Shown here one piece after another: positions 1-64,000 of a DNA stretch of 64,000 bases (position 1 is its first letter; each line of letters begins with the position of its first letter). Source of the stretch: Desulfobulbus oralis (GTDB lineage: Bacteria; Desulfobacterota; Desulfobulbia; Desulfobulbales; Desulfobulbaceae). The stretch covers positions 806,851 through 870,850 of the forward strand of contig NZ_CP021255.1 in NCBI RefSeq assembly GCF_002952055.1, in the 5' to 3' direction. The notes beneath the pieces are model-generated. The model was not told the DNA's origin. It made no database searches and saw only the letters and a program-made list of their open reading frames with translations. The translations under genes were made by a program, and so were the position numbers.

Positions 1-1049
1 TGGGCGCAGCCGCTACCTTCCGCGGTTACGGCCCGGAACAGGGCTATGAATTTCTGCGTCAGGCCATTGCCGAGCACGACTTCCAGAGCCGGGGCGCCGA
101 CATCGACGCCGGTGAGATCTTCATCTCCGACGGCGCCAAATGCGATACCGGCAACATTCAGGAGCTCTTTGCCCAGGGCGCGCGCATTGCCGTGCCCGAT
201 CCGGTGTATCCGGTGTACGTGGACACCAACGTCATGGCCGGACGCACCGGGGTCTGGGCGCAGGGTCGCTACCAGGGCCTGATCTATCTGGACTGTACCG
301 CTGCAAACGGCTATGTCCCGGAGCTGCCGGCGGAAAAGGCGGACCTGATCTACCTCTGCTTCCCGAACAACCCGACCGGCGCTACGGTGAGCCGGGAGCA
401 GCTCGGACTCTGGGTGGACTATGCCCACAAGCATCAGGCGCTCATTCTCTTCGACGCGGCCTACGAGGCCTTTATCCGCGACGAGCGGCTGCCCCACACC
501 ATTTACGAAATTCCCGGCGCCCGGGAAGTGGCCATCGAGTTCCGCAGCTTTTCCAAAAGTGCGGGCTTTACGGGCACCCGTTGCGCCTATACCGTGGTGC
601 CCAGGGACTGCAGGGCCTGGGACGCGGCGGGCCGGGAGCAGAGCCTGCACGGTCTCTGGAATCGCCGCCACAGCACCAAGTTCAACGGCGTCTCCTACCC
701 GGTGCAGCGGGCCGCCGAAGCGGTGTACTCGCGGGAAGGCCAGGCCCAGTGCCGGGCGCTCATCGACGGCTATCTGGAAAATGCCCGGCTGATCGGAGAG
801 GCGCTGGACGAGCTTGGCTACCAGCATGTGGGCGGCAGCAACTCGCCCTATATCTGGGTTGCCTGCGGCCGGGATTCCTGGGAGTTTTTCGATCTGCTCC
901 TCACGCACGCGGGCGTGGTCTGCACGCCCGGCGCCGGTTTTGGCCGCTGCGGCGAAGGTTATGTCCGGCTTTCGGCCTTCAATTCCGGGGAAAATGTGCA
1001 GAAGGCCATGGAGCGCCTGGCCGGGGCAGCCAGGATGCTGAAGGCCTGA
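1..1049 (+). CDS. dapL: LL-diaminopimelate aminotransferase, 5'-partial; the N-terminus lies left of the window.
   Basis: The frame is open from nt 3 and reads [20 protein letters not shown]...[16 protein letters not shown]...NNPTGA...FDAAYEAFI...[21 protein letters not shown]. This is the class I/II aminotransferase fold with DapL-type motifs, and the stop is at 1049. Confidence 0.8.
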
Positions 1050-1202
1050 AGGCCGCCCTGCTGCCTCCTGGGGGCGCATCGGGTACGAAGCAGCAACCTG
1101 TTGCATGCGGCAGGCGGCCCTTTGGCCGGCGAGTCAAAGGCAAAACTGCCAGGACCGCAAAGGCCCTGGCAGTGGCCCATGCGCACCAGGCGGGCCCGGG
1201 CG

Positions 1203-1991
1203 CTACAGGTTCAGAAGCCGCTTCGCGTTTTCCGAAGTGATTTTTCTGAACAAAGGCTCCGGTAAATCCAGCGCCCGGAGGGCGTCCAGCCCCTTTTTCT
1301 GGTCGGTCCAGGGCAAATCGCTGCCAAAGAGCAGGTAATCCGCCGGGTGCGCCAGAAGCATCCTGCGGAAGCGCTCCGCAGGCAGCATCTCCGGGCCGAA
1401 GGAAAGCTCCAGATAAATGGGCCGGCCGAGGAGCAGACGCTCCACCTCGTCCCAGTCATCCCAGCCGCCCAGGTGGGTGGCGACCAGCCTGAGTTCCGGC
1501 CAGCCTCTGGCCAGCCAGAGCGTCCTTGCCGGGTCGGAGCGGCGCAGCCTGGGGAAGGCGATGTCAAAGCCCGAATGCAGCACCAGTATGAGCCCCAGCC
1601 TGCTGAGTTCGTCGTAGAGCGGAAAGAGCGCCGGGTCGTCCAGGGTGAAATCCTGATAGTAGGGGTGCATCTTGATGCCCGGAAAAGCGGCCGCGTGCAG
1701 TTGCCGCACATGCCCGATCATGTGCGGGTCTTTGGGATGCACCGAAGGCAGCGGGATGAGGCGGGCGCTGCGCACGCTCTGTGACCAGGCCATAATATGG
1801 TCGAACTGGGCCGGCTTGGTGGCAATGGAGCAGATGAGCGCCTGGTCGATGCCGGCCCTGTCCATGGAGGCCAGAAGCCCTCTGATGGTGCCGTCGCTGA
1901 AGGAACTGCCGGCCTTTTGGGCCAGGGCGCCGATGGCCCGGGGCGCCAGCGTGTCCGGGAAGGCATGGGTGTGGCAATCGATGCAGGGCAT
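1203..1991 (-). CDS. Amidohydrolase-2 family TIM-barrel metal-dependent hydrolase.
   Basis: The N-terminus reads MPCIDCHTHAFPD (an HxH metal motif). It is 262 aa with the motif pattern expected of a TIM-barrel hydrolase, and it is convergent with dapL. Confidence 0.5.
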   Translation of the reverse strand: MPCIDCHTHAFPDTLAPRAIGALAQKAGSSFSDGTIRGLLASMDRAGIDQALICSIATKPAQFDHIMAWSQSVRSARLIPLPSVHPKDPHMIGHVRQLHAAAFPGIKMHPYYQDFTLDDPALFPLYDELSRLGLILVLHSGFDIAFPRLRRSDPARTLWLARGWPELRLVATHLGGWDDWDEVERLLLGRPIYLELSFGPEMLPAERFRRMLLAHPADYLLFGSDLPWTDQKKGLDALRALDLPEPLFRKITSENAKRLLNL

Positions 1992-1997
1992 GGACGC

Positions 1998-2465
1998 TCA
2001 GAAGAGGCGGACCACAAACAGGCCCACTTGCAGCACGAGCAGGGCATAGATGCCGGCCATGACATCGTCCAGCATGATGCCGATGCCGCCGTGGAGGTGG
2101 CTGTCCAGCCAGCTCACGGGAAAGGGCTTCCAGATGTCGAAGATGCGGAAGAGCAGGAAAGCGGCGCAGGCGGCCATGGGGTGGGCGGGCGCGGCATAGA
2201 GGGCGATGAGCTGGCCCACTACTTCGTCAATCACCACCGAGCCAGGGTCGGCTTGGTCGAGAATCTTCTCCGCCGCCCCGGCGCTGATCAGGCCCACGAC
2301 GAAGAGGATGGCCACGATGAGCCAGTAGGGTGCGGGCCGGATGGGTAAAAAATAGGTGATGGCCAGCCACAGCAGGGCCGTGACCGCGGAGGCCCAGGTG
2401 CCCGGCGCCCCGGGCAGAAAGCCGATGCCGCCAAAGGTGGCGAGACGAAGCAGGATTTTGTCCAC
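1998..2465 (-). CDS. pgpA: Phosphatidylglycerophosphatase A.
   Basis: Motifs FGGIGFLPGAPGTWAS, DPGSVVIDEVVGQ, FRIFDIWKPFPV and GGIGIMLDDVMAGIYA are present. The track ORF extends to 2573 and overlaps fmt, so I placed the start at the in-frame GTG at 2465, which gives about 156 aa. Confidence 0.7.
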   Translation of the reverse strand: MDKILLRLATFGGIGFLPGAPGTWASAVTALLWLAITYFLPIRPAPYWLIVAILFVVGLISAGAAEKILDQADPGSVVIDEVVGQLIALYAAPAHPMAACAAFLLFRIFDIWKPFPVSWLDSHLHGGIGIMLDDVMAGIYALLVLQVGLFVVRLF

Positions 2466-2476
2466 GGAGTTTCCTT

Positions 2477-3418
2477 TCAGGTAAAGATCAGGCCGGGCGC
2501 AAGCGGCGTGCCATGCAGACAGGCGGCAAGCGGCATTCGCCTTTTGCCTTCCGGCTGGATTTCTCTGAGACACAAAAGGCCCTGACCGCTGGCCACATAC
2601 AGGCCGCTCCCATCGGCGCGGCAGATGGTGCCCGGAGCGGCGTCACTGCTCTGCTCCACACATACGGGCTTGAAAAAACGGTAGCGCCGGCCCTGCAAGA
2701 AGGCATAGGCCGAGGGCCAGGGGTCACAGCCGCGAATCAGGCAGTGCAGGCGGGCGGCGGGCTGGGTCCAGTCAAGATGCCCCAGGGCCTTGTCCAGCAT
2801 GGGGGCCTGAGTCGCGAGGGCCTGTTCCTGCGGGCGTGGGCTGAGCTGCCCCGTCTTCAGGCCCGCCACGGCCTGCACGAGCGTCTGCGCCCCCAAGGCG
2901 GCCAGACGCGGAGCCAGGGTGCCTGCCGTATCCTCCGGTCGAATCGCCTCCCGGGCCGTGAGCAGTACCGGGCCGGTATCCATGCCCGCATCCAGTTGCA
3001 TGATGGACACGCCCGTTTCCCCATCCCCATTGATGAGCGCCCACTGAATCGGCGCGGCGCCACGGTATCTGGGCAAAAGCGAGGCGTGCACGTTGATGGC
3101 CCCCAGCGGGGCTGCCCGCAGAACCGCTGCGGGCAGTATCCTGCCATAGGCAACCACAACCAGCAAATCCGGCGCAAAGGCCTCAAGCTGTGCCAGGAAC
3201 TCCGGGGCCTTCACGCTTTCCGGCTGCAGCACCGGCAGGCCATTGGCCGCAGCCAGCCGCTTGACCGGCGGCGGCTCCAGTTTCCGGCCGCGGCCCCGGG
3301 GCCGGTCGGGCTGACAGACCACAGCAGCCACCGCGTCCGGACCCTCGAGGAGCGCCTGCAAACAGGGCACGGCAAAGTCCGGCGTGCCCATGAAAATCAG
3401 GCGGAGGGGTCGACTCAT
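2477..3418 (-). CDS. fmt: Methionyl-tRNA formyltransferase.
   Basis: The protein reads MSRPLRLIFMGTPDFAVPCLQAL...PDRPRGRGRK...INVHASLLPRYRGAAPIQWALINGD and is 313 aa. It overlaps def by 4 nt. Confidence 0.9.
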   Translation of the reverse strand: MSRPLRLIFMGTPDFAVPCLQALLEGPDAVAAVVCQPDRPRGRGRKLEPPPVKRLAAANGLPVLQPESVKAPEFLAQLEAFAPDLLVVVAYGRILPAAVLRAAPLGAINVHASLLPRYRGAAPIQWALINGDGETGVSIMQLDAGMDTGPVLLTAREAIRPEDTAGTLAPRLAALGAQTLVQAVAGLKTGQLSPRPQEQALATQAPMLDKALGHLDWTQPAARLHCLIRGCDPWPSAYAFLQGRRYRFFKPVCVEQSSDAAPGTICRADGSGLYVASGQGLLCLREIQPEGKRRMPLAACLHGTPLAPGLIFT

Positions 3419-3933
3419 GCCGCTTCCTGCCCGTCCCGTGCCAGGATCTTTTTGAGTCTGTTTTTGTAAAGCGCACGTTTGAGGCCGCTCAGATGGTCAA
3501 GAAACAGAATACCCCGCAGGTGATCCACCTCGTGCTGGATGATGCGGGCAAAGCGGTCTTCCGCGTCGAAGTTCAGCGGCTGTCCCGCCACGTCCAAAGC
3601 CTGTACATGAATCCTGTAGAAGCGCCTGACCGAGGCGTGGTACTCGCGCACGCTCAGGCAGCCTTCGTCGTCGGCCACCGTGCCCTGACCGCCCGACAGC
3701 ACCGGGTTGATGAGCGCCAGATAGTCCTTTTTTTCCTTGGTGGACTGATCGACCACCACGACCTGCACCGGCAGGCCGATCTGGTTGGCGGCCAGACCCA
3801 CGCCGGGCGCAGCGAACATGGTTTCGCCCATGTCGGCCACCAGCTTTTTCAGTTCCTCGTCAAAAACGGTCACCGGTCTGGCCTGCTGGCGCAGAATCGG
3901 GTTGGGGTAGGTTATAATCTTTCGCAAGGCCAT
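3415..3933 (-). CDS. def: Peptide deformylase.
   Basis: An internal ATG at 3933 gives MALRKIITYPNPILRQQARPV...GVGLAANQIG...EGCLS...QHEVDHLRGILF, with the three conserved PDF motifs. The 243-aa track ORF is an upstream extension. Confidence 0.9.
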   Translation of the reverse strand: MALRKIITYPNPILRQQARPVTVFDEELKKLVADMGETMFAAPGVGLAANQIGLPVQVVVVDQSTKEKKDYLALINPVLSGGQGTVADDEGCLSVREYHASVRRFYRIHVQALDVAGQPLNFDAEDRFARIIQHEVDHLRGILFLDHLSGLKRALYKNRLKKILARDGQEAA

Positions 3934-4207
3934 CTTTTTTGTGGAATGGAGGAAACTTGTGCTACGTACAATCCGGATGTTATGTAATCCCTTTGGCCGG
4001 GCTTGTAAAGACAGGATAGCCACTGTCCGAGGCCGGGCAGCGATGGCCGGCTGGTCCGCCTGGTCGCACGAGATCCGCTGCCGGTTCCTGCGCTTGTTTT
4101 CTCCGGGCCGATACAGTAGATTAGCACTCCGTTTACCGCTGCCCAAAAGCGGCAGGCCCGGAATGCCCAGCCAATCACACGGGAATTCCCCCTTTCAGGG
4201 AGCAAGC

Positions 4208-4798
4208 ATGAGCGGTTTTGGCCTTTTGAGTATCATCCTTTCCTATCTTGTCGGCTCCATTCCCTTTGGCCTGCTTTTATCACGAAAGAGCGGCATCGAC
4301 ATCCGCAGCCAGGGCAGCGGCAACATCGGCGCCACCAATGTGACCAGACTGTTGGGCAAAAAACTGGGCGCGCTGACCCTGCTCTGCGATGCAGGCAAGG
4401 GTTTCCTGCCCATCGCCTGCCTCAGCCTCTGCACCCGGGAGCCGCTCGTTCTGGGGCTGGCTGGCGCGGCCACAGTCCTGGGCCACATGTTTCCCGTGTA
4501 TCTGGGCTTTCACGGCGGCAAGGGCGTGGCTACGGCGCTGGGGCTTTTTCTGTTCCTCGACCCCTGTGCCGTGGCGCTGGCCCTCCTGGTGTTTCTCATC
4601 GCCCTCTGGCGCACGAATTATGTTTCCGTCGCTTCCCTGGCCGCGTCGGCCTCCCTGCCCCTCTGGATCTGGATCCTGCGCGGCAGCTCCTGGCATATTC
4701 CACTGGCCCTGGTCGTGATGGCGCTGATCTGGAGCAGGCACCGCGGCAATATCGAACGGCTGCGGCAGGGGACGGAAAAACCCTGGAAAAAGGTATGA
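4208..4798 (+). CDS. plsY: Glycerol-3-phosphate acyltransferase PlsY.
   Basis: The ATG at 4208 gives MSGFGLLSIILSYLVGSIPFGLLLSRKSGIDIRSQGSGNIGATNV...HMFPVYLGFHGGKGVAT, which is 197 aa. The track ORF from 3941 is an N-terminal extension. Confidence 0.85.
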   Translation: MSGFGLLSIILSYLVGSIPFGLLLSRKSGIDIRSQGSGNIGATNVTRLLGKKLGALTLLCDAGKGFLPIACLSLCTREPLVLGLAGAATVLGHMFPVYLGFHGGKGVATALGLFLFLDPCAVALALLVFLIALWRTNYVSVASLAASASLPLWIWILRGSSWHIPLALVVMALIWSRHRGNIERLRQGTEKPWKKV

Positions 4799-5120
4799 AA
4801 CGGCAGTAATGGCAGGAAATTGAGGTGGCAGCCGGCCTGCTGGAACCGGGGGCGGCCACTACCATGGCAGACATCAGGGGGCTGTCACCGTCTGTGCCGC
4901 CAGGGCCACCCGGCTGGCTCCGGAAACACCGCAGACGAAGCGCGGATGTGCCGCATGACCGCGGCCTGCAGCGTGCTCGGAGGCTGCGGCGAACGGTACC
5001 TTTTCCCCTGAACGGTCTGGCTTCTGCGGTGAAAGGGGCAGCTTACGATCCCGGGGACTGGTGGTTGGCCCGCTTTGCTCGGGATCCCCGGGGCAACAGC
5101 AAATAGAAGGGGCAACACAC

Positions 5121-5993
5121 GTGCGCATCCCGGAAGCAATCGCTCAAAAGAGACCTTTTGTTTCACTGGAGTTTTTTCCGCCGAAAAAGCGGGAGGACTG
5201 GCCGGCCTTTCTGCAGACCGCCCGCGAACTGGCCGGCCTGAAGCCGCTGTTCGTCTCCGTCACCTATGGTGCAGGCGGCTCTTCCCGGAGCAACACCCTG
5301 GAAATCTGCCGGCTGCTGGCGGAGCGTTGCGGCTTCACGGTCATGCCGCACCTGACCGGGGTGCTCGCGAGTCCGGAAAGTATCGACCGTTTTCTGGATG
5401 AAATCAAGGCGATCGGCATTGACAATGTGCTGGCCTTGCGCGGCGACCGGCCAGCCGCCTTCACCGGTGCGGATGAGGAACTGTTCGCGGCCTTTCCCCA
5501 TGCGGCCGACCTGATTCGCCACATCAGAGAGCACAGCCCGGGGCTTGCCGTGGGCACAGCCGCTTTTCCCGAGGGCCATGCCGAAGCCCGTTCCTTTTCG
5601 TCAGACCTCAAAGTGATGCGCGACAAGTTCCAATCTGGCGCGGACTTTGGCATCACCCAGCTTTTTTTCGACAACCGCAGCTACTTCGACTATGTCGAAC
5701 GTCTGGGTGAACTGGGTGTCACCGCGCCCGTCATTCCCGGCATCCTGCCGGTGCGCAGTCTGGCCTCGCTGCGCTTTACCCTGAAGCTCTGCAACGCCCG
5801 CGTGCCCGGCAGCCTCATCAACGAGCTGCTGGATGCGGAAGAGCGGGAGGGGCCGAAAGCGGCCTTCGAAGTCGGCATCGCCCACGCGCGGTCTCAGGTC
5901 CGGGAACTCTTCGAGCGCGGAGCGCCGGGCGTGCACCTCTACACCCTCAATCGGGCCGACATGTGCACCCGCCTGCTGGACGGTTTGCTCTGA
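5121..5993 (+). CDS. metF: 5,10-methylenetetrahydrofolate reductase.
   Basis: The reading frame contains VSLEFFPPKK...FVSVTYGAGGSSR...LRGDRP...GITQLFFD. A GTG at 5121 is preceded by the RBS AGAAGGGG with a 9-nt spacer. An alternative start at 5061 is possible. Confidence 0.8.
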   Translation: MRIPEAIAQKRPFVSLEFFPPKKREDWPAFLQTARELAGLKPLFVSVTYGAGGSSRSNTLEICRLLAERCGFTVMPHLTGVLASPESIDRFLDEIKAIGIDNVLALRGDRPAAFTGADEELFAAFPHAADLIRHIREHSPGLAVGTAAFPEGHAEARSFSSDLKVMRDKFQSGADFGITQLFFDNRSYFDYVERLGELGVTAPVIPGILPVRSLASLRFTLKLCNARVPGSLINELLDAEEREGPKAAFEVGIAHARSQVRELFERGAPGVHLYTLNRADMCTRLLDGLL

Positions 5994-6131
5994 ATGGCGT
6001 GACCCGGACACGTTCGGAAAAAACCATTGGGCCGAAAAACTCGGGCCGCAGGCTTGACAAAGCGCGGCAATCCTGCTTTCTAATAAGTTTTGAGGAGAGG
6101 AAATTTTCGTAATGGTAAAAAGAAACGCATT

Positions 6132-6707
6132 ATGGACAGAGAAGCAATAAGCGACGGGCACGCAGGCCTTTCACGCCGCGCCTTTCTCCGGGGAGCCCTG
6201 GCCGCGGGCGCGGGGCTGCTGCTGTGCCCGGTTCCCCAAAGCGTCAGGGCGGCCGTCCCTCCGGTCCGGCGCCGCCTGGCCTTCTACCACACGCATACCG
6301 AAAAGAATCTGGAGCTGACCTATGCAATCGGCCGCATATACAACCCGGTGGCCATGAATCAGCTCAACGCCTATCTGGGCGATTTCCGTACGGGCGAGAT
6401 CCACCCCATTGATCCCCAACTCATGGATATCCTCTGGGCTCTGCAAAAGCGGATTGGCGGCAGGGGCGTCTTTTCCGTGATTTCAGGCTACAGATCGCCC
6501 CACACCAATGCTGCCCTGAAACGCCGGAGCCGCGGCGTCGCGGGGAACAGTCTGCACATGCAGGGCAAGGCCATTGACGTGCGTTTTTCCGAAGTGGCCA
6601 GCGAAGCGCTGCGCGACTACGCCATTGACCTCCAGGCCGGCGGGGTGGGCTTCTATCCTGATTCCGATTTTGTGCATCTGGACACCGGCAGAGTCCGCAC
6701 CTGGTAA
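6132..6707 (+). CDS. Tat-exported DUF882/peptidase M15A family protein (MepK/YcbK-like murein endopeptidase).
   Basis: A twin-arginine signal (SRRAFLRGALAAGAGLLL) is followed by FYHTHTEKNLELTY...SGYRSPHTNAAL...SLHMQGKAIDV...GGVGFYPDSDFVHLD. The start is ATG 6132; the track's TTG 6090 is an alternative. Confidence 0.6.
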   Translation: MDREAISDGHAGLSRRAFLRGALAAGAGLLLCPVPQSVRAAVPPVRRRLAFYHTHTEKNLELTYAIGRIYNPVAMNQLNAYLGDFRTGEIHPIDPQLMDILWALQKRIGGRGVFSVISGYRSPHTNAALKRRSRGVAGNSLHMQGKAIDVRFSEVASEALRDYAIDLQAGGVGFYPDSDFVHLDTGRVRTW

Positions 6708-6713
6708 CCGGCG

Positions 6714-7112
6714 CTACAGTAGCAGGACGCAGACCCAGACCAGACAGGCCAGGGCGATGGCACAGGCGACTGCCGCCGAACCCAGATCCTTGGCCCGGCC
6801 GGAAAGTTCGTGCCGCTCGGGGCCGATCCGGTCCACCACGGCCTCAATGGCGCTGTTCAGCAGTTCAACCAGCAGGATGGCCAGCACACTGCCGGCAAGC
6901 AGTGCCCGCTCCACGCCGTTTTCGCCCAGCCACAGGCCAAGGGGCAGGAAAACGAGTGCGGCAAGCGCCTCCTCACGAAAGGCCGCTTCGTTGACCCAGG
7001 CGGCGCGCAGCCCGGCCCAGGTGCATGCGCTCGCTCTCAGCAAACGGTGCCAACCCCGACCATTTTGTTTATCCACCTTTTCCCTCCGGATTTCTGGACA
7101 TATGCGCCCCAT
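6714..7112 (-). CDS. dgkA: Diacylglycerol kinase.
   Basis: The protein reads GWHRLLRA...WVNEAAFREEALAALV...VELLNSAIEAVVDRIGPERHELSGRAKDLGSAAV, close to E. coli DgkA. I placed the start at ATG 7112, which gives 133 aa, but the upstream RBS is weak and the start is uncertain. Confidence 0.65.
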   Translation of the reverse strand: MGRICPEIRREKVDKQNGRGWHRLLRASACTWAGLRAAWVNEAAFREEALAALVFLPLGLWLGENGVERALLAGSVLAILLVELLNSAIEAVVDRIGPERHELSGRAKDLGSAAVACAIALACLVWVCVLLL

Positions 7113-7306
7113 AAGTGGCGACCCGGTCTCATCAGGTACCACGGCACAGGTACTGCCCGAGCGCGTTGTTTTTCGCCATGACCCAATAAAAACCGAAGCC
7201 CGATGCCTCTGCAATCCAAATGCACGCATCACCTGCTCGACATCCTGTTTCTCCACAGCCTGCACCATGGAAAAAATCTGTGGGACAGCAGTGATTCAAG
7301 ACCCCT

Positions 7307-8302
7307 TCACTGTTGTTCTTCCGCGTTCGGTGGACAGTGGGCCCGTCCTGGACATGTTTTGCCCAGCCCTTCACGGTACCCTGGCAGCGCCGGCCGCTCC
7401 ACTTCCGGCAGTTCCTGATAGGAGCGCCAATCCTCCAGGGACTCCAGATGGGTGCTGACTGTGGTATTGGGCAGGAGTTCCGCCACTGCGTTTTCAAATT
7501 TGCTGGCCTGGCAATGGGCACAGTGCACGGTCCAGTGGCCGGGAAAAAGCATGTGCACGGTCACGAAGCGGGAGGCTGCGGCGCGCCGGGTTCGCAAGGC
7601 GTGGAAAACGATGCCCTCCTGCTCGTAGGGCTGCATGGCCTTTTTGATGCGTTCCATCTCTTCCTCCGGCAAAGCCGAATCCATCAGGCCGTCAAAGGAG
7701 CGGCGCACAATGCTGTAGCCGGTATACAGGATATTGAGGCCCACCAGCCCGGCAATCAAGGCGTCCAGTTGCATCCAGCCGGTCAGCCATACACAGGCCA
7801 CGCCCACAAGCACGCCCGCCGAAGTCCAGACATCCGTCATCAGATGCCGGCCATCCGCCTCCAGGCTGATGGATTCGTGCACCCTGCCGGCATGCAGCAG
7901 GATGCGGGCTGTAACGAAGTTCAGCACCGAGGCCACGGCCGAGACGGCCAGGCCCACGCCTATCTGGCCCAGCACAGGGCCCGGATGAAGCAGCCGGTCG
8001 ATTGCGGCATAGAGAATCGCGCCGGCAGCGAAGATGATCAGCATGCCCTCGAAACCGCTCGAAAAATACTCCGCCTTGTCATGACCAAAGGGGTGGCCCT
8101 CGTCTGCCGGCCGTGCCGCATAGCTCAGCATGACCAGCGCAAAAACCGCGCCCGCCAGATTGACGATAGACTCCACAGCGTCCGAAAGCAGGCCCACCGA
8201 GCCGGTGAGCATCCAGGCCCCGGTCTTCAGCACAATGGTCAGGAGCGCCGTGGCCATGGAAAGCCAGGCGTAGCGGGTCGGGCGGCTTTGCGATGCGGTC
8301 AT
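7307..8302 (-). CDS. Cation diffusion facilitator (CDF) family metal efflux transporter.
   Basis: Six predicted transmembrane segments, an HxxxD-like motif (GHPFGHDKAEY) and a C-terminal cytoplasmic domain. ATG 8302 is preceded by AGAGG. Confidence 0.75.
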   Translation of the reverse strand: MTASQSRPTRYAWLSMATALLTIVLKTGAWMLTGSVGLLSDAVESIVNLAGAVFALVMLSYAARPADEGHPFGHDKAEYFSSGFEGMLIIFAAGAILYAAIDRLLHPGPVLGQIGVGLAVSAVASVLNFVTARILLHAGRVHESISLEADGRHLMTDVWTSAGVLVGVACVWLTGWMQLDALIAGLVGLNILYTGYSIVRRSFDGLMDSALPEEEMERIKKAMQPYEQEGIVFHALRTRRAAASRFVTVHMLFPGHWTVHCAHCQASKFENAVAELLPNTTVSTHLESLEDWRSYQELPEVERPALPGYREGLGKTCPGRAHCPPNAEEQQ

Positions 8303-8553
8303 GCTTGAACCTCTGAACAGGTGCGATGGAGGAGCAGGTTGCGCTGTATCCGGGCAAGGGACCAAGAGGCTTGCGGCAGGAGGCCCCGATCACTTCGACT
8401 CATCCTGCGGGACGACGGCCCCGGCTTCACGAATCCCAGGCAGCGGTGCGGTATAATGCTGGAAAAGGCTGCGGATACATCGGGCAAAACGCAGGGCGCA
8501 GCGGCCTCAGGCTTTGTCTCTGCCGGACACGATTGCTGGTTTATGATTCTCGT

Positions 8554-8575
8554 TATACAACTTTTTGTTGTAAAA
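8554..8575. promoter_or_regulatory. AT-rich perfect palindrome TACAAC-N5-GTTGTA in the divergent CDF/aroK intergenic region; a candidate operator.
   Basis: The sequence tatacaactttttgttgtaaaa has 6-bp inverted arms with a 5-bp spacer. It is an AT island within GC-rich DNA. Confidence 0.3.
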
Positions 8576-8724
8576 AACAGGCTGCTGGCGGTTTTTTAGG
8601 GAAATGAGGCCGGCCTTGGACTGCGGCACCTGCACGAATCGGGGCAAAGCTGGACAGCGGTTCGCAGTCATGGTAAATGGAACGATCCTGGAAAAATCAG
8701 ATCTGGCGCTTCCCCGTAGCAGGT

Positions 8725-9252
8725 ATGAAACAAAATATCCTTATCACCGGCTTCATGGGTGCGGGCAAGAGCAGTGTTGCCCGGGCACTGGCCGAGTTGA
8801 CCGGCCTCTTTGCCGTGGACACCGACGATCTGATCGAATCGCTGCTCCACTGCTCCATCAAAAGCTATTTTGTCAGCCATGGGGAAAACGCCTTTCGCCG
8901 GCTGGAGCAGCGGCTGGCCAACTGGCTCGCCTCTTCGGTCGATCATACTATTGTCGCTACCGGTGGGGGCTTTTTCCAGGTGCAGGGGCTCATGGAGCTG
9001 GGCCAGGTCTGCTTCCTGAACGCTGACTTCGACACCATCTGCCGGCACCTGCATGTCTGTGCCGGTGACCAGCAGACCGTGATGCGCCCGCTCTTCCAGA
9101 ACCTTGAGGCCGCCAAAAAACGCTTTGACGAACGGCTGCCCCTGTACCGCCAGAATGCGCACCACATTATCACGGTTGGCACCCAGGACAGCATGGATCT
9201 TGCCCGGCAGATTCAGGATATTCTGCGGCAAAACGGCCTGTTGGCCCAGTGA
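8725..9252 (+). CDS. aroK: Shikimate kinase.
   Basis: The protein reads MKQNILITGFMGAGKSSVARALAE...VATGGG; the Walker A motif and shikimate kinase fold are present, and it is 175 aa from ATG 8725. Confidence 0.85.
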   Translation: MKQNILITGFMGAGKSSVARALAELTGLFAVDTDDLIESLLHCSIKSYFVSHGENAFRRLEQRLANWLASSVDHTIVATGGGFFQVQGLMELGQVCFLNADFDTICRHLHVCAGDQQTVMRPLFQNLEAAKKRFDERLPLYRQNAHHIITVGTQDSMDLARQIQDILRQNGLLAQ

Positions 9253-9280
9253 ACCGCGATCAGACAGACAGGAACCGACA

Positions 9281-10366
9281 ATGCCTCAAATCTCAGCTTC
9301 CAGCTTTCTGGACCGCACCTTTCGTGCAATCTGCCCGCAGGACAACGAATGGCGCGACCGGGCCAGAGCCCGCCTCTCGGAACTCACCATGCCCTTCTGG
9401 GCCCTGGGCGATCTGATGGATCTGGCTGTGGACCTCGCCGGCATCACCCGTTCGCTGCATCCGCCCGTGGCCCGAAAACGCGTGGTCGTCATGGTGGGCG
9501 ACCACGGGGTTGCCACCGAGGGGGTGAGCCAGTATCCGGTCGAAGTGACGGGCCAGATGCTGCGCAATATGGTGAACGGCGGCGCGGGCATCAATGCTCT
9601 GGCCTCCCAGGCAGGTGCGGAGATTACGCTGGTGGATGTGGGCGCGAAGGAGGATTTTTCGGATCTGGTGGCCAGTGGCGCCCTTATTGCCAAAAAGATC
9701 GGTCACGGAACGGACAATATGCTGCTTGGCCCGGCCATGAGCCGCACGCACGCGGTCATGGCGGTGGAGGCGGGCATTGAAATTGCGAACCAGTTGGCCG
9801 ATTCGACAGACCTGTTTGCCACCGGGGAAATCGGCATTGGCAACACCACGCCCAGCAGCGCCGTGGCGGCAGTCATTACGGGCCGCCCCGTGATCGAACT
9901 CACGGGCCGTGGCACCGGGCTGGACGATGCCGGTCTGGCGCACAAGGTGGCAGTCGTTGAGGCGGCGCTGCAGAAAAACCGGCCAGATGCCAAGGATGGT
10001 CTGGACATACTGGCCAAAGTCGGCGGCTTTGAACTGGGCGCAATCGCGGGGCTGATCCTGGGTGCAGCGGCCAAACGCAAGCCGGTGGTGGTGGACGGCT
10101 TGATTTCAACGGCCGGCGCGCTCATTGCCTACAAGCTGGAGCCCTTTGTGCGAGACTTTATCGTCTGTGGCCACGGAAGCGCCGAGCCGGGCCACGCCCC
10201 CATGTGCGCTTTCCTGGGCAAAAAACCGCTGCTGCAACTGGGGATGCGCCTGGGCGAGGGTACAGGCGCGGCGCTGGCCTTCAACCTTGTCGAGGCGGCG
10301 GCCCGGGTGCTGACCCAGATGGCGACCTTTGCAGAGGCCAGTGTCAGCACTGCCAGAAAAAACTAA
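9281..10366 (+). CDS. cobT: Nicotinate-nucleotide--dimethylbenzimidazole phosphoribosyltransferase.
   Basis: The reading frame contains VVVMVGDHGV...GIGNTTPSSAVAAV...LDGLISTAGALIA...EGTGAALAFNLVEAA. ATG 9281 is preceded by AGGAA, and the protein is 361 aa. Confidence 0.85.
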   Translation: MPQISASSFLDRTFRAICPQDNEWRDRARARLSELTMPFWALGDLMDLAVDLAGITRSLHPPVARKRVVVMVGDHGVATEGVSQYPVEVTGQMLRNMVNGGAGINALASQAGAEITLVDVGAKEDFSDLVASGALIAKKIGHGTDNMLLGPAMSRTHAVMAVEAGIEIANQLADSTDLFATGEIGIGNTTPSSAVAAVITGRPVIELTGRGTGLDDAGLAHKVAVVEAALQKNRPDAKDGLDILAKVGGFELGAIAGLILGAAAKRKPVVVDGLISTAGALIAYKLEPFVRDFIVCGHGSAEPGHAPMCAFLGKKPLLQLGMRLGEGTGAALAFNLVEAAARVLTQMATFAEASVSTARKN

Positions 10367-10403
10367 TTTATCAAAACATACCATGTTCAAGAGGAGAATC
10401 TTT

Positions 10404-10838
10404 ATGCTGCATTCCATTTTGTTCTGCATCACCGCGGCCCTGATCGTGGCTGTGGCTGCGCCGGTCGTCGCTGGAGCCCAAGCGCAGCCGGTCAAGGTGA
10501 CCTATACCGTGCCGGCAGAACTCAGTGACCAGGAGAAAAAATGGTACGAAATTTTTCAGAAAGGCAACGCTCTGGCTGTCGGCTGGGTGAGTATTTCCCA
10601 GGACCTGCTCTCCCGCCTGCCCCTGAGCGAGCAGCTTGAGCAGAAGGAGAGGCTGCGTGAGCTGGGCGACAAAATCGGCCGGGAGTGGTGCAAGGACAAC
10701 AGGACCAGAAAAATTGACACCACCATGTTGCGGCAATGGGGCAAAGAGCTGAAGACCGCCTCGGGCAAGGGCAACGAGGTCCTGACCCTGGCCCTGAACA
10801 GCATCGACCAGAAGGTGGAGCGTCAGTTGGCAAAATAG
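10404..10838 (+). CDS. Hypothetical small exported protein with a signal peptide.
   Basis: ATG 10404 is preceded by a strong RBS (GAGGAGAA, 5-nt spacer). The N-terminus MLHSILFCITAALIVAVAAPVVAGAQA looks like a signal peptide. The protein is 144 aa and I recognise no conserved domain. Confidence 0.45.
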   Translation: MLHSILFCITAALIVAVAAPVVAGAQAQPVKVTYTVPAELSDQEKKWYEIFQKGNALAVGWVSISQDLLSRLPLSEQLEQKERLRELGDKIGREWCKDNRTRKIDTTMLRQWGKELKTASGKGNEVLTLALNSIDQKVERQLAK

Positions 10839-11301
10839 CGTGGGGAGCGGCCCTTGCCCAGGGTGCTGCGGAAAGTGACAGCCATGGACGGTCCAGACCG
10901 TGCAGTCACGAAATTGGAGCCATAAAACAAGCCACCTGATATGAACGCCGCGAGAAATGAAGACGTATGCTTCGCATCTCGGGTGGCTATGCCACGCCAC
11001 CGCTTCAGGCGCGGAAAGGCGTTTGCTGTCAGGTGCCTGGCCTTGTCAGGCTCTTTGTCCTCACCACGCCGCTCTGTACGCCTGCTTTTGGGCACAATGA
11101 GCGGCGATATCCCCTGTCTTGCCGCCTGCTCAAAAATCGCATCGGTGTCAGATCCCTGTCGGCCAGCAGCCTTTCCGCAGTAACACCGTCAATCAGCGCG
11201 ACTACCTGTGTGCCCTCTGCTGTTGTACCAGCCTGTTGAAAAGCCTCCAGGCAGGGCATAATGGTGCCCAGGCGATCAAACGTTGTCGAGGGGAGGGGTC
11301 C

Positions 11302-11951
11302 ATGCGTCCTGACCGGAGGCAGGCACGGCAGAAGAGCCTGTGGCTTTCGTACGATCAACGGCCCCAGAGTCAGGGGCAGGTCTTGTACCAGCGGCTGCAA
11401 CAGCTCCTGCACGAGGAAGGATTTGATACCTTCCCCGAAAAGCTCTGCGCTCCATTCTCCGTCGAAAAATCTGGCCGCAGCTCCATCCCGCCGGGCCGCT
11501 CTTTCCGCATGCTCATGATCGGCTGTTTCGGGGCATCGACTCTGGGCCCGGCATCTGCCGGCGCAGTTCGCGATGCCCTGTCCCTGCGGGAATTCTTGGG
11601 CCTTGCCTCTGGTGAATCCGTGCCCGCTCACTCCTCCCTATGCTGCACATTTTGGAAAAAGCCAGTTTGCTGCATGGCAAAGATGAGGGGATCGACGCCT
11701 CTGCCATGGCGGCGAATGCGGCCATGAAGCGCCATTGTGCGCAGCAGGGACAGGGGCGAGATTTATCAGGAAGTGCTTGTCGCCTGGCAGAGGCAAGCGG
11801 CAGCAGGACGCCGACCCAGGCGGAATTGTTCGCCTTTGACCGCAGGCGCCAGGGCGAAAAGACATCCAACAAGGATTGGCAATCGACCACGGACGAGGCA
11901 GCGCGCAGAGCCAAACTAGGCTCAGGCCTCATTAATCGAGATAGAATATGA
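11302..11951 (+). pseudogene. Remnant of a DUF772-type (IS5/IS1182-like) transposase gene. It is frameshifted and interrupted by the IS427-group insertion, and a short tail resumes at 12742-12900.
   Basis: ATG 11302 with the RBS GGGAGGGG. The N-terminal domain reads FPEKLCAPFSVEKSGRSSIPPGRSFRMLMIGCF...LSLREFLGL (DUF772 pattern). It continues in another frame as ILEKASLLHGKDEGIDASAMAANAAMK...DWQSTTDEAARRAKL. After the IS it resumes NDGRTHCLF..., matching the conserved KDGRTHLAHK motif. Confidence 0.55.
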
Positions 11952-12739
11952 CGGAAGCCGCGAGGCACAGAGCTGAAAAGAAGGTATGCGCGCAGCAGTC
12001 ATAACGCATGGCTCTTCTCCGCCAGTCTTTGATCCTGCCAAACATAACCTCGATCTTGTGCCGCTGTTTATACAGATCTTGATCGTACGAGCAGGGTCTC
12101 TTCCGGCTCCGTCTGGGAGGGATGCAGGGTGTAATGCCTCTGGCGCGCAGGGCATCACGGAACCAGCCCGCGTCATAAGCACGGTCTGCCAGCAGCTCCC
12201 TGGTCTCGGGCAAAGCATCTATGGCATCCATAAGCAGGGCGGCTCCCTTGTAGTCGCTCACCTGGCCTGCCGTGGCCGTCGCAAAGGGCATGGAGTTTTT
12301 GGAGTTCAGCCCACCCTTTGTGCGTCCGATGCAGCGGGAAAGAGCCCTTTTTTGAGCAAACTGGCGGCGGTACGATGCGCCTTGAGGTGGCTCGCATCGA
12401 TCATCACCTGGCCATCCTGTCCCGCTGTTTTTGCCAATTCGGTAAAAATATTGTTGAGGACGCCCATCCGGCTCCAGCGCAAAAAAACGATTGTAGAGCG
12501 TCTTGTACGGACCATACTCGCGCGGCGCATCTTGCCACTGCAGGCCATGTTTGATGACATAAATGATGCCGCTGATGACTTTCCGGTCATCGACCCGCGG
12601 AATACCATATGAACGTGGAAAGAAGGGCTTGATACGCTCGGGTTGTTCGGCAGAAAGGGAGAAAAGTTGGCTCATGGCGTCCTCCTTGAGCACAAGCAAC
12701 CAGATTTTCTGCTTTTTGACAATTTATGAGGCCTGAGCC
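11919..12739 (-). mobile_element. IS5-family (IS427-group-like) insertion sequence, 821 bp, with 17-19-bp terminal inverted repeats and a TA target-site duplication.
   Basis: The left end reads GGCTCAGGCCTCATTAAT. The reverse complement of the right end reads GGCTCAGGCCTCATAAATT. Both ends are flanked by TA (11917-18 and 12740-41). The element carries an orfA/orfB transposase with an A6G slippery site. Confidence 0.75.
11932..12675 (-). pseudogene. IS427-group transposase (orfAB). The programmed -1 frameshift site is intact, but there is an additional +1 frameshift inside orfA.
   Basis: ATG 12675 follows AAGGAGG. The N-terminus reads MSQLFSLSAEQPERIKPFFPRSYGIPRVDDRKVISGIIYVIKHGLQWQDAPREYGPYKTLYNRF. 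The homologous continuation RWSRMGVLNNIF...MIDASHLKAHRTAASLLKKG lies in another frame (12306-12608). The DDE part reads GRTKGGLNSKN...ADRAYDAGWFRDALRARGITPCIPPR...RHKIEVMFGRIKDWRR. Confidence 0.7.
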
Positions 12740-12944
12740 TAAACGATGGCCGCACCCATTGCCTGTTCGAGATGGAACAAATGACACGCACGGGCATAAT
12801 AGCCTCTTTGCATCCCCTTCGGAAAATCAACCTCTCTTCAACGGGCTGCTATACGTTGTCCCACTTGTTGCGACGAGGAGTGAAGCGAGCGCCCGTATGT
12901 GGCGCGTGAACAAAACCTTCGTGAGCTCTGCAAGATGGCAGCCA

Positions 12945-12988
12945 CGTGACAAAAACAACAAAGGGCGAACCCGGCGGCCCGCCCTTTG
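12945..12988 (-). terminator. Rho-independent terminator downstream of rubrerythrin.
   Basis: On the minus strand there is a 9-bp GC stem (CAAAGGGCG/CGCCCTTTG) with a 12-nt loop, followed by TTGTTGTTTTTGTC. It lies about 30 nt after the rbr stop codon. Confidence 0.5.
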
Positions 12989-13014
12989 CACATCTTTCGT
13001 CAGACAGGATCAAC

Positions 13015-13590
13015 TCACCAGTTCTCGCACAGAATCTCGAAGTGGTCGATTGGGTGGTTGCAGGCCGGGCAGCGTGCCGGCGCCTCGGTGCCTACGTGGA
13101 TATAGCCGCAGTTCCGGCAGCGCCAGACCACGATCTTGTCCTTCTTGAAGACCGTGCCCTGGTCCACGTTGGCCTTGAGGGCCAGAAAAACCTTTTCGTG
13201 CTGCTTTTCCGCAACCGCAATGGCCAGAAAAATTTTGGCGATTTCCTCAAAGCCTTCTTCCCGTGCCGTTTTGGCAAATTCGGGATACATCACGTTGGTC
13301 TCGTAATGCTCGCCGCCTGCCGCTGCCGCCAGATTCTCGGAAGTGGTTCCGATTGTGCCTGCCGGAAAGCTGCCGGTAATCTCCACCTCGCCGCCTTCCA
13401 GCAGCTTGAACAGCCGCTTGGCATGCTCCTTTTCCTGATTCGCTATTTCCTCGAAAATCGTAGAGATCTGCACAAAGCCGTCCTTTTTGGCCTGGCTGGC
13501 AAAAAAGGTGTAGCGGTTGCGCGCCTGGGATTCGCCGGCAAAGGCGGTGAGGATGTTCTTTTCGGTTTTACTGCCCTTCAAATTCGCCAT
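13015..13590 (-). CDS. rbr: Rubrerythrin.
   Basis: ATG 13590 follows a perfect AAGGAG RBS. The protein reads MANLKGSKTEKNILTAFAGESQARNRY and has ferritin-like ExxH motifs. The C-terminal rubredoxin domain reads CRNCGY...CPACNHP. It is 191 aa. Confidence 0.85.
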   Translation of the reverse strand: MANLKGSKTEKNILTAFAGESQARNRYTFFASQAKKDGFVQISTIFEEIANQEKEHAKRLFKLLEGGEVEITGSFPAGTIGTTSENLAAAAGGEHYETNVMYPEFAKTAREEGFEEIAKIFLAIAVAEKQHEKVFLALKANVDQGTVFKKDKIVVWRCRNCGYIHVGTEAPARCPACNHPIDHFEILCENW

Positions 13591-13707
13591 GATGTGCTCC
13601 TTGGTTGTGCCGCTTCTGCGGCTGGACTGTTCAGGCGGCTTTGCCCCGGTTTCACGTGGGTGCACGCAAAACACCGCCTCCCGCCGATGCGGGCCGTGGG
13701 AAAATGT

Positions 13708-14790
13708 TCATTGCTCATGCGCCCGCTGCTGCAGGGCCATATCCATCAGCACCAGGGCGGCCATGGCCTCGACAATGGGCACGGCCCGGGGCACCACGCA
13801 GGGGTCGTGCCGGCCCTTGGCGCTCAGCGTCGCCGGACTGCCGTCAAAATCCACCGTTTCCTGGGGCAGGCCAATGGTTGCCACCGGCTTGAAGGCCACA
13901 CGGAAGACGATGTCTTCGCCGTTACTGATGCCGCCCTGCACGCCGCCGCTGTTGTTGGTCAGCGTGCCGAGCCTTTGGCCCTTGCTGACAAAGGGATCGT
14001 TGTGCCGGCTGCCTCTGAGGCTTATCCCCGCAAAGCCGGAGCCGATGTCAAAGCCCTTGGTCGCCGGGATGGACAGCATGGCCTGGGCCAGCCGCGCCTC
14101 CAGTTTGTCAAAGACCGGTTCCCCCAGACCTGCGGGCACCTGACGGCACAGGCAGTTGACAATGCCGCCGGTGGAATCCTTCGCTGCCCGCAGCTCCTCA
14201 ATGAGCTGCTGCATCCGGGAAGCGCTTTCCGGATGGGGACAGCGGGTGATGTGGGCATCCACCCGGTCCCGGCTCATGCAGCTCAGGTCCGGCTGCGGCA
14301 TTGCGATATGACCGACCGCGCTTACCCAGGCGACGATCTCCACCCCATACCTGAGCCGCAGCCATTTTTCCGCAATGGCCCCGGCCGCCACCCGGCCGAT
14401 GCTTTCCCGGGCGCTGGCCCGGCCACCGCCGCTCGCGGCATGGATGCCGTATTTTATCTGGTAGGTGTAGTCGGCATGGGAGGGCCGCGGAATGCTGCGC
14501 ATTTCGCCATAATCGCCCGGCCGCTGGTCCGTGTTCTGCACCAGCAGCATGATGGGCGTACCCAGGGTCTTGCCGCCTTCGGTGCCGGAAAAAATCTCGA
14601 CCCTGTCCTCTTCGTCCCGATGGGTGGTGATGCTGCTCTGACCGGGCCGCCGCCGCGAGAGCTGGGGCTGTATGTCCGCTTCCGTCAGCGCCATGCCGGC
14701 CGGACAGCCGTCCACAACGGCGCCGACGCCCCGGCAATGGGACTCGCCAAAGGTGCTGACCCGAAACAGATCGCCAAAGCTGCTGGCCAT
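13708..14790 (-). CDS. aroC: Chorismate synthase.
   Basis: The protein reads [19 protein letters not shown]...[18 protein letters not shown] and is 360 aa over its full length. Confidence 0.9.
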
Positions 14791-14928
14791 GATGCCCCTC
14801 CGTGCTTGTCATTGAGCCCCGCCGCCGGCCCTGCCAATCCGGGCCGCCGCGATGCACATGATGCCTGCACCATAGTGCTGAAATCAGGCCCGCGCAAGAC
14901 CAAGGCGGAAGCGCCGAAGCCCGCAGGC

Positions 14929-14963
14929 AAAAAAAGCGCCTGGGTCGCATGACCACAGGCGCT
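14929..14963 (-). terminator. Rho-independent terminator in the aspS 3' region.
   Basis: On the minus strand, the stem AGCGCCTG/CAGGCGCT with a 14-nt loop is followed by TTTTTTT. It lies about 175 nt downstream of the aspS stop codon. Confidence 0.5.
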
Positions 14964-15139
14964 GGTGTTTCTTGTCCGTGCCTGCAAAAGCGAACAGCGG
15001 CACCCGCCGGAAAATGGGGCTGGAGCGCTCCGGGCAGGCTGCCCCTGTCCCGTCCGCCCAGACCTCCAGGCTCGGGGCCGGAACAGAAGCGGCTCCGGTG
15101 AGTCCGCACACATTGTCCGGCGCTGAATCCGGCCATGGC

Positions 15140-16933
<1,794 letters not shown>

Positions 16934-17022
16934 AGTTTTCTCCAGAAAAACGGCTGCGGCATGAGTGCCGCCTTAAAACCAAAACAAATTTGCCTGCGGC
17001 CAGGACAGTGCCACCACAGTTA

Positions 17023-17424
17023 TCAACCAACGTAGACAAGGGCCCTAGTCACACATGTATAAATAAGCGTGGTCAGGATGGAAACGGTTAAGGCAGTTAC
17101 CATGGTGATGTTCAGCGTCATGCTGTAGGCGACCATCTGTGCACCAAAATACACGGCTAGTTCCAAAAATCCCGCCAAGGTGCCGAAACTTGAGTCCAAG
17201 CCGGATTGATGCAAGGCGAGCAGGGCCAATGCAGTAAAAAACAGACTGTAAATAACAGCCTTCGCCGCATCACCCGCACTGACCGGACAGCGGGTGATGA
17301 ATTGGGTGACCAGCTTGATAACGGTAAGAGCGAAAACAAAACGCACTGCCAAAAACACGGTCAGCCCAATGGGCAGCATAAAGGCCAGGGCAATCAGCAA
17401 GATGGTGGCCAATAGAGCCAGCAT
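17023..17424 (-). CDS. Hypothetical small integral membrane protein.
   Basis: The protein is 134 aa with four predicted transmembrane helices (MLALLATILLIALAFMLPIGLTVFLAV...). Its ATG overlaps the hisS stop codon (TGAcATG), which suggests translational coupling. Confidence 0.4.
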   Translation of the reverse strand: MLALLATILLIALAFMLPIGLTVFLAVRFVFALTVIKLVTQFITRCPVSAGDAAKAVIYSLFFTALALLALHQSGLDSSFGTLAGFLELAVYFGAQMVAYSMTLNITMVTALTVSILTTLIYTCVTRALVYVG

Positions 17425-17425
17425 G

Positions 17426-18703
17426 TCAAGCAGCGCCCATCGCTCGTACCAGTTCGCACAGTCGCAGATTTTGCCCTTCCGCCTCCTCGGCCAGCGAAAA
17501 CGGCCTTTGCTCCTGCGTCCGCATGTCGCGCAGGATAGCTTCCTTTCTTTCCCATTCCTGCCCGCCCACAATCAGGGTATACCGAGCCTGCAGGCGGTCC
17601 GCGATTTTCATTTGCCCCTTGAGGCTGCGGCCGCTGTAATCGATGGCCACATGCAGGCCCTTTTGCCGCAGCAGCTGGGCCAAAAGCGTGCAGTGACGCA
17701 GGGCTTCCGGCCCCAGGGCAGCCAGATACAGGTCGGTGTCGCCTGAGCCGGCAGCCTGCTCGTTCTGCTCCATGAGCAAAATCAGGCGCTCCATGCCGAT
17801 GGCAAAACCGATGCCGGCAACCTTGGGCCCGCCCAGATCCGCAATCAGGCCGTCGTAGCGGCCGCCGCCGCCCACGGCAGACTGGGCGCCCAGGCGGTCG
17901 GTCACAAATTCAAAGGTAGTGCGGGTGTAGTAGTCCAGCCCGCGCACCATAAAACGGTTCAGGTTGTAGGGAATGCCCAGCATCTCCAGGGTCTCGCGCA
18001 CCGCGGCGAAGTGCGCCCTGCACTCGTCGCAGAGGGCGTCCTGGATGGAGGGCGCGTCGGCCACCAGGGCCCGGCAGCCGGGCTTCTTGCAGTCCAGCAC
18101 CCGGAGCGGATTGGTGTGCAGCCGGCGGCGGCAGTCCTCGCAGAGCTGATCCTGCACGCCTGCCAGCCGTTCGATCAGCACCTGCCGGAAGGCCGGCCGG
18201 CACCTGGGGCAACCCATGGAATTCAGCTCCAGACTGACGTCCACGCCCAGCTCGTGAAAGAGCATGTGACCCATGGCGATCAGCTCCGCGTCCTGCTCTG
18301 GCTCGACAGGGCCGATAATTTCGGCGTCGAACTGATGGAACTGGCGCAGCCGCCCCTTTTGCGGCCGCTCATGACGAAACATGGGGCCCAAGGTGTAGAA
18401 GCGCTGCACCGGCTGCTGGACATGCATGCCGTGTTCGATAAAGGCGCGCATGATGGAGGCCGTGGCCTCGGGCCGCATGGTGAGGCCCTTGTCGGCAAAG
18501 GTATACATCTCCTTTTCCACCACATCGGTGGCCTCACCGATGGAGCGGACGAAGAGTTCGGTTTTTTCCAGAATGGGCGTTCTGATCTCGCGCAGCCCAA
18601 AGCGGCGGCAGATCCCGGTGGCGCAGGACTCCAGCCGTTGCCACAGATGGATCTGATCCGGCAGAATGTCCTTGAAACCGTTGATGGCCTGAAGTGTCGT
18701 CAT
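17426..18703 (-). CDS. hisS: Histidyl-tRNA synthetase.
   Basis: The protein reads MTTLQAINGFKDILPDQ...RTPILEKTELF...MYTFADKGL...GGGGRYDGL. I placed the start at the internal ATG 18703, which gives 425 aa. Confidence 0.9.
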   Translation of the reverse strand: MTTLQAINGFKDILPDQIHLWQRLESCATGICRRFGLREIRTPILEKTELFVRSIGEATDVVEKEMYTFADKGLTMRPEATASIMRAFIEHGMHVQQPVQRFYTLGPMFRHERPQKGRLRQFHQFDAEIIGPVEPEQDAELIAMGHMLFHELGVDVSLELNSMGCPRCRPAFRQVLIERLAGVQDQLCEDCRRRLHTNPLRVLDCKKPGCRALVADAPSIQDALCDECRAHFAAVRETLEMLGIPYNLNRFMVRGLDYYTRTTFEFVTDRLGAQSAVGGGGRYDGLIADLGGPKVAGIGFAIGMERLILLMEQNEQAAGSGDTDLYLAALGPEALRHCTLLAQLLRQKGLHVAIDYSGRSLKGQMKIADRLQARYTLIVGGQEWERKEAILRDMRTQEQRPFSLAEEAEGQNLRLCELVRAMGAA

Positions 18704-18810
18704 GGCTTGATTGCGGCAAAAATATGGGGCGAAAACACGGAAAGCCAAAAAATTTACCTCAGAACTTGGCATTGCGTCAAGTCGATGTGGATTATTTTGC
18801 CTATCGCTTT

Positions 18811-18816
18811 TATAAT
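18811..18816 (+). promoter_or_regulatory. Candidate sigma70 -10 hexamer (TATAAT) upstream of the NMO-family gene.
   Basis: A perfect TATAAT lies in an AT-rich stretch of the hisS/NMO divergent intergenic region. The -35 is only weak (TGGATT). Confidence 0.25.
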
Positions 18817-18884
18817 GCTAGGATAGTCTTTTGCCCCCATGGCCGGGGGCAGGTCCTGAAGCCTCTTGTTCAAACGAGATTCGC

Positions 18885-19895
18885 ATGAGACTGCCCGAAT
18901 TGAGAATAGGTCCACTGATTGCCAAGATTCCGATCATCCAGGGTGGCATGTCGGTGCGTGTATCCACCTCCGAACTGGCCGTGCCAGTCGCTGAATGCGG
19001 CGGCATTGGCACCATCGGCGGCTCCGGCATTCCGGTTGAGGAACTGCAGGAAGACATCTGCAAGGCGAAAAAGGCCACAAAGGGTGTGATTGCGGTCAAC
19101 ATCATGTACGCCATGCGGGATTTTCACAATCTGGTGATGGGTTCCATCAAGGCCGGGGCCGACATGATCATCACCGGGGCAGGCTTTTCGCGGGACATTT
19201 TCAAGATCGGCAAGGAACACAATATCCCCATCGTCTCCATCGTGTCTTCGCTGTCCTTCGCCAAACTGGCGGAAAAGCTGGGTGCGGCCGCAGTGGTGGT
19301 CGAGGCCGCCGAGGCGGGCGGTCATCTGGGAACGATGACGCCGCTCCGCGAACTCTTCCCCTCCATCCGCAAAATGATTTCCAAAATCCCCCTGATTGCA
19401 GCCGGCGGCATCACCAACGGCTATGAAATGGGTGAAATGATGGATCAGTACGGCGCCGACGGCGTGCAGCTCGCCTCCCGTTTTGTCTTGAGCGAGGAAT
19501 GTTCGGTCTCTCAGAAATTCAAGGAAAGCTACCTGCAGGCCGGCAAGGACGACATTGTCCTGGTGAGTTCGCCGGTCGGCATGCCGGGCCGGGCCATTAG
19601 AAATCCCTTTGTGGACAAGATGCTGGCCCACGACGAGTCTATCGTCTCCAGAAAATGCCGCTTCCAGTGCCTGCGCAAGTGCGACCGGAAGTACTGCATC
19701 AGCGAGCGGCTTTTGGCCTCGCGGGATGGCGACGTGGAAAACGGATTGGTCTTCTCCGGCGCCAACGCCTTCAAGATGAAGGAAATTCTGCCGGTGCGGG
19801 AAATCTTTGACCGCTTCGTCAAGGCGGCCGAGTCGGTGTACAAAGAGCGGACCCAGGAAAGCGAACTGGCCACGGTCACGAGCAACGCCGGCTGA
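18885..19895 (+). CDS. NAD(P)H-dependent flavin oxidoreductase of the nitronate monooxygenase / FabK-like family.
   Basis: The protein has IPIIQGGM and MSVRVSTSELAVPVAECGGIGTIGG motifs and a TIM-barrel FMN-binding pattern. It is 336 aa. Confidence 0.7.
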   Translation: MRLPELRIGPLIAKIPIIQGGMSVRVSTSELAVPVAECGGIGTIGGSGIPVEELQEDICKAKKATKGVIAVNIMYAMRDFHNLVMGSIKAGADMIITGAGFSRDIFKIGKEHNIPIVSIVSSLSFAKLAEKLGAAAVVVEAAEAGGHLGTMTPLRELFPSIRKMISKIPLIAAGGITNGYEMGEMMDQYGADGVQLASRFVLSEECSVSQKFKESYLQAGKDDIVLVSSPVGMPGRAIRNPFVDKMLAHDESIVSRKCRFQCLRKCDRKYCISERLLASRDGDVENGLVFSGANAFKMKEILPVREIFDRFVKAAESVYKERTQESELATVTSNAG

Positions 19896-19926
19896 GCCTC
19901 AACGTTCTGCGTTCCATTCTTCAAGC

Positions 19927-21330
19927 ATGTCCAGCGAGCATCGGCCAGCAGACACAGTGCCCGAAACAAAACCGGCATCCCCCCCGACGGCGACCATTAT
20001 CCCTGAAGGCGAGCACCCGATCCGCGAGCAACTGCTCGACCGGGAGGCCCTGAAGGTGCTGTACCGCCTGCGCGATGCCGGCTTCAAGGGCTATCTGGTG
20101 GGCGGCGGCGTGCGCGACCTGTTTCTCGGCAAAAAGCCCAAGGATTTTGACGTCTCCACCGACGCCCGTCCCGGCGAACTGCGCAGGATTTTCAGGAACA
20201 GCCGCACCATCGGCAGGCGCTTCCGGCTGGTGCAGGTCTTCTTCCACGGCAACAGGATTGTGGAGGTCTCCACCCTGCGTTCCCACAGCGAAGGCGCCGA
20301 AAACGGCGAGGGCGACGTTCTGGCTGCCAACAACACCTTTGGCACGCTTGACGAAGACGCCTTCCGTCGCGATCTGACCATCAACGCTCTGTTCTACGAA
20401 ATAGAAAACCACACGGTCATCGATTACGTGGGCGGTGTGGCGGATCTGAACCGCGGCATCATCCGCATGGTGGGCGACCCCGGCCTGCGTTTCCACCACG
20501 ATCCGGTCAGGATGCTCCGGGCGATTCGCCATGCGGCCCGCACCGGCTTCAGCATAGACCCGGCAACTTTTGCCGCCCTGGGCGAACATGCCTCCGAACT
20601 CATGCTGTGCCCGCCCTCCCGTTTACGCGACGAAATTCTGAAGGACCTGCACTCCGGCGCCAGCCGCGCCTGGGCCGAACAGTGCATGGCCACGCCGCTC
20701 TGGCTGACACTGTTCCCCTTTCTGGGCGAAGGCGGGAAGGGGCGCGTGCGTGAAATGCGCACCATGCTGCTCAGGATGCTTGCGGAAATCGACCGGATCA
20801 ACCAGAGTGGTACCGAAGAAAAGCCGGTGCACATGGACGACCATTTCCTCTTTGCCGTCCTGCTTTTGCCCTGGGCCATCACGGCCTTTGATCTGCCCGG
20901 TGCGGAGCGGCTGCAGGGAGCGCGTTTCCACGAACTCGCGCTCGCCCTGCGCCAAGGTGTGGAGGAGTGCTTCGGCACGCCGTTCAACATCCAGCGCATG
21001 GCTAAGGATCGCATCTGTGTTCTGCTGATGCAGCTCCCGACCCTGCATCACGCCAGCGCTGGCGGCAAGCCGCCCCGGTGGCTCAAAGGCAAGAGCTACT
21101 ATGCCGAATGCAAACGCTTTTATGATCTGTTTCAGCTTGGTCTGGGCGACAGAAGCGCCGGAATTGCGGCGGAGGACTTTGTGCAGCCCAAGGCGGCAGA
21201 GCGGGTGGTCACGGTCATCAGCGCGGTAGAAACGCCCAGTTCCCGTTCCCATGGCCGGGGCAGCGGCACGCCGGTGTTCAGCAGGCAGCCGGGCGGCGTC
21301 TTTGGTCTGTGCAGAAAACCAGCGTCCTGA
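19927..21330 (+). CDS. pcnB: Poly(A) polymerase I.
   Basis: The reading frame contains LYRLRDAGFKGYLVGGGVRDLFLGKKPKDFDVSTDA...RTIGRRFRLVQV...RRDLTINALFYE...HDPVRMLRAIRHAARTGFSI. I placed the start at the internal ATG 19927. Confidence 0.8.
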   Translation: MSSEHRPADTVPETKPASPPTATIIPEGEHPIREQLLDREALKVLYRLRDAGFKGYLVGGGVRDLFLGKKPKDFDVSTDARPGELRRIFRNSRTIGRRFRLVQVFFHGNRIVEVSTLRSHSEGAENGEGDVLAANNTFGTLDEDAFRRDLTINALFYEIENHTVIDYVGGVADLNRGIIRMVGDPGLRFHHDPVRMLRAIRHAARTGFSIDPATFAALGEHASELMLCPPSRLRDEILKDLHSGASRAWAEQCMATPLWLTLFPFLGEGGKGRVREMRTMLLRMLAEIDRINQSGTEEKPVHMDDHFLFAVLLLPWAITAFDLPGAERLQGARFHELALALRQGVEECFGTPFNIQRMAKDRICVLLMQLPTLHHASAGGKPPRWLKGKSYYAECKRFYDLFQLGLGDRSAGIAAEDFVQPKAAERVVTVISAVETPSSRSHGRGSGTPVFSRQPGGVFGLCRKPAS

Positions 21331-21476
21331 ATCACCTGGCCGTGCCGCCCGCCGGCGGAACGGCGAGAAGGTGTCCCTGCTCCGGGCTTTTCGCCTGAAC
21401 CAGCTTGGCTAAAAAAAAGCGGGGTCTGGACTCTATCGCAGCGCTCTGCTGCCATTCCGTCCGGAACCGCCAAGGC

Positions 21477-22154
21477 ATGGAGCGCAAAATGCACAGCATG
21501 GCAAAGACCTTTTTTCGAAATTTACGTCAACCAGCGGGCCTTGTCGGACGCTGCGTCCTGAGTCTCATGAATATCGGCCATGCCCCACATTCGGCCTGGG
21601 GCAGGGCCCACCTGTCACCAGCCCGGGATGCGCATATCCTGGATATCGGCTGCGGCGGCGGGGCCAACCTCGCCCATTTCCTCAGGATGTGCCCCGAGGG
21701 GCTGGTGTGCGGAATTGACTTTTCAACGGTCAGCGTGGCCCACAGCCTGAGAAAAAATGCCGATGCCGTCGCAGCGGGCCGCTGTGAAGTCAGACTGGGC
21801 AACGCGTCTGCCATCCCCTATGGCGAGGACCGCTTTGACGTGGTCACCGCTTTTGAAACCCTGTACTTCTGGCCCGATCTGCCCCAGGCCTTTTCCGAGG
21901 CGTATCGGGTGCTGAAGCCGGGCGGCCTGTTCCTCATCTGCAATGAAGCGACGAATCCGGAATGCCGCTGGACTGCGTTGATCGAGGGCATGCAGGTCTA
22001 CACTGAAGATACCCTGCGCGGCCTGCTGGCAGCGGCCGGTTTCACGGACATGGACAGCGATACCGGCAGGAGGGGCAATCTGTGTCTGCGTGCCCGCAAA
22101 GCTCCGCGCGGGAATGGGGAAGAGGCGGCGGCCCAATCCGGCGAGAGTGCATGA
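21477..22154 (+). CDS. Class I SAM-dependent methyltransferase.
   Basis: The protein has the ILDIGCGGGANLAHF motif and VLKPGGLFLI. The start could be ATG 21477, 21489 or 21498. Confidence 0.65.
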   Translation: MERKMHSMAKTFFRNLRQPAGLVGRCVLSLMNIGHAPHSAWGRAHLSPARDAHILDIGCGGGANLAHFLRMCPEGLVCGIDFSTVSVAHSLRKNADAVAAGRCEVRLGNASAIPYGEDRFDVVTAFETLYFWPDLPQAFSEAYRVLKPGGLFLICNEATNPECRWTALIEGMQVYTEDTLRGLLAAAGFTDMDSDTGRRGNLCLRARKAPRGNGEEAAAQSGESA

Positions 22155-22244
22155 CTTGTTAGGCGGCATTTCGCAGCGCACGATTTCCTTTCCGGGAGCC
22201 AGGGGCGCGCCCACTCTCGGCCACAGCAATCTTGCGGCCCGGCG

Positions 22245-23012
22245 CTATCGGGCGGCAAGTCCAATCATGGAGCCGTTTCTGCCGCACAGGCCGCCGTTTT
22301 CCCGTTTCGCGCGGCGGAACGAAAAATACCCATGATTGCAACACGTGCAAATGCCCATGATCCCAATCTGGGCGGCCGGTACGCCGGCTGTCGCAAGCTG
22401 TCTGGCGCTCATGGCCCAGAAGTCGAAATGCGCGGGCTTGCCGGTTGCGGCAAAGGCATGCATCCATGCCGGCAATTCCTGTTTGTAGGTGATGAATTCG
22501 GCGCAGCAGGGCCCGAGAGAGGGGCTCACGACCGCGCGCAGCTCTGCGGGACGCACGCCAAATGCGGACCGCATCCGGGCAACGGTCTTGCCGATGATGT
22601 TCGCCACGCTGCCGCGCCAGCCGCAGTGCACCGCGGCCACGACCCGTCGCCCGGGCGCGTGCAGCAAAACCGCCTGGCAATCCGCCTGCTGAATCAAAAG
22701 CGCCAGCCCCGGCACATTCGTGATGACGGCGTCAAATCCGGAAAATTCCCCGCTCTCCGGCATGTGGTCCAAAAGCAGTACTCGGTCGGCATGCACCTGC
22801 TGCAGGGCGACCAACTGTCTCAGGCCCAGGGCGGCCAGCGCCCGTCGCCGGTTTTCCTGCACCAGATCCTGCTTGTCGCCCACATGGCAGGACAGATTGA
22901 GCGTGGCAAAAGGCCCGGCGCTCACCCCGCCCAGACGGCAGAACATGGCGTGCGGCGTTTGCAGCAGGGGATGTTGCAATGCGGGCGGCAGGGCGCTCTT
23001 CACTTCGGGCAT
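22245..23012 (-). CDS. pgeF: Purine nucleoside phosphorylase/laccase-domain protein of the YfiH/PgeF family.
   Basis: The protein reads ...HCGWRGS...LGPCCAEF...CTCC. I placed the start at the internal ATG 23012, which gives 255 aa. Confidence 0.7.
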   Translation of the reverse strand: MPEVKSALPPALQHPLLQTPHAMFCRLGGVSAGPFATLNLSCHVGDKQDLVQENRRRALAALGLRQLVALQQVHADRVLLLDHMPESGEFSGFDAVITNVPGLALLIQQADCQAVLLHAPGRRVVAAVHCGWRGSVANIIGKTVARMRSAFGVRPAELRAVVSPSLGPCCAEFITYKQELPAWMHAFAATGKPAHFDFWAMSARQLATAGVPAAQIGIMGICTCCNHGYFSFRRAKRENGGLCGRNGSMIGLAAR

Positions 23013-23096
23013 GCTGGTCGGTCCTCTTGAGATCCAAAGGGGGCAAGCTCCGCTCAGAAAACCACAGTGCAGGCCCGGGAGCAAGGGGCTTTGCGT

Positions 23097-23118
23097 TTTT
23101 CCGGCCTTTGCCGGAAAA
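23097..23118. promoter_or_regulatory. Perfect palindrome TTTTCCGGC-N4-GCCGGAAAA upstream of the TRAP transporter operon; a candidate operator.
   Basis: The arms are 9 bp, and the TTTCCGGC half-site recurs a third time 15 bp downstream. It lies between divergent pgeF and dctP-like genes. Confidence 0.3.
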
Positions 23119-23293
23119 GGCCGTGCTTTCCGGCTTCTTTTGTCAAGACATGCACTTTCCGATTGAATTTTTCCCGTTTGGTCACGTACATTGAGGCCAT
23201 GGCCGGAGCAGCCGGCCCCGCTTTTGCCCATGACCCTTCGCTCTGGGCGGGACATGGGCTGCCCCAACCCTTTCCTGTAATGGAGGTTCGGAA

Positions 23294-24301
23294 ATGAAAC
23301 GGAGTATTGCGCTCTTTGTCGCCCTGGGGATGATCTGTGGCCTGGCTCTTGCCGTCGCGCCGTCCGCCCGGGCAGCCAAGCCCCTCATCGTCAAGATTGC
23401 CGGCATGAAGCCAGAGGGCGAGCCGGAAACCATTGGCATGCACCAGTTCGGCAAGTATCTAGAAGAGCTGTCGCAGGGCAAGTACAAGGTGCAGGTCTTC
23501 CCCAACAGCCAGCTCGGCAAGGAAGACGCCTACATCGCCAGCACCCGCAAGGGCGTTATCCAGATGTGCGCCACCGGCACCCAGACCTCGGCCCTGCATC
23601 CGGCCATGGCCATGCTGGAAACCCCCATGCTGTACGATGATCTGGACCACGCCCGCCGTGCCATGGCAGGCAAGACCTTTGAGCTGATCAACGAAGGCTT
23701 CACGGAAAAATCCGGCCTGCGGACCCTGAACGCCTTCCCGCTGGGCTTCCGTCATTTCTACACCAAAAAACCCATCAAGAGCATCAATGACCTGAAAGGC
23801 CTGAGGATGCGCGTGCCCAACATTCCGCTGTACACCAATTTCGCCAAGGAATGCGGCATCAGCGGTCAGCCCATGCCCTTTGCCGAGGTGCCCGGCGCGC
23901 TGGACCAGGGCGTGATCGACGGCGGCGACAGCCCGCTGGCCGACATTGTGAGCCTGAAGATGTACGAGATTACGCCGGAAATCACCCTGACCGGTCATAT
24001 TCTGGTCATCCATTCGCTCTACATCAACGACAGGTTCTATCAAAGCCTGCCCGCAGAAGACAAAAAGTGGTTTGACGAGGCGGCCAGGCGTTCGGCCGAC
24101 GACGTGTGGCAACTGGTCAAGGAGGGCGACCTCAAGGCCAGGGAAACCATCACCGCCGGCGGCGGACGCATCACCGAGCCGACCAGCGAATTCCATGACT
24201 ACATGGTGGAGGCCGGCAAGCGGAGCTGGAAGCTCTTCTATGACACGGTACCCAATGCCCAGGCCATTCTGGACAGTGCCGCCAGCTACCGCAGCAAATA
24301 A
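23294..24301 (+). CDS. dctP: TRAP transporter substrate-binding protein (DctP family).
   Basis: The protein has a signal peptide (MKRSIALFVALGMICGLALAVAPSARA) and the DctP fold. It is 335 aa. Confidence 0.85.
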   Translation: MKRSIALFVALGMICGLALAVAPSARAAKPLIVKIAGMKPEGEPETIGMHQFGKYLEELSQGKYKVQVFPNSQLGKEDAYIASTRKGVIQMCATGTQTSALHPAMAMLETPMLYDDLDHARRAMAGKTFELINEGFTEKSGLRTLNAFPLGFRHFYTKKPIKSINDLKGLRMRVPNIPLYTNFAKECGISGQPMPFAEVPGALDQGVIDGGDSPLADIVSLKMYEITPEITLTGHILVIHSLYINDRFYQSLPAEDKKWFDEAARRSADDVWQLVKEGDLKARETITAGGGRITEPTSEFHDYMVEAGKRSWKLFYDTVPNAQAILDSAASYRSK

Positions 24302-24381
24302 TTTTTTGCCCGTACGGGCCGGGAATCTTGCCTTCCCGGCCTTTTTTATTCGTCCGTTCCGAGACCAGGGGAAAAGAAGCC

Positions 24382-24897
24382 ATGCAAGAGAACAAAACCC
24401 AGTCTCCGCCGCAGAAGTCGAATCCGGCGCAGCTGCTGTTCGAGATTTTCTGCGCCGTCATCTTTCTGGGCATGATCGGGCTGGTGTTCTACAACGCCGT
24501 GCTGCGCAAATTTTTCGGATCGAGCTTCCCACCCAGTGAGGAGTGGGCTCGCTTCCTCTTCATCTACATCACCTTTTTCGGCGCAATCGAGGCCTTCATT
24601 CACCACAAGCACATTGCGGTCGACCTCCTGGTGAACCTGCTCTCCGGCCTCACGCGCAAGACCGTCAACATCCTGGCTTCGGCGTTCAGCCTGCTGGCCC
24701 TGGGGCTGCTGCTCTACGGCGGCCTGATCAATGTGCAGCAGACCATGGACACCAGATCCGTGGCCACGGGCGTCAACATGGCGCTGATCAACGGCACCCT
24801 GCCCCTCATGGCCATAGCCGCCATTCTGGTGGAACTGCGCTCGCTCTGGAAAATCATTCGCCGGCCCGCGGCCTTGTTTCACAAGGGACAGGGGTGA
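24382..24897 (+). CDS. dctQ: TRAP transporter small permease (DctQ family).
   Basis: The protein has four transmembrane helices and is 171 aa. It sits between the SBP and DctM genes. Confidence 0.75.
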   Translation: MQENKTQSPPQKSNPAQLLFEIFCAVIFLGMIGLVFYNAVLRKFFGSSFPPSEEWARFLFIYITFFGAIEAFIHHKHIAVDLLVNLLSGLTRKTVNILASAFSLLALGLLLYGGLINVQQTMDTRSVATGVNMALINGTLPLMAIAAILVELRSLWKIIRRPAALFHKGQG

Positions 24898-24900
24898 GCC

Positions 24901-26190
24901 ATGGAACTCCTCATCTTCCTCGGGTCGCTGTTCTTTTTCATGCTGCTGGGCGTGCCGCTGGCCCTGGTCCTGGTCTTGTGCGCCATTGTGCTCATGTGGC
25001 ATTCGGGCATGTGGGACGCCATGATCATTCCCGGCAGCATGCTGGACGGCGCCAACAACTACCCGCTCATGGCCATTCCCTTCTTCGTGTTCGCAGGCGA
25101 AATCATGGCAGCCGGCGGCCTGTCCAAGCGGGTGGTGCAACTGGCCCAGCTCATCATCGGCCGGGTGCGCGGCGGTCTGGGCTATGCGGCCGTCATTGCC
25201 AGCATCATCTTTGCCGGACTCATGGGCAGTTCGGTTGGCGAAGCCGCGGCCTTGGGCGGCCTCCTGCTCCCCATGATGCGGGAGGTGGGTTATCATCCCG
25301 GCCGGGCCGGCGCAGTGGTGGCCTCGGGCGCCATTCTTGGCCCCATCATCCCGCCCAGCACCAACTTCATCCTCCTGGGCGCCACAATCAGCGGCCTCTC
25401 CATTACCAAGCTCTTCATGATCGGCCTCATGCCCGGCATCATGATCGGCCTGGCCCTCTGCATAGTCTGGTTTTTCATTGTGCGCCACGACGGCTACAAC
25501 GAGACCATCAAGTTCAGCGCCAGGGAGGCGGTACGCATCGTTATTGACTGCACCCCCGCCTTTTTGATGCCCGTGCTGCTGCTGGGCGGCATCCGCTTCG
25601 GCTTCTTTACCCCTACGGAGGGCGGCGCCTTTGCGGCGGTCTATGCGATTCTGGTCTGCGTGTTCTACTACCGGGAGCTGAACCTCCGCGAACTCCTGCG
25701 CGTGAGCGCCCGGGCGGCCCGCACCACCTCAGTGGTCATGCTGATTGTGGCCACGGCCACGGCAGTGGGTTGGTTCATCACCATAGCCCGGATTCCGGAC
25801 CAGGTGACCCAGTTGTTCACGCCCCTGATCGACAAGCCGATTCTGCTGCTCCTGTGCATCAACGTCTTCCTGTTCCTGATCGGCATGGTCATGGACCTGA
25901 CGCCCAATGTGCTCATCTTCGCGCCGGTCTTCTATCCGCTCATCCAGCAGGCCGGCATCAACGAGTACTACTTTGGCCTGCTCTTCATTCTGAATCTGGG
26001 CATCGGCGTTATCACCCCGCCAGTGGGCACGGTACTCTACGTGGTGTGCAGCGTGGGGAACATCAAGTTCACCGATCTGGTGGTCAAGCTCATACCCTTT
26101 CTGCTGGTGGAAATAGGGATGCTCTTCCTGCTGCTCTTCTTCCCGAAACTGTCCATCGTGCCCATGAACTGGCTCATGGGCGGCGGCTAA
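24901..26190 (+). CDS. dctM: TRAP transporter large permease (DctM family).
   Basis: The protein is a 429-aa polytopic membrane protein with DctM signature segments. Confidence 0.9.
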   Translation: MELLIFLGSLFFFMLLGVPLALVLVLCAIVLMWHSGMWDAMIIPGSMLDGANNYPLMAIPFFVFAGEIMAAGGLSKRVVQLAQLIIGRVRGGLGYAAVIASIIFAGLMGSSVGEAAALGGLLLPMMREVGYHPGRAGAVVASGAILGPIIPPSTNFILLGATISGLSITKLFMIGLMPGIMIGLALCIVWFFIVRHDGYNETIKFSAREAVRIVIDCTPAFLMPVLLLGGIRFGFFTPTEGGAFAAVYAILVCVFYYRELNLRELLRVSARAARTTSVVMLIVATATAVGWFITIARIPDQVTQLFTPLIDKPILLLLCINVFLFLIGMVMDLTPNVLIFAPVFYPLIQQAGINEYYFGLLFILNLGIGVITPPVGTVLYVVCSVGNIKFTDLVVKLIPFLLVEIGMLFLLLFFPKLSIVPMNWLMGGG

Positions 26191-26234
26191 AGCATTGCAA
26201 CCTTAAGATTGTATAGAGCCACAAGATCTGAACC

Positions 26235-26280
26235 AGCCCTGGGCATCGTTTGCAGAAACGCGGTCCAGGGCTTTGTCGAT
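26235..26280 (+). terminator. Candidate terminator hairpin after the TRAP operon.
   Basis: The stem AGCCCTGG/CCAGGGCT has a 22-nt loop and is followed by TTTGTCGATT. The U-tract is weak. Confidence 0.3.
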
Positions 26281-26367
26281 TCCCGCTGACCAGGTCTTGA
26301 TGAATTCACGTTGCACGTGCAGCAAGCGGCTCCGGCGCCAGAATGCGGCTGCTGCGCACAAATGCCA

Positions 26368-26396
26368 TTGACTTTAAGGGGCGTTTCCGAAAATAT
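26368..26396 (+). promoter_or_regulatory. Candidate sigma70 promoter for the liv operon.
   Basis: TTGACT is followed by a 17-nt spacer and AAATAT, about 65 nt upstream of the livK ATG. Confidence 0.25.
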
Positions 26397-26461
26397 ACGG
26401 GGCGTTTGCGCTCCGGTTGGTCGGGGCGCTTTTCGCGCATTCGCTGTCAGGAGGAACAGCC

Positions 26462-27604
26462 ATGAAGAAATTGACGGGCCTTGCGGCCCTGACTTTGGCG
26501 CTCTGTCTCGCCGCTCTGGGCGCTTTTGTCCAGACCGGTCATGCCAACGAGGCCATCCGCATCGGTCTCATGGGCCCGATGACCGGTTCCTGGGCCAGCG
26601 AAGGTCAGGAGATGAAGCAGGTGGTGGAGCTTTTGGCCGAGCAGTACAATCAGGCGGGCGGCGTTTTGGGCAGAAAAATCGAAATCCTCACCGAGGATGA
26701 CGGCAGCGATCCCCGTACCGCGTCACTGGCCGCCAACAAACTCGCGACCCGCAACATTGTGGCCGTGATCGGCACCTATGGTTCCTCCATCACCGAGGCC
26801 TCCCAGAGCATCTTCGACGAGGCCGGCATCGTGCAGATTGCCAACGGCTCCACGGCCGTGCGCCTCTCCGCCAAGGGCATGCCCAACTTCTTCCGTACCT
26901 GCCCGCGGGATGACGACCAGGGTAAAATGGCGGCCAGCGCCCTGAAAAAGCTGGGCGCAAAAAAGGTGGCCATTCTCCATGACAATAGCTCCTACGCCAA
27001 GGGACTGGCCGAGGAAAGCCGGGAACACCTGCAGGCAGCAGGCGTGTCGGTCATCTTTTTCGACGCGCTGACGCCGGGCGAACTGGACTACAACGCCATC
27101 CTGACCAAACTCAAGGCCGCTGATGCGGACTTTGTCTTTTTCACCGGCTACTATCCGGAAGCCGGGCTGCTCCTGCGCCAGAAAAAGGAAATGGGCTGGA
27201 ATGTGCCCTTCATGGGCGGCGATGCCGTGAACAATCCGGCGTTGATCGAAACCGCCGGCACTGCCGCTGCCGAGGGCTTCTACTTTGTCAGCCCGCTGCT
27301 GCCGGCCAATCTGGACACGCCGGATGCCAAAAGTTTTGTCGAGGCCTTTACGAAAAAGTACGGCAATGCGCCGAAATCCATCTATCCGGTGCTGGCGGGC
27401 GACGGCCTGCGCGTACTGGTCGAGGCCTTTAAACAGACAGGCACTACGGAGAGCGCAAAGGTGTCTGCCTATCTGAAATCTGCCCTGAAGAATTATTCCG
27501 GGCTGACCGGCCCGCTCGCCTTCAGCGAAAGCGGTGACCGGGCGGGTAATGTCTACCGGCTCTACAGGGTTGACGCCAGGGGCCTGTTTGTGCCCGAAAA
27601 CTGA
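26462..27604 (+). CDS. livK: Branched-chain amino acid ABC transporter substrate-binding protein.
   Basis: ATG 26462 is preceded by the RBS AGGAGG. The protein has a signal peptide and the LivJ/K periplasmic binding fold. Confidence 0.85.
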   Translation: MKKLTGLAALTLALCLAALGAFVQTGHANEAIRIGLMGPMTGSWASEGQEMKQVVELLAEQYNQAGGVLGRKIEILTEDDGSDPRTASLAANKLATRNIVAVIGTYGSSITEASQSIFDEAGIVQIANGSTAVRLSAKGMPNFFRTCPRDDDQGKMAASALKKLGAKKVAILHDNSSYAKGLAEESREHLQAAGVSVIFFDALTPGELDYNAILTKLKAADADFVFFTGYYPEAGLLLRQKKEMGWNVPFMGGDAVNNPALIETAGTAAAEGFYFVSPLLPANLDTPDAKSFVEAFTKKYGNAPKSIYPVLAGDGLRVLVEAFKQTGTTESAKVSAYLKSALKNYSGLTGPLAFSESGDRAGNVYRLYRVDARGLFVPEN

Positions 27605-27661
27605 AGATGCTTCCGGGTTCGCCAGATATGCGATCCCGCTTTTCGGCCCAGGGACCTTTTG

Positions 27662-28618
27662 ATGGGATCTTTTCTGCAGCACTTTGCCGACGGCTTCGCG
27701 GCCAGCGGCGGTTTTGAGCAGCTCTTTCAGCAACTGACCGGCGGTCTGGCGGTGGGCGGCATCTATGCCCTGGTGGCGCTGGGCTATACCATGGTCTACG
27801 GCGTACTGAAGCTGATCAACTTCGCGCACGGCGACCTCTTCACCATTGGCGCCTACCTGGGCCTGACCCTGCTGGGCTCCCTGGCTCTGGGCGAGCATCT
27901 GGGCGCCTTCGCGGGCATTGCCGTGCTGGCCCTCATGGTCATGGTGCTGGTCGGCCTGATCGGCATCATTCTGGAGCGCAGCGCCTACCGGCCCCTGCGC
28001 ACCTCACCCAGGCTTTCCGCCGTGGTGTCGGCCCTGGGGGCCTCCATCTTTTTCCAGAATGCCGTCATGCTCATCTACGGGCCGGGCAAGTTCGTGTTTC
28101 CCCAGGGGCTTTTGCCCGCAACGCCGGTGCAGCTCTTTGGCTTTTCCGTGCCGCTCATGCGCATCCTCATCCTGGCCGCCTCCCTCCTGATGATGGTGGC
28201 GCTCTACCTGTTTGTGCAGAAGACCCGCATCGGCACGGCCATCCGGGCGGCAGCCATCGATCAGGACGCGGCCCGGCTCATGGGCATCGACGTTAACTTC
28301 GTCATCATGATCGTGTTCTTCATCGGCCCGGCCCTGGGCGGCGCGGCGGGATTGATGGTGGGGCTGTACTACGGCCAGATCGGTTTCACCATGGGCTGGA
28401 TTTATGGCCTCAAGGCCTTTGCCGCGGCCATCATCGGCGGCATTGGCAATATCCCCGGCGCCATGCTGGGGGGGCTTTTGCTGGGGGTGATTGAGGCTCT
28501 GGGCGCGGCCTACATTTCCTTTGCCTGGAAAGACGCCATCGCCTTTTTCGTGTTGATTCTGATTCTGATTGTGCGGCCCACCGGGATTCTGGGTGAACGG
28601 GTGGCGGAAAAGATATGA
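27662..28618 (+). CDS. livH: Branched-chain amino acid ABC transporter permease LivH.
   Basis: The protein is a 318-aa LivH-type permease. Confidence 0.85.
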   Translation: MGSFLQHFADGFAASGGFEQLFQQLTGGLAVGGIYALVALGYTMVYGVLKLINFAHGDLFTIGAYLGLTLLGSLALGEHLGAFAGIAVLALMVMVLVGLIGIILERSAYRPLRTSPRLSAVVSALGASIFFQNAVMLIYGPGKFVFPQGLLPATPVQLFGFSVPLMRILILAASLLMMVALYLFVQKTRIGTAIRAAAIDQDAARLMGIDVNFVIMIVFFIGPALGGAAGLMVGLYYGQIGFTMGWIYGLKAFAAAIIGGIGNIPGAMLGGLLLGVIEALGAAYISFAWKDAIAFFVLILILIVRPTGILGERVAEKI

Positions 28619-29592
28619 AACGGCTCTTTGGATATCTCGCCCTTTTCGCGCTCCTGGCCGCCGCTCCGCTGCTCCTGAACCGGTTTTGCGCAGACAGCCG
28701 CTACTGGGTGGATGTGCTGAACAGCGTGGGCCTTTATCTCGTTTTGGCCCTCAGTCTGAACATCATCCTGGGCTATGCCGGCATGTTCAACATGGGCCAT
28801 GCCGTGTTTTACGCCATCGGCGCCTACACGACAGCCATCCTGAACACCCGCTTCGGGGTGCCCGTCCTGGCCACCCTGCCGCTCGCAGGCTGCACTGCGG
28901 CCGTCTTCGCGCTGATGACGGCCCGGCCCATCATCCACCTCAGGGGCGATTATCTGCTGATTGTCACCATTGGCATGGTGGAAATCGTCCGCATTGCGCT
29001 GATGAACGACGTCTTCGGCCTGACCGGCGGGGCCAACGGCATTTTTGGCATTGAGCGCATCAGGTTCTTCGGCTTCAGGCTGACAAAACCCGTCCACTAT
29101 TTTTACCTGATCTGGGCCTTTGCCGGGCTGACGGTCCTGCTCTTTTCCCTGCTGGAAAATTCCCGTTTTGGCCGCGCCCTCAGGTATCTCAACGCAGACG
29201 AGGTGGCGGCCGCAGGCAGCGGTATCGATGTGGCCCACTACAGGCTGGCCGCCTTTGTACTGGGCGCGGGCTGGGCCGGCATGTGCGGTACGCTCTTTGC
29301 CGCCAAGATGACCATCATCTCCCCGCAATCGTTCAACTACTGGGAATCGGTGCTGCTGTTCATGATCGTCATCCTGGGCGGTTCGGGCAGCATTCCCGGC
29401 GTGATTCTGGGCGCCTTTCTGGTGGCCGGCCTGCCGGAACTGTTCAGAAGTTTTGACAATGCCCGGCAGCTCGTCTTCGGCCTGGCGCTGATGATCATGA
29501 TGATTGTACGACCCCAGGGGCTGTTGCCACCCAAAACGCGGCGCTACCAGGCGGCCGCGCCGCTCACGGCTCTGGCGGAGAAAACACCGTGA
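28615..29592 (+). CDS. livM: Branched-chain amino acid ABC transporter permease LivM.
   Basis: The protein is a 325-aa LivM-type permease. Its start overlaps the livH stop codon. Confidence 0.85.
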   Translation: MKRLFGYLALFALLAAAPLLLNRFCADSRYWVDVLNSVGLYLVLALSLNIILGYAGMFNMGHAVFYAIGAYTTAILNTRFGVPVLATLPLAGCTAAVFALMTARPIIHLRGDYLLIVTIGMVEIVRIALMNDVFGLTGGANGIFGIERIRFFGFRLTKPVHYFYLIWAFAGLTVLLFSLLENSRFGRALRYLNADEVAAAGSGIDVAHYRLAAFVLGAGWAGMCGTLFAAKMTIISPQSFNYWESVLLFMIVILGGSGSIPGVILGAFLVAGLPELFRSFDNARQLVFGLALMIMMIVRPQGLLPPKTRRYQAAAPLTALAEKTP

Positions 29593-30351
29593 GCCTCCTC
29601 GCTCTCGAGCGCATCAGCAAGCGTTTTGGTGGACTGCTAGCCGTTGACCGGGTGAGTTTTGCCGTGGAAGAGGGCAGAGTGGTCGGCCTGATCGGCCCCA
29701 ACGGGGCGGGCAAGACCACGGTTTTCAACCTGATTACCGGCAACCTCAGACCAGATGCGGGCACGGTCTTTTTCCGCGGCCAGAATCTGCATGGACAAGC
29801 ACCCCACAGGATTGTGGCGCTGGGCATTGCCCGCACCTTCCAGAGCATCCGGCTCTTTCAGGGCATGAGTGTGCTGGAAAATGTGCTGGCCGGCTGTCAC
29901 TGCCGCATGCAGGCCGGCCTGTTTTCGTCACTCTTCCATACCCCGGGCCAGCGCCGGGAGGAGCGGGCCGCCCTTGCCGAGGCCCAGCGCGTGCTGGCAT
30001 TCGTGGGGCTTTTGGCGGCTGCGAACCAAGTGGCCGGAAACCTGTCCTACGGCAAGCAGCGGCTCCTGGAAATCGCCCGGGCACTGGCCACCCGGCCCAG
30101 TCTGCTCATCCTGGACGAGCCGGCAGGCGGCATGAACGAGCAGGAAACCGCCGAGCTGGCCAGCCTCATTGCCCGGCTGCGGGTACAGGGTCTGAGCATT
30201 CTGTTGATCGAGCATGACATGCGGCTCGTGATGCGTTCCTGCGACCATCTGGTGGTTTTGGAGTATGGCCGCAAGATTGCAGAGGGCACGCCCGCGGAAA
30301 TTCGGAGCAACCCGAAAGTGATAGAGGCCTATCTGGGCGCGGATACGGACG

Positions 30352-30368
<17 letters not shown>
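29589..30368 (+). CDS. livG: Branched-chain amino acid ABC transporter ATP-binding protein LivG.
   Basis: The protein has Walker A (GPNGAGKTT), the signature motif (LSYGKQRLLEIARAL) and Walker B (LLILDEPAGG). Confidence 0.9.
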
Positions 30369-31068
<700 letters not shown>

Positions 31069-31253
31069 GGGGCGGCGGTTGCCGCCGGTCTGGGCATGAG
31101 CAGGATGAGCAGGACGCTCGCCGTATCCGCCCCGGAGCGGGAGCTGCCGTGGTGCATCGGCAGGGCGCTTGTTGGCGAACGGCACAGGTCTGCTGGCTGC
31201 GAACCATGGCCGGGAGCCGGAAATTTCCAAAAATCGAGGCAGGAGAAAGTTCG

Positions 31254-32747
31254 ATGGCAGCTTTGCTGGTGGTCTTGGTGTTCATAGTACTTGGCGCGCT
31301 GGCCCTTTTCATTGTCCTTGCCATGTGCTTCCGCACCGTGGTCGAGACCAATGAAGTGCATATTGTCCAAAGTGCGGATAAAACGGTTTCCTATGGCAAG
31401 GATACGGGAAACGGCAACGTCTATTATGAGTTTCCAAGCTGGGTTCCCCTGTTTGGCGTGAGTAAAATCGTTCTGCCCATGTCGGTCTTTGCCATAAAAA
31501 TCAACGAATATGAAGCTTACGATGTTGGCCGCCTGCCCTTTATCGTTGATGTGACGGCTTTCTTCAGAATCGAGAATTCCAACCTGGCGGCGCAGCGGGT
31601 TCGGGATATCAATGATCTGGAAAGCCAGTTGACCAACATTATTCAGGGTTCCATTCGTTCCATTCTGGCCAAAAGGGAGCTGGAAGAAATTCTGGCCATT
31701 CGCTCAGCCCTTGGTGATGATTTCACTGAAGCCGTGACCACGCAACTGAAAAACTGGGGGGTGGCGCCGGTCAAAAATATCGAATTGATGGACATCAAGG
31801 ATCGGGATGGGGAGAGAGTCATTCACAACATCATGGAGAAAAAGAAATCAGCCATTGAGAAGGACAGCAGGGTCGAGGTGGCTGAAAACCTGAAAAGGGC
31901 GAAAATCGCGGAAATAGAAGCACAACGGGAAACCGATATCAAGGAGCAGGAAGCCCATAAGCTCGTTGGTCTGAAAACCGTGGAAAATGAGCGGGAGGTG
32001 CAGATTTCCCGCGAGCAGGCCAATCAGTGCATTAATGCGCAGCAGAAGATTACGCAGGAAAAGGCCATGGAAGTCCTGCAGGTTCAGGAAGTGAAAAAGG
32101 CGGAAATCAAGAAGCAGGTGGAGATTGTCCAGGCAGAGCAGGAGCAGCAGAAGGTGGAGATCGATGCGGAAGCCAAGAAAAACGCCAAAATAAAAGACGC
32201 GGAAGCGAACCGGGCAAACCAGATCCTGATTGCGCAGGGCGACCGGGAAAAACAGATCCTGAATGCGCAGGCCAACAAGGAAACCCAGATTCTGGTGGCG
32301 CAGGGGGCGAAGGAAAGCCAGTTTTTGGCCGCCGAAGCGCTGCTGGAGATGAAAAACAAGGAGAGTCAGGGTATTCAGAAAATCGGCGAGGCGGAAGCCG
32401 AGGCCCTGCGCCTGAAGGAGCTGGCTCCCATCAGCGCGCAGATTGAACTGGCCAGGGCGATTGGCGAAAATGGCGGGTATCAGGGCTACCTGATTGCCAT
32501 CAGGCAGCTCGAGGCCTGCGAGGTGATCGGGGTGGAGCAGGCCAAGGCCATGAGCCAGGCAGACCTGAAGGTCATTGCCAACGGCGGCAGCATCGGCGAG
32601 GGCATGAATGACATCAAGGACATTATCAGCGCCAAGGGGGGCGTGCAGCTCGGTGCCATGCTGGAAGGGCTGGCCCAGAGCGATGTTGGCAGGAAAATAC
32701 TGGGCCGGGTCGTGGAGAGGCCGCAGGACCGGAACGGGGAAAAGTAA
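31254..32747 (+). CDS. Flotillin-like SPFH/band-7 domain protein (YqiK/FloA type).
   Basis: ATG 31254 is preceded by the RBS AGGAGA. There is an N-terminal transmembrane segment, an SPFH domain, and a long coiled coil carrying EA/Q-rich tandem repeats (ANQILIAQG, EKQILNAQA, ETQILVAQG). The track ORF from 30705 is a spurious GC-rich extension. Confidence 0.8.
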   Translation: MAALLVVLVFIVLGALALFIVLAMCFRTVVETNEVHIVQSADKTVSYGKDTGNGNVYYEFPSWVPLFGVSKIVLPMSVFAIKINEYEAYDVGRLPFIVDVTAFFRIENSNLAAQRVRDINDLESQLTNIIQGSIRSILAKRELEEILAIRSALGDDFTEAVTTQLKNWGVAPVKNIELMDIKDRDGERVIHNIMEKKKSAIEKDSRVEVAENLKRAKIAEIEAQRETDIKEQEAHKLVGLKTVENEREVQISREQANQCINAQQKITQEKAMEVLQVQEVKKAEIKKQVEIVQAEQEQQKVEIDAEAKKNAKIKDAEANRANQILIAQGDREKQILNAQANKETQILVAQGAKESQFLAAEALLEMKNKESQGIQKIGEAEAEALRLKELAPISAQIELARAIGENGGYQGYLIAIRQLEACEVIGVEQAKAMSQADLKVIANGGSIGEGMNDIKDIISAKGGVQLGAMLEGLAQSDVGRKILGRVVERPQDRNGEK

Positions 32748-32779
32748 ACAGACATTTTTCAGCAAATGCAGGAGTGCTC

Positions 32780-33982
32780 ATGGCTCATATTCTGATAGTC
32801 GGTGCGGGCGGGGTTGGTTCGGTGGCAGCACACAAGTGCGCCCAGGTGCAGCAAGCGGGAGGCGTTTTTGACCGCATCACCCTGGCCAGCCGTGGACTGG
32901 CCAAGTGTGAGGCGATTGCCGCTTCCATCAAAAAGCGGCTGGGGGCGGACATAGCCACAGCCAGGCTGGATGCCGACAATGTCGCTGAAACAACGGCCTT
33001 TTTGCAGCGGGAAAAACCGGATCTGCTCCTCAATCTGGCCCTGCCCTATCAGGACCTGCCGCTCATGGAGGCCTGCCTGGCCGCAGGCGTGGACTATGTG
33101 GACACCGCCAACTACGAAGCTCCGGATCAGGCCAAATTCGAGTACAAGTGGCAGTGGGCCTACCGGGAGCGCTTTGCGGAACGGGGCCTGTGCGCGCTGC
33201 TGGGTTCCGGCTTCGACCCCGGCGTGACCAACGTGTACACCGCCTGGGCGGCAAAGCACCACTTTGACGAGATCCGGCAGCTCGACATCATCGACTGCAA
33301 TGCCGGCGATCATGGGCAGCCCTTTGCCACCAACTTCAACCCGGAAATCAATATCCGCGAGATTACCCAGCGGGGCCGTTATTTCGAGCATGGCGAGTGG
33401 GTGGAAACCGATCCGCTTTCCTGGGCCATGCTCTTTGATTTTCCGGAGGGCATTGGCCCAAAGAAGTGCTTCCTCATGTTCCATGAAGAGCTGGAATCCC
33501 TGACGAAAAACATCAGGGGCCTGACCCGTGCGCGTTTCTGGATGACCTTTTCCGAGCAGTATCTGAACCATCTGCGCGTGCTGGAGAACGTGGGCATGAC
33601 CCGCATCGACAAGGTCGAATTTCAGGGCAGGGAGATCGTGCCCCTGCAGTTTCTGAAGGCCGTGCTGCCGGAGCCGGCCTCGCTGGGCCCGCTCACCCAT
33701 GGCCGCACCTGCATCGGCTGCGTGTTGCAGGGCAGACAGGCGGGCCGCGAGAAGCGGATGTACGTGTACAATATCTGCAGCCATGAGGCGGCCTACGAGG
33801 AGGTCGGCTCGCAGGCCATCTCCTACACCACCGGCGTGCCGGCCATGATCGGCGCCAAGATGGTGCTGGAGGGCAAATGGAAAACGCCCGGCGTGTGGAA
33901 TATGGAGGAATGCGATCCGGATCCCTTCATGGCCGATCTGAACCGCTACGGCCTGCCCTGGAAGGCCGTCGATTGGCCGTGA
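32780..33982 (+). CDS. Carboxynorspermidine/carboxyspermidine dehydrogenase (saccharopine dehydrogenase family).
   Basis: The N-terminus reads MAHILIVGAGGVGSVAAHK (Rossmann fold). The body reads ...VDTANYEAPDQAKFEYKWQWAY...GSGFDPGVTNVY. ATG 32780 follows the RBS AGGAG, and the protein is 400 aa. Confidence 0.8.
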   Translation: MAHILIVGAGGVGSVAAHKCAQVQQAGGVFDRITLASRGLAKCEAIAASIKKRLGADIATARLDADNVAETTAFLQREKPDLLLNLALPYQDLPLMEACLAAGVDYVDTANYEAPDQAKFEYKWQWAYRERFAERGLCALLGSGFDPGVTNVYTAWAAKHHFDEIRQLDIIDCNAGDHGQPFATNFNPEINIREITQRGRYFEHGEWVETDPLSWAMLFDFPEGIGPKKCFLMFHEELESLTKNIRGLTRARFWMTFSEQYLNHLRVLENVGMTRIDKVEFQGREIVPLQFLKAVLPEPASLGPLTHGRTCIGCVLQGRQAGREKRMYVYNICSHEAAYEEVGSQAISYTTGVPAMIGAKMVLEGKWKTPGVWNMEECDPDPFMADLNRYGLPWKAVDWP

Positions 33983-35175
33983 CCGCCTTTGACGGCAGTA
34001 AAAATTGCCGTTTTGATCCGGCCGGGCTCGAGCGGACGCCGGCCTTTGTGGTGGATCTGGGCCTCCTGCGGCAGAATCTCTCGATTCTGGCCCGGGTCAG
34101 GGCGGCCACGAGCTGCAAAATTCTCCTGGCGCTCAAATGCTTTGCCCTGTTCAGGGTCTTCCCCCTGCTCGCCGGCACGCTGGACGGCGTCTGCTGCAGC
34201 TCCCCCCATGAGGCTCGGCTGGGTCGTGAAGAATTCGGCGGCGAGGTGCACTGCTTCGCCGCAGCCTTTTCCGATGCAGATATTGACGAACTGGCCCTGA
34301 GCAGCGACCATCTGGTTTTCAACTCCCTGGCCCAGAAACGCCGCCTGTTGCCGCGGGCCCGGAAGAGGGCCGCGCAACACGGCCGCAGGCTGGCCTTTGG
34401 CCTGCGCATCAATCCGGAGCATTCGGAAGGGGCGGTTCCGCTCTACGATCCCTGCGCGCCCGGCTCCCGGCTCGGCATCAGGCGGCGGGATTTTTCGCCC
34501 GATGCGCTGGATGGGGTCAGCAGCCTGCACTGGCACAATCTCTGTGAGCAGAACGCGGATGCCCTGGAGCGCACCGTGGCAGCGGTCGAGGCCCATTTCT
34601 CCGAATTTTTGCCCAAAATGAGTTTTGTCAATTTTGGTGGCGGCCATCACATCAGCCGCCCCGACTACGACGTCGAAGGGCTGATGGCGGTCATTGGCCG
34701 CTTTCAGGAACGCTGGGGCGTGCAGGTCTATCTGGAACCGGGTGAGGCCGTGGCCCTGAATGCCGGCTATCTGGTGGCCTCGGTCTTGGACGTGCAGCCC
34801 GCGGCAGGCGGCGAGGCGGCCAACGTCATTGTGGACACCTCCGTGGCGGCCCACATGCCGGATGTGCTGGAAATGCCCTACAGGCCCCATATCGTGGGCA
34901 GCGCGGCACCGGGTACAGAGGCCTTCCCCTGCACCTGCCGGGTAGGCGGGCTCTCCTGTCTGGCGGGGGACGTGGCCGGGGACTATGCCTTCCCGAACAT
35001 GCCGGCATGCGGTGAACGGCTGGTCTTTACCGACATGGCCATCTATACCATGGTGAAAACCAACACCTTTAATGGCGTGCAATTGCCCGATATCGTGCTC
35101 TTCCACCCCGAAACGAAGGAGCTGGAGCTGGTGCGCCGTTTTGGCTACGAAGATTTCCGCATGAGGCTCTCATGA
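33979..35175 (+). CDS. nspC: Carboxynorspermidine/carboxyspermidine decarboxylase.
   Basis: The protein reads TPAFVVDLGLLRQNL...ILLALKCF... and has the PLP-dependent fold-III decarboxylase pattern. The GTG start overlaps the upstream stop codon (gTGA). It is 398 aa. Confidence 0.8.
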   Translation: MTAFDGSKNCRFDPAGLERTPAFVVDLGLLRQNLSILARVRAATSCKILLALKCFALFRVFPLLAGTLDGVCCSSPHEARLGREEFGGEVHCFAAAFSDADIDELALSSDHLVFNSLAQKRRLLPRARKRAAQHGRRLAFGLRINPEHSEGAVPLYDPCAPGSRLGIRRRDFSPDALDGVSSLHWHNLCEQNADALERTVAAVEAHFSEFLPKMSFVNFGGGHHISRPDYDVEGLMAVIGRFQERWGVQVYLEPGEAVALNAGYLVASVLDVQPAAGGEAANVIVDTSVAAHMPDVLEMPYRPHIVGSAAPGTEAFPCTCRVGGLSCLAGDVAGDYAFPNMPACGERLVFTDMAIYTMVKTNTFNGVQLPDIVLFHPETKELELVRRFGYEDFRMRLS

Positions 35176-36044
35176 TGCCGGATTTTCTTGCCTCTGAATG
35201 TACGAAACGGGGGCCCGAGGCGCGCTTTCATGTGCTGCCCGTGCCGCTGGAGGCCACGGTTTCCTACGGCGGCGGCACGGCCGGGGGACCGGCTGCGATT
35301 CTTGCCGCCTCCCAGCAGCTCGAGGACTGGGACGGCCATTCCTGTCCGCTGGAGGCGGGCATCCACACCTGCGCGGCTGTTGACTGCAGCGGCGGGGTGG
35401 AGGCGGCGCTTGCCCGCATAGAGAGGGCGACTGCGGCGATCCTGGCGCAAAAGCGCCTGCCCGTGCTGTTGGGCGGCGAACATTCGGCCAGCCTGGGCGC
35501 GCTCCGGGCGCTGGCCAGACTGCGCGGCAACAGGTCCTTTGGCCTGATCCAGATCGATGCCCATGCCGATCTGCGGGAGGCGTACGAGGGCACGAAGTTC
35601 AGCCACGCCTGCATCGCCCGCCGGGCCGTGGATGATTTGGGGCTTCCGCTCTTCCAGTTCGGCTGCCGCGCCTTCTCGGGGGCCGAGGCGGAGTTTCGCA
35701 AACATCATCCGGCCATCCACTTTCTGGATGCCGCCGACTTTGCCGCAGCTGGCTTCCCGGAGCAGCTCCTGCCCCCGGAGTTCCCGGACGAGGTTTACCT
35801 GAGCTTTGACGTGGACGGGCTCGACCCGGCAGTCATTCGTGCCACCGGCACCCCGGTTCCCGGCGGCCCGGGCTGGCGGGCCTGTCTCTCCTTCGTGCAA
35901 CGCGCCCTTGCCGGCCGCAAAGTCCTGGGCTTTGACGTGATGGAACTGGCTCCCCAGGCGGGCGACCGCGTTTCGGATTTTGCCGCAGCCCAGCTTGTCT
36001 ACGCACTGATGGGCATTGTGCAGAGAAATGAAGCCCGCACATGA
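35172..36044 (+). CDS. speB: Agmatinase.
   Basis: The protein has the arginase-family motifs GGEHS, DAHADL and SFDVDGLDP. It is 290 aa, and its start overlaps the nspC stop codon. Confidence 0.85.
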   Translation: MMPDFLASECTKRGPEARFHVLPVPLEATVSYGGGTAGGPAAILAASQQLEDWDGHSCPLEAGIHTCAAVDCSGGVEAALARIERATAAILAQKRLPVLLGGEHSASLGALRALARLRGNRSFGLIQIDAHADLREAYEGTKFSHACIARRAVDDLGLPLFQFGCRAFSGAEAEFRKHHPAIHFLDAADFAAAGFPEQLLPPEFPDEVYLSFDVDGLDPAVIRATGTPVPGGPGWRACLSFVQRALAGRKVLGFDVMELAPQAGDRVSDFAAAQLVYALMGIVQRNEART

Positions 36045-36160
36045 ACCCAAGGCCCGATTGGGGGGCAAGGCTGCTTTTTCATCCCTGTTGCGGGTGCAGG
36101 GCCGGGCAGGCCGCACTGTGCAGTGCGCAGCACATTGCCTGTCCCATCGAGGAGGCAAAG

Positions 36161-37306
36161 ATGAGTGCACCATTCATCGTCCACACCGAAGCCAGCCGCT
36201 CCTGGGGCGGGCAGGAGATCCGCGTGCTCACGGAACTCCTGGCCATGCGGGCGCGCGGCTGCAGGGTGGCGCTCCTGGCCACTGCCGGCGCGCCCTTGGC
36301 CGAACGTGCGACTGCGGCCGGCATTGCCGTTCACGAGCTGCCGGGCTTCAGGGACATGAATCCGGCTACCTGGATGCGCCTGTGGCGACTCCTGCGCTGG
36401 CTCCGGCCCACGGTCGTGAACGCCCACTCTTCCGACGACTCGTGGACCGCCGCGCCCCTGGCCCGGCTGCTGGACGTGCCCCTGGTGTTGCGTACCCGCC
36501 ATGTCCTGACCACCGTGTCATGCCTTGGACTCTACCGCCTGCCTCACGCTGTGGTGGCCTGCAGCGAGGCCATTGCCGACGGCCTTGTCCGGCAGGGGCT
36601 GGACAGGGGGCGCATCAGCGTGATCCCCACGGGCAACGACGAAGGGCGTTTTCGGTTTTCCGCAGACAAACGACAGGCACTCCGTGCCCGCTACCAGATT
36701 CGGGAAGGCGAGCTGCTCGTTGGCAACGTGGGCTTTCTGCGCGGCTACAAGGGGCAGCATTTCATTCTGGACACCCTGGCCGCCTTGCCGCAGCGGTACC
36801 GGGCCATCTTGGTGGGCGATGGCGATTTGCGGGGCGGGCTGGAACAGCGGGCTGCAGAGCTGAATCTGGGCGGACGGGTAATTTTTGCCGGCCATCAGGA
36901 GCGCCCCGAGGACTTCTATCAGGCCTTTGATCTGTTTTTCTTTTCATCCCATGCGGCTGAGGGGGTGTCCCAGGCTCTGGTGCAGGCGCTCCTGAACGGC
37001 CTGCCGGTCCTGGCCTGCAGGCTGGCTTCCACAGAGGAGGCGCTGGCAGGCGTCACGGCCAGCAAGCTGGTGAACCATGGTGATGTCCGGGCCGCCTGCG
37101 CTGGCGTTCTCGAACTGGCCCCGCGGCCTGGACGCGATCCCGTACAGATGGCAGCACAACACCAGTTGATTGCCGCGCGTTATGGGCTGTCCGCCATGAT
37201 GACGCGACTCACCCGGCTCTACGCTCGCCACGGTATCGTGCTGCCCCAGGCGACCTCCGGCCCGGCGACAAAAAAGGTGGTTGAAGCCCTGTGCACAGGC
37301 GCGTAA
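36161..37306 (+). CDS. Glycosyltransferase family 4 (GT-B, group 1).
   Basis: ATG 36161 is preceded by the RBS GGAGG. The reading frame contains SWGGQEIRVLTELLAMRARG and the EGVSQALVQALLNGLPV motif. The protein is 381 aa. Confidence 0.75.
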   Translation: MSAPFIVHTEASRSWGGQEIRVLTELLAMRARGCRVALLATAGAPLAERATAAGIAVHELPGFRDMNPATWMRLWRLLRWLRPTVVNAHSSDDSWTAAPLARLLDVPLVLRTRHVLTTVSCLGLYRLPHAVVACSEAIADGLVRQGLDRGRISVIPTGNDEGRFRFSADKRQALRARYQIREGELLVGNVGFLRGYKGQHFILDTLAALPQRYRAILVGDGDLRGGLEQRAAELNLGGRVIFAGHQERPEDFYQAFDLFFFSSHAAEGVSQALVQALLNGLPVLACRLASTEEALAGVTASKLVNHGDVRAACAGVLELAPRPGRDPVQMAAQHQLIAARYGLSAMMTRLTRLYARHGIVLPQATSGPATKKVVEALCTGA

Positions 37307-37354
37307 TATAGGGGCAGACGCCGGACAGTTCTCGCTTTTCTGCAGGATACCTTT

Positions 37355-37846
37355 ATGCAAGCTTTAGCGCCTTTTCTGGCTTTTATACTGTTGTTGCTGG
37401 GCGGATGTGCGGACACGACCCCGCCTGCCGCCTACCAGGGCCCGCAGTATCCGGAAAGCGCCCGGGTCGAAGTGCTGTTCCAGCCCGGGCAGATAGCGCC
37501 TTCCTGCCGGGTTTTTGCCGAGCTCCTCGCCTTTTATCCGGCAGATGTCTCGGCCCAGACCATTGCCGCCGTGCTGACCGGCGAGGCCCGCGTGCGCGGC
37601 GCGCAGATCCTGCTCATCGGCCAGAGCCGGGAAGCGGCGGAGGATGAGGACGAGCCCTATTTTCTGTACCTGGGTCCAGCCCGGGAGTACGCCATGGACC
37701 GGGGCTGGAGCAACTGGAGTTCCGGCTACAGCGTCTGGAAAAAGCAGGGCGACTGGCTGAATCTGGGCCACAGCGAATGGGGGCGGGAGGATGTTTTGTA
37801 CCAGAGGCCGCTCGCTGTGCAGGCGGCCATGCTCCGCTGCAACTGA
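37355..37846 (+). CDS. Hypothetical lipoprotein.
   Basis: The signal peptide carries a lipobox (FILLLLGGC). The protein is 163 aa with no recognised domain. Confidence 0.5.
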   Translation: MQALAPFLAFILLLLGGCADTTPPAAYQGPQYPESARVEVLFQPGQIAPSCRVFAELLAFYPADVSAQTIAAVLTGEARVRGAQILLIGQSREAAEDEDEPYFLYLGPAREYAMDRGWSNWSSGYSVWKKQGDWLNLGHSEWGREDVLYQRPLAVQAAMLRCN

Positions 37847-37945
37847 GCGTGGCCGAGGGAGGCGGCTGCCCGGCGCCTGTCGGCCACCCGCCTGGACCTT
37901 TTTTATCTCTGACCCGCAAGCGGGCCAATGACACAGGAGGCATGC

Positions 37946-38269
37946 ATGCTGACCCTTTCCATACTCTCTTTTTTTGACAGCACCCAGATACCGCAGCAGT
38001 TCAAGGATGTTGATGTGGCCATCTTCACCAACCCATGGTTCATGGTGCCCCTGGTGGCCCTGGTCGGCTGGTGGATCTACAAGCAGGCCTGGCGGGACCT
38101 CTTCATTCTGGCCCTCCTCATGGCCGACTGGTATCTCTCGGGAACCGAATACATGAGAACCCTGATTGTGGGCGATCAGCTGCAGATCAACAAGATCCTG
38201 CCGATCATATTTGGCGCGGCAGCGCAACTGGGCCTGATCATCTATCTGCTCTTCGTCAGGGGCGACTGA
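37946..38269 (+). CDS. Hypothetical small membrane protein.
   Basis: ATG 37946 is 5 nt after AGGAGG. The protein is 107 aa with three predicted transmembrane helices. Confidence 0.4.
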   Translation: MLTLSILSFFDSTQIPQQFKDVDVAIFTNPWFMVPLVALVGWWIYKQAWRDLFILALLMADWYLSGTEYMRTLIVGDQLQINKILPIIFGAAAQLGLIIYLLFVRGD

Positions 38270-38328
38270 AAACGGAGCGCCTTTTGTCATTCAATGCCGC
38301 CTGCCCCTGAAGCAGGAATGGAGCCATC

Positions 38329-39447
38329 ATGCAGTACCGCAACAGTGTTTTTGTGGTGACCGAGGAGCGATCCTGCCCGTTGTACAGCGTTGGCGACGAG
38401 GTCCGGGCCAAGGACCTGATCCTCAGTGTCACACGGGGCAGGCCGGTCTGCCTGTCGATGCTGGAGAAGCTGATGCCGCTCCTGTCAACGGAGTCCTCGG
38501 CCCATGCGCGTGGCAGAAGGAAGGACAGGGTGGAATGCGGCGGCTGCGAGGGCCTGATTCGTCTGGAGTCGAAAAAAGACGGCGCCTTTACCACCCTGCA
38601 AATGCGCCTCATGGCCGTGGCCGAGCGTCAGGCCCAGCTCTACAAGTCCGACAACGGCTTTGCCGTGCTGCGGCAACTGCCGGCCTTTGCCGAGCTGCAG
38701 GACGAGCTGTTGTACAGCTTTTGCACCATTGGCCAGGTGCAGCGCTTTCAGCCCGGCGAGCGGGTGGTCAACCGCGGCGAAGTGGCGGACCGCATCTTTA
38801 TTATGCTGACGGGCCGGGTGGTGCTGAGCGAGCAGGATCAGCACGACGAAGAAGAAACTGTGGTGGAACTGGCGCCCGGCGAACTGATCGGCGAGATGGG
38901 GCTGGTGGCCGACACCGTCTATGCCTTCGACTGCTACTGTCTGGAGCCGGCCAGTCTTTTGACCATGCCGGTGGAACAGGTCAAAGCGTTTTTGAGCCAG
39001 CACCCGGCTCTGCACATTTTCTTTTACTCGCAACTCGCCAAACGTCTGGAAAAGTTGAGTTTGTCCCGGATGGAAGCGGCCAGCGGTTTCAGCGCCAGCC
39101 TGAGGGAGATGATGGTCGTGGAACTCTGCCAGCTCATCAATACCAGCCGGAAAAGCGGTCGGGTCACATTGGTGCTGGACGACGATACCAAGGGCGAACT
39201 GCTCTTCAACGGGGGCGAGCTGATCGGGGCCAGGCACGGCAGGGAGTCGGGGAAAGAGGCCTTTTACTCCCTGCTGGGCCGGAATGACGGCACCTTTACC
39301 TTCGTTTCCGGCCTGAGCGAGGAGGAGAAAGGGCTGCCCCTTGTCGGCGGCTTCATGGGGCTGATCATGGAAGGCATGCAGCAGATAGATGAAAGCCATG
39401 CCGCAAAAAAGCGCCGGATGAGGCCGATGCTGGGCCGGAGCAGGTAG
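38329..39447 (+). CDS. Multidomain regulatory protein with an N-terminal Cys-rich region, a cyclic-nucleotide-binding domain and a C-terminal DUF4388.
   Basis: The cNMP-binding motif reads FQPGERVVNRGEVADRIFIMLTGRVVL...ELAPGELIGEMGLV. The DUF4388-like C-terminus reads LCQLINTSRKSGRVTLV...GELLFNGGELIGARHG...EAFYSLLGRNDGTFTF. The N-terminus carries CPLY...CLSM...CGGC cysteines. Confidence 0.6.
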   Translation: MQYRNSVFVVTEERSCPLYSVGDEVRAKDLILSVTRGRPVCLSMLEKLMPLLSTESSAHARGRRKDRVECGGCEGLIRLESKKDGAFTTLQMRLMAVAERQAQLYKSDNGFAVLRQLPAFAELQDELLYSFCTIGQVQRFQPGERVVNRGEVADRIFIMLTGRVVLSEQDQHDEEETVVELAPGELIGEMGLVADTVYAFDCYCLEPASLLTMPVEQVKAFLSQHPALHIFFYSQLAKRLEKLSLSRMEAASGFSASLREMMVVELCQLINTSRKSGRVTLVLDDDTKGELLFNGGELIGARHGRESGKEAFYSLLGRNDGTFTFVSGLSEEEKGLPLVGGFMGLIMEGMQQIDESHAAKKRRMRPMLGRSR

Positions 39448-39453
39448 GCCCCT

Positions 39454-40662
39454 TTACAGCTTCCGGAAGATGAGACAGGCGTTGGTGCCGCCAAAACCGT
39501 AGCTGTTGCTCATCACCGTGGCGAGCGGGCATTCCCGCAGGGCGGTGACGATGTCCATGGCAGCGGCTTCGGGCTCCATGTCTTCGATGTTGGCCGAGGC
39601 GGCGATGAAGCCATGCTGGAGCATGAGGAGCGAATAAATGGCCTCGTGCACGCCGGCCGCGCCCAGGGAATGGCCGGAAAGCGACTTGGTCGAGCTGATG
39701 GGCGGGCTGCTTGCGCCAAAGACTTCGCGGATCGCGGAGAGTTCCACCAGGTCGCCGATGGGTGTGGAAGTGCCGTGGGCGTTGATGTAGTCGACCCGTC
39801 CCGTGCAACTCGCCAGCGCCAGCCGGATGCAGCGCACCGCGCCTTCGCCGGAAGGCGAAACCATGTCCACCCCGTCGGCGGTCGCGCCATAGCCCACGAT
39901 TTCGCCGTAGATTCTGGCGCCGCGTTTCTTCGCCCGTTCCAGCTCCTCCACCACCACGAGGCCCGCGCCGTTGGCCACCACAAAGCCGTCCCGGTTTTTG
40001 TCGTAGGGGCGCGAGGCCTGCGCCGGCTGGTCGTTGAAGTGGGTGGAAAGCGCGCCCATGGCGTCAAACATGGCGGTCTGCGTCCAGTGCTCCTCATCCG
40101 AGCCGCCGGCAAACACGATGTCCTGTTTGCCCATCTGGATCTGCTCCAGCGCGGTGCCGATGCAGTGGGAACCTGTGGCGCAGGCGGATGCAAGCGAATA
40201 GCTGAGGCCCTTGATGTGGAAGGCGTTGGTCAGGCAGGCGGAAACCGTGCTGCTCATGGTCCGCGGCACCATGAAGGGGCTGAGCCGTTTCAGGCCCTTG
40301 CCGCGCATGATGTCGGCCGTGGCAACCACATTTTCCGCCGAGGTGCCGCCGGAGCCGATGACGAGTCCGGTGCGCGGATTGCTGACTTCGTCTTCGGCAA
40401 GCCCGGCGTCCTGTATGGCCTGCCCCATCGCGATGGCGGCAAAGGCTGCCGCATCGCCCATGAAGCGCAGGTTTTTCTTGTCCAGATGCTCTTTAGGATT
40501 GATTCTGGTGAAGGCCCCGATCTGGGCGCGCAGCCCGAGTTCCCTGTACGGCTCGTGGAAGCCCGCTCCGGAACGTCCCGTTTGCAGCGATTCCAGCACC
40601 TCGCCCAGGCTGTCGCCCAAGGAGGAAACAATGCCCATACCCGTGATGACGGCCCGTCGCAT
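39454..40662 (-). CDS. fabB: 3-oxoacyl-ACP synthase I (FabB-type KAS).
   Basis: The active site reads [37 protein letters not shown], which closely matches the E. coli FabB segment [30 protein letters not shown]. The His/His/Cys triad regions are present. ATG 40662 is preceded by GGGAGAA. Confidence 0.85.
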
Positions 40663-40809
40663 GATGTTCTCCCGCTCTGAAACATGGGCACGGCAACCCC
40701 CACAGCTGCCGTGTGGGGCCACAGTCTACCAAAAGCGCGCAAAAGCGCAAGTCAAGCTGCCCAGGCAGGGCGGGACCCAGGCCCGGATGGGCCTGGCGAG
40801 GCGGAGACC

Positions 40810-41517
40810 ATGAACATGCGGCAGAACAAACAGGCCATTCTGGCCCTGGTGGCCGATACGGGCCTGTCTTTGGCAGAGCTGCTGACCCGGCTGGCCGCTT
40901 ACCCGGCACAGGCGGCGGTGCATGCCCTGTTTTCGGCCTTGTGCCGGCCGGAAGCGCTCTTGCGCTGGCGGGGCGTGTCCTGCATGGGCGCGACTCTGGC
41001 CCGGCTGGCCGATGCCGACATGGAGGCCGCCCGGATTGTGATGCGGCGTTTGCTCTGGAGCCTGAATGACGAGTCCGGCGGCATTGGCTGGGGCGCGCCG
41101 GAAAGCATGGCCGAGGCTATGTGCCGCCACCAGGGACTGGCTCTGGAATACGCTCACATGCTGCTCTCCTATCTCCGGGAGGATGGTGCGGAACCCTGGC
41201 AGGACGGCAATTATCTGGAGCATCCGCTTTTGCAGCAGGGCGTGCTCTGGGGTCTGGCCCGCCTGAGCGGCTGCCGGCAAGCCCTGCTGGTGCAGCTCGG
41301 TGCCGGCCCGGAACTGCTGCCTTTTCTGGCTGCGCCGGAGGCCACGGCCCGGGCGCTCGACTGCATCGCCCTGGGCAATCTGGGGCTCGAAACGACGCGG
41401 GCTGCCCTGCAAGCCCTGGCCGGGGACAGGGCTCCGGTGCGCCTCTACACGGCAGAGGGGGCCTTTGTGCAAACGAGCGTAGGCGCCTGCGCCACAGGAG
41501 CAATGGAGCGGATATGA
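40810..41517 (+). CDS. Hypothetical alpha-helical (HEAT/ARM-like repeat) protein.
   Basis: The protein is 235 aa with repeating helical Leu/Ala-rich segments. I recognise no catalytic motif, and its stop overlaps the downstream start (ATGA). Confidence 0.4.
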   Translation: MNMRQNKQAILALVADTGLSLAELLTRLAAYPAQAAVHALFSALCRPEALLRWRGVSCMGATLARLADADMEAARIVMRRLLWSLNDESGGIGWGAPESMAEAMCRHQGLALEYAHMLLSYLREDGAEPWQDGNYLEHPLLQQGVLWGLARLSGCRQALLVQLGAGPELLPFLAAPEATARALDCIALGNLGLETTRAALQALAGDRAPVRLYTAEGAFVQTSVGACATGAMERI

Positions 41518-42797
41518 GCAAGACAGCGCAGCGATTTTTTCCGGCCGCGGCCTGTGCCCAGTTGCACATCGCCCTGGGCGATGCCGGCGCCAACCTGAGC
41601 GCACTCGAGGGGCTGCTGGCAGCCCGGCCGCCGATCCCGGACAGCCTTGTGCTGCTGCCCGAGATGTGGGCGAGCGGCTTTGTCTTTGGAGAAACGGCCC
41701 GTCTCGCCGCGGAAACTCCAGAGCTGCTGGAGAACCTGAAAAAACTCGCGGCCCGTTACCACATTTTTCTGGCGGGCAGTCTGACGGCCCTGGAGCAGGG
41801 CCGGAGCCTGCCCCTGAACCGCCTCTATCTGGTGGGGCCCGAAGGGCTGCTCGGGCAGGCGGACAAGCAGTTTCTCTTTGCCGCATGGCAGGAGGATCGG
41901 CATTTCCGGCCGGGCCGGGCCTGCCTGCCCATGGCAACGCCAATGGGCCCGGTGGGCGCTTTGGTCTGCTATGATCTGCGCTTTCCCGAGATCTCCCGCG
42001 AGCTGGCCTTTGCCGGCTGCCGGCTGCTCATCGTCGCTGCCGAATGGCCCCTGTCGCGACTGGCCCACTGGCGGGCGCTGACCCAGGCCCGGGCCATTGA
42101 AAACCAGTGCTATGTGGTGGCCTGCAATGCCTGCGGGCAGACGGGCGGGCTGATCATGGCCGGGCATTCCAGGATCCTGGGGCCGGGCGGCGAGGTGCTG
42201 GCCGAGGCGGGGGAGGAACCGGGCCTCGTGGTCGCGCCCCTCGATGCCGCGGCACTGGATGCCCAGCGTCATCTCTTCTGCGCGCCGGCGGAACGGCCCT
42301 GGCGCGGGAGCGACAGCGGCAAGCTCTGCACGCTGGCCGAAGTGCTGCCACGGCTTGCGGCCCTGCGCGGCCAGGGCAGCCGGATCGCCTTTACCAACGG
42401 CTGCTTTGATCTCCTGCATGCCGGCCACGTGACCTATCTGGAAGAGGCCAGGCGCTCGGCAGACTGTCTGGTCCTGGGGCTGAACAGCGACGCTTCGGTC
42501 CGTGCGCAGGGCAAGGGCCGGGAACGGCCGGTCAACCCCGAAGCCGACCGGGCGCGAGTGCTGGCGGCCCTGGGCTGTGTGGATTTTATCGTGCCCTTCG
42601 ATACGCCCACGCCGCTCGCCCTCATCAGGGCCATCCTGCCGGATGTGCTGGTCAAGGGTGCAGACTGGCCGGAGGAGCAGATCGCAGGCGCGGCCGAGGT
42701 GCTGGCGGCGGGCGGCCGGGTGCTGCGCATCCCCCTGAGCCCGGGGCGCTCCACCACGGCGATCATCCGGCGCATTGCAAAACATGTGGCTGGGTAG
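41514..42797 (+). CDS. Bifunctional protein with a carbon-nitrogen hydrolase (nitrilase-superfamily) domain fused to a heptose-1-phosphate adenylyltransferase (RfaE domain II) cytidylyltransferase-fold domain.
   Basis: The N-terminal half reads ...LLPEMWASGF...ALVCYDLRFPE...IENQCYVVACNACG (CN-hydrolase E-K-C triad context). The C-terminal half reads IAFTNGCFDLLHAGHVTYLEEAR...LVLGLNSDASV...VDFIVPFD (HxGH nucleotidyltransferase). Confidence 0.7.
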   Translation: MSKTAQRFFPAAACAQLHIALGDAGANLSALEGLLAARPPIPDSLVLLPEMWASGFVFGETARLAAETPELLENLKKLAARYHIFLAGSLTALEQGRSLPLNRLYLVGPEGLLGQADKQFLFAAWQEDRHFRPGRACLPMATPMGPVGALVCYDLRFPEISRELAFAGCRLLIVAAEWPLSRLAHWRALTQARAIENQCYVVACNACGQTGGLIMAGHSRILGPGGEVLAEAGEEPGLVVAPLDAAALDAQRHLFCAPAERPWRGSDSGKLCTLAEVLPRLAALRGQGSRIAFTNGCFDLLHAGHVTYLEEARRSADCLVLGLNSDASVRAQGKGRERPVNPEADRARVLAALGCVDFIVPFDTPTPLALIRAILPDVLVKGADWPEEQIAGAAEVLAAGGRVLRIPLSPGRSTTAIIRRIAKHVAG

Positions 42798-43043
42798 CGG
42801 CCACCAGCGCCGCCTGCGGCCTCAGCGTCCCTGGCTGCGGCATAGCGGCGTGGAGCGCAGGGCAGGCAGTTCTGCATTTCATCAGGAGAGTATTTTGCCT
42901 ATGTTGCTTCAGAGCGTACTCGAGCGTGAGCCGAAAAGGCAGGGACAGCGGGTATGGCGCAAACGGCGGCATCTGGACGGGAGCATGCGGCAGCCGGCCC
43001 CTGGCCCCGGCTTGCGGCCGCGCCGCCTTTGGCCCGTTTGGCC

Positions 43044-43475
43044 ATGAGCCCGCCCGTACTCCGGATTCTGGGCCGCGTGCGTTCCGGGCTCGGCAGCCTG
43101 GATGAAGCGCCCCCTCAGGGCGAAGAGGGCGGATCTGCTGCCTGGCTTGAGCTCGACGAAGCGCTGGCTCCGGCCCTGACCGGGATCAGGATTGGGCAGG
43201 AGCTGGTGCTGCTCACCTGGCTGCACAGGGCCAGACGCGACACGCTGCTGTGTCATCCGCGCTCCGATCCCAGCCGTCCCCTGACCGGGGTTTTCGCCAC
43301 CCGCTCGCCGAACCGGCCCAATCCCATCGGCCTGCACCGGGTGCAAGTCCGCCGGATCGAGGGAACGCGCCTGCTGGTCTTCCCGCTGGAGGCCATAGAC
43401 GGCACCCCAATTCTGGATCTCAAGGCCGCCTGGCGGGTACCTGCTGCCCCTGGTCTCAAGGGCCAGCTTATCTGA
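43044..43475 (+). CDS. trmO: tRNA (adenine37-N6)-methyltransferase TrmO/TsaA-like domain protein (YaeB family).
   Basis: The protein reads LRILGRVRSG...GVFATRSPNRPNPIGLHRVQVRRIEG...DGTPILDLK. The start is uncertain (ATG 43044 or 42954). Confidence 0.6.
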   Translation: MSPPVLRILGRVRSGLGSLDEAPPQGEEGGSAAWLELDEALAPALTGIRIGQELVLLTWLHRARRDTLLCHPRSDPSRPLTGVFATRSPNRPNPIGLHRVQVRRIEGTRLLVFPLEAIDGTPILDLKAAWRVPAAPGLKGQLI

Positions 43476-44307
43476 ACCGGGGCTGACAGTGCGGGCAGAA
43501 CCAGGTTGAACGACCGGCCAGCACCGTGTGGCTCAGGGGGGTGCCGCAACTCGGGCAGGACTCGCCGCTTTTGCCGTATACCTGCAGTTGCAACTGGAAA
43601 TAGCCGGGATGACCGTCTGCGCCCAGAAAATCGGCAATGGTGGCACCGCCCGCCTGAATGGCGGCCTCGAGAATCCGGCGGCTCTCGTGGATAAGCCCTG
43701 CCCAGTCGGGAGCCTGGAGCGTGGCAGCCGGCCGCTCCGGATGCAGGCCGGCGGCAAAGAGGATTTCGTTGGCATAGATATTGCCGATGCCGGCAATCAG
43801 GCGGCTGTTCATCAGGAAGGATTTGAGCGGCGTCTGGCGTTCGGCTGCCAGGGCCAGCAGCGTTTCGGCCGTGAAATCCGGCCCCAGCGGCTCCAGCCCC
43901 TCGGCGGCGGAAAAGGCCTGCTCGCTTGTGGCCGCGTCTTTGGCAGGCCACAGCAGCACCGCGCCGAAACGACGGGCATCGTTGAGACGCATGAGCTGGC
44001 CGCTGTCCAGGGCCAGCTCCAGATGATCGTGCCTGCGGCGCGGCGTAGCGGCAGGCAAGAGCGAGAGCTTGCCGCTCATGCCCAGATGCAGGACCAACAC
44101 CGCGCCGCCGGCAAAACGAAAGAGCAGATACTTGGCGCGACGGTCGATGCCGACGATCCGCCCGCCCAGCAGATGCCGTTTCAGCCGCGCCGCACTCACC
44201 GTGGCCCGGAGCGGGAGGCGGCTCGTCCAGGCCGCCTGCACCACCCGGCCCGCCACCGCGGGCAAAAGACCCCGACGGGTCACTTCCACTTCCGGCAGTT
44301 CAGGCAT
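43468..44307 (-). CDS. mutM: Formamidopyrimidine-DNA glycosylase.
   Basis: The N-terminus reads MPELPEVEVTRRGL (catalytic Pro2/Glu3), followed by ...LGMSG... and a C-terminal zinc finger CPSCGTPL...CPHC. GGAGG lies 9 nt upstream of ATG 44307. Confidence 0.85.
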   Translation of the reverse strand: MPELPEVEVTRRGLLPAVAGRVVQAAWTSRLPLRATVSAARLKRHLLGGRIVGIDRRAKYLLFRFAGGAVLVLHLGMSGKLSLLPAATPRRRHDHLELALDSGQLMRLNDARRFGAVLLWPAKDAATSEQAFSAAEGLEPLGPDFTAETLLALAAERQTPLKSFLMNSRLIAGIGNIYANEILFAAGLHPERPAATLQAPDWAGLIHESRRILEAAIQAGGATIADFLGADGHPGYFQLQLQVYGKSGESCPSCGTPLSHTVLAGRSTWFCPHCQPRFR

Positions 44308-45109
44308 GTTCTCCATCCTCCGCAGTCAGGGCCAGGGCATGACCGGCACGGAGCGCGGCCCGCACCACCACGGATTCGGGCCGGTCGCTCAGGGCGCAGT
44401 ACAGTAAAACGGGTGCTCCGGCCGCCGGACTGCCCTCGAGAGCCGTGACCCGGATGCGCTCCATGAACGTCGGCTGGCTGGCATAGACACGCTTCTTCAC
44501 CGCCTCCTTGGCGGCCCAGAGCAGGGTCAGCCAGGAAAGGGCATCCGTGCCGGCGCCCAGCGCCCGTTCTTCGGCATCCGCAAAGCGCTCCTGCACCCGC
44601 ACAAGCCTGGGGCTGCGTTCCTGCACATCCAGCCCGCAGGCTGCATATGCGGCAACTGCCACGGCCAGACCGCCGCTGTGGGACAGGGAAAGCCGCGGCA
44701 TCGGGCGGCAGATCTGGTCTGCAGCCTGCGCCAGGGGTTGGCCGTGACAGTCATTGACGATGCCGATCTGTGCTGGGACCAATGCCTTCGTTGCTGCCAG
44801 TTGCATCAGGGCGAACTTGGCCGCAAGCCGGCCACCCAGCCACTCCTGGCGCCGTCTGGGCAGTTTCAGACCGCAGAAACGCCGCTTCTCCGCCTCGGTC
44901 AGGAGCCCTGACAGCGCAGCCCCGACACCGGGCGGCGCCGCCAGCTCCGCAAGCAGTTGCAGCGGCAGCGCTGCCAGCCGGATGTCTGCGGCAGCGGGCG
45001 GCGTCATGCCGGCCCAGAGTCCGTCCATATCCTGCATGCCCTGACACAGCAGCGGCCAGAGCTCTGTGGCAGAAAGTCCAGCTTCTATCATAGGCGGGGC
45101 GAGAGTCAT
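44300..45109 (-). CDS. 4'-phosphopantetheinyl transferase (Sfp/EntD-type).
   Basis: The protein reads WLGGRLAAKFA...SLSHSGGLAVAVAA...WAAKEAVKK, the PPTase signature. Confidence 0.65.
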   Translation of the reverse strand: MTLAPPMIEAGLSATELWPLLCQGMQDMDGLWAGMTPPAAADIRLAALPLQLLAELAAPPGVGAALSGLLTEAEKRRFCGLKLPRRRQEWLGGRLAAKFALMQLAATKALVPAQIGIVNDCHGQPLAQAADQICRPMPRLSLSHSGGLAVAVAAYAACGLDVQERSPRLVRVQERFADAEERALGAGTDALSWLTLLWAAKEAVKKRVYASQPTFMERIRVTALEGSPAAGAPVLLYCALSDRPESVVVRAALRAGHALALTAEDGEHA

Positions 45110-45356
45110 CAGGCCCTGAGGCCTGCGGGCGCAGCCAGGCGCCCGTATTCAGTGGTGGACAATCTGGCTGGTCCTAGTATTTTATGGGCATTGAGCTGGC
45201 CTTCAGGAGCAAAGCGGCGCAGACCCTGAAACATCTCCTCTCCCCGCGTCAGACGGCAGCAGCAGTTTTTTCAGGCCAGCCAGGGGCTGCTTGCCATGGA
45301 GGCGGCAACAGGGGAGGACAAGCCGCTTGCCCTTTCACCTCAACCCCCGGAATATC

Positions 45357-45998
45357 ATGAACGATGCTGTCACCTGGCTCGATCTGGTCGTCTTCATCCT
45401 GCTGGCCTTCTTCATCGTGCGCGGCGCCTGGGTAGGACTGATTCGCCAGCTTGCCGCCTTTTTCGCCCTGGTGGGCAGTTATGTCATTGCCGCCCGCTAT
45501 GTGGGCCTGCTTCTGCCCTGGACCAGAAATTTCGTGGACAGGCCGGCCCTGGTCTTTCTGGTCAGCTTTGTCCTGCTCTTTCTGGCTGCCGCGATCCTGT
45601 TCAGTCTGGCCGGAAAAATTCTGCACAGGCTGGTGCAGGTCGTGCTTCTGGACTGGTTCGACCGGCTGCTGGGTCTGCTTTTGGGCATCGTCAAGGCCGG
45701 CATCCTGGCCTCATTGCTCTATATGGCGCTGGCCAGCACGCTTTCCGCATCGAACACCCTGCTCTCCCGCTCCTGCACCGCACCCTTTCTCCGCGAGGGC
45801 GCGGAATTGCTCAAGACCCTGATCCACGATCAAAAGATTCGCGACTACTTCAGGGAAAACGCGCCGGCCATCCCGCCGGAGCTGATGAACCCGGACGGGG
45901 AAAAAAACAAAGAACCCGGCTGGACCCAGGGGCAGGGCCCCGGCAAGCCGGGACGGTCGGATGTGGCAGAGCCGAAGGCCGCCGGAAAACCGCGCTGA
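45357..45998 (+). CDS. cvpA: CvpA family membrane protein (colicin V production protein).
   Basis: The N-terminus reads MNDAVTWLDLVVFILLAFFIVRGAWVGLIRQ. The protein has four transmembrane helices and is 213 aa. Confidence 0.7.
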   Translation: MNDAVTWLDLVVFILLAFFIVRGAWVGLIRQLAAFFALVGSYVIAARYVGLLLPWTRNFVDRPALVFLVSFVLLFLAAAILFSLAGKILHRLVQVVLLDWFDRLLGLLLGIVKAGILASLLYMALASTLSASNTLLSRSCTAPFLREGAELLKTLIHDQKIRDYFRENAPAIPPELMNPDGEKNKEPGWTQGQGPGKPGRSDVAEPKAAGKPR

Positions 45999-46877
45999 TC
46001 AGCCCAGAGCCTCGGCCAGAAGCGCGTCCCGGCAGCGGCCGACAAAGCATCGCAGATCCTCTTGCCAGTCCTGCATGACATTGCAGCCGGCAGCCTTCAA
46101 CCGGCTGTTTTCCAGAATGGAATTGGCCGGCCGCCTGGTGGGCGTGGGATATTCGGCCGTGGTGCAGGGCTCCATGCTGTAGGGCAGGCCCATGCAGTCC
46201 AGAAAGCAACGCGCAGCCTCGTACCAGGTGCTGTAGCCTTCGCTGGTGGCGTGAAAAATGCCGGTCAGATCGCTGGCCAAAAGGCGCTCGATCTGCAGGG
46301 CCAGCCGCCATGACCAGGTCAGCGAACCGTACTGGTCGTTGACCACCCGGATGCAGCGCTTCGGGTTGGCCAGAGCCAGGCGCAGCATGGTCTTGAGGAA
46401 ATTGCCGTTGCCCATGCCGTAGAGCCAGGCGGTGCGCAGAATGGCGTAGTCGGCCGTTTCCGCCTCTACGGCGCGCTCGCCGGCCAGCTTGCTCCTGCCA
46501 TACACGGACAGCGGCCGTGGCGGGTCGGTCTCCACATAGGGCCTGGGCACCGGCCGCTCACCGTCGAAGACATAATCGGTCGACACGTGGATGAGCCGCG
46601 TTCCGTGTTTGCGGGCCGAGCGGGCCAGCAGCTCCGGACCCCTGGCGTTGACGGCCATGCAGGCCTCGACCCTGGTCTCGCAGGCGTCCACGGCGGTGAA
46701 GGCCGCGCAGTTGACCAGCACTGCCGGCTTTTCCCGCGCAAACAGGGCTGCCACCTGCTCCGCATCGGTGATGTCCACTTCCGCCGAGCCGCCGGCCCAG
46801 ATCTGGTGTTTTCTGCCCAGAATTTCCCGGGCGTCCTGGCCAAGCTGGCCGTTTGCGCCAACAATGACGATTTTCAT
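45999..46877 (-). CDS. rmlD: dTDP-4-dehydrorhamnose reductase.
   Basis: The N-terminus reads MKIVIVGANGQLG, followed by ...STDYVFDG...YGRSKLAGE. The start is set at the internal Met of the track ORF. Confidence 0.85.
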   Translation of the reverse strand: MKIVIVGANGQLGQDAREILGRKHQIWAGGSAEVDITDAEQVAALFAREKPAVLVNCAAFTAVDACETRVEACMAVNARGPELLARSARKHGTRLIHVSTDYVFDGERPVPRPYVETDPPRPLSVYGRSKLAGERAVEAETADYAILRTAWLYGMGNGNFLKTMLRLALANPKRCIRVVNDQYGSLTWSWRLALQIERLLASDLTGIFHATSEGYSTWYEAARCFLDCMGLPYSMEPCTTAEYPTPTRRPANSILENSRLKAAGCNVMQDWQEDLRCFVGRCRDALLAEALG

Positions 46878-46884
46878 GTCCGCC

Positions 46885-47769
46885 TCAGGTCCGCAGGGCC
46901 GCCTGCCCATCCAGCATGTCCATCAGGTAGCGGCCATACTGGTTTTTCAGCATGGGCGCGGCCAGACGCTCCACCTGCAGCGCGTCGATATAGCCCATCC
47001 GGTAGGCGATTTCCTCGATGCAAGCCACCTTGAGCCCCTGCCGCTCCTGCACCGCTTCGATATAGCTGGCCGCATGCTGCAGGGATTCGTGGGTGCCGGT
47101 GTCCATCCAGCAGAAACCCCGGCCCAGCAGTTCCACCGACAGCCGGCCCTGTTGCAGATAGTGCCGATTCACGTCGGTAATCTCCAGCTCGCCCCGGGCC
47201 GAAGGCCTGATGGCGCGCGCCACCTGCACCACGTTGCTGTCATAGAAGTACAGGCCCGGCACTGCGTAGCGCGATTTCGGCCTGGCGGGCTTTTCCTCGA
47301 TGCCGATGACCCTGTTGTTCGCGTCGAACTCGACTACCCCGTAGCGTTCCGGGTCATTGACCAGATAGCCGAAGATGATGCCGCCCTCGGTCAGGTGGCT
47401 GCAGTGCTGCAGTACCCGGCCAAAATTGTGGCCATAGAAGATATTGTCGCCCAGAACGAGGCACACCGGCTCCCTGCCGATGAAGTCCGCGCCCAACAGA
47501 AAGGCCTGGGCCAGACCCTCCGGCTGCGGCTGCTCCAGGTAGCTGAAATTCAGCCCCAGCCCGGTGCCGTCGCCAAAAAGCGCCTGAAAGCGCGGCAGAT
47601 CCTGGGGGGTGGAGATGATGAGAATGTCGCGGATGCCGGCCAGCATCAGCACCGACAGCGGATAGTAGATAAGCGGTTTGTCATAGACCGGTAAAAGCTG
47701 CTTCGAAAGCACGCGCGTCAGCGGATAGAGACGGGTGCCGGAGCCGCCCGCGAGAATGATGCCTTTCAT
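46885..47769 (-). CDS. rmlA: Glucose-1-phosphate thymidylyltransferase.
   Basis: The protein reads [39 protein letters not shown] and is 294 aa. Confidence 0.9.
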
Positions 47770-47890
47770 GGTTGCTCCCTGTGGCAGACGACACAGCTCT
47801 TGCAGGGTGCGCTGTGTCTGTGCTACTTTTGATTGCTATCGTGACAGGCATATACTGTATTTGCCCTCTCTTTCAAACCCTCTTTTCACC

Positions 47891-49261
47891 ATGGCCGCAA
47901 GCCTGCGCTGCATAACACCTTCAGATATCCGCGGCAGGGTGCCGGATGAGCTGAACGCCGCCCTGGCCGCCCGTATTGCCCTGGCCTTTGTCAGATACAC
48001 CGCCAGCCGGCACGTGGCGCTGGGCCGGGACGTACGGCCGAGCAGCCCGGAACTGGCCCGGGCGATCGGCAAGGCCCTGCTGGCCCAGGGCGTGTCCGTC
48101 ACGGATCTCGGTCTTTCGGGCAGCGAAGAGCTGTATTTTGCCGTGTTCAACGGGGAGGCTGCCGGCATCGACGGCGGCATCATGGTCACGGCCAGCCACA
48201 ATCCGGCCGAATACAACGGCATGAAGCTGGTGGGCCCTGGGGCAGCGCCCATCTGCCAGACAAATGGGCTGCCGGAGATTGTCCGGCTGGCGGCGGGTAT
48301 GACGGCCATGCCGGACACCGCGGCAAACCCCGGGCATTATGCGAAACAGCCGGACAAAAGCGCCTATGTCAGGCGCATCCTGGACATTGCCCGTCCGGAA
48401 CAGCTCCCGCCCTTCAGGATAGTGGTCAACAGCGGCAACGGCTGCGCCGGGCCGGTCATTGACGCCCTGGCCCCACACCTGCCCTTTGAGCTGATTCGCC
48501 TGCACCACAGGCCAGACGGCCGTTTTCCCAACGGTGTGCCCAACCCGCTGCTGCCGGAAAACCGCAGGGATACGTCCGAGGCGGTCATCCGGCAGCGGGC
48601 CGCACTGGGCATTGCCTGGGACGGCGACTTTGACCGCTGCTTTTTCTTTGACGAGAAAGGCCGTTTCATCGAAAGCGCCTATGTGGTCGGGCTCCTGGCT
48701 GCGGCCATGCTGGCGCTGCATCCCGGAGCCGCCATTCTGCACGACGCGCGTGTCGTCTGGAACACGGAAGACATGGTGGCCCGGGCCCACGGCCGGACCA
48801 TCATGGCGCCAAGCAGCCATGCGCTTATCAAGGCCGCCATGCGGCAAAGCGGTGCGATTTACGGGGGCGAGATGTCGGCGCACCACTATTTTCGGGACTT
48901 TGGCTGCTGCGATTCCGGCATCCTGCCCTGGCTTTTGGTCTGTCGGCTCATGGCGGAGCAGGGGCAGCCTCTGTCCGCACTGGTGGCCGAGCGCATCCGC
49001 GCTTTTCCGGTCAGCGGAGAGATCAGTCTCAGGCTCAAAACGCCGGCCGGGGCCATACTGAACACAGTCCGAAGCCGTTACGCCGATGGAGTGGTCAACG
49101 AAAGCGACGGCCTGTCCATCAGCTACCCGGATTTTCGCTTCAACCTGCGGCCCTCCAGCACCGAGCCGCTTTTGCGCCTGAACGTGGAGACACGAGGGGA
49201 TGAGCGCCTGCTGCACGACAAAACCCGGGAGCTCCTGGCGCTGCTCCAGCCCCTCGTCTGA
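47891..49261 (+). CDS. manB: Phosphomannomutase/phosphoglucomutase.
   Basis: The protein has the active-site motif TASHNPAEYNGMK and the metal loop GIAWDGDFDRCFFFD. It is 456 aa. Confidence 0.85.
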   Translation: MAASLRCITPSDIRGRVPDELNAALAARIALAFVRYTASRHVALGRDVRPSSPELARAIGKALLAQGVSVTDLGLSGSEELYFAVFNGEAAGIDGGIMVTASHNPAEYNGMKLVGPGAAPICQTNGLPEIVRLAAGMTAMPDTAANPGHYAKQPDKSAYVRRILDIARPEQLPPFRIVVNSGNGCAGPVIDALAPHLPFELIRLHHRPDGRFPNGVPNPLLPENRRDTSEAVIRQRAALGIAWDGDFDRCFFFDEKGRFIESAYVVGLLAAAMLALHPGAAILHDARVVWNTEDMVARAHGRTIMAPSSHALIKAAMRQSGAIYGGEMSAHHYFRDFGCCDSGILPWLLVCRLMAEQGQPLSALVAERIRAFPVSGEISLRLKTPAGAILNTVRSRYADGVVNESDGLSISYPDFRFNLRPSSTEPLLRLNVETRGDERLLHDKTRELLALLQPLV

Positions 49262-49283
49262 GTCGTAACCCGAAAGGACCGCT

Positions 49284-50702
49284 ATGGCCATTCAACCCGT
49301 CATTCTGGCCGGGGGCACCGGCACCCGACTCTGGCCGCTTTCCCGCGAGCTGTATCCCAAGCAGGTGATCCGGCTTCTGGGCGAGCATTCGCTGCTGCAG
49401 AACACCCTGCTGAGGGCGGCGCTCATCCCGGAAGCCAGGGCGCCGCTTCTGGTGGCGAGCGAACAGCAGCGCTTCATGATCCAGCATCAGGTGCAGAGTC
49501 TGGGCCGCTCGGCCCGCATGCTCCTGGAGCCCCTGGCCCGGGATACCGGCGCGGCCGTATGCGGCGCGGCGGCCTTCCATCGCGCTTGCGGGGCCGCGGA
49601 CGACGTGCTGCTCATCCTGCCGGCCGACCATCTCATCCGCCGGACCGAAGCCTTCCTGGCCGCTGTGGCCGAGGCCGCCCGGCGCGCCCGGGAAGGCCAT
49701 CTCGTCACCTTTGGCCTGATCCCCAGCCGGCCGGAAACCGGTTTCGGTTATATTGCGGCGGATGCCGGGGGGCAGGTGGAGCGTTTTGTGGAAAAGCCCG
49801 ATCTGGAGACTGCCAAAGCCTACTGCATGAGCGGCAGATATCTCTGGAACAGCGGCATGTTCGCCTTCAGGGCCGATACGTTTCTGGCCGAAATGGCACG
49901 TCATGCGCCCGGGATCCATGCCGCCATGACGGCTGCCGTCCGTGACGGCAGTCAGGAGGAGGGCGGGGCCTGTTTTACCTTTGCCAAGGCCGCCATGGCC
50001 CAATCGCCGTCCATCTCCATCGACCATGCGCTGATGGAAAAAACGGAGCATGCCGTTGTCGTGCGCTGCGAGCTGGGCTGGAGCGACATCGGCTCCTGGC
50101 AGACCCTCTGGGAAGTCCTGGACAAGGATGAAAACGGCAATGCGGTCACGGGCGACGTGCTGCTCTCCGGCGTGCGCGATTCCCTGATTCGTGCGGACCA
50201 CAGCCTGCTGGCCGCCATTGGCCTGGAAAAGATGCTGGTGATGCAGAGCGCGGATGCGGTGCTGGTCGCGCCGCTGGCCCGCTCGCAGGAGGTGAAGCAG
50301 ATGGTTGCGGAGCTGAAGCAGCGGGGGCGGAGCGAATATCACTGTCACCGGCAGGTGTTCCGGCCCTGGGGCAGCTATACACTGCTGGAGGAGCAGCCGC
50401 GCTTTCAGATCAAACGGCTGTCGGTCAATCCGGGGGCCAGCCTGTCCCTGCAGAAGCACCGCTTCCGGCATGAGCACTGGGTCGTGGTGTCGGGCATGGC
50501 CACGGTGCAGAACGGCACTGACACCCTGACCCTGCATGAAGACGAATCCACCCATATTCCGGCCGGCACCCTGCATCGGCTGGCCAACAACCAGAGCGTG
50601 CCGCTGGAGATCATTGAAGTGCAGATTGGCAGCTACTTGGGCGAAGACGATATCGAGCGCTTCGAGGATGCATATGGCCGCCGCAGCGGCAGTGCGGACT
50701 GA
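49284..50702 (+). CDS. manC: Mannose-1-phosphate guanylyltransferase / mannose-6-phosphate isomerase (type II PMI-GMP).
   Basis: The N-terminus reads MAIQPVILAGGTGTRLWPLSR. The C-terminal cupin domain reads ...PWGSY...HRFRHEHWVVVSG. The protein is 472 aa. Confidence 0.9.
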   Translation: MAIQPVILAGGTGTRLWPLSRELYPKQVIRLLGEHSLLQNTLLRAALIPEARAPLLVASEQQRFMIQHQVQSLGRSARMLLEPLARDTGAAVCGAAAFHRACGAADDVLLILPADHLIRRTEAFLAAVAEAARRAREGHLVTFGLIPSRPETGFGYIAADAGGQVERFVEKPDLETAKAYCMSGRYLWNSGMFAFRADTFLAEMARHAPGIHAAMTAAVRDGSQEEGGACFTFAKAAMAQSPSISIDHALMEKTEHAVVVRCELGWSDIGSWQTLWEVLDKDENGNAVTGDVLLSGVRDSLIRADHSLLAAIGLEKMLVMQSADAVLVAPLARSQEVKQMVAELKQRGRSEYHCHRQVFRPWGSYTLLEEQPRFQIKRLSVNPGASLSLQKHRFRHEHWVVVSGMATVQNGTDTLTLHEDESTHIPAGTLHRLANNQSVPLEIIEVQIGSYLGEDDIERFEDAYGRRSGSAD

Positions 50703-50782
50703 AGGACGAAAAAGACACAGGCCATGCCCGCCGGGGTATGCGCTGTGCGGGGCGGCCGCAGCCTGCGAGAGAAGAGCCAGGA

Positions 50783-51157
50783 TCAGGCTGTCAGGTGTTG
50801 CAGATCGCCTTGCGGATGGGCAAAGGCCTGGAACGCGTCCACATAGGCGTCCAGAAGCTTTTGATCGGCCTCGGACACGTAAAAAAATTCGATGCCATAA
50901 CGGTAGCGCGGATGGATGAACGCCGAGTAGGCCACCCTGCCCATGATGTCGACCAGGGTGTTTTTCAACTCGAGCGTGATCATCACCTTCTGCCCCCTTT
51001 CCAGCGCAAGATGGGTCTCCATCAGGATGCCGCCCTTGCTGACGTTCAGGGTTCTGGCCATGGTATATTCCCCATGGCGGCCTCTTTCGTCCACCACGAC
51101 AAAATCGAGCAGGTTCAGGGATTGTGGCCGGCTGTCTCTTCTGCGTTCTCTGTTCAT
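50783..51157 (-). CDS. PilZ domain protein (a putative c-di-GMP receptor).
   Basis: The RRxxxR motif (MNRERRRDSR) and an N/DxSxGG motif (LNVSKGG) are present. The protein is 124 aa from ATG 51157. The longer track ORF is antisense to glnA and was rejected. Confidence 0.6.
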   Translation of the reverse strand: MNRERRRDSRPQSLNLLDFVVVDERGRHGEYTMARTLNVSKGGILMETHLALERGQKVMITLELKNTLVDIMGRVAYSAFIHPRYRYGIEFFYVSEADQKLLDAYVDAFQAFAHPQGDLQHLTA

Positions 51158-51427
51158 GGGAGCATTCCACATTCGTTTAGGGCAAGCAACTTCCTGAAGC
51201 GGACAAGTCGTGATATAGTTATAGTGTTTACGGAACAAGGGCAATCTTTTTTTCGGACCTTGCCCGCGGAAGCAAAGATCGTGGGCAGCGTCCGGGAAAA
51301 TCCGGGCTCTTTCCCGCAGTGACGAAGGCATGAAAGCGGGCGGCATTTTTTTGTCTGAAAGACTGCGGCCCGCCTGGCCTTGAACCGGACAATCAATCAG
51401 CCTATTCGGCACAATAAGGGGTATGAT

Positions 51428-52756
51428 ATGGAGAGAGAAGAAATTAAGGAGATTATTGCCAGGAAAAACGTCAATTTTTTCCGGCTGCAGTTTGTGGATA
51501 TTTTCGGCTTCATGAAAAATATCTCCTTCCCGCTCAGCCAGATTGAAAAGGCGCTGGACGGCAAGATCATGTTCGACGGTTCCTCCATCGAGGGCTTTGT
51601 CCGTATCAACGAATCGGACATGTACCTGAAGCCTGACTTCAACACCTTCGCGCTGCTCCCCTGGCGCGACAAGTACGGTTCGGCTGCGGCCCGCATCATC
51701 TGCGATGTGCACAATGCCGACGAAAGCCCCTTTATCGGCTGTCCCCGGCAGAACCTGAAACGGGTGCTGGCCGAAGCCCGGGAAAAGGGCTATACCATGA
51801 ACGTGGGCACGGAATGCGAGTTTTTTCTCTTCAAGCAGGATGCCAATGGCCAGGCCACCACCATCACCGACGACGTGGCCAGCTACTTCGACACCGACCC
51901 GGCCGACGCGGGCACCGACTGCCGCCGCAAGATCATCCAGACGCTCGAGGCCATGGGTTTTGAAATCGAGGCCTCGCATCACGAAGTGGCCATCGGCCAG
52001 CACGAGATCAACTTCAAATACGCCAACGCCCTGACCGCAGCGGACAACACCGTGACCTTCAAGTGGGTGGTGCGCACCATTGCGGCAGAATTCGGCCTGC
52101 ATGCCACCTTTATGCCCAAGCCGGTTTTCGGCATCAGCGGCTCCGGCATGCACACCAACCAGTCACTGTTTACGCTGGACGGCAAAAATGCCTTTTTCGA
52201 TGCGGATGCCGGCTTGCAACTAAGTGAAGTGGCGATGAAATATATAGCAGGCCTCTGCAAGCACGCCCGCAGCTTCTGCGCAGTCACCAATCCCCTGGTC
52301 AACTCCTACAAACGGCTGGTCTCGGGCTATGAAGCGCCGGTCTATATCGCCTGGTCAGCCTCCAATCGTTCGGTTCTGGTACGTATTCCGGCCTCACGAG
52401 GCATGAGCACCCGTACCGAGGTGCGCAATCCCGATCCGGCCTGCAACCCCTATCTGGCCTTTGCCGCCATGCTGGCAGCGGGTCTGGACGGCATCGAGAA
52501 CAACCTGCCCACGCCGGAGCAGAGCACGGCCGATCTCTACGAAATGAACGAGGAGGAACGCCTGGCCGCAGGCATAGCCATCCTGCCCGTTGACCTGCAC
52601 GAGGCGCTGGAATGTCTGAAAGCGAGCCAGGTCATGAAAAAGGCCCTGGGGCCGCACATTTTCGATAAGTATCTGGAAGGCAAGGAGCGGGAATGGGACG
52701 AGTACCGCACTGCGGTCACCGACTGGGAGATCAAAAGCTATCTTTGCAAGTACTGA
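51428..52756 (+). CDS. glnA: Glutamine synthetase.
   Basis: The protein reads ...FDGSSIEGF...NVGTECEFFLF...PKPVFGISGSGMHTNQS...NSYKRL...RIPASRG and is 442 aa. Confidence 0.9.
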   Translation: MEREEIKEIIARKNVNFFRLQFVDIFGFMKNISFPLSQIEKALDGKIMFDGSSIEGFVRINESDMYLKPDFNTFALLPWRDKYGSAAARIICDVHNADESPFIGCPRQNLKRVLAEAREKGYTMNVGTECEFFLFKQDANGQATTITDDVASYFDTDPADAGTDCRRKIIQTLEAMGFEIEASHHEVAIGQHEINFKYANALTAADNTVTFKWVVRTIAAEFGLHATFMPKPVFGISGSGMHTNQSLFTLDGKNAFFDADAGLQLSEVAMKYIAGLCKHARSFCAVTNPLVNSYKRLVSGYEAPVYIAWSASNRSVLVRIPASRGMSTRTEVRNPDPACNPYLAFAAMLAAGLDGIENNLPTPEQSTADLYEMNEEERLAAGIAILPVDLHEALECLKASQVMKKALGPHIFDKYLEGKEREWDEYRTAVTDWEIKSYLCKY

Positions 52757-52982
52757 ATGCCCACCCGGCTGGGCTCCGGGCAGCCGGAGGCTACAACCGG
52801 CCTCTGGCTGCCTGTCGTTTTGCAAAGCCGAAGGCAGTCTGCATGGAGAGCAGCCTTGCAATACGCCAAAAGACTGCTTGGTGTGGCAGGGCTCTGCCCT
52901 CTCGGGGCGCATGGCCGGCTTTTCCAGGCCCCATCCGCACAGTCACCGTCTGGATAGGCCCTGTACCGGTGGCAGCCACGCC

Positions 52983-53714
52983 ATGAGTGCGACGACCAGC
53001 CACACTATGCCGGCCATGCAGCCGCTGCGGCCGGAAACGAGCCTGCGTTTTGCCTGCCGGCCGGGGGTGATCTGCTTCAACGAATGCTGCCGTGAGCTGG
53101 ATCTGGCGCTTTTTCCCTATGACGTGCTCCGGCTCAGGAGGGCGCTGGGCATTTCCTCCGGCGAATTCATGAAAAAATATGTGCTGGTGACCCAGGAAGA
53201 TGGCCAGGTCTTCCCGATTTGCCGGCTCAGCATGGTGGACGACGGCCGGGCAAGCTGCGTCTTTGTGCGTCGGGAGGGGTGCAGTGTTTATGCTGATCGC
53301 CCTGCCGCCTGCAGGGCCTATCCGGTAGGCCGGGGCGCATCCTTCCGAGGCGACGGCAGCTTGAGCGAACGGCTCGTGCTGTTGCAGGAGCGGCATTGCC
53401 ATGGCTTTGCCGAAAACTGCGAACGCAGTGTGGCCGCTTACCTGGAGGCTCAGGGTTTGAGCGAATACAACCGCTTCAACGACGCGCTCCTGAGATTGCA
53501 CCAGCACCCGAGGGTGCTGGATGGCAGCTTCGTACCCACAGAGCGGCAGTTGCACCGATACGTGCTGGCCCTCTACGATCTGGATCGCTTCCGCCGGCTT
53601 CCGGGCAGGGCTGCGATTCAGATGGCCACCCGGCAGGAGGCGCTGCCAGACAAGGACGAGGAGCTTTTGCTGCTCGCCATTGACTGGCTGGTCAGGGATT
53701 TTTTCGGCCCCTGA
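52983..53714 (+). CDS. YkgJ-family (UPF0153, CxxCxxCC) putative Fe-S/zinc-binding protein.
   Basis: The motifs CRPGVICFNECCRELDLALFPYD and CVFVRREGCSVYADRPAACRAYP are present. The protein is 243 aa. Confidence 0.55.
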   Translation: MSATTSHTMPAMQPLRPETSLRFACRPGVICFNECCRELDLALFPYDVLRLRRALGISSGEFMKKYVLVTQEDGQVFPICRLSMVDDGRASCVFVRREGCSVYADRPAACRAYPVGRGASFRGDGSLSERLVLLQERHCHGFAENCERSVAAYLEAQGLSEYNRFNDALLRLHQHPRVLDGSFVPTERQLHRYVLALYDLDRFRRLPGRAAIQMATRQEALPDKDEELLLLAIDWLVRDFFGP

Positions 53715-53899
53715 ACCCCGCGCCGCTCCTGCGCGTACAGGCTGTCTCTAAAGTCTTTGGAAAACACCGGCCAGAGTGAGTGCCGCCACGCCTGTCCACC
53801 GTGAAGCTGGCCCGGCCCATGCGGCAAAGCCTGGGGCAGCGCCGGCAAGGACAGCCACAACTCATGCATGGATACGGCCTTTGCTGCTGGAGTAGCATA

Positions 53900-54559
53900 A
53901 TGCGTACACCAAAACTTGTGATTTTCGACTGCGACGGGGTGATGGTTGATTCCCGTGAAGCAGATCGCTGTTTTTACAATGATATTCTCTCGGCCTTTGG
54001 CTGCCCGCCCATGACCCGGGAACAGACGGATTACGTGTTCATGCACGATGCCCGGACCGGGCTGCGCTTTTTGTTCCGCGACCACCCGGAGGTGAGTGCC
54101 GCCGAGGTGGAGATGGTGGCGGCGGAGAGCGATTTCACGCCCTACCTGCGGCGCATGACTCTGGTGCCGGGGCTGGTGGATTTTCTGCATGCGCTTCGCC
54201 GGCATGGCTTTACCGCCATATCCACCAACCGGGCCGGCTCCATGCAGGAGCTGTTGGCGGCCTTTGAACTGAGCCATCTCTTCGATTTTGTCATGACCGC
54301 GGCCGTGGCGCCCATGCCCAAGCCTGCACCCGACGGCATGGCGCTTATCCTCGGGCATTTCGGGTTGCAGCCGGAAGAGGCGCTGTACCTGGGGGACACG
54401 CTGGTAGATGCCCAGTATGCCGCGGCAAGCGGCGTGCCCTTTGTGGCCTTTGGCAACCCGGTGCTTGAGGCTAGGTATCATGCCGCGACTTTCGCCGAAG
54501 TGCGGGCCCTGCCGCCCGTGCAGGCACTGCTGGCCGGGGCCCCGCGCCCTCGCCCTTAG
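53900..54559 (+). CDS. HAD-superfamily hydrolase (phosphoglycolate phosphatase-like).
   Basis: The HAD motif I reads LVIFDCDGVMVDS. Motifs II, III and IV are also present (S/TN, K, GDTLVDAQYA). Confidence 0.7.
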   Translation: MRTPKLVIFDCDGVMVDSREADRCFYNDILSAFGCPPMTREQTDYVFMHDARTGLRFLFRDHPEVSAAEVEMVAAESDFTPYLRRMTLVPGLVDFLHALRRHGFTAISTNRAGSMQELLAAFELSHLFDFVMTAAVAPMPKPAPDGMALILGHFGLQPEEALYLGDTLVDAQYAAASGVPFVAFGNPVLEARYHAATFAEVRALPPVQALLAGAPRPRP

Positions 54560-54634
54560 GGCAAAACAAATTCTTGCTTTTTCTGCCGTATCGGGTAGAA
54601 AGGCTCATCCCAAGCCGCCATTGCAGCGGTTTCT

Positions 54635-54711
54635 GGCGATGTAGCTCAGATGGTTAGAGCATGCGGCTCATATCCGCAGTGTCCGGGGTTCGATTCCCTG
54701 CATCGCCACCA
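54635..54711 (+). tRNA. tRNA-Met (anticodon CAT). It could alternatively be tRNA-Ile2 (lysidine-modified CAU).
   Basis: The acceptor stem reads GGCGATG...CATCGCC with an ACCA tail. The D-arm reads TAGCTCAGATGGTTAGAGC. The anticodon loop reads CTCATAT. The T-arm reads GGTTCGATTCC. Confidence 0.8.
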
Positions 54712-54749
54712 AGGACAATTCCAGAGAGATCTGGCATGATATATATAAG

Positions 54750-54781
54750 CCCGCAGCCAATCGAGGTTTGCGGGTTTTTTC
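54750..54781 (+). terminator. Rho-independent terminator after the tRNA.
   Basis: The stem CCCGCA/TGCGGG with a 13-nt loop is followed by TTTTTTC. Confidence 0.6.
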
Positions 54782-55015
54782 ATGCCTGCCAGCCCGTGTA
54801 TGAGGTTTGGGGCTTGATCGGGGCGTGTTGACAGTGCTTGCGAAGCTGGTTGTCTTCCGCAGTGTCTGCCTATGCAGCCAACAGAAGAACAACATACCCT
54901 GGTTCAGGCTGTGCTCCCGCACCAATGGGCCAATGTCAGTCGTCCAGCCTTGCAAGTATCCAGGGCTGAGGCCATTCAGGCGGGTGGCCAGCGGATAGGA
55001 CACACTCGAGGCACC

Positions 55016-55696
55016 CTAGCCCAGGCTCTCAACGATGCGGGCAAAGGCGCTGGCATTGTGGCAGGCTTCGCCCAGCATGAGGCCGCCTAGCCCCTCGATC
55101 GCCCAGATGCTGCGGGCATTGCCCGCATGCACACCGCCGCCGTACAGAACCGGCCGATCATCACTCTGGCGTCGGATATGCGCCACGCTTTTGGCAATGG
55201 TCTCCAGATCCTCCTTCTGCAGCGGCATGGTCACCCTGGGCGTAAAGGCCCAGAAGACCTGTTCCTGCTCTTCCCGCCGGAGCGCGGCCAGTTGGGGGGC
55301 AAAAGTGCCGCTCTCCACGCAGACAATGGGCCTGATTGCCTCATCCAGGGCCTCGGCGACCTCCCTGGCCACGTCCTGCACACTTTCGTGGAAATAGCAG
55401 CGCCGTTCGCGGTGGCCTGCCAGGGTGTAGCGCACCAGGCCCTTCAGCCAGGCGGCCGGAGTGGCGCCGGTGTAACTGCCCTGGGGAAAGGGGGAAAGGG
55501 CCTGCGCCGCCAGACTGAAACCGGCGTGCCCCCCGATTTTGTCGGCAGCATCGCCAAGGGCCATGTCCGGCAGGGCCAGCACGACTTCAAGCGTGTCCGG
55601 CGTCTTGCCCAGGGCCGAGAGGAGGGCATCGCACCATTCGCCCACCAGTCTGGGGGAACGATAGGCTTTGAGGTTGGCGAGAACGATTTTTTTCAT
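55016..55696 (-). CDS. Divergent triosephosphate isomerase-family protein.
   Basis: TIM-like motifs are present: NLK for NWK, LAGHRERR for GHSERR, and LYGGGVHAGNA for YGGSV. The canonical AYEPVWAIGTG catalytic loop is not conserved. Confidence 0.5.
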   Translation of the reverse strand: MKKIVLANLKAYRSPRLVGEWCDALLSALGKTPDTLEVVLALPDMALGDAADKIGGHAGFSLAAQALSPFPQGSYTGATPAAWLKGLVRYTLAGHRERRCYFHESVQDVAREVAEALDEAIRPIVCVESGTFAPQLAALRREEQEQVFWAFTPRVTMPLQKEDLETIAKSVAHIRRQSDDRPVLYGGGVHAGNARSIWAIEGLGGLMLGEACHNASAFARIVESLG

Positions 55697-55698
55697 GG

Positions 55699-56028
55699 TC
55701 ATGGCCGTTCTTCTTCTGGAGGATCGCCCTGCTGCAGAAAAGGCGCGAGTGCGGCCCGGATGTCTGCCTCGCTCATGCCGCTTATCCGTAGCGTTTTTTG
55801 CCGCCCCTGCCCGCCGCTTTTGAGGCTGACCGCGCTTTTGGGCAGGCCCAGAGCCTTGGCCAGCACGGCCAGCACCGCCCGATTGGCCTGACCATCCACC
55901 GGCGGAGCCGTGAGCCGGAGCTTCAGGGCGTTGTTCATCAGACCGGCAATCTGGTTTTGCGCGGCCCTGGGCTGTACGTGAACGTGCAGGAGCATGCTGC
56001 CGTCGCTCTGGGGCGAGAGGAAGGGCAT
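55699..56028 (-). CDS. yggU: DUF167/YggU family protein.
   Basis: The protein reads LLHVHVQPRAAQNQIAG...LKLRLTAPPVDGQANRAVLAVLAKALGLPKSAVSLKSGGQGRQKTLRISG. Confidence 0.7.
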   Translation of the reverse strand: MPFLSPQSDGSMLLHVHVQPRAAQNQIAGLMNNALKLRLTAPPVDGQANRAVLAVLAKALGLPKSAVSLKSGGQGRQKTLRISGMSEADIRAALAPFLQQGDPPEEERP

Positions 56029-56322
56029 TCAGCGCATCCCCACCGCCTGCTGCACCATGGCGCTCAGGAAGCTCTGCACAAACACAATGGCCAGGATGAG
56101 GGCAATGGGCGTCAGATCCATCCCGCCTATGGGCGGGATGAAGCGGCGCAGGCGGTCCAGCACCGGGTCGGTCACCCGGTGGAGAAAGCGCACCACCGGG
56201 TTGTGGGGATCGGGATTCACCCAGGAAATCAGCGCCCGGGCAATGATGATCCAGATGTAGGCGTCCAGAAGCAGATTGATCGGGCGGGTCAGGGCCAGAA
56301 AGAAACTGGTGAGAAGAGACAT
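56029..56322 (-). CDS. yggT: YggT family small membrane protein.
   Basis: The protein is 97 aa with two transmembrane helices. The conserved region reads ILSWV...NPVVRFLHRVTDPVL. Confidence 0.7.
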   Translation of the reverse strand: MSLLTSFFLALTRPINLLLDAYIWIIIARALISWVNPDPHNPVVRFLHRVTDPVLDRLRRFIPPIGGMDLTPIALILAIVFVQSFLSAMVQQAVGMR

Positions 56323-56368
56323 GGCAAGTATCCGAAATTAGGCCGCCGGAGCGGCTGAAAAAGAGTGG

Positions 56369-58294
56369 TCAGGCGATTTCGCTGCCCGGGTTCATGGCCG
56401 GGTCGACAAAGAGCAGCTTGAGTCTCTCCGTGCCATCGTCCTGTTTTTCCCTGGCCGCGAGAATCATGCCGGCCGAAACAATGCCCATGAGCCTGGCCGG
56501 CTGGAGGTTGGCGACCAGGGCCACCTTTTTGCCCAGCAGCTCCTCCGGGCGGTAGTACTTGGCAATGCCGGAAACCACGGTACGCTCCTCCGGGCAGTGC
56601 AGTGTCAGTTGCAGCAGCCTGTCGGATTTTTTGACCGGCTGCGCGGCCACGATTTCCGCCACCCTGAGATCAAGGGCTTTGAACTGCTCCAGGCTGATCA
56701 GCTCGGCGCCGCCTGCGGAACTTTTCGCGGCTTCCTTGTTGGCCGGCATCTCCTTCTTCCGCTCGAGACGCGGGAAGAGCTGAACAAGTTCGCCGATCTG
56801 GGCCCTGGCCGGCACGGCCTGCCAGTCGGCCAAATGGGCAAGCCGGGCCTGCGAAAATGCCGCCTCCATGCCCAGGGCCCTGGCCATTTTGGCCGCGGTT
56901 TCGGGCATGATGGGCTTCAGGGCCACGGCAATCATCCAGAGGCTGCCGCCCAGCAGGGCCAGCACGGTGTTGAGCCGCTCGGCCCTGTCCGGCTGTTTGG
57001 CCAGCTCCCAGGGCGCATTGCTCACGATGAAGCGGTTCAGCAGGCCAATAACCTCCCACAGGGCCTGCAGGGCCCGGTGGAAACGGAAATCACGCATTTC
57101 GGCCTCATAGGCCCGGGCCATGTGATCGAGAGCGGCCTGCAACTCGCGGTCGCTGTCCTCGAGAGCGCGGTCGCCGGCCACCGAAGGTATCCGGCCCCCG
57201 GCATATTTGCCGATCATGGTCAGGGAGCGGGAGAACAGATTGCCCAGATCGTTGGCCAGGTCCGCGTTCTGCCGGGCCAGGATGGCATCGTGGGAGAAGG
57301 AGGCATCCAGGCCGAAGTTCATTTCGCGCAGCAGGAAATAGCGGACTGTGTCCACGCCGTAGCTGTCCACCAGGTCCCCGGGCCTGATGACATTGCCCAG
57401 GGATTTGGACATCTTGGTCGAGTCCACATTCCAGTAGCCGTGCACGTGCAGCCGCCAGAACGGCTCCAGCCCCATGGCGTGCAGCATGGTGGGCCAGTAG
57501 ATGGCATGCGGCTTCAGGATGTCCTTTGCGACCACGTGTTCGGCCACGGGCCAGAATTCGCGAAACATGGGATCGCCGGGCCAGTCCAGGCCGCTCAGGT
57601 AGTTGATGAGCGCGTCAAACCAGACATAGGTCACGAATTTGTCGTCAAAGGGCAGGGGGATGCCCCAGGTCAGGCGGCTCGTGGGTCGGGAGATGCAGAG
57701 GTCTTCAAGCGGCTCTTCCAGAAAGGCCAGCACCTCGTTCCGGTAGCGCTCCGGGGTGATGAATTCGGGATGCCTCCGGATGTGCTCGATCAGCCAGTCC
57801 TGGTGCCTGGACATGCGGAAGAAGTAGTTTTGCTCCGTTATCGGCTCCGGCTCCTTCAGATGGTCCGGACACAAACCGTTGACCAGCTCCTTGTCGGTCA
57901 GAAAGCGCTCGCAGCCACGGCAGTACAGCCCTGCATATTCACTGAAGTAGATGTCGCCCTTGTCCTGCACCAGGGTCAGAATGCGCTGCACCGTGGCGAT
58001 ATGCTCCGGGTCGGTGGTGCGGATGATATGGTCCGGCTGCACGTTCAGGATGGGCCAGATCGCCCGGAACTGGGCCGAGATGTCGTCCACATACGCGCGG
58101 GGTGTTTTGCCCCCCTTGGCCGCGGCTTCGGCGATTTTTTCGCCGTGCTCGTCGGTGCCGGTCTGAAAACGGACCTGGTCGCCCAACAGCCGTTTGAAAC
58201 GGCTGTAGACGTCGGTGACGATGGTGGTGTAGGCGTGGCCCAGATGGGGCTGGGCATTCACATAGTAAATCGGGGTGGTGACGTAGGTTGGCAT
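56369..58294 (-). CDS. metG: Methionyl-tRNA synthetase.
   Basis: The N-terminus reads MPTYVTTPIYYVNAQPHLGHAYTT (HIGH motif). The KMSKS motif is present. The protein is 641 aa with the C-terminal tRNA-binding domain. Confidence 0.95.
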   Translation of the reverse strand: MPTYVTTPIYYVNAQPHLGHAYTTIVTDVYSRFKRLLGDQVRFQTGTDEHGEKIAEAAAKGGKTPRAYVDDISAQFRAIWPILNVQPDHIIRTTDPEHIATVQRILTLVQDKGDIYFSEYAGLYCRGCERFLTDKELVNGLCPDHLKEPEPITEQNYFFRMSRHQDWLIEHIRRHPEFITPERYRNEVLAFLEEPLEDLCISRPTSRLTWGIPLPFDDKFVTYVWFDALINYLSGLDWPGDPMFREFWPVAEHVVAKDILKPHAIYWPTMLHAMGLEPFWRLHVHGYWNVDSTKMSKSLGNVIRPGDLVDSYGVDTVRYFLLREMNFGLDASFSHDAILARQNADLANDLGNLFSRSLTMIGKYAGGRIPSVAGDRALEDSDRELQAALDHMARAYEAEMRDFRFHRALQALWEVIGLLNRFIVSNAPWELAKQPDRAERLNTVLALLGGSLWMIAVALKPIMPETAAKMARALGMEAAFSQARLAHLADWQAVPARAQIGELVQLFPRLERKKEMPANKEAAKSSAGGAELISLEQFKALDLRVAEIVAAQPVKKSDRLLQLTLHCPEERTVVSGIAKYYRPEELLGKKVALVANLQPARLMGIVSAGMILAAREKQDDGTERLKLLFVDPAMNPGSEIA

Positions 58295-58321
58295 GACTTC
58301 CTGCTGGATTGAGACCGAATT

Positions 58322-59296
58322 TTATTCCTGACGCGTTTTGCCTGGCTTTCTGCGGCGATTGTGGCGGGGGCGGGCGTTGGCCGGGGGACCGGCCGCAGGC
58401 GCCATGCCCGCCTTGCTGTCCTCAGGGGGCGCGTTGGCGTCCGCGTTTTGCCACTCCGCCCTGCCGACGCTTTTATGCGTGCCGTCCGGGCCGCTCACGG
58501 TGAGGGTTTCGGTCAGCGGATGCTGCTGCAGGACAGTCCAGCTTACGCCGCCCAGGTCGAGCGTTTTCCCGGGCTTGGGCATTTGCCTGCGAACGTTTTT
58601 GTACTGCTCGTATTCGTAGGTCAGGCAGCAGAGCAGGCGGTTGCAGTTGCCGGAAATCTTGGCCGGGTTCAGCGGCAGCTCCTGGGTCTTGGCCATCTTG
58701 ATGGAGACCGGGTCGAAGACCTTTAAAAAGGTGGCGCAGCACAGAGGCCGGCCGCAGGCGCCCAGACCGCCCAGCATCTGGGTTTCGTGGCGCACGCCGA
58801 TCTGCCGCATTTCGATGCGGGTGTGGTATTGCCGGACCAGCACCTTGACCAGTTCCCGGAAATCCACCCGGTTTTCTGCGGTAAAGTAGAAGATCATCTT
58901 GGAGCCGTCAAAGAAGCGCTCCACCCGCACCAGACTCATCAGAAGGCCCTGACGCGCCACCTGGGCCTGACAGAAGGAGAAGGCTTCCTGCTCCTGCAGC
59001 AGGAGCGCTTCGTACTGGCTTCTCTCGTCTTCGGTGGCAGGCCTGAGGATTTCAAGACAGGTGGGTTTGTCTGCCGGTTGCAAAAAGGCGCCCAGGCAGC
59101 CGCCCACGATGGCAGGCTCCGGGCCCTGTTCCATATGCACCATGACCAGTTCGCCCCGGTGCAGGGGGGCTCCGTGGGTAAAGGCCGCATATTCCCGAAT
59201 CCCCTCGCGGAAGCGGATGCGATAATGGTAAAGCTCCGCGCTTTCCGGAGGATCGGCAAGCCGTTCCGGTTTTTTGTCAGTTTCTGGTCCGTTCAT
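58322..59296 (-). CDS. PSP1 domain protein (YaaT/RicT-like).
   Basis: The protein reads ...CGRPLCCATFLKVFDPVSIKMAKTQELPLNPAKISGNCNRLLCCLTYEYEQY. It lies immediately downstream of holB, which is the conserved holB-yaaT arrangement. Confidence 0.75.
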   Translation of the reverse strand: MNGPETDKKPERLADPPESAELYHYRIRFREGIREYAAFTHGAPLHRGELVMVHMEQGPEPAIVGGCLGAFLQPADKPTCLEILRPATEDERSQYEALLLQEQEAFSFCQAQVARQGLLMSLVRVERFFDGSKMIFYFTAENRVDFRELVKVLVRQYHTRIEMRQIGVRHETQMLGGLGACGRPLCCATFLKVFDPVSIKMAKTQELPLNPAKISGNCNRLLCCLTYEYEQYKNVRRQMPKPGKTLDLGGVSWTVLQQHPLTETLTVSGPDGTHKSVGRAEWQNADANAPPEDSKAGMAPAAGPPANARPRHNRRRKPGKTRQE

Positions 59297-60312
59297 GCCC
59301 GTACAGGAAAGGAGCCGAGAGGATCAAGAAGTTCAAGCAGCAGAACTTCAAAAACCAGGGCTGGGTTACAGTTGCGGGAAAGGGCGTCCAGCGCCTTTTC
59401 GATGGCTGTAACTTTAGCAGATAATTGCTCTGTATTCCAGACTTCTCTGATGGCCGCCAGGGCAGGGTCGGCTTGTCCGGGCGGTGGGCAGCCAAGCCGG
59501 CTGGCCAGCGCGTCTTTCAGGAGCGCGGCAAGGGGCCTGAGCAGCAGCTCGCCGAACCCTTTGTGTTCGTGCAGCCGGCCTGCCAGGATGAGCGCCCGCT
59601 GCACCCGCTCCGCCGGATTGCCGTGGTACTCGCCCAGGGCTGCCGTCAGGTCATGGTACAGGGGGCGCATGGCGTCCTGGGCCATGCCGATCGCCAGGCC
59701 GGGACAGCCGCCGCTCAAGCGGGCCAGTTCAAGGGATTCTGCCGGCGAAAGTCCCGGGTTCCGGCCCGCGATCACCTCGGCCGCGAGTCGTACTGGCAGG
59801 GCCTGCAGGGGGATCAGCTGGCAGCGGGAGCGGATGGTGGGCAGGATGCCGGCATTATCGTCTGCTGTCAGGAGCAGCAGGTTGCCGTCCGGCGGTTCCT
59901 CCAGAATTTTCAGCAGGCTGTTGGCCGCAGCCGCCTGCATGGTATGGGCCCCGTGAATCAGCACGACCCGGAGCGCCCCTTCCAGAGGCGGAAAGCCCAA
60001 AGCTTCCTTCATCCCCCGGATGCGGTCGATCCGGATGCCCTGGCCGTCCGCTTCGATCACGGCAAAGTCCGGATGATTGCCGCCTGCCATCTGGCGACAG
60101 GATGGACAAAGGCCGCAGCCCGCAGCCTCTGGATCCGCCTGCCCGTTCCGGCACAGCAGGGACTTGGCGAATGCCCTGGCGAGCGTTGTTTTGCCGCAGC
60201 CTTTTGGGCCGGTGAAGAGATAGGCATGGGCCAGCCGCCCGTGCCGCCGCGCGCGAGAGAGCAGGCGCAGGGCCTTGTCCTGACCGACGACGCTAAATCC
60301 GCTCATGCTCAT
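59293..60312 (-). CDS. holB: DNA polymerase III delta-prime subunit.
   Basis: The N-terminus reads HAYLFTGPKGCGKTTLARAFAKSLLC (AAA+ Walker A), followed by a zinc module CGLCPSCRQ. Confidence 0.8.
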   Translation of the reverse strand: MSMSGFSVVGQDKALRLLSRARRHGRLAHAYLFTGPKGCGKTTLARAFAKSLLCRNGQADPEAAGCGLCPSCRQMAGGNHPDFAVIEADGQGIRIDRIRGMKEALGFPPLEGALRVVLIHGAHTMQAAAANSLLKILEEPPDGNLLLLTADDNAGILPTIRSRCQLIPLQALPVRLAAEVIAGRNPGLSPAESLELARLSGGCPGLAIGMAQDAMRPLYHDLTAALGEYHGNPAERVQRALILAGRLHEHKGFGELLLRPLAALLKDALASRLGCPPPGQADPALAAIREVWNTEQLSAKVTAIEKALDALSRNCNPALVFEVLLLELLDPLGSFPVRA

Positions 60313-60324
60313 CTCCCTGGCGCC

Positions 60325-61581
60325 TTAAAAGAGGCCAAGCTGCCGGGAATCGTCCTGCTTTTCCGGCTGACTTTTTTTCTTTGCCGTCCGATTCCCATGT
60401 CCGCTGTCCGGCTGCCTGTGCAGGCGCTGACGCAAGTACTCCGGCAGCCTGGGCGAGCCAGGCAGCCTGCCTAGCCGTCGCAGGCGCCGCGTGGGGGCTG
60501 GCAATGGGCACGAGGGCAGGGCCCTTGCCGCTCCGGCAGGCTGGGACGGCGCTGCAGTGGCCGTGGGAGCCCGTCGCTCCTTTGGCGCTGCGCCCTGCAG
60601 ATACAAAAAGCGTTCCAGCGGCTTCTGGTAGGCGCTCCACTGGTAGCTGTCGGGCGGCATTTCGGCCTGCAGCCCGGCCACCACGTTCATCTTGGCATCC
60701 AGGTCGTCAATGTGGTGCAGAACCAGCGCCTCGGCAGTCATGGGCAAAACCGGTGAACCGAATTCAAGCTGGCCGTGATGGCTCAAAATGAGATGCGCCA
60801 CCTGGTCTTCCAGCTCCTGCGGCAGCTTGATCTGGATCGCGGCCTGGTGCAGCATGGCCACCCCCATGACGAGGTGGCCCAGCAGGCGGCCCCGGTCGGT
60901 GTAGTCGATGGGCGGCCGTGGACCGGTAAATTCCTCCGTTTTTGCGATGTCGTGCAGCAAGACCCCGGTCATGAGCAGATCGGCGTTCAGGGCGGGATAA
61001 TTGGCGGCCACGGCCAGTGCCAGCCTGGCCATGGAAAGCGTGTGTTCCGCCAGACCGCCCTGGTAGGCGTGGTGCATCCGCTTGGCAGCAGGCGCGGTAA
61101 GGAAGCGGGCGAGTGTGTCGCCGCTGAAGATGCTTTCCAGCAGGGCGCGCAGTTCCGCGCTCTGCACGCCTGCAATGTGGGCTTGCAGCTCGGCCGCCAT
61201 ATCGGCCCCATTCCGCTCGCTGGTCGGGAAGAAATCCGCCGGGTTCAGGCCGGCTTCATCCACCGCTTTCAGGTTCGCCAGTTTGAATTGCAGTTGGCCG
61301 CCGAACTGCTCCACGGTGGCGCTCACCCGGACAAAGGCGCCCTCCCTGGCCTGCGGGGCAAAGAACTCTGCCCTGTCCCAAAGCCGGGCTTCAATTGCAC
61401 CGCTGCTGTCCATAAGCGTCAGGGCCAGATAGGGCTTGCCGCTCCGGGTTTCGGCCACCATGCTGCGGCTGACCAGAAAGACCGCATTGATCTGCTGGCC
61501 CTCCTGCACCTGACGCACAAAAACATGAGGCTCCTGTCCTGTCTCGAGCTGCGCCGTTCTGCCGGTATCGAATGAGTTCAT
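60325..61581 (-). CDS. yhaM: 3'-5' exoribonuclease YhaM (OB-fold plus HD domain) with an extended basic low-complexity C-terminus.
   Basis: The HD domain reads LLHDIAK...HLILSHHGQLEFGSPV, and an OB fold precedes it. A C-terminal tail of about 100 residues is rich in Pro, Ala and Arg. Confidence 0.7.
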   Translation of the reverse strand: MNSFDTGRTAQLETGQEPHVFVRQVQEGQQINAVFLVSRSMVAETRSGKPYLALTLMDSSGAIEARLWDRAEFFAPQAREGAFVRVSATVEQFGGQLQFKLANLKAVDEAGLNPADFFPTSERNGADMAAELQAHIAGVQSAELRALLESIFSGDTLARFLTAPAAKRMHHAYQGGLAEHTLSMARLALAVAANYPALNADLLMTGVLLHDIAKTEEFTGPRPPIDYTDRGRLLGHLVMGVAMLHQAAIQIKLPQELEDQVAHLILSHHGQLEFGSPVLPMTAEALVLHHIDDLDAKMNVVAGLQAEMPPDSYQWSAYQKPLERFLYLQGAAPKERRAPTATAAPSQPAGAARALPSCPLPAPTRRLRRLGRLPGSPRLPEYLRQRLHRQPDSGHGNRTAKKKSQPEKQDDSRQLGLF

Positions 61582-61619
61582 AGCGGCGGTTCCTGTGGAT
61601 AAAAAATACAACTATATTA

Positions 61620-63260
61620 CTAGGGATTCTTCTTATAGAGGGATGCGAGCTTGTAGCCATCCTGCCATAGGGTATAGATCTCGGAATAACCAGGCACTTG
61701 ATAAGTGTTGCCTATAATATTCCTATAATCTACAAATAAATAATCATAATCATTGATAACCCAAGTGATCCGTTTGAGTGCTTTTGAGTTCAAAGATACC
61801 AAGCCAACAGGTTCAAACTTGACCTTCAGTTTTTCGCTGTTGTCATGTTTCAGCATATAACTGTATATTTCCTTGCGACCATGACCGGCACGATTATTCT
61901 CAGCACCATATTTCATGCCAATGATATTGTACATGGCCTGTTCGTAGGGATGATTCTTGATCATTCTGGCAATACTTCCCAGGAATCCAAGGGACATGAG
62001 AAGCGGTATAATAAATAAAATATACTTTGATTTTTGTGCAACTTTTGAGTTTGCGACAATCTCTTGCAGCATCTGTATGCCGGCTGCAGCAATTACGACA
62101 AATGCCGGATACAGAATATACATGTGTCGCCATCTACCATATATCTTTATATGAAATACTATTTGAAATATAAAAAGGATAAAAAACAAACCCATATAAA
62201 CCCAGAGAAATCGATATCTGACAAAATTCTCAAATTTTCTTCCTTTAAAGGTGTTGAATATAATTAATATCGTACCAATGAGAAAGGCAATAATGGTATA
62301 AACGGGAATTGTCAACAGCATATACACGGGGAGGTAATACCAGGGCATGTCTTCCCATTTACCTACTTTTCCCATGAATTCCATGGTGTCATTCCAGTTG
62401 GGAAAATTGAGGGCGCTGTTGATAGTGTAGAGCAGGGTTTCGCCAGGATTTAACCAATAAACCGGCATAACAATATAATAAATTGCACAAAAAATTATAA
62501 TTAACCAGACGAGAGAAAAATTTGTCGTTAATCCCCTCTTTAAGCGAGGATTCAACCATGATTTAATATCATTATTTGATTTTAAAAATACTATATCTTC
62601 AACTATTGCATATGTAATATATGTTGGTATTAAAATAACCCCGTAAAAACGAATTGTTGTTGCCAGTGCGGTAAACAAGGCAAAGAGTAATAAATATATG
62701 TTATTTTCTCTGTTTTTCATTAATTTTATCATGAAAAAACAGGCAATAATATAGATTGAAACAAACAAGCCATCTTTAATATTGGTGATTGATTGAGCAT
62801 ATAAATTATAATGCAGATGCTCCATCAATACGCCTGCCAGGGCAATTAATTTGTTTGCTAGAATTTCTTTTAAGGTAAAATAAAAACAAATCAAAGCGAT
62901 AAAATATATTATAAAGCAATATAAATGTCTATTTATCAAAGATTTATAAAATGATGTCTTAAATCCTTTCAGATCCTCAATAAAAATAATGGGTAGTTGA
63001 AAAAACATCCCGTATTGTCTGTCACGCCATTCTGGAAGCTCAGGCAGATTTCTGGCCGAGATCACCGGAACTTCCCGATGAAAGAGCAGGTCGTTTATGT
63101 ATTCGTAGGTGATGAAGCCGCTGATCCGTTCCACCGCGGCATCACCAAAGATGTCATAGTCTTCATAGGTGCCAATACCGACGATGAAAATAGTGAGAAA
63201 GGTCGCCACAATGAGCCATGATGTCGCTTTGCCCCGCTCAATGAAACCCTGTCCACTCAT
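61620..63260 (-). CDS. Polytopic membrane protein, probably a GT-C-fold glycosyltransferase (ArnT/PMT-like). The gene is only about 30% GC.
   Basis: The protein is 546 aa with more than 11 predicted transmembrane helices. An acidic YEDYD motif sits in the first extracytoplasmic loop, and a C-terminal soluble domain of about 120 aa follows. Its strongly AT-biased codon usage is unlike every flanking gene. ATG 63260 is preceded by GGGGAAAG. Confidence 0.55.
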   Translation of the reverse strand: MSGQGFIERGKATSWLIVATFLTIFIVGIGTYEDYDIFGDAAVERISGFITYEYINDLLFHREVPVISARNLPELPEWRDRQYGMFFQLPIIFIEDLKGFKTSFYKSLINRHLYCFIIYFIALICFYFTLKEILANKLIALAGVLMEHLHYNLYAQSITNIKDGLFVSIYIIACFFMIKLMKNRENNIYLLLFALFTALATTIRFYGVILIPTYITYAIVEDIVFLKSNNDIKSWLNPRLKRGLTTNFSLVWLIIIFCAIYYIVMPVYWLNPGETLLYTINSALNFPNWNDTMEFMGKVGKWEDMPWYYLPVYMLLTIPVYTIIAFLIGTILIIFNTFKGRKFENFVRYRFLWVYMGLFFILFIFQIVFHIKIYGRWRHMYILYPAFVVIAAAGIQMLQEIVANSKVAQKSKYILFIIPLLMSLGFLGSIARMIKNHPYEQAMYNIIGMKYGAENNRAGHGRKEIYSYMLKHDNSEKLKVKFEPVGLVSLNSKALKRITWVINDYDYLFVDYRNIIGNTYQVPGYSEIYTLWQDGYKLASLYKKNP

Positions 63261-63324
63261 ACATCTTTCCCCACTTATTGAAATACCGGCTTTCTTTGCC
63301 TGTTACGGAATCCAGCAGCAGGCC

Positions 63325-64000
<676 letters not shown>

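Follow-up and report, generated by a model that had tools for sequence, protein, structure and literature searches.

A single AT-rich gene within a housekeeping array of Desulfobulbus oralis is, in our reading, a horizontally acquired insertion in the spacer between ychF and an HD-domain gene, and it encodes a functional glycosyltransferase of the GT-C fold and the Pfam PMT_2 clan, with periplasmic transfer to an envelope glycan as its likely role; we put the probability of this reading at about 0.6. D. oralis is a Gram-negative, host-associated sulfate reducer of the human mouth, which is associated with periodontitis and has a reduced, host-adapted genome. The inserted gene (61620..63260, 546 aa, ATG to TAG) was analysed within a window of 64,000 nucleotides, on the minus strand of which it lies together with all other features located below. 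Its protein is identical to WP_104936007.1 of D. oralis, which NCBI names "glycosyltransferase family 39 protein" and UniRef 'RgtA/B/C/D-like domain-containing', and for which no NCBIfam match was found.

Upstream of the insert lies the 3' part of the native ychF (63325..64000), which encodes an Obg-family GTPase, has a GC3 of 0.79 and runs off the end of the window, the listed part of its open reading frame being 63325..63933; in identical D. oralis contigs, the full gene matches Pfam MMR_HSR1 and YchF-GTPase_C. It is followed by its native 3' spacer (63284..63324) and by a short leader of the inserted gene (63261..63283), in which a Shine-Dalgarno-like GGGGAAAG ends 7 nt before the ATG (8 nt for its GGGGA core). 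In some strains, an A-to-G SNP in this leader creates an upstream ATG and thereby a 552-aa variant. At the other end, an AT-rich insert tail of sequence TAATATAGTTGTATTTTTT (61601..61619), in which no hairpin terminator was found, meets the native HD-domain gene (60325..61600, including an AGGAA ribosome-binding site, with the ATG at 61581). This YhaM-like gene combines an OB-fold with an HD domain (Pfam tRNA_anti-codon and HD), has a GC3 of 0.77, and is matched in other Desulfobulbales from residues 5-21 onward. Further downstream follows a co-oriented, tightly packed housekeeping array (56369..60312) of holB (59293..60312), PSP1 (58322..59296) and metG (56369..58294). As the initial annotation had noted, the islet gene is thus co-oriented with ychF on its upstream side and with the HD/yhaM-like gene, holB, PSP1 and metG on its downstream side. 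Promoter-like and terminator-like matches do not exceed the expectation from shuffled sequence, and expression would probably come about by read-through from the ychF/HD/holB/PSP1/metG array, with the gene's own Shine-Dalgarno being used.

The orthologous site in relatives speaks for an insertion. In about 30 other Desulfobulbales loci ychF directly adjoins the HD (yhaM-like) gene, and 0/80 Desulfobulbales loci contain any counterpart of the islet protein, which together indicate a lineage-specific single-gene insertion. This adjacency answers the synteny question that the initial annotation had raised, and low-GC orthologs at the same site across the family, which it had named as evidence against its reading, are absent from all 80 loci. 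The locus therefore shows both an atypical composition (see below) and absence from the orthologous site. In the closest empty-site locus (L006), ychF and the HD gene share 85% and 68% amino acid identity with those of D. oralis, respectively. The native ychF spacer can be aligned to this site, with homology passing the ychF stop codon up to ..ACAGGCAAAGA (at about 63293) and possibly, by alignment, up to 63283, and the leader that follows has no counterpart there. When the islet is removed in a global alignment, the N-terminus of the L006 HD protein is found to be shorter and different, and for this reason the 3' breakpoint can be placed only approximately; neither breakpoint is defined to the single nucleotide.

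No traces of a mobile element accompany the insertion. Searches for tRNAs and repeats bore out the earlier remark that IS elements, tRNAs and direct repeats are missing from the flanks: there is no tRNA within 7 kb, no IS element at either flank and no direct or inverted repeat bracketing the islet, and hence none of the usual signatures of mobility (integrase, transposase, tRNA target, flanking repeats) is present. A 6-nt GTATTT occurs near both ends, which is within chance. Most likely, a naked DNA fragment would have been integrated by illegitimate or flank-mediated recombination, rather than by way of a mobile element.

Base composition sets the gene apart from everything around it. The ORF has a GC content of 36.3% (GC1 0.39, GC2 0.30, GC3 0.40), where the whole window has 61.6%. 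Over 500-bp windows outside the islet, the mean GC is 0.623 (sd 0.039, minimum 0.49); within it the minimum is 0.274, some 9 sd below the rest. The codon usage is likewise foreign, with TTA accounting for 27% of Leu codons (1% in the neighbours), ATA for 29% of Ile codons (3%) and AGA for 38% of Arg codons (4%). As such, the sliding-window and codon-usage profiles show the marked deviation that had been expected. The low-GC, single-gene islet stood up as a strong drop in GC, but the value of "roughly 30%" fits only its AT-richest core (roughly 62500-63000, 26-30% GC), the gene as a whole being at 36%. Similarly, recovery within tens of base pairs was claimed for both sides and holds for the 3' side, where GC changes sharply around 61601; on the 5' side the change is gradual, with codons 1-85 at about 50% GC (GC3 0.57-0.67) and a drop to 18% GC within the ORF at about codon 90. 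BLAST by segments did not point to different parents for the GC-rich and AT-rich patches.

Could such a composition arise without any transfer? GC1 and GC2 are lowered by the many Ile, Leu, Tyr, Phe, Lys and Asn residues of the protein, and all sampled lineages of D. oralis already carry the gene; both would suit an ancient resident gene that owes its AT-richness to the amino-acid composition of a membrane protein. However, GC3 is independent of amino-acid content, and at 0.40 it falls far outside the 0.68-0.86 of the other genes called in the window, none of which lies below 0.68, as judged on genes from a crude GC3-based caller. Moreover, the choice among synonymous codons is alien, the site is empty of the gene in 80 related loci, and the nearest homolog anywhere shares 39% identity and resides in a 33% GC genome. 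We therefore regard long-term residence as extremely improbable, and return to horizontal acquisition.

That nearest relative (P0002) stands at the near end of a wide gap, as neither 5.8 billion clusters nor 1.84 billion representatives yielded a homolog between 39% and 97% identity. Most of the relatives live in low-GC hosts: the closest homologs lie in loci of 33-46% GC, and the median over 80 metagenome loci of homologs is 0.435. Candidate vehicles were considered and rejected. For a phage origin, no relative was found in IMG/VR, nor in INPHARED by tblastn, and BFVD yielded only distant GT-C folds. A homolog with 25% identity, which a non-mobilizable 134-kb plasmid from a cockroach-gut deltaproteobacterium carries in a GDP-Man/UDP-GlcA glycan locus, is not a donor.

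Within the species, the islet is present in the same arrangement in all retrieved D. oralis contigs that reach the site, and no presence/absence polymorphism was seen among them. Across three D. oralis lineages the gene has a dN of 0.005-0.009 and a dS of 0.13-0.16, giving a dN/dS of 0.04-0.05, from which it follows that the gene is functional; the HD gene has an omega of 0.25-0.33 in the same comparison. Judged by these substitution patterns, the islet gene is under strong purifying selection and kept intact. All alleles are indeed intact, with no homopolymer longer than T6 that could provide phase variation. Synonymous divergence of the islet gene is about three times that of its flanks.

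The architecture of the protein, a polytopic N-terminal domain followed by a soluble C-terminal one, came out much as first described. Residues 12-436 (61953..63227) form a transmembrane GT-C core of about 11 TM helices, with two larger outer loops at residues 35-103 and 265-319, and residues of about 440-546 (61623..61943) form an alpha/beta domain that is predicted to be periplasmic and is conserved across the family; full-length profile matches, in more than 150 representatives, reach profile position ~538 of 540. An HMM search placed the protein in a glycosyltransferase family, as anticipated: residues 112-222 (62595..62927) match PMT_2 (PF13231; E 9.3e-9, profile positions 25-133 of 160) with 36.1 bits, above the gathering score of 26.1. 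For the AF2 model (pLDDT 82.6), all strong structural matches are GT-C glycosyltransferases. The protein has what marks the GT-C fold, namely an N-terminal membrane domain with a TM count in the range of 7-13, structural similarity to solved GT-C enzymes, and a conserved acidic residue in the first extracytoplasmic loop. This residue is Asp40 (codon at 63141..63143), located just after TM1 (residues 12-34), which is the putative catalytic base and is D in 60/60 family members. Equally invariant in 60/60 are E95, H112, K162, R204, Y374 and W377. An acidic YEDYD string had been highlighted in this loop, and it does exist at residues 32-36, but within it only D34 (53/60) and Y35 (58/60) are conserved, and the actual conserved motif is (D)Y-x4-D40. 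This family of PMT_2-clan GT-C enzymes comprises more than 3,800 clusters at 50% identity; it is experimentally uncharacterised, and no solved structure is detectable by sequence.

In two positions the D. oralis protein departs from its family. The Glu that follows Asp40 is near-invariant (54/60) and has become Ala (E41 to A) only in the protein of D. oralis and in P0002, its nearest relative (2/60); the same pair has lost the near-invariant R152, with N in D. oralis and S in P0002. From the alignment, these two losses may mean an altered chemistry. Together with the mosaic GC and the threefold synonymous divergence, they could mean a non-canonical GT-C enzyme with an exchanged core. Taken to its full extent, this would make the D. 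oralis enzyme and P0002 a sub-lineage with changed chemistry and a non-canonical donor or acceptor, whose AT-rich core has repeatedly been exchanged with an unsampled reservoir, and which was acquired as a host-adaptation determinant remodelling the surface glycan that this periodontal pathobiont presents to the human immune system. We consider this a long shot, and proceed from an envelope-glycan glycosyltransferase of the ordinary GT-C kind.

What, then, would the enzyme transfer, and onto what? Homologs offer some guidance through their genomic surroundings. In two loci (L004 and L005) the homolog comes after a GT2 and a GtrA gene, beside teichoic-type genes, and in L002/L003 and on the P0008 contig it is surrounded by genes for Wzx, pyruvyl-transferase and GT2 proteins. 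Over their full length, the GT2s in these neighbourhoods are homologous to ArnC (E 1e-44 to 1e-47), GtrB (1e-25) and Dol-P-Man synthase. An ArnC/GtrB-like GT2 is present in 13/46 metagenome loci of at least 6 kb, in 9 of these within 1 kb, and since 72% of the surveyed family loci have no adjacent GT2, the association is enriched rather than obligatory. Some close homologs have DUF3048 and Glyphos_transf (teichoic-acid) genes around them, in loci of Gram-positive character. Partner genes of the three-component kind are found in L004, L005, L002 and 13/46 surveyed loci, and not in the window, where tblastn with four GtrB/ArnC-like GT2s and two GtrA proteins gave nothing below E 0.77; the donor pathway in D. 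oralis is therefore putative.

On this basis, the protein probably works in the periplasm, where it would glycosylate an envelope glycan with sugar from a lipid-linked donor. The enzyme would be the third, GtrC-like component of a three-component periplasmic pathway, a scheme that is established for GT-C enzymes (PMC11127046), with the lipid-sugar synthase (a GtrB/ArnC-like GT2) and the flippase presumably encoded elsewhere in the D. oralis genome. Like other GT-C enzymes, it would draw its monosaccharide from a polyprenyl-phosphate-sugar after this had been flipped to the periplasmic face. Asp40 would act as the base, while the lipid phosphate and the sugar may be held by the invariant K162, R204 and H112 along with the Y374/W377 cluster. 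The sugar would then pass to an envelope glycan, which may be the O-chain or core of LPS, or a capsular or exopolysaccharide. The suggestion that lipid A/LPS or a surface protein might be modified fares less well in part, as the homolog contexts favour Gtr-type glycosylation of glycan side chains over lipid A or protein. Fold and sequence do not reveal the acceptor itself: with these same partners, enzymes of the GT-C fold act on proteins (PMC12041528) or on lipid A (ArnT).

A different use of lipid-linked sugars would be that of a Wzy-type polymerase or WaaL-type ligase, acting on repeat units linked to undecaprenyl-diphosphate. A polytopic membrane protein of suitable size, with some homologs in Wzx-containing clusters, would be in keeping with this. 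Nevertheless, no Pfam Wzy_C or O-antigen ligase match appears even at E up to 10, in line with the low likelihood given to a Wzy-type polymerase from the start, and no ligase or polymerase fold is among the top 21 structural matches. The invariant loop-1 Asp and the pairing with a polyprenyl-monophosphate sugar synthase and GtrA point to a monosaccharide donor instead, and we hold polymerase or ligase activity to be very improbable.

If the periplasmic glycan glycosyltransferase is what we take it to be, a foreign envelope enzyme that is conserved species-wide is a plausible determinant of surface antigenicity in D. oralis, and serum or antimicrobial-peptide resistance and masking of phage receptors are other plausible effects. 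The locus also makes a neat textbook example of single-gene transfer into an operon that left no scar of a mobile element. At the same time, it is a clean but ordinary example of a foreign gene: genes of this kind are already familiar, as are its likely mechanism and annotation, and databases already label it a glycosyltransferase.

Compared with known systems, the ArnT/PMT-type assignment (GT39/GT83) first given to the protein holds as far as the GT-C fold and the PMT_2 match go, but strict membership of GT39 or GT83 remains putative. An enzyme of the ArnT/Rgt type would move a sugar, charged or neutral, such as L-Ara4N, GalA or GalN from undecaprenyl-phosphate to lipid A phosphates or the LPS core, and thereby alter susceptibility to cationic peptides. 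PMT_2 is indeed the Pfam family of ArnT and RgtA-D, the UniRef name points the same way, ArnC is the protein that the GT2s next to homologs resemble most, and the host is Gram-negative and host-associated. However, unlike ArnT (CAZy GT83; PDB 5EZM/5F15) and the rhizobial RgtA-D, the islet protein has about 11 TM helices, not 13. Profile searches detect no sequence similarity to them: the family profile retrieves neither ArnT nor PMT sequences from the PDB at E up to 10, and no sequence link of the family to solved structures was found. In structure, ArnT is no better a match than ALG12, PMT or STT3. What ties an enzyme to GT83, a sequence relationship to a characterised ArnT and an arn-type gene context, is lacking here, with no arn or rgt partner genes in the 64-kb window; furthermore, close homologs occur in the DUF3048 and Glyphos_transf loci of Gram-positive character, where lipid A is absent, and others inside Wzx-type polysaccharide clusters. 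Lipid A or core modification of this type is thus rather unlikely.

Were it a protein O-glycosyltransferase (PMT-like or PgtC/YfhO-like), the enzyme would attach a hexose, drawn from polyprenyl-phosphate-hexose, to Ser/Thr residues of proteins in the periplasm or at the surface. The NCBI name agrees with this, Pfam PMT is matched in 7/60 relatives (PMT_2 in 42/60), and pairs of GtrB and a GT-C enzyme glycosylate proteins in streptococci (PMC12041528). Unlike the protein O-mannosyltransferases (CAZy GT39; Pmt1/2/4; actinobacterial PMT), the islet protein is about 200 residues shorter, has no long loop 5, and gives no match to PF02366, MIR or PMT_4TMC at E up to 10, PMT_2 being the only one. It accordingly does not have the GT39 combination of PF02366, a large lumenal loop with MIR domains and a C-terminal 4TMC module, and of the Asp-Glu motif in loop 1 it keeps the Asp (D40) with Ala in place of Glu, so that DE reads DA. 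The homologs, moreover, lie in polysaccharide or teichoic loci, not in those of adhesins or glycoproteins. Protein glycosylation hence seems unlikely, and glycan glycosylation is retained.

Enzymes of the YfhO/GtlB type glycosylate teichoic acids together with CsbB/GtlA and GtcA (PMC7389260). The triad of GT2, GtrA-family flippase and GT-C enzyme near teichoic-acid genes, as seen for the homologs P0004 and P0007, resembles this arrangement. The islet protein differs in matching Pfam PMT_2, not YfhO, and in belonging to a Gram-negative host. A further parallel in design is with the GtrC-type (Gtr*) systems, known from O-antigen glucosylation in Shigella and Salmonella and from Citrobacter ORF12/GT136 (PMC11127046). 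Unlike these, the islet protein has no detectable sequence relationship to Pfam Glucos_trans_II or GT136, and its gene is not phage-borne, has no gtrA or gtrB beside it in D. oralis, and was inserted alone in a housekeeping operon, not next to a tRNA or prophage. Like them, it has a GT-C fold whose first outer loop carries an acidic residue, and a periplasmic domain at the C-terminus that is variable; its homologs stand beside a GtrB/ArnC-like synthase and GtrA in glycan loci, and, as with gtr genes, the gene is horizontally mobile and compositionally foreign.

The islet, a single AT-rich open reading frame on the minus strand (61620..63260, ATG to TAG, 546 aa) between ychF and a native YhaM-like gene with OB-fold and HD domains (the HD gene), is foreign in origin, fixed and constrained. 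The initial annotation had described it as a foreign, single-gene glycosyltransferase islet, and we judge that reading to be correct. GC content is ~0.60-0.65 on either side of the ORF and falls to 0.26-0.43 across it, with an islet minimum of 0.274 against a mean of 0.623 (sd 0.039) for the 500-bp windows outside it. The ORF has 36.3% GC and a GC3 of 0.40, within a window of 61.6% GC in which all genes called by a simple frame-composition caller have a GC3 of 0.68-0.86. Its synonymous codon choice is grossly unlike that of the four downstream genes, and the profile as a whole thus bears out a foreign composition. The figure of 30% GC given initially applies to the core, not to the whole ORF, and of the sharp change described for both sides, only the 3’ edge (~61601) stands. 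As the first 85 codons have ~50% GC (GC3 0.57-0.67), the trough starts within the ORF, reaching 18% GC in codons 91-135. Further GC-richer patches at codons 271-330 and ~376-480 make for a mosaic composition, the homologous genes being far more uniform in GC, and segment-wise BLAST showed no different parents for these patches. Elsewhere, 31371-32773 and 10839-13014 have a mildly lowered GC (0.54-0.57), with 500-bp windows near 31200-32100 as low as 0.49; a crude GC3-based gene caller accepted no ORFs in either stretch.

When the HD protein was scanned against GTDB species representatives, 80 Desulfobulbales loci were returned. According to tblastn, ychF lies directly upstream of the HD gene in ~30 of these, with 18-280 nt separating the end of ychF from where the HD match begins, and none of the 80 carries a homolog of the islet protein. 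The nearest such locus, L006 of an uncultured Desulfobulbus sp. (ychF 85%, HD 68% identity), aligns to the islet-deleted window through the ychF stop codon and as far as 63293-63283 or so, a stretch that takes in a conserved ACAGGCAAAGA element, and the alignment picks up again in the HD coding region. In L006 the N-terminus encoded by the HD gene is unrelated and shorter, in a frame already open 8 nt beyond the stop codon of ychF, whereas that of D. oralis is longer by ~25 N-terminal codons, which are common to more distant Desulfobulbales (L006:1215-1260 vs window 61505-61581). Because of this shorter N-terminus, the 3’ breakpoint was placed by composition, and it is also set by HD residues 5-21 being matched in other relatives; a MAFFT pairing of L006 at this junction was withdrawn as misleading. 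The alignment limits and composition together restrict the foreign segment to at most 1.7 kb, in which the ORF is preceded by a 23-nt leader containing GGGGAAAG and followed by 19 nt of AT-rich sequence.

Integration would have occurred through illegitimate or flank-mediated recombination. No repeats were found bracketing the gene and the nearest tRNAs are at 54635 and 4105, in agreement with the initial observation that flanking tRNAs and direct repeats are missing. The latter tRNA, a 79-nt tRNA-Pro(TGG) called by ARAGORN at 4105-4183, overlaps the end of an ORF (3415..4146) and stays under the gathering score of the Rfam tRNA model. Several other Desulfobulbales have altered ychF-HD spacers. 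A Desulfocapsaceae MAG (JAUSAB010000085.1, L048:5274-5985) carries a different insert of 730 nt and lower GC (0.42 vs 0.52), encoding two proteins, one with DUF4258 (E 4.8e-17) and the other a CxxC zinc-finger protein weakly like the MqsA antitoxin, together a candidate toxin-antitoxin pair judging by sequence. In Desulfocapsa sp. ppb01 (L036:2814-3567) the spacer has grown by 4.0 tandem copies of 190 nt, 99% identical, and two further loci (L050 and L067) have enlarged spacers of 380-420 nt and lower GC. The spacer seems to have taken up insertions repeatedly across Desulfobulbales.

The islet protein exactly matches AVD70714.1 / WP_104936007.1, named ‘glycosyltransferase family 39 protein [Desulfobulbus oralis]’, and is a ‘Glycosyltransferase RgtA/B/C/D-like domain-containing protein’ in UniRef; the contig carrying it is 2.77 Mb long. 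At 90% identity it falls into a cluster of 97 members, and every member with an inspected contig shows the same D. oralis context. Some strains have a 552-aa variant (L098:566-2224): one SNP in the leader (A to G, window ~63275) turns AATAAG into AATGAG, and gene callers start at the upstream in-frame ATG that this creates. The islet occupies the identical site in three D. oralis lineages (the window with its identical contigs L091 and L092; L001; L087-L090), which diverge by 2.1-2.4% in the flanks and 3.0-3.7% in the islet. Nei-Gojobori estimates across these lineages give the islet a dN of 0.005-0.009, a dS of 0.13-0.16 and an omega of 0.04-0.05, compared to a dS of ~0.056 and an omega of 0.25-0.33 for the HD gene, and a dS of 0.02-0.06 for holB and part of ychF. 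Its presence in all three lineages, together with this low omega, therefore means that the islet is older than the diversification of the sampled lineages and is constrained, more strongly at the protein level than its housekeeping neighbors. Synonymous divergence is ~3x that of the flanking genes, while dN is lower. The AT-rich core is where the changes concentrate, at 13 per 150 nt compared with 3 over the same length of the GC-richer 5’ end, and they go W-to-S and S-to-W alike. The high dS may reflect either relaxed synonymous constraint or deeper or imported alleles.

The protein has a GT-C fold with a conserved Asp in loop 1. Pfam PMT_2 (PF13231) matches residues 112-222 at 36.1 bits, over a gathering score of 26.1, with no other credible Pfam match and none in NCBIfam. 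An AF2 model built from a 13-sequence alignment (mean pLDDT 82.6, pTM 0.86) has ~11 TM helices, with larger outer loops at 35-103 and 265-319, and folds into an alpha/beta domain at the C-terminus (~440-546), matching the membrane and soluble domains initially proposed. A sequence profile of the family retrieved no PDB entry, and kinship to solved GT-Cs is therefore at the fold level only. The protein belongs to the GT-C superfamily and to PMT_2. Neither GT39, the NCBI name, nor GT83, both proposed at first, finds support: for GT39 the PMT, MIR and 4TMC domains are absent, and GT83 lacks backing at the sequence level. Loop 1 carries DA instead of DE.

A word-seeded search, with 59 matches and only ~12 full-length, suggested a rare family. 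Exhaustive profile searching instead yielded 10,990 representatives with E ≤1e-3, 3,897 of them with E ≤1e-30, and >150 matches that span the full length, C-terminal domain included; the family is large, not rare. The nearest relative, P0002, is 39% identical, and the second-nearest 34.5%. In a 60-member alignment D40, E95, H112, K162, R204, P266, G297, Y374, W377 and P438 are invariant, and the loop 1 consensus reads D-Y-G-I-S-x-D-E. The YEDYD motif noted initially overlaps this consensus but ends in an Asp that 51/60 members replace with Gly, D40 being the invariant acid. Only the islet protein and P0002 have Ala for E41 (codon 41, 63138-63140). Arg152, kept in 56/60, is Asn in the islet protein and Ser in P0002, and P151 is Tyr in the islet protein alone (codons 151-152, 62805-62810). 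From the alignment, joint loss of E41 and R152 could mean that a salt bridge has gone or that specificity has changed.

Overall, the islet is nothing out of the ordinary: it is a horizontally acquired, probable surface-glycan glycosyltransferase, and databases already annotate it as a glycosyltransferase. Modestly unusual are its scar-less, single-gene insertion within a housekeeping operon, its mosaic GC content together with the high dS, the substitutions that its sub-lineage carries at two near-invariant positions, and the reuse of the spacer by other insertions in other Desulfobulbales. Its expression would come from read-through of the ychF-to-metG array, which is tightly spaced without a predicted terminator, using the gene’s own Shine-Dalgarno; promoter-like and terminator-like matches around the islet show no excess over shuffles. 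The enzyme would take a polyprenyl-phosphate monosaccharide, presumably made elsewhere in the D. oralis genome, and transfer the sugar to an envelope glycan on the periplasmic face.

Family members are frequently duplicated. Homologs P0004 and P0007 sit behind a GT2 of 315-318 aa and a GtrA-family protein, and precede a tandem paralog ~31% identical to the islet protein (L004:3669-6884 and L005:2213-5440), with DUF3048 and teichoic-type genes adjoining. P0002 and P0008 lie within polysaccharide clusters (Wzx, pyruvyl-transferase, GT2), a plasmid homolog lies amid GDP-mannose and UDP-glucuronate genes, and a 205-kb metagenome contig (OGGQ01000015.1) holds at least three separate copies (L107, L116, L129). 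The adjoining GT2s match ArnC along their entire length (E 1e-44 to 1e-47), as well as GtrB sll0501 (1e-25) and Dol-P-Man synthase. Among 80 surveyed metagenome loci, 46 are ≥6 kb; 13 of these have such a GT2 (within 1 kb in 9), 4 have GtrA, and 14 have more than one family copy, in tandem. Judging from gene content, these contexts are the signature of three-component extracytoplasmic glycosylation, a system reviewed and extended in PMC11127046, whose partner genes can also serve protein (PMC12041528) or teichoic-acid glycosylation (PMC7389260). Since the 64-kb window holds neither a GtrB/ArnC-like GT2 nor GtrA, the D. oralis enzyme is, like most family members, an ‘orphan’ third component of such a system.
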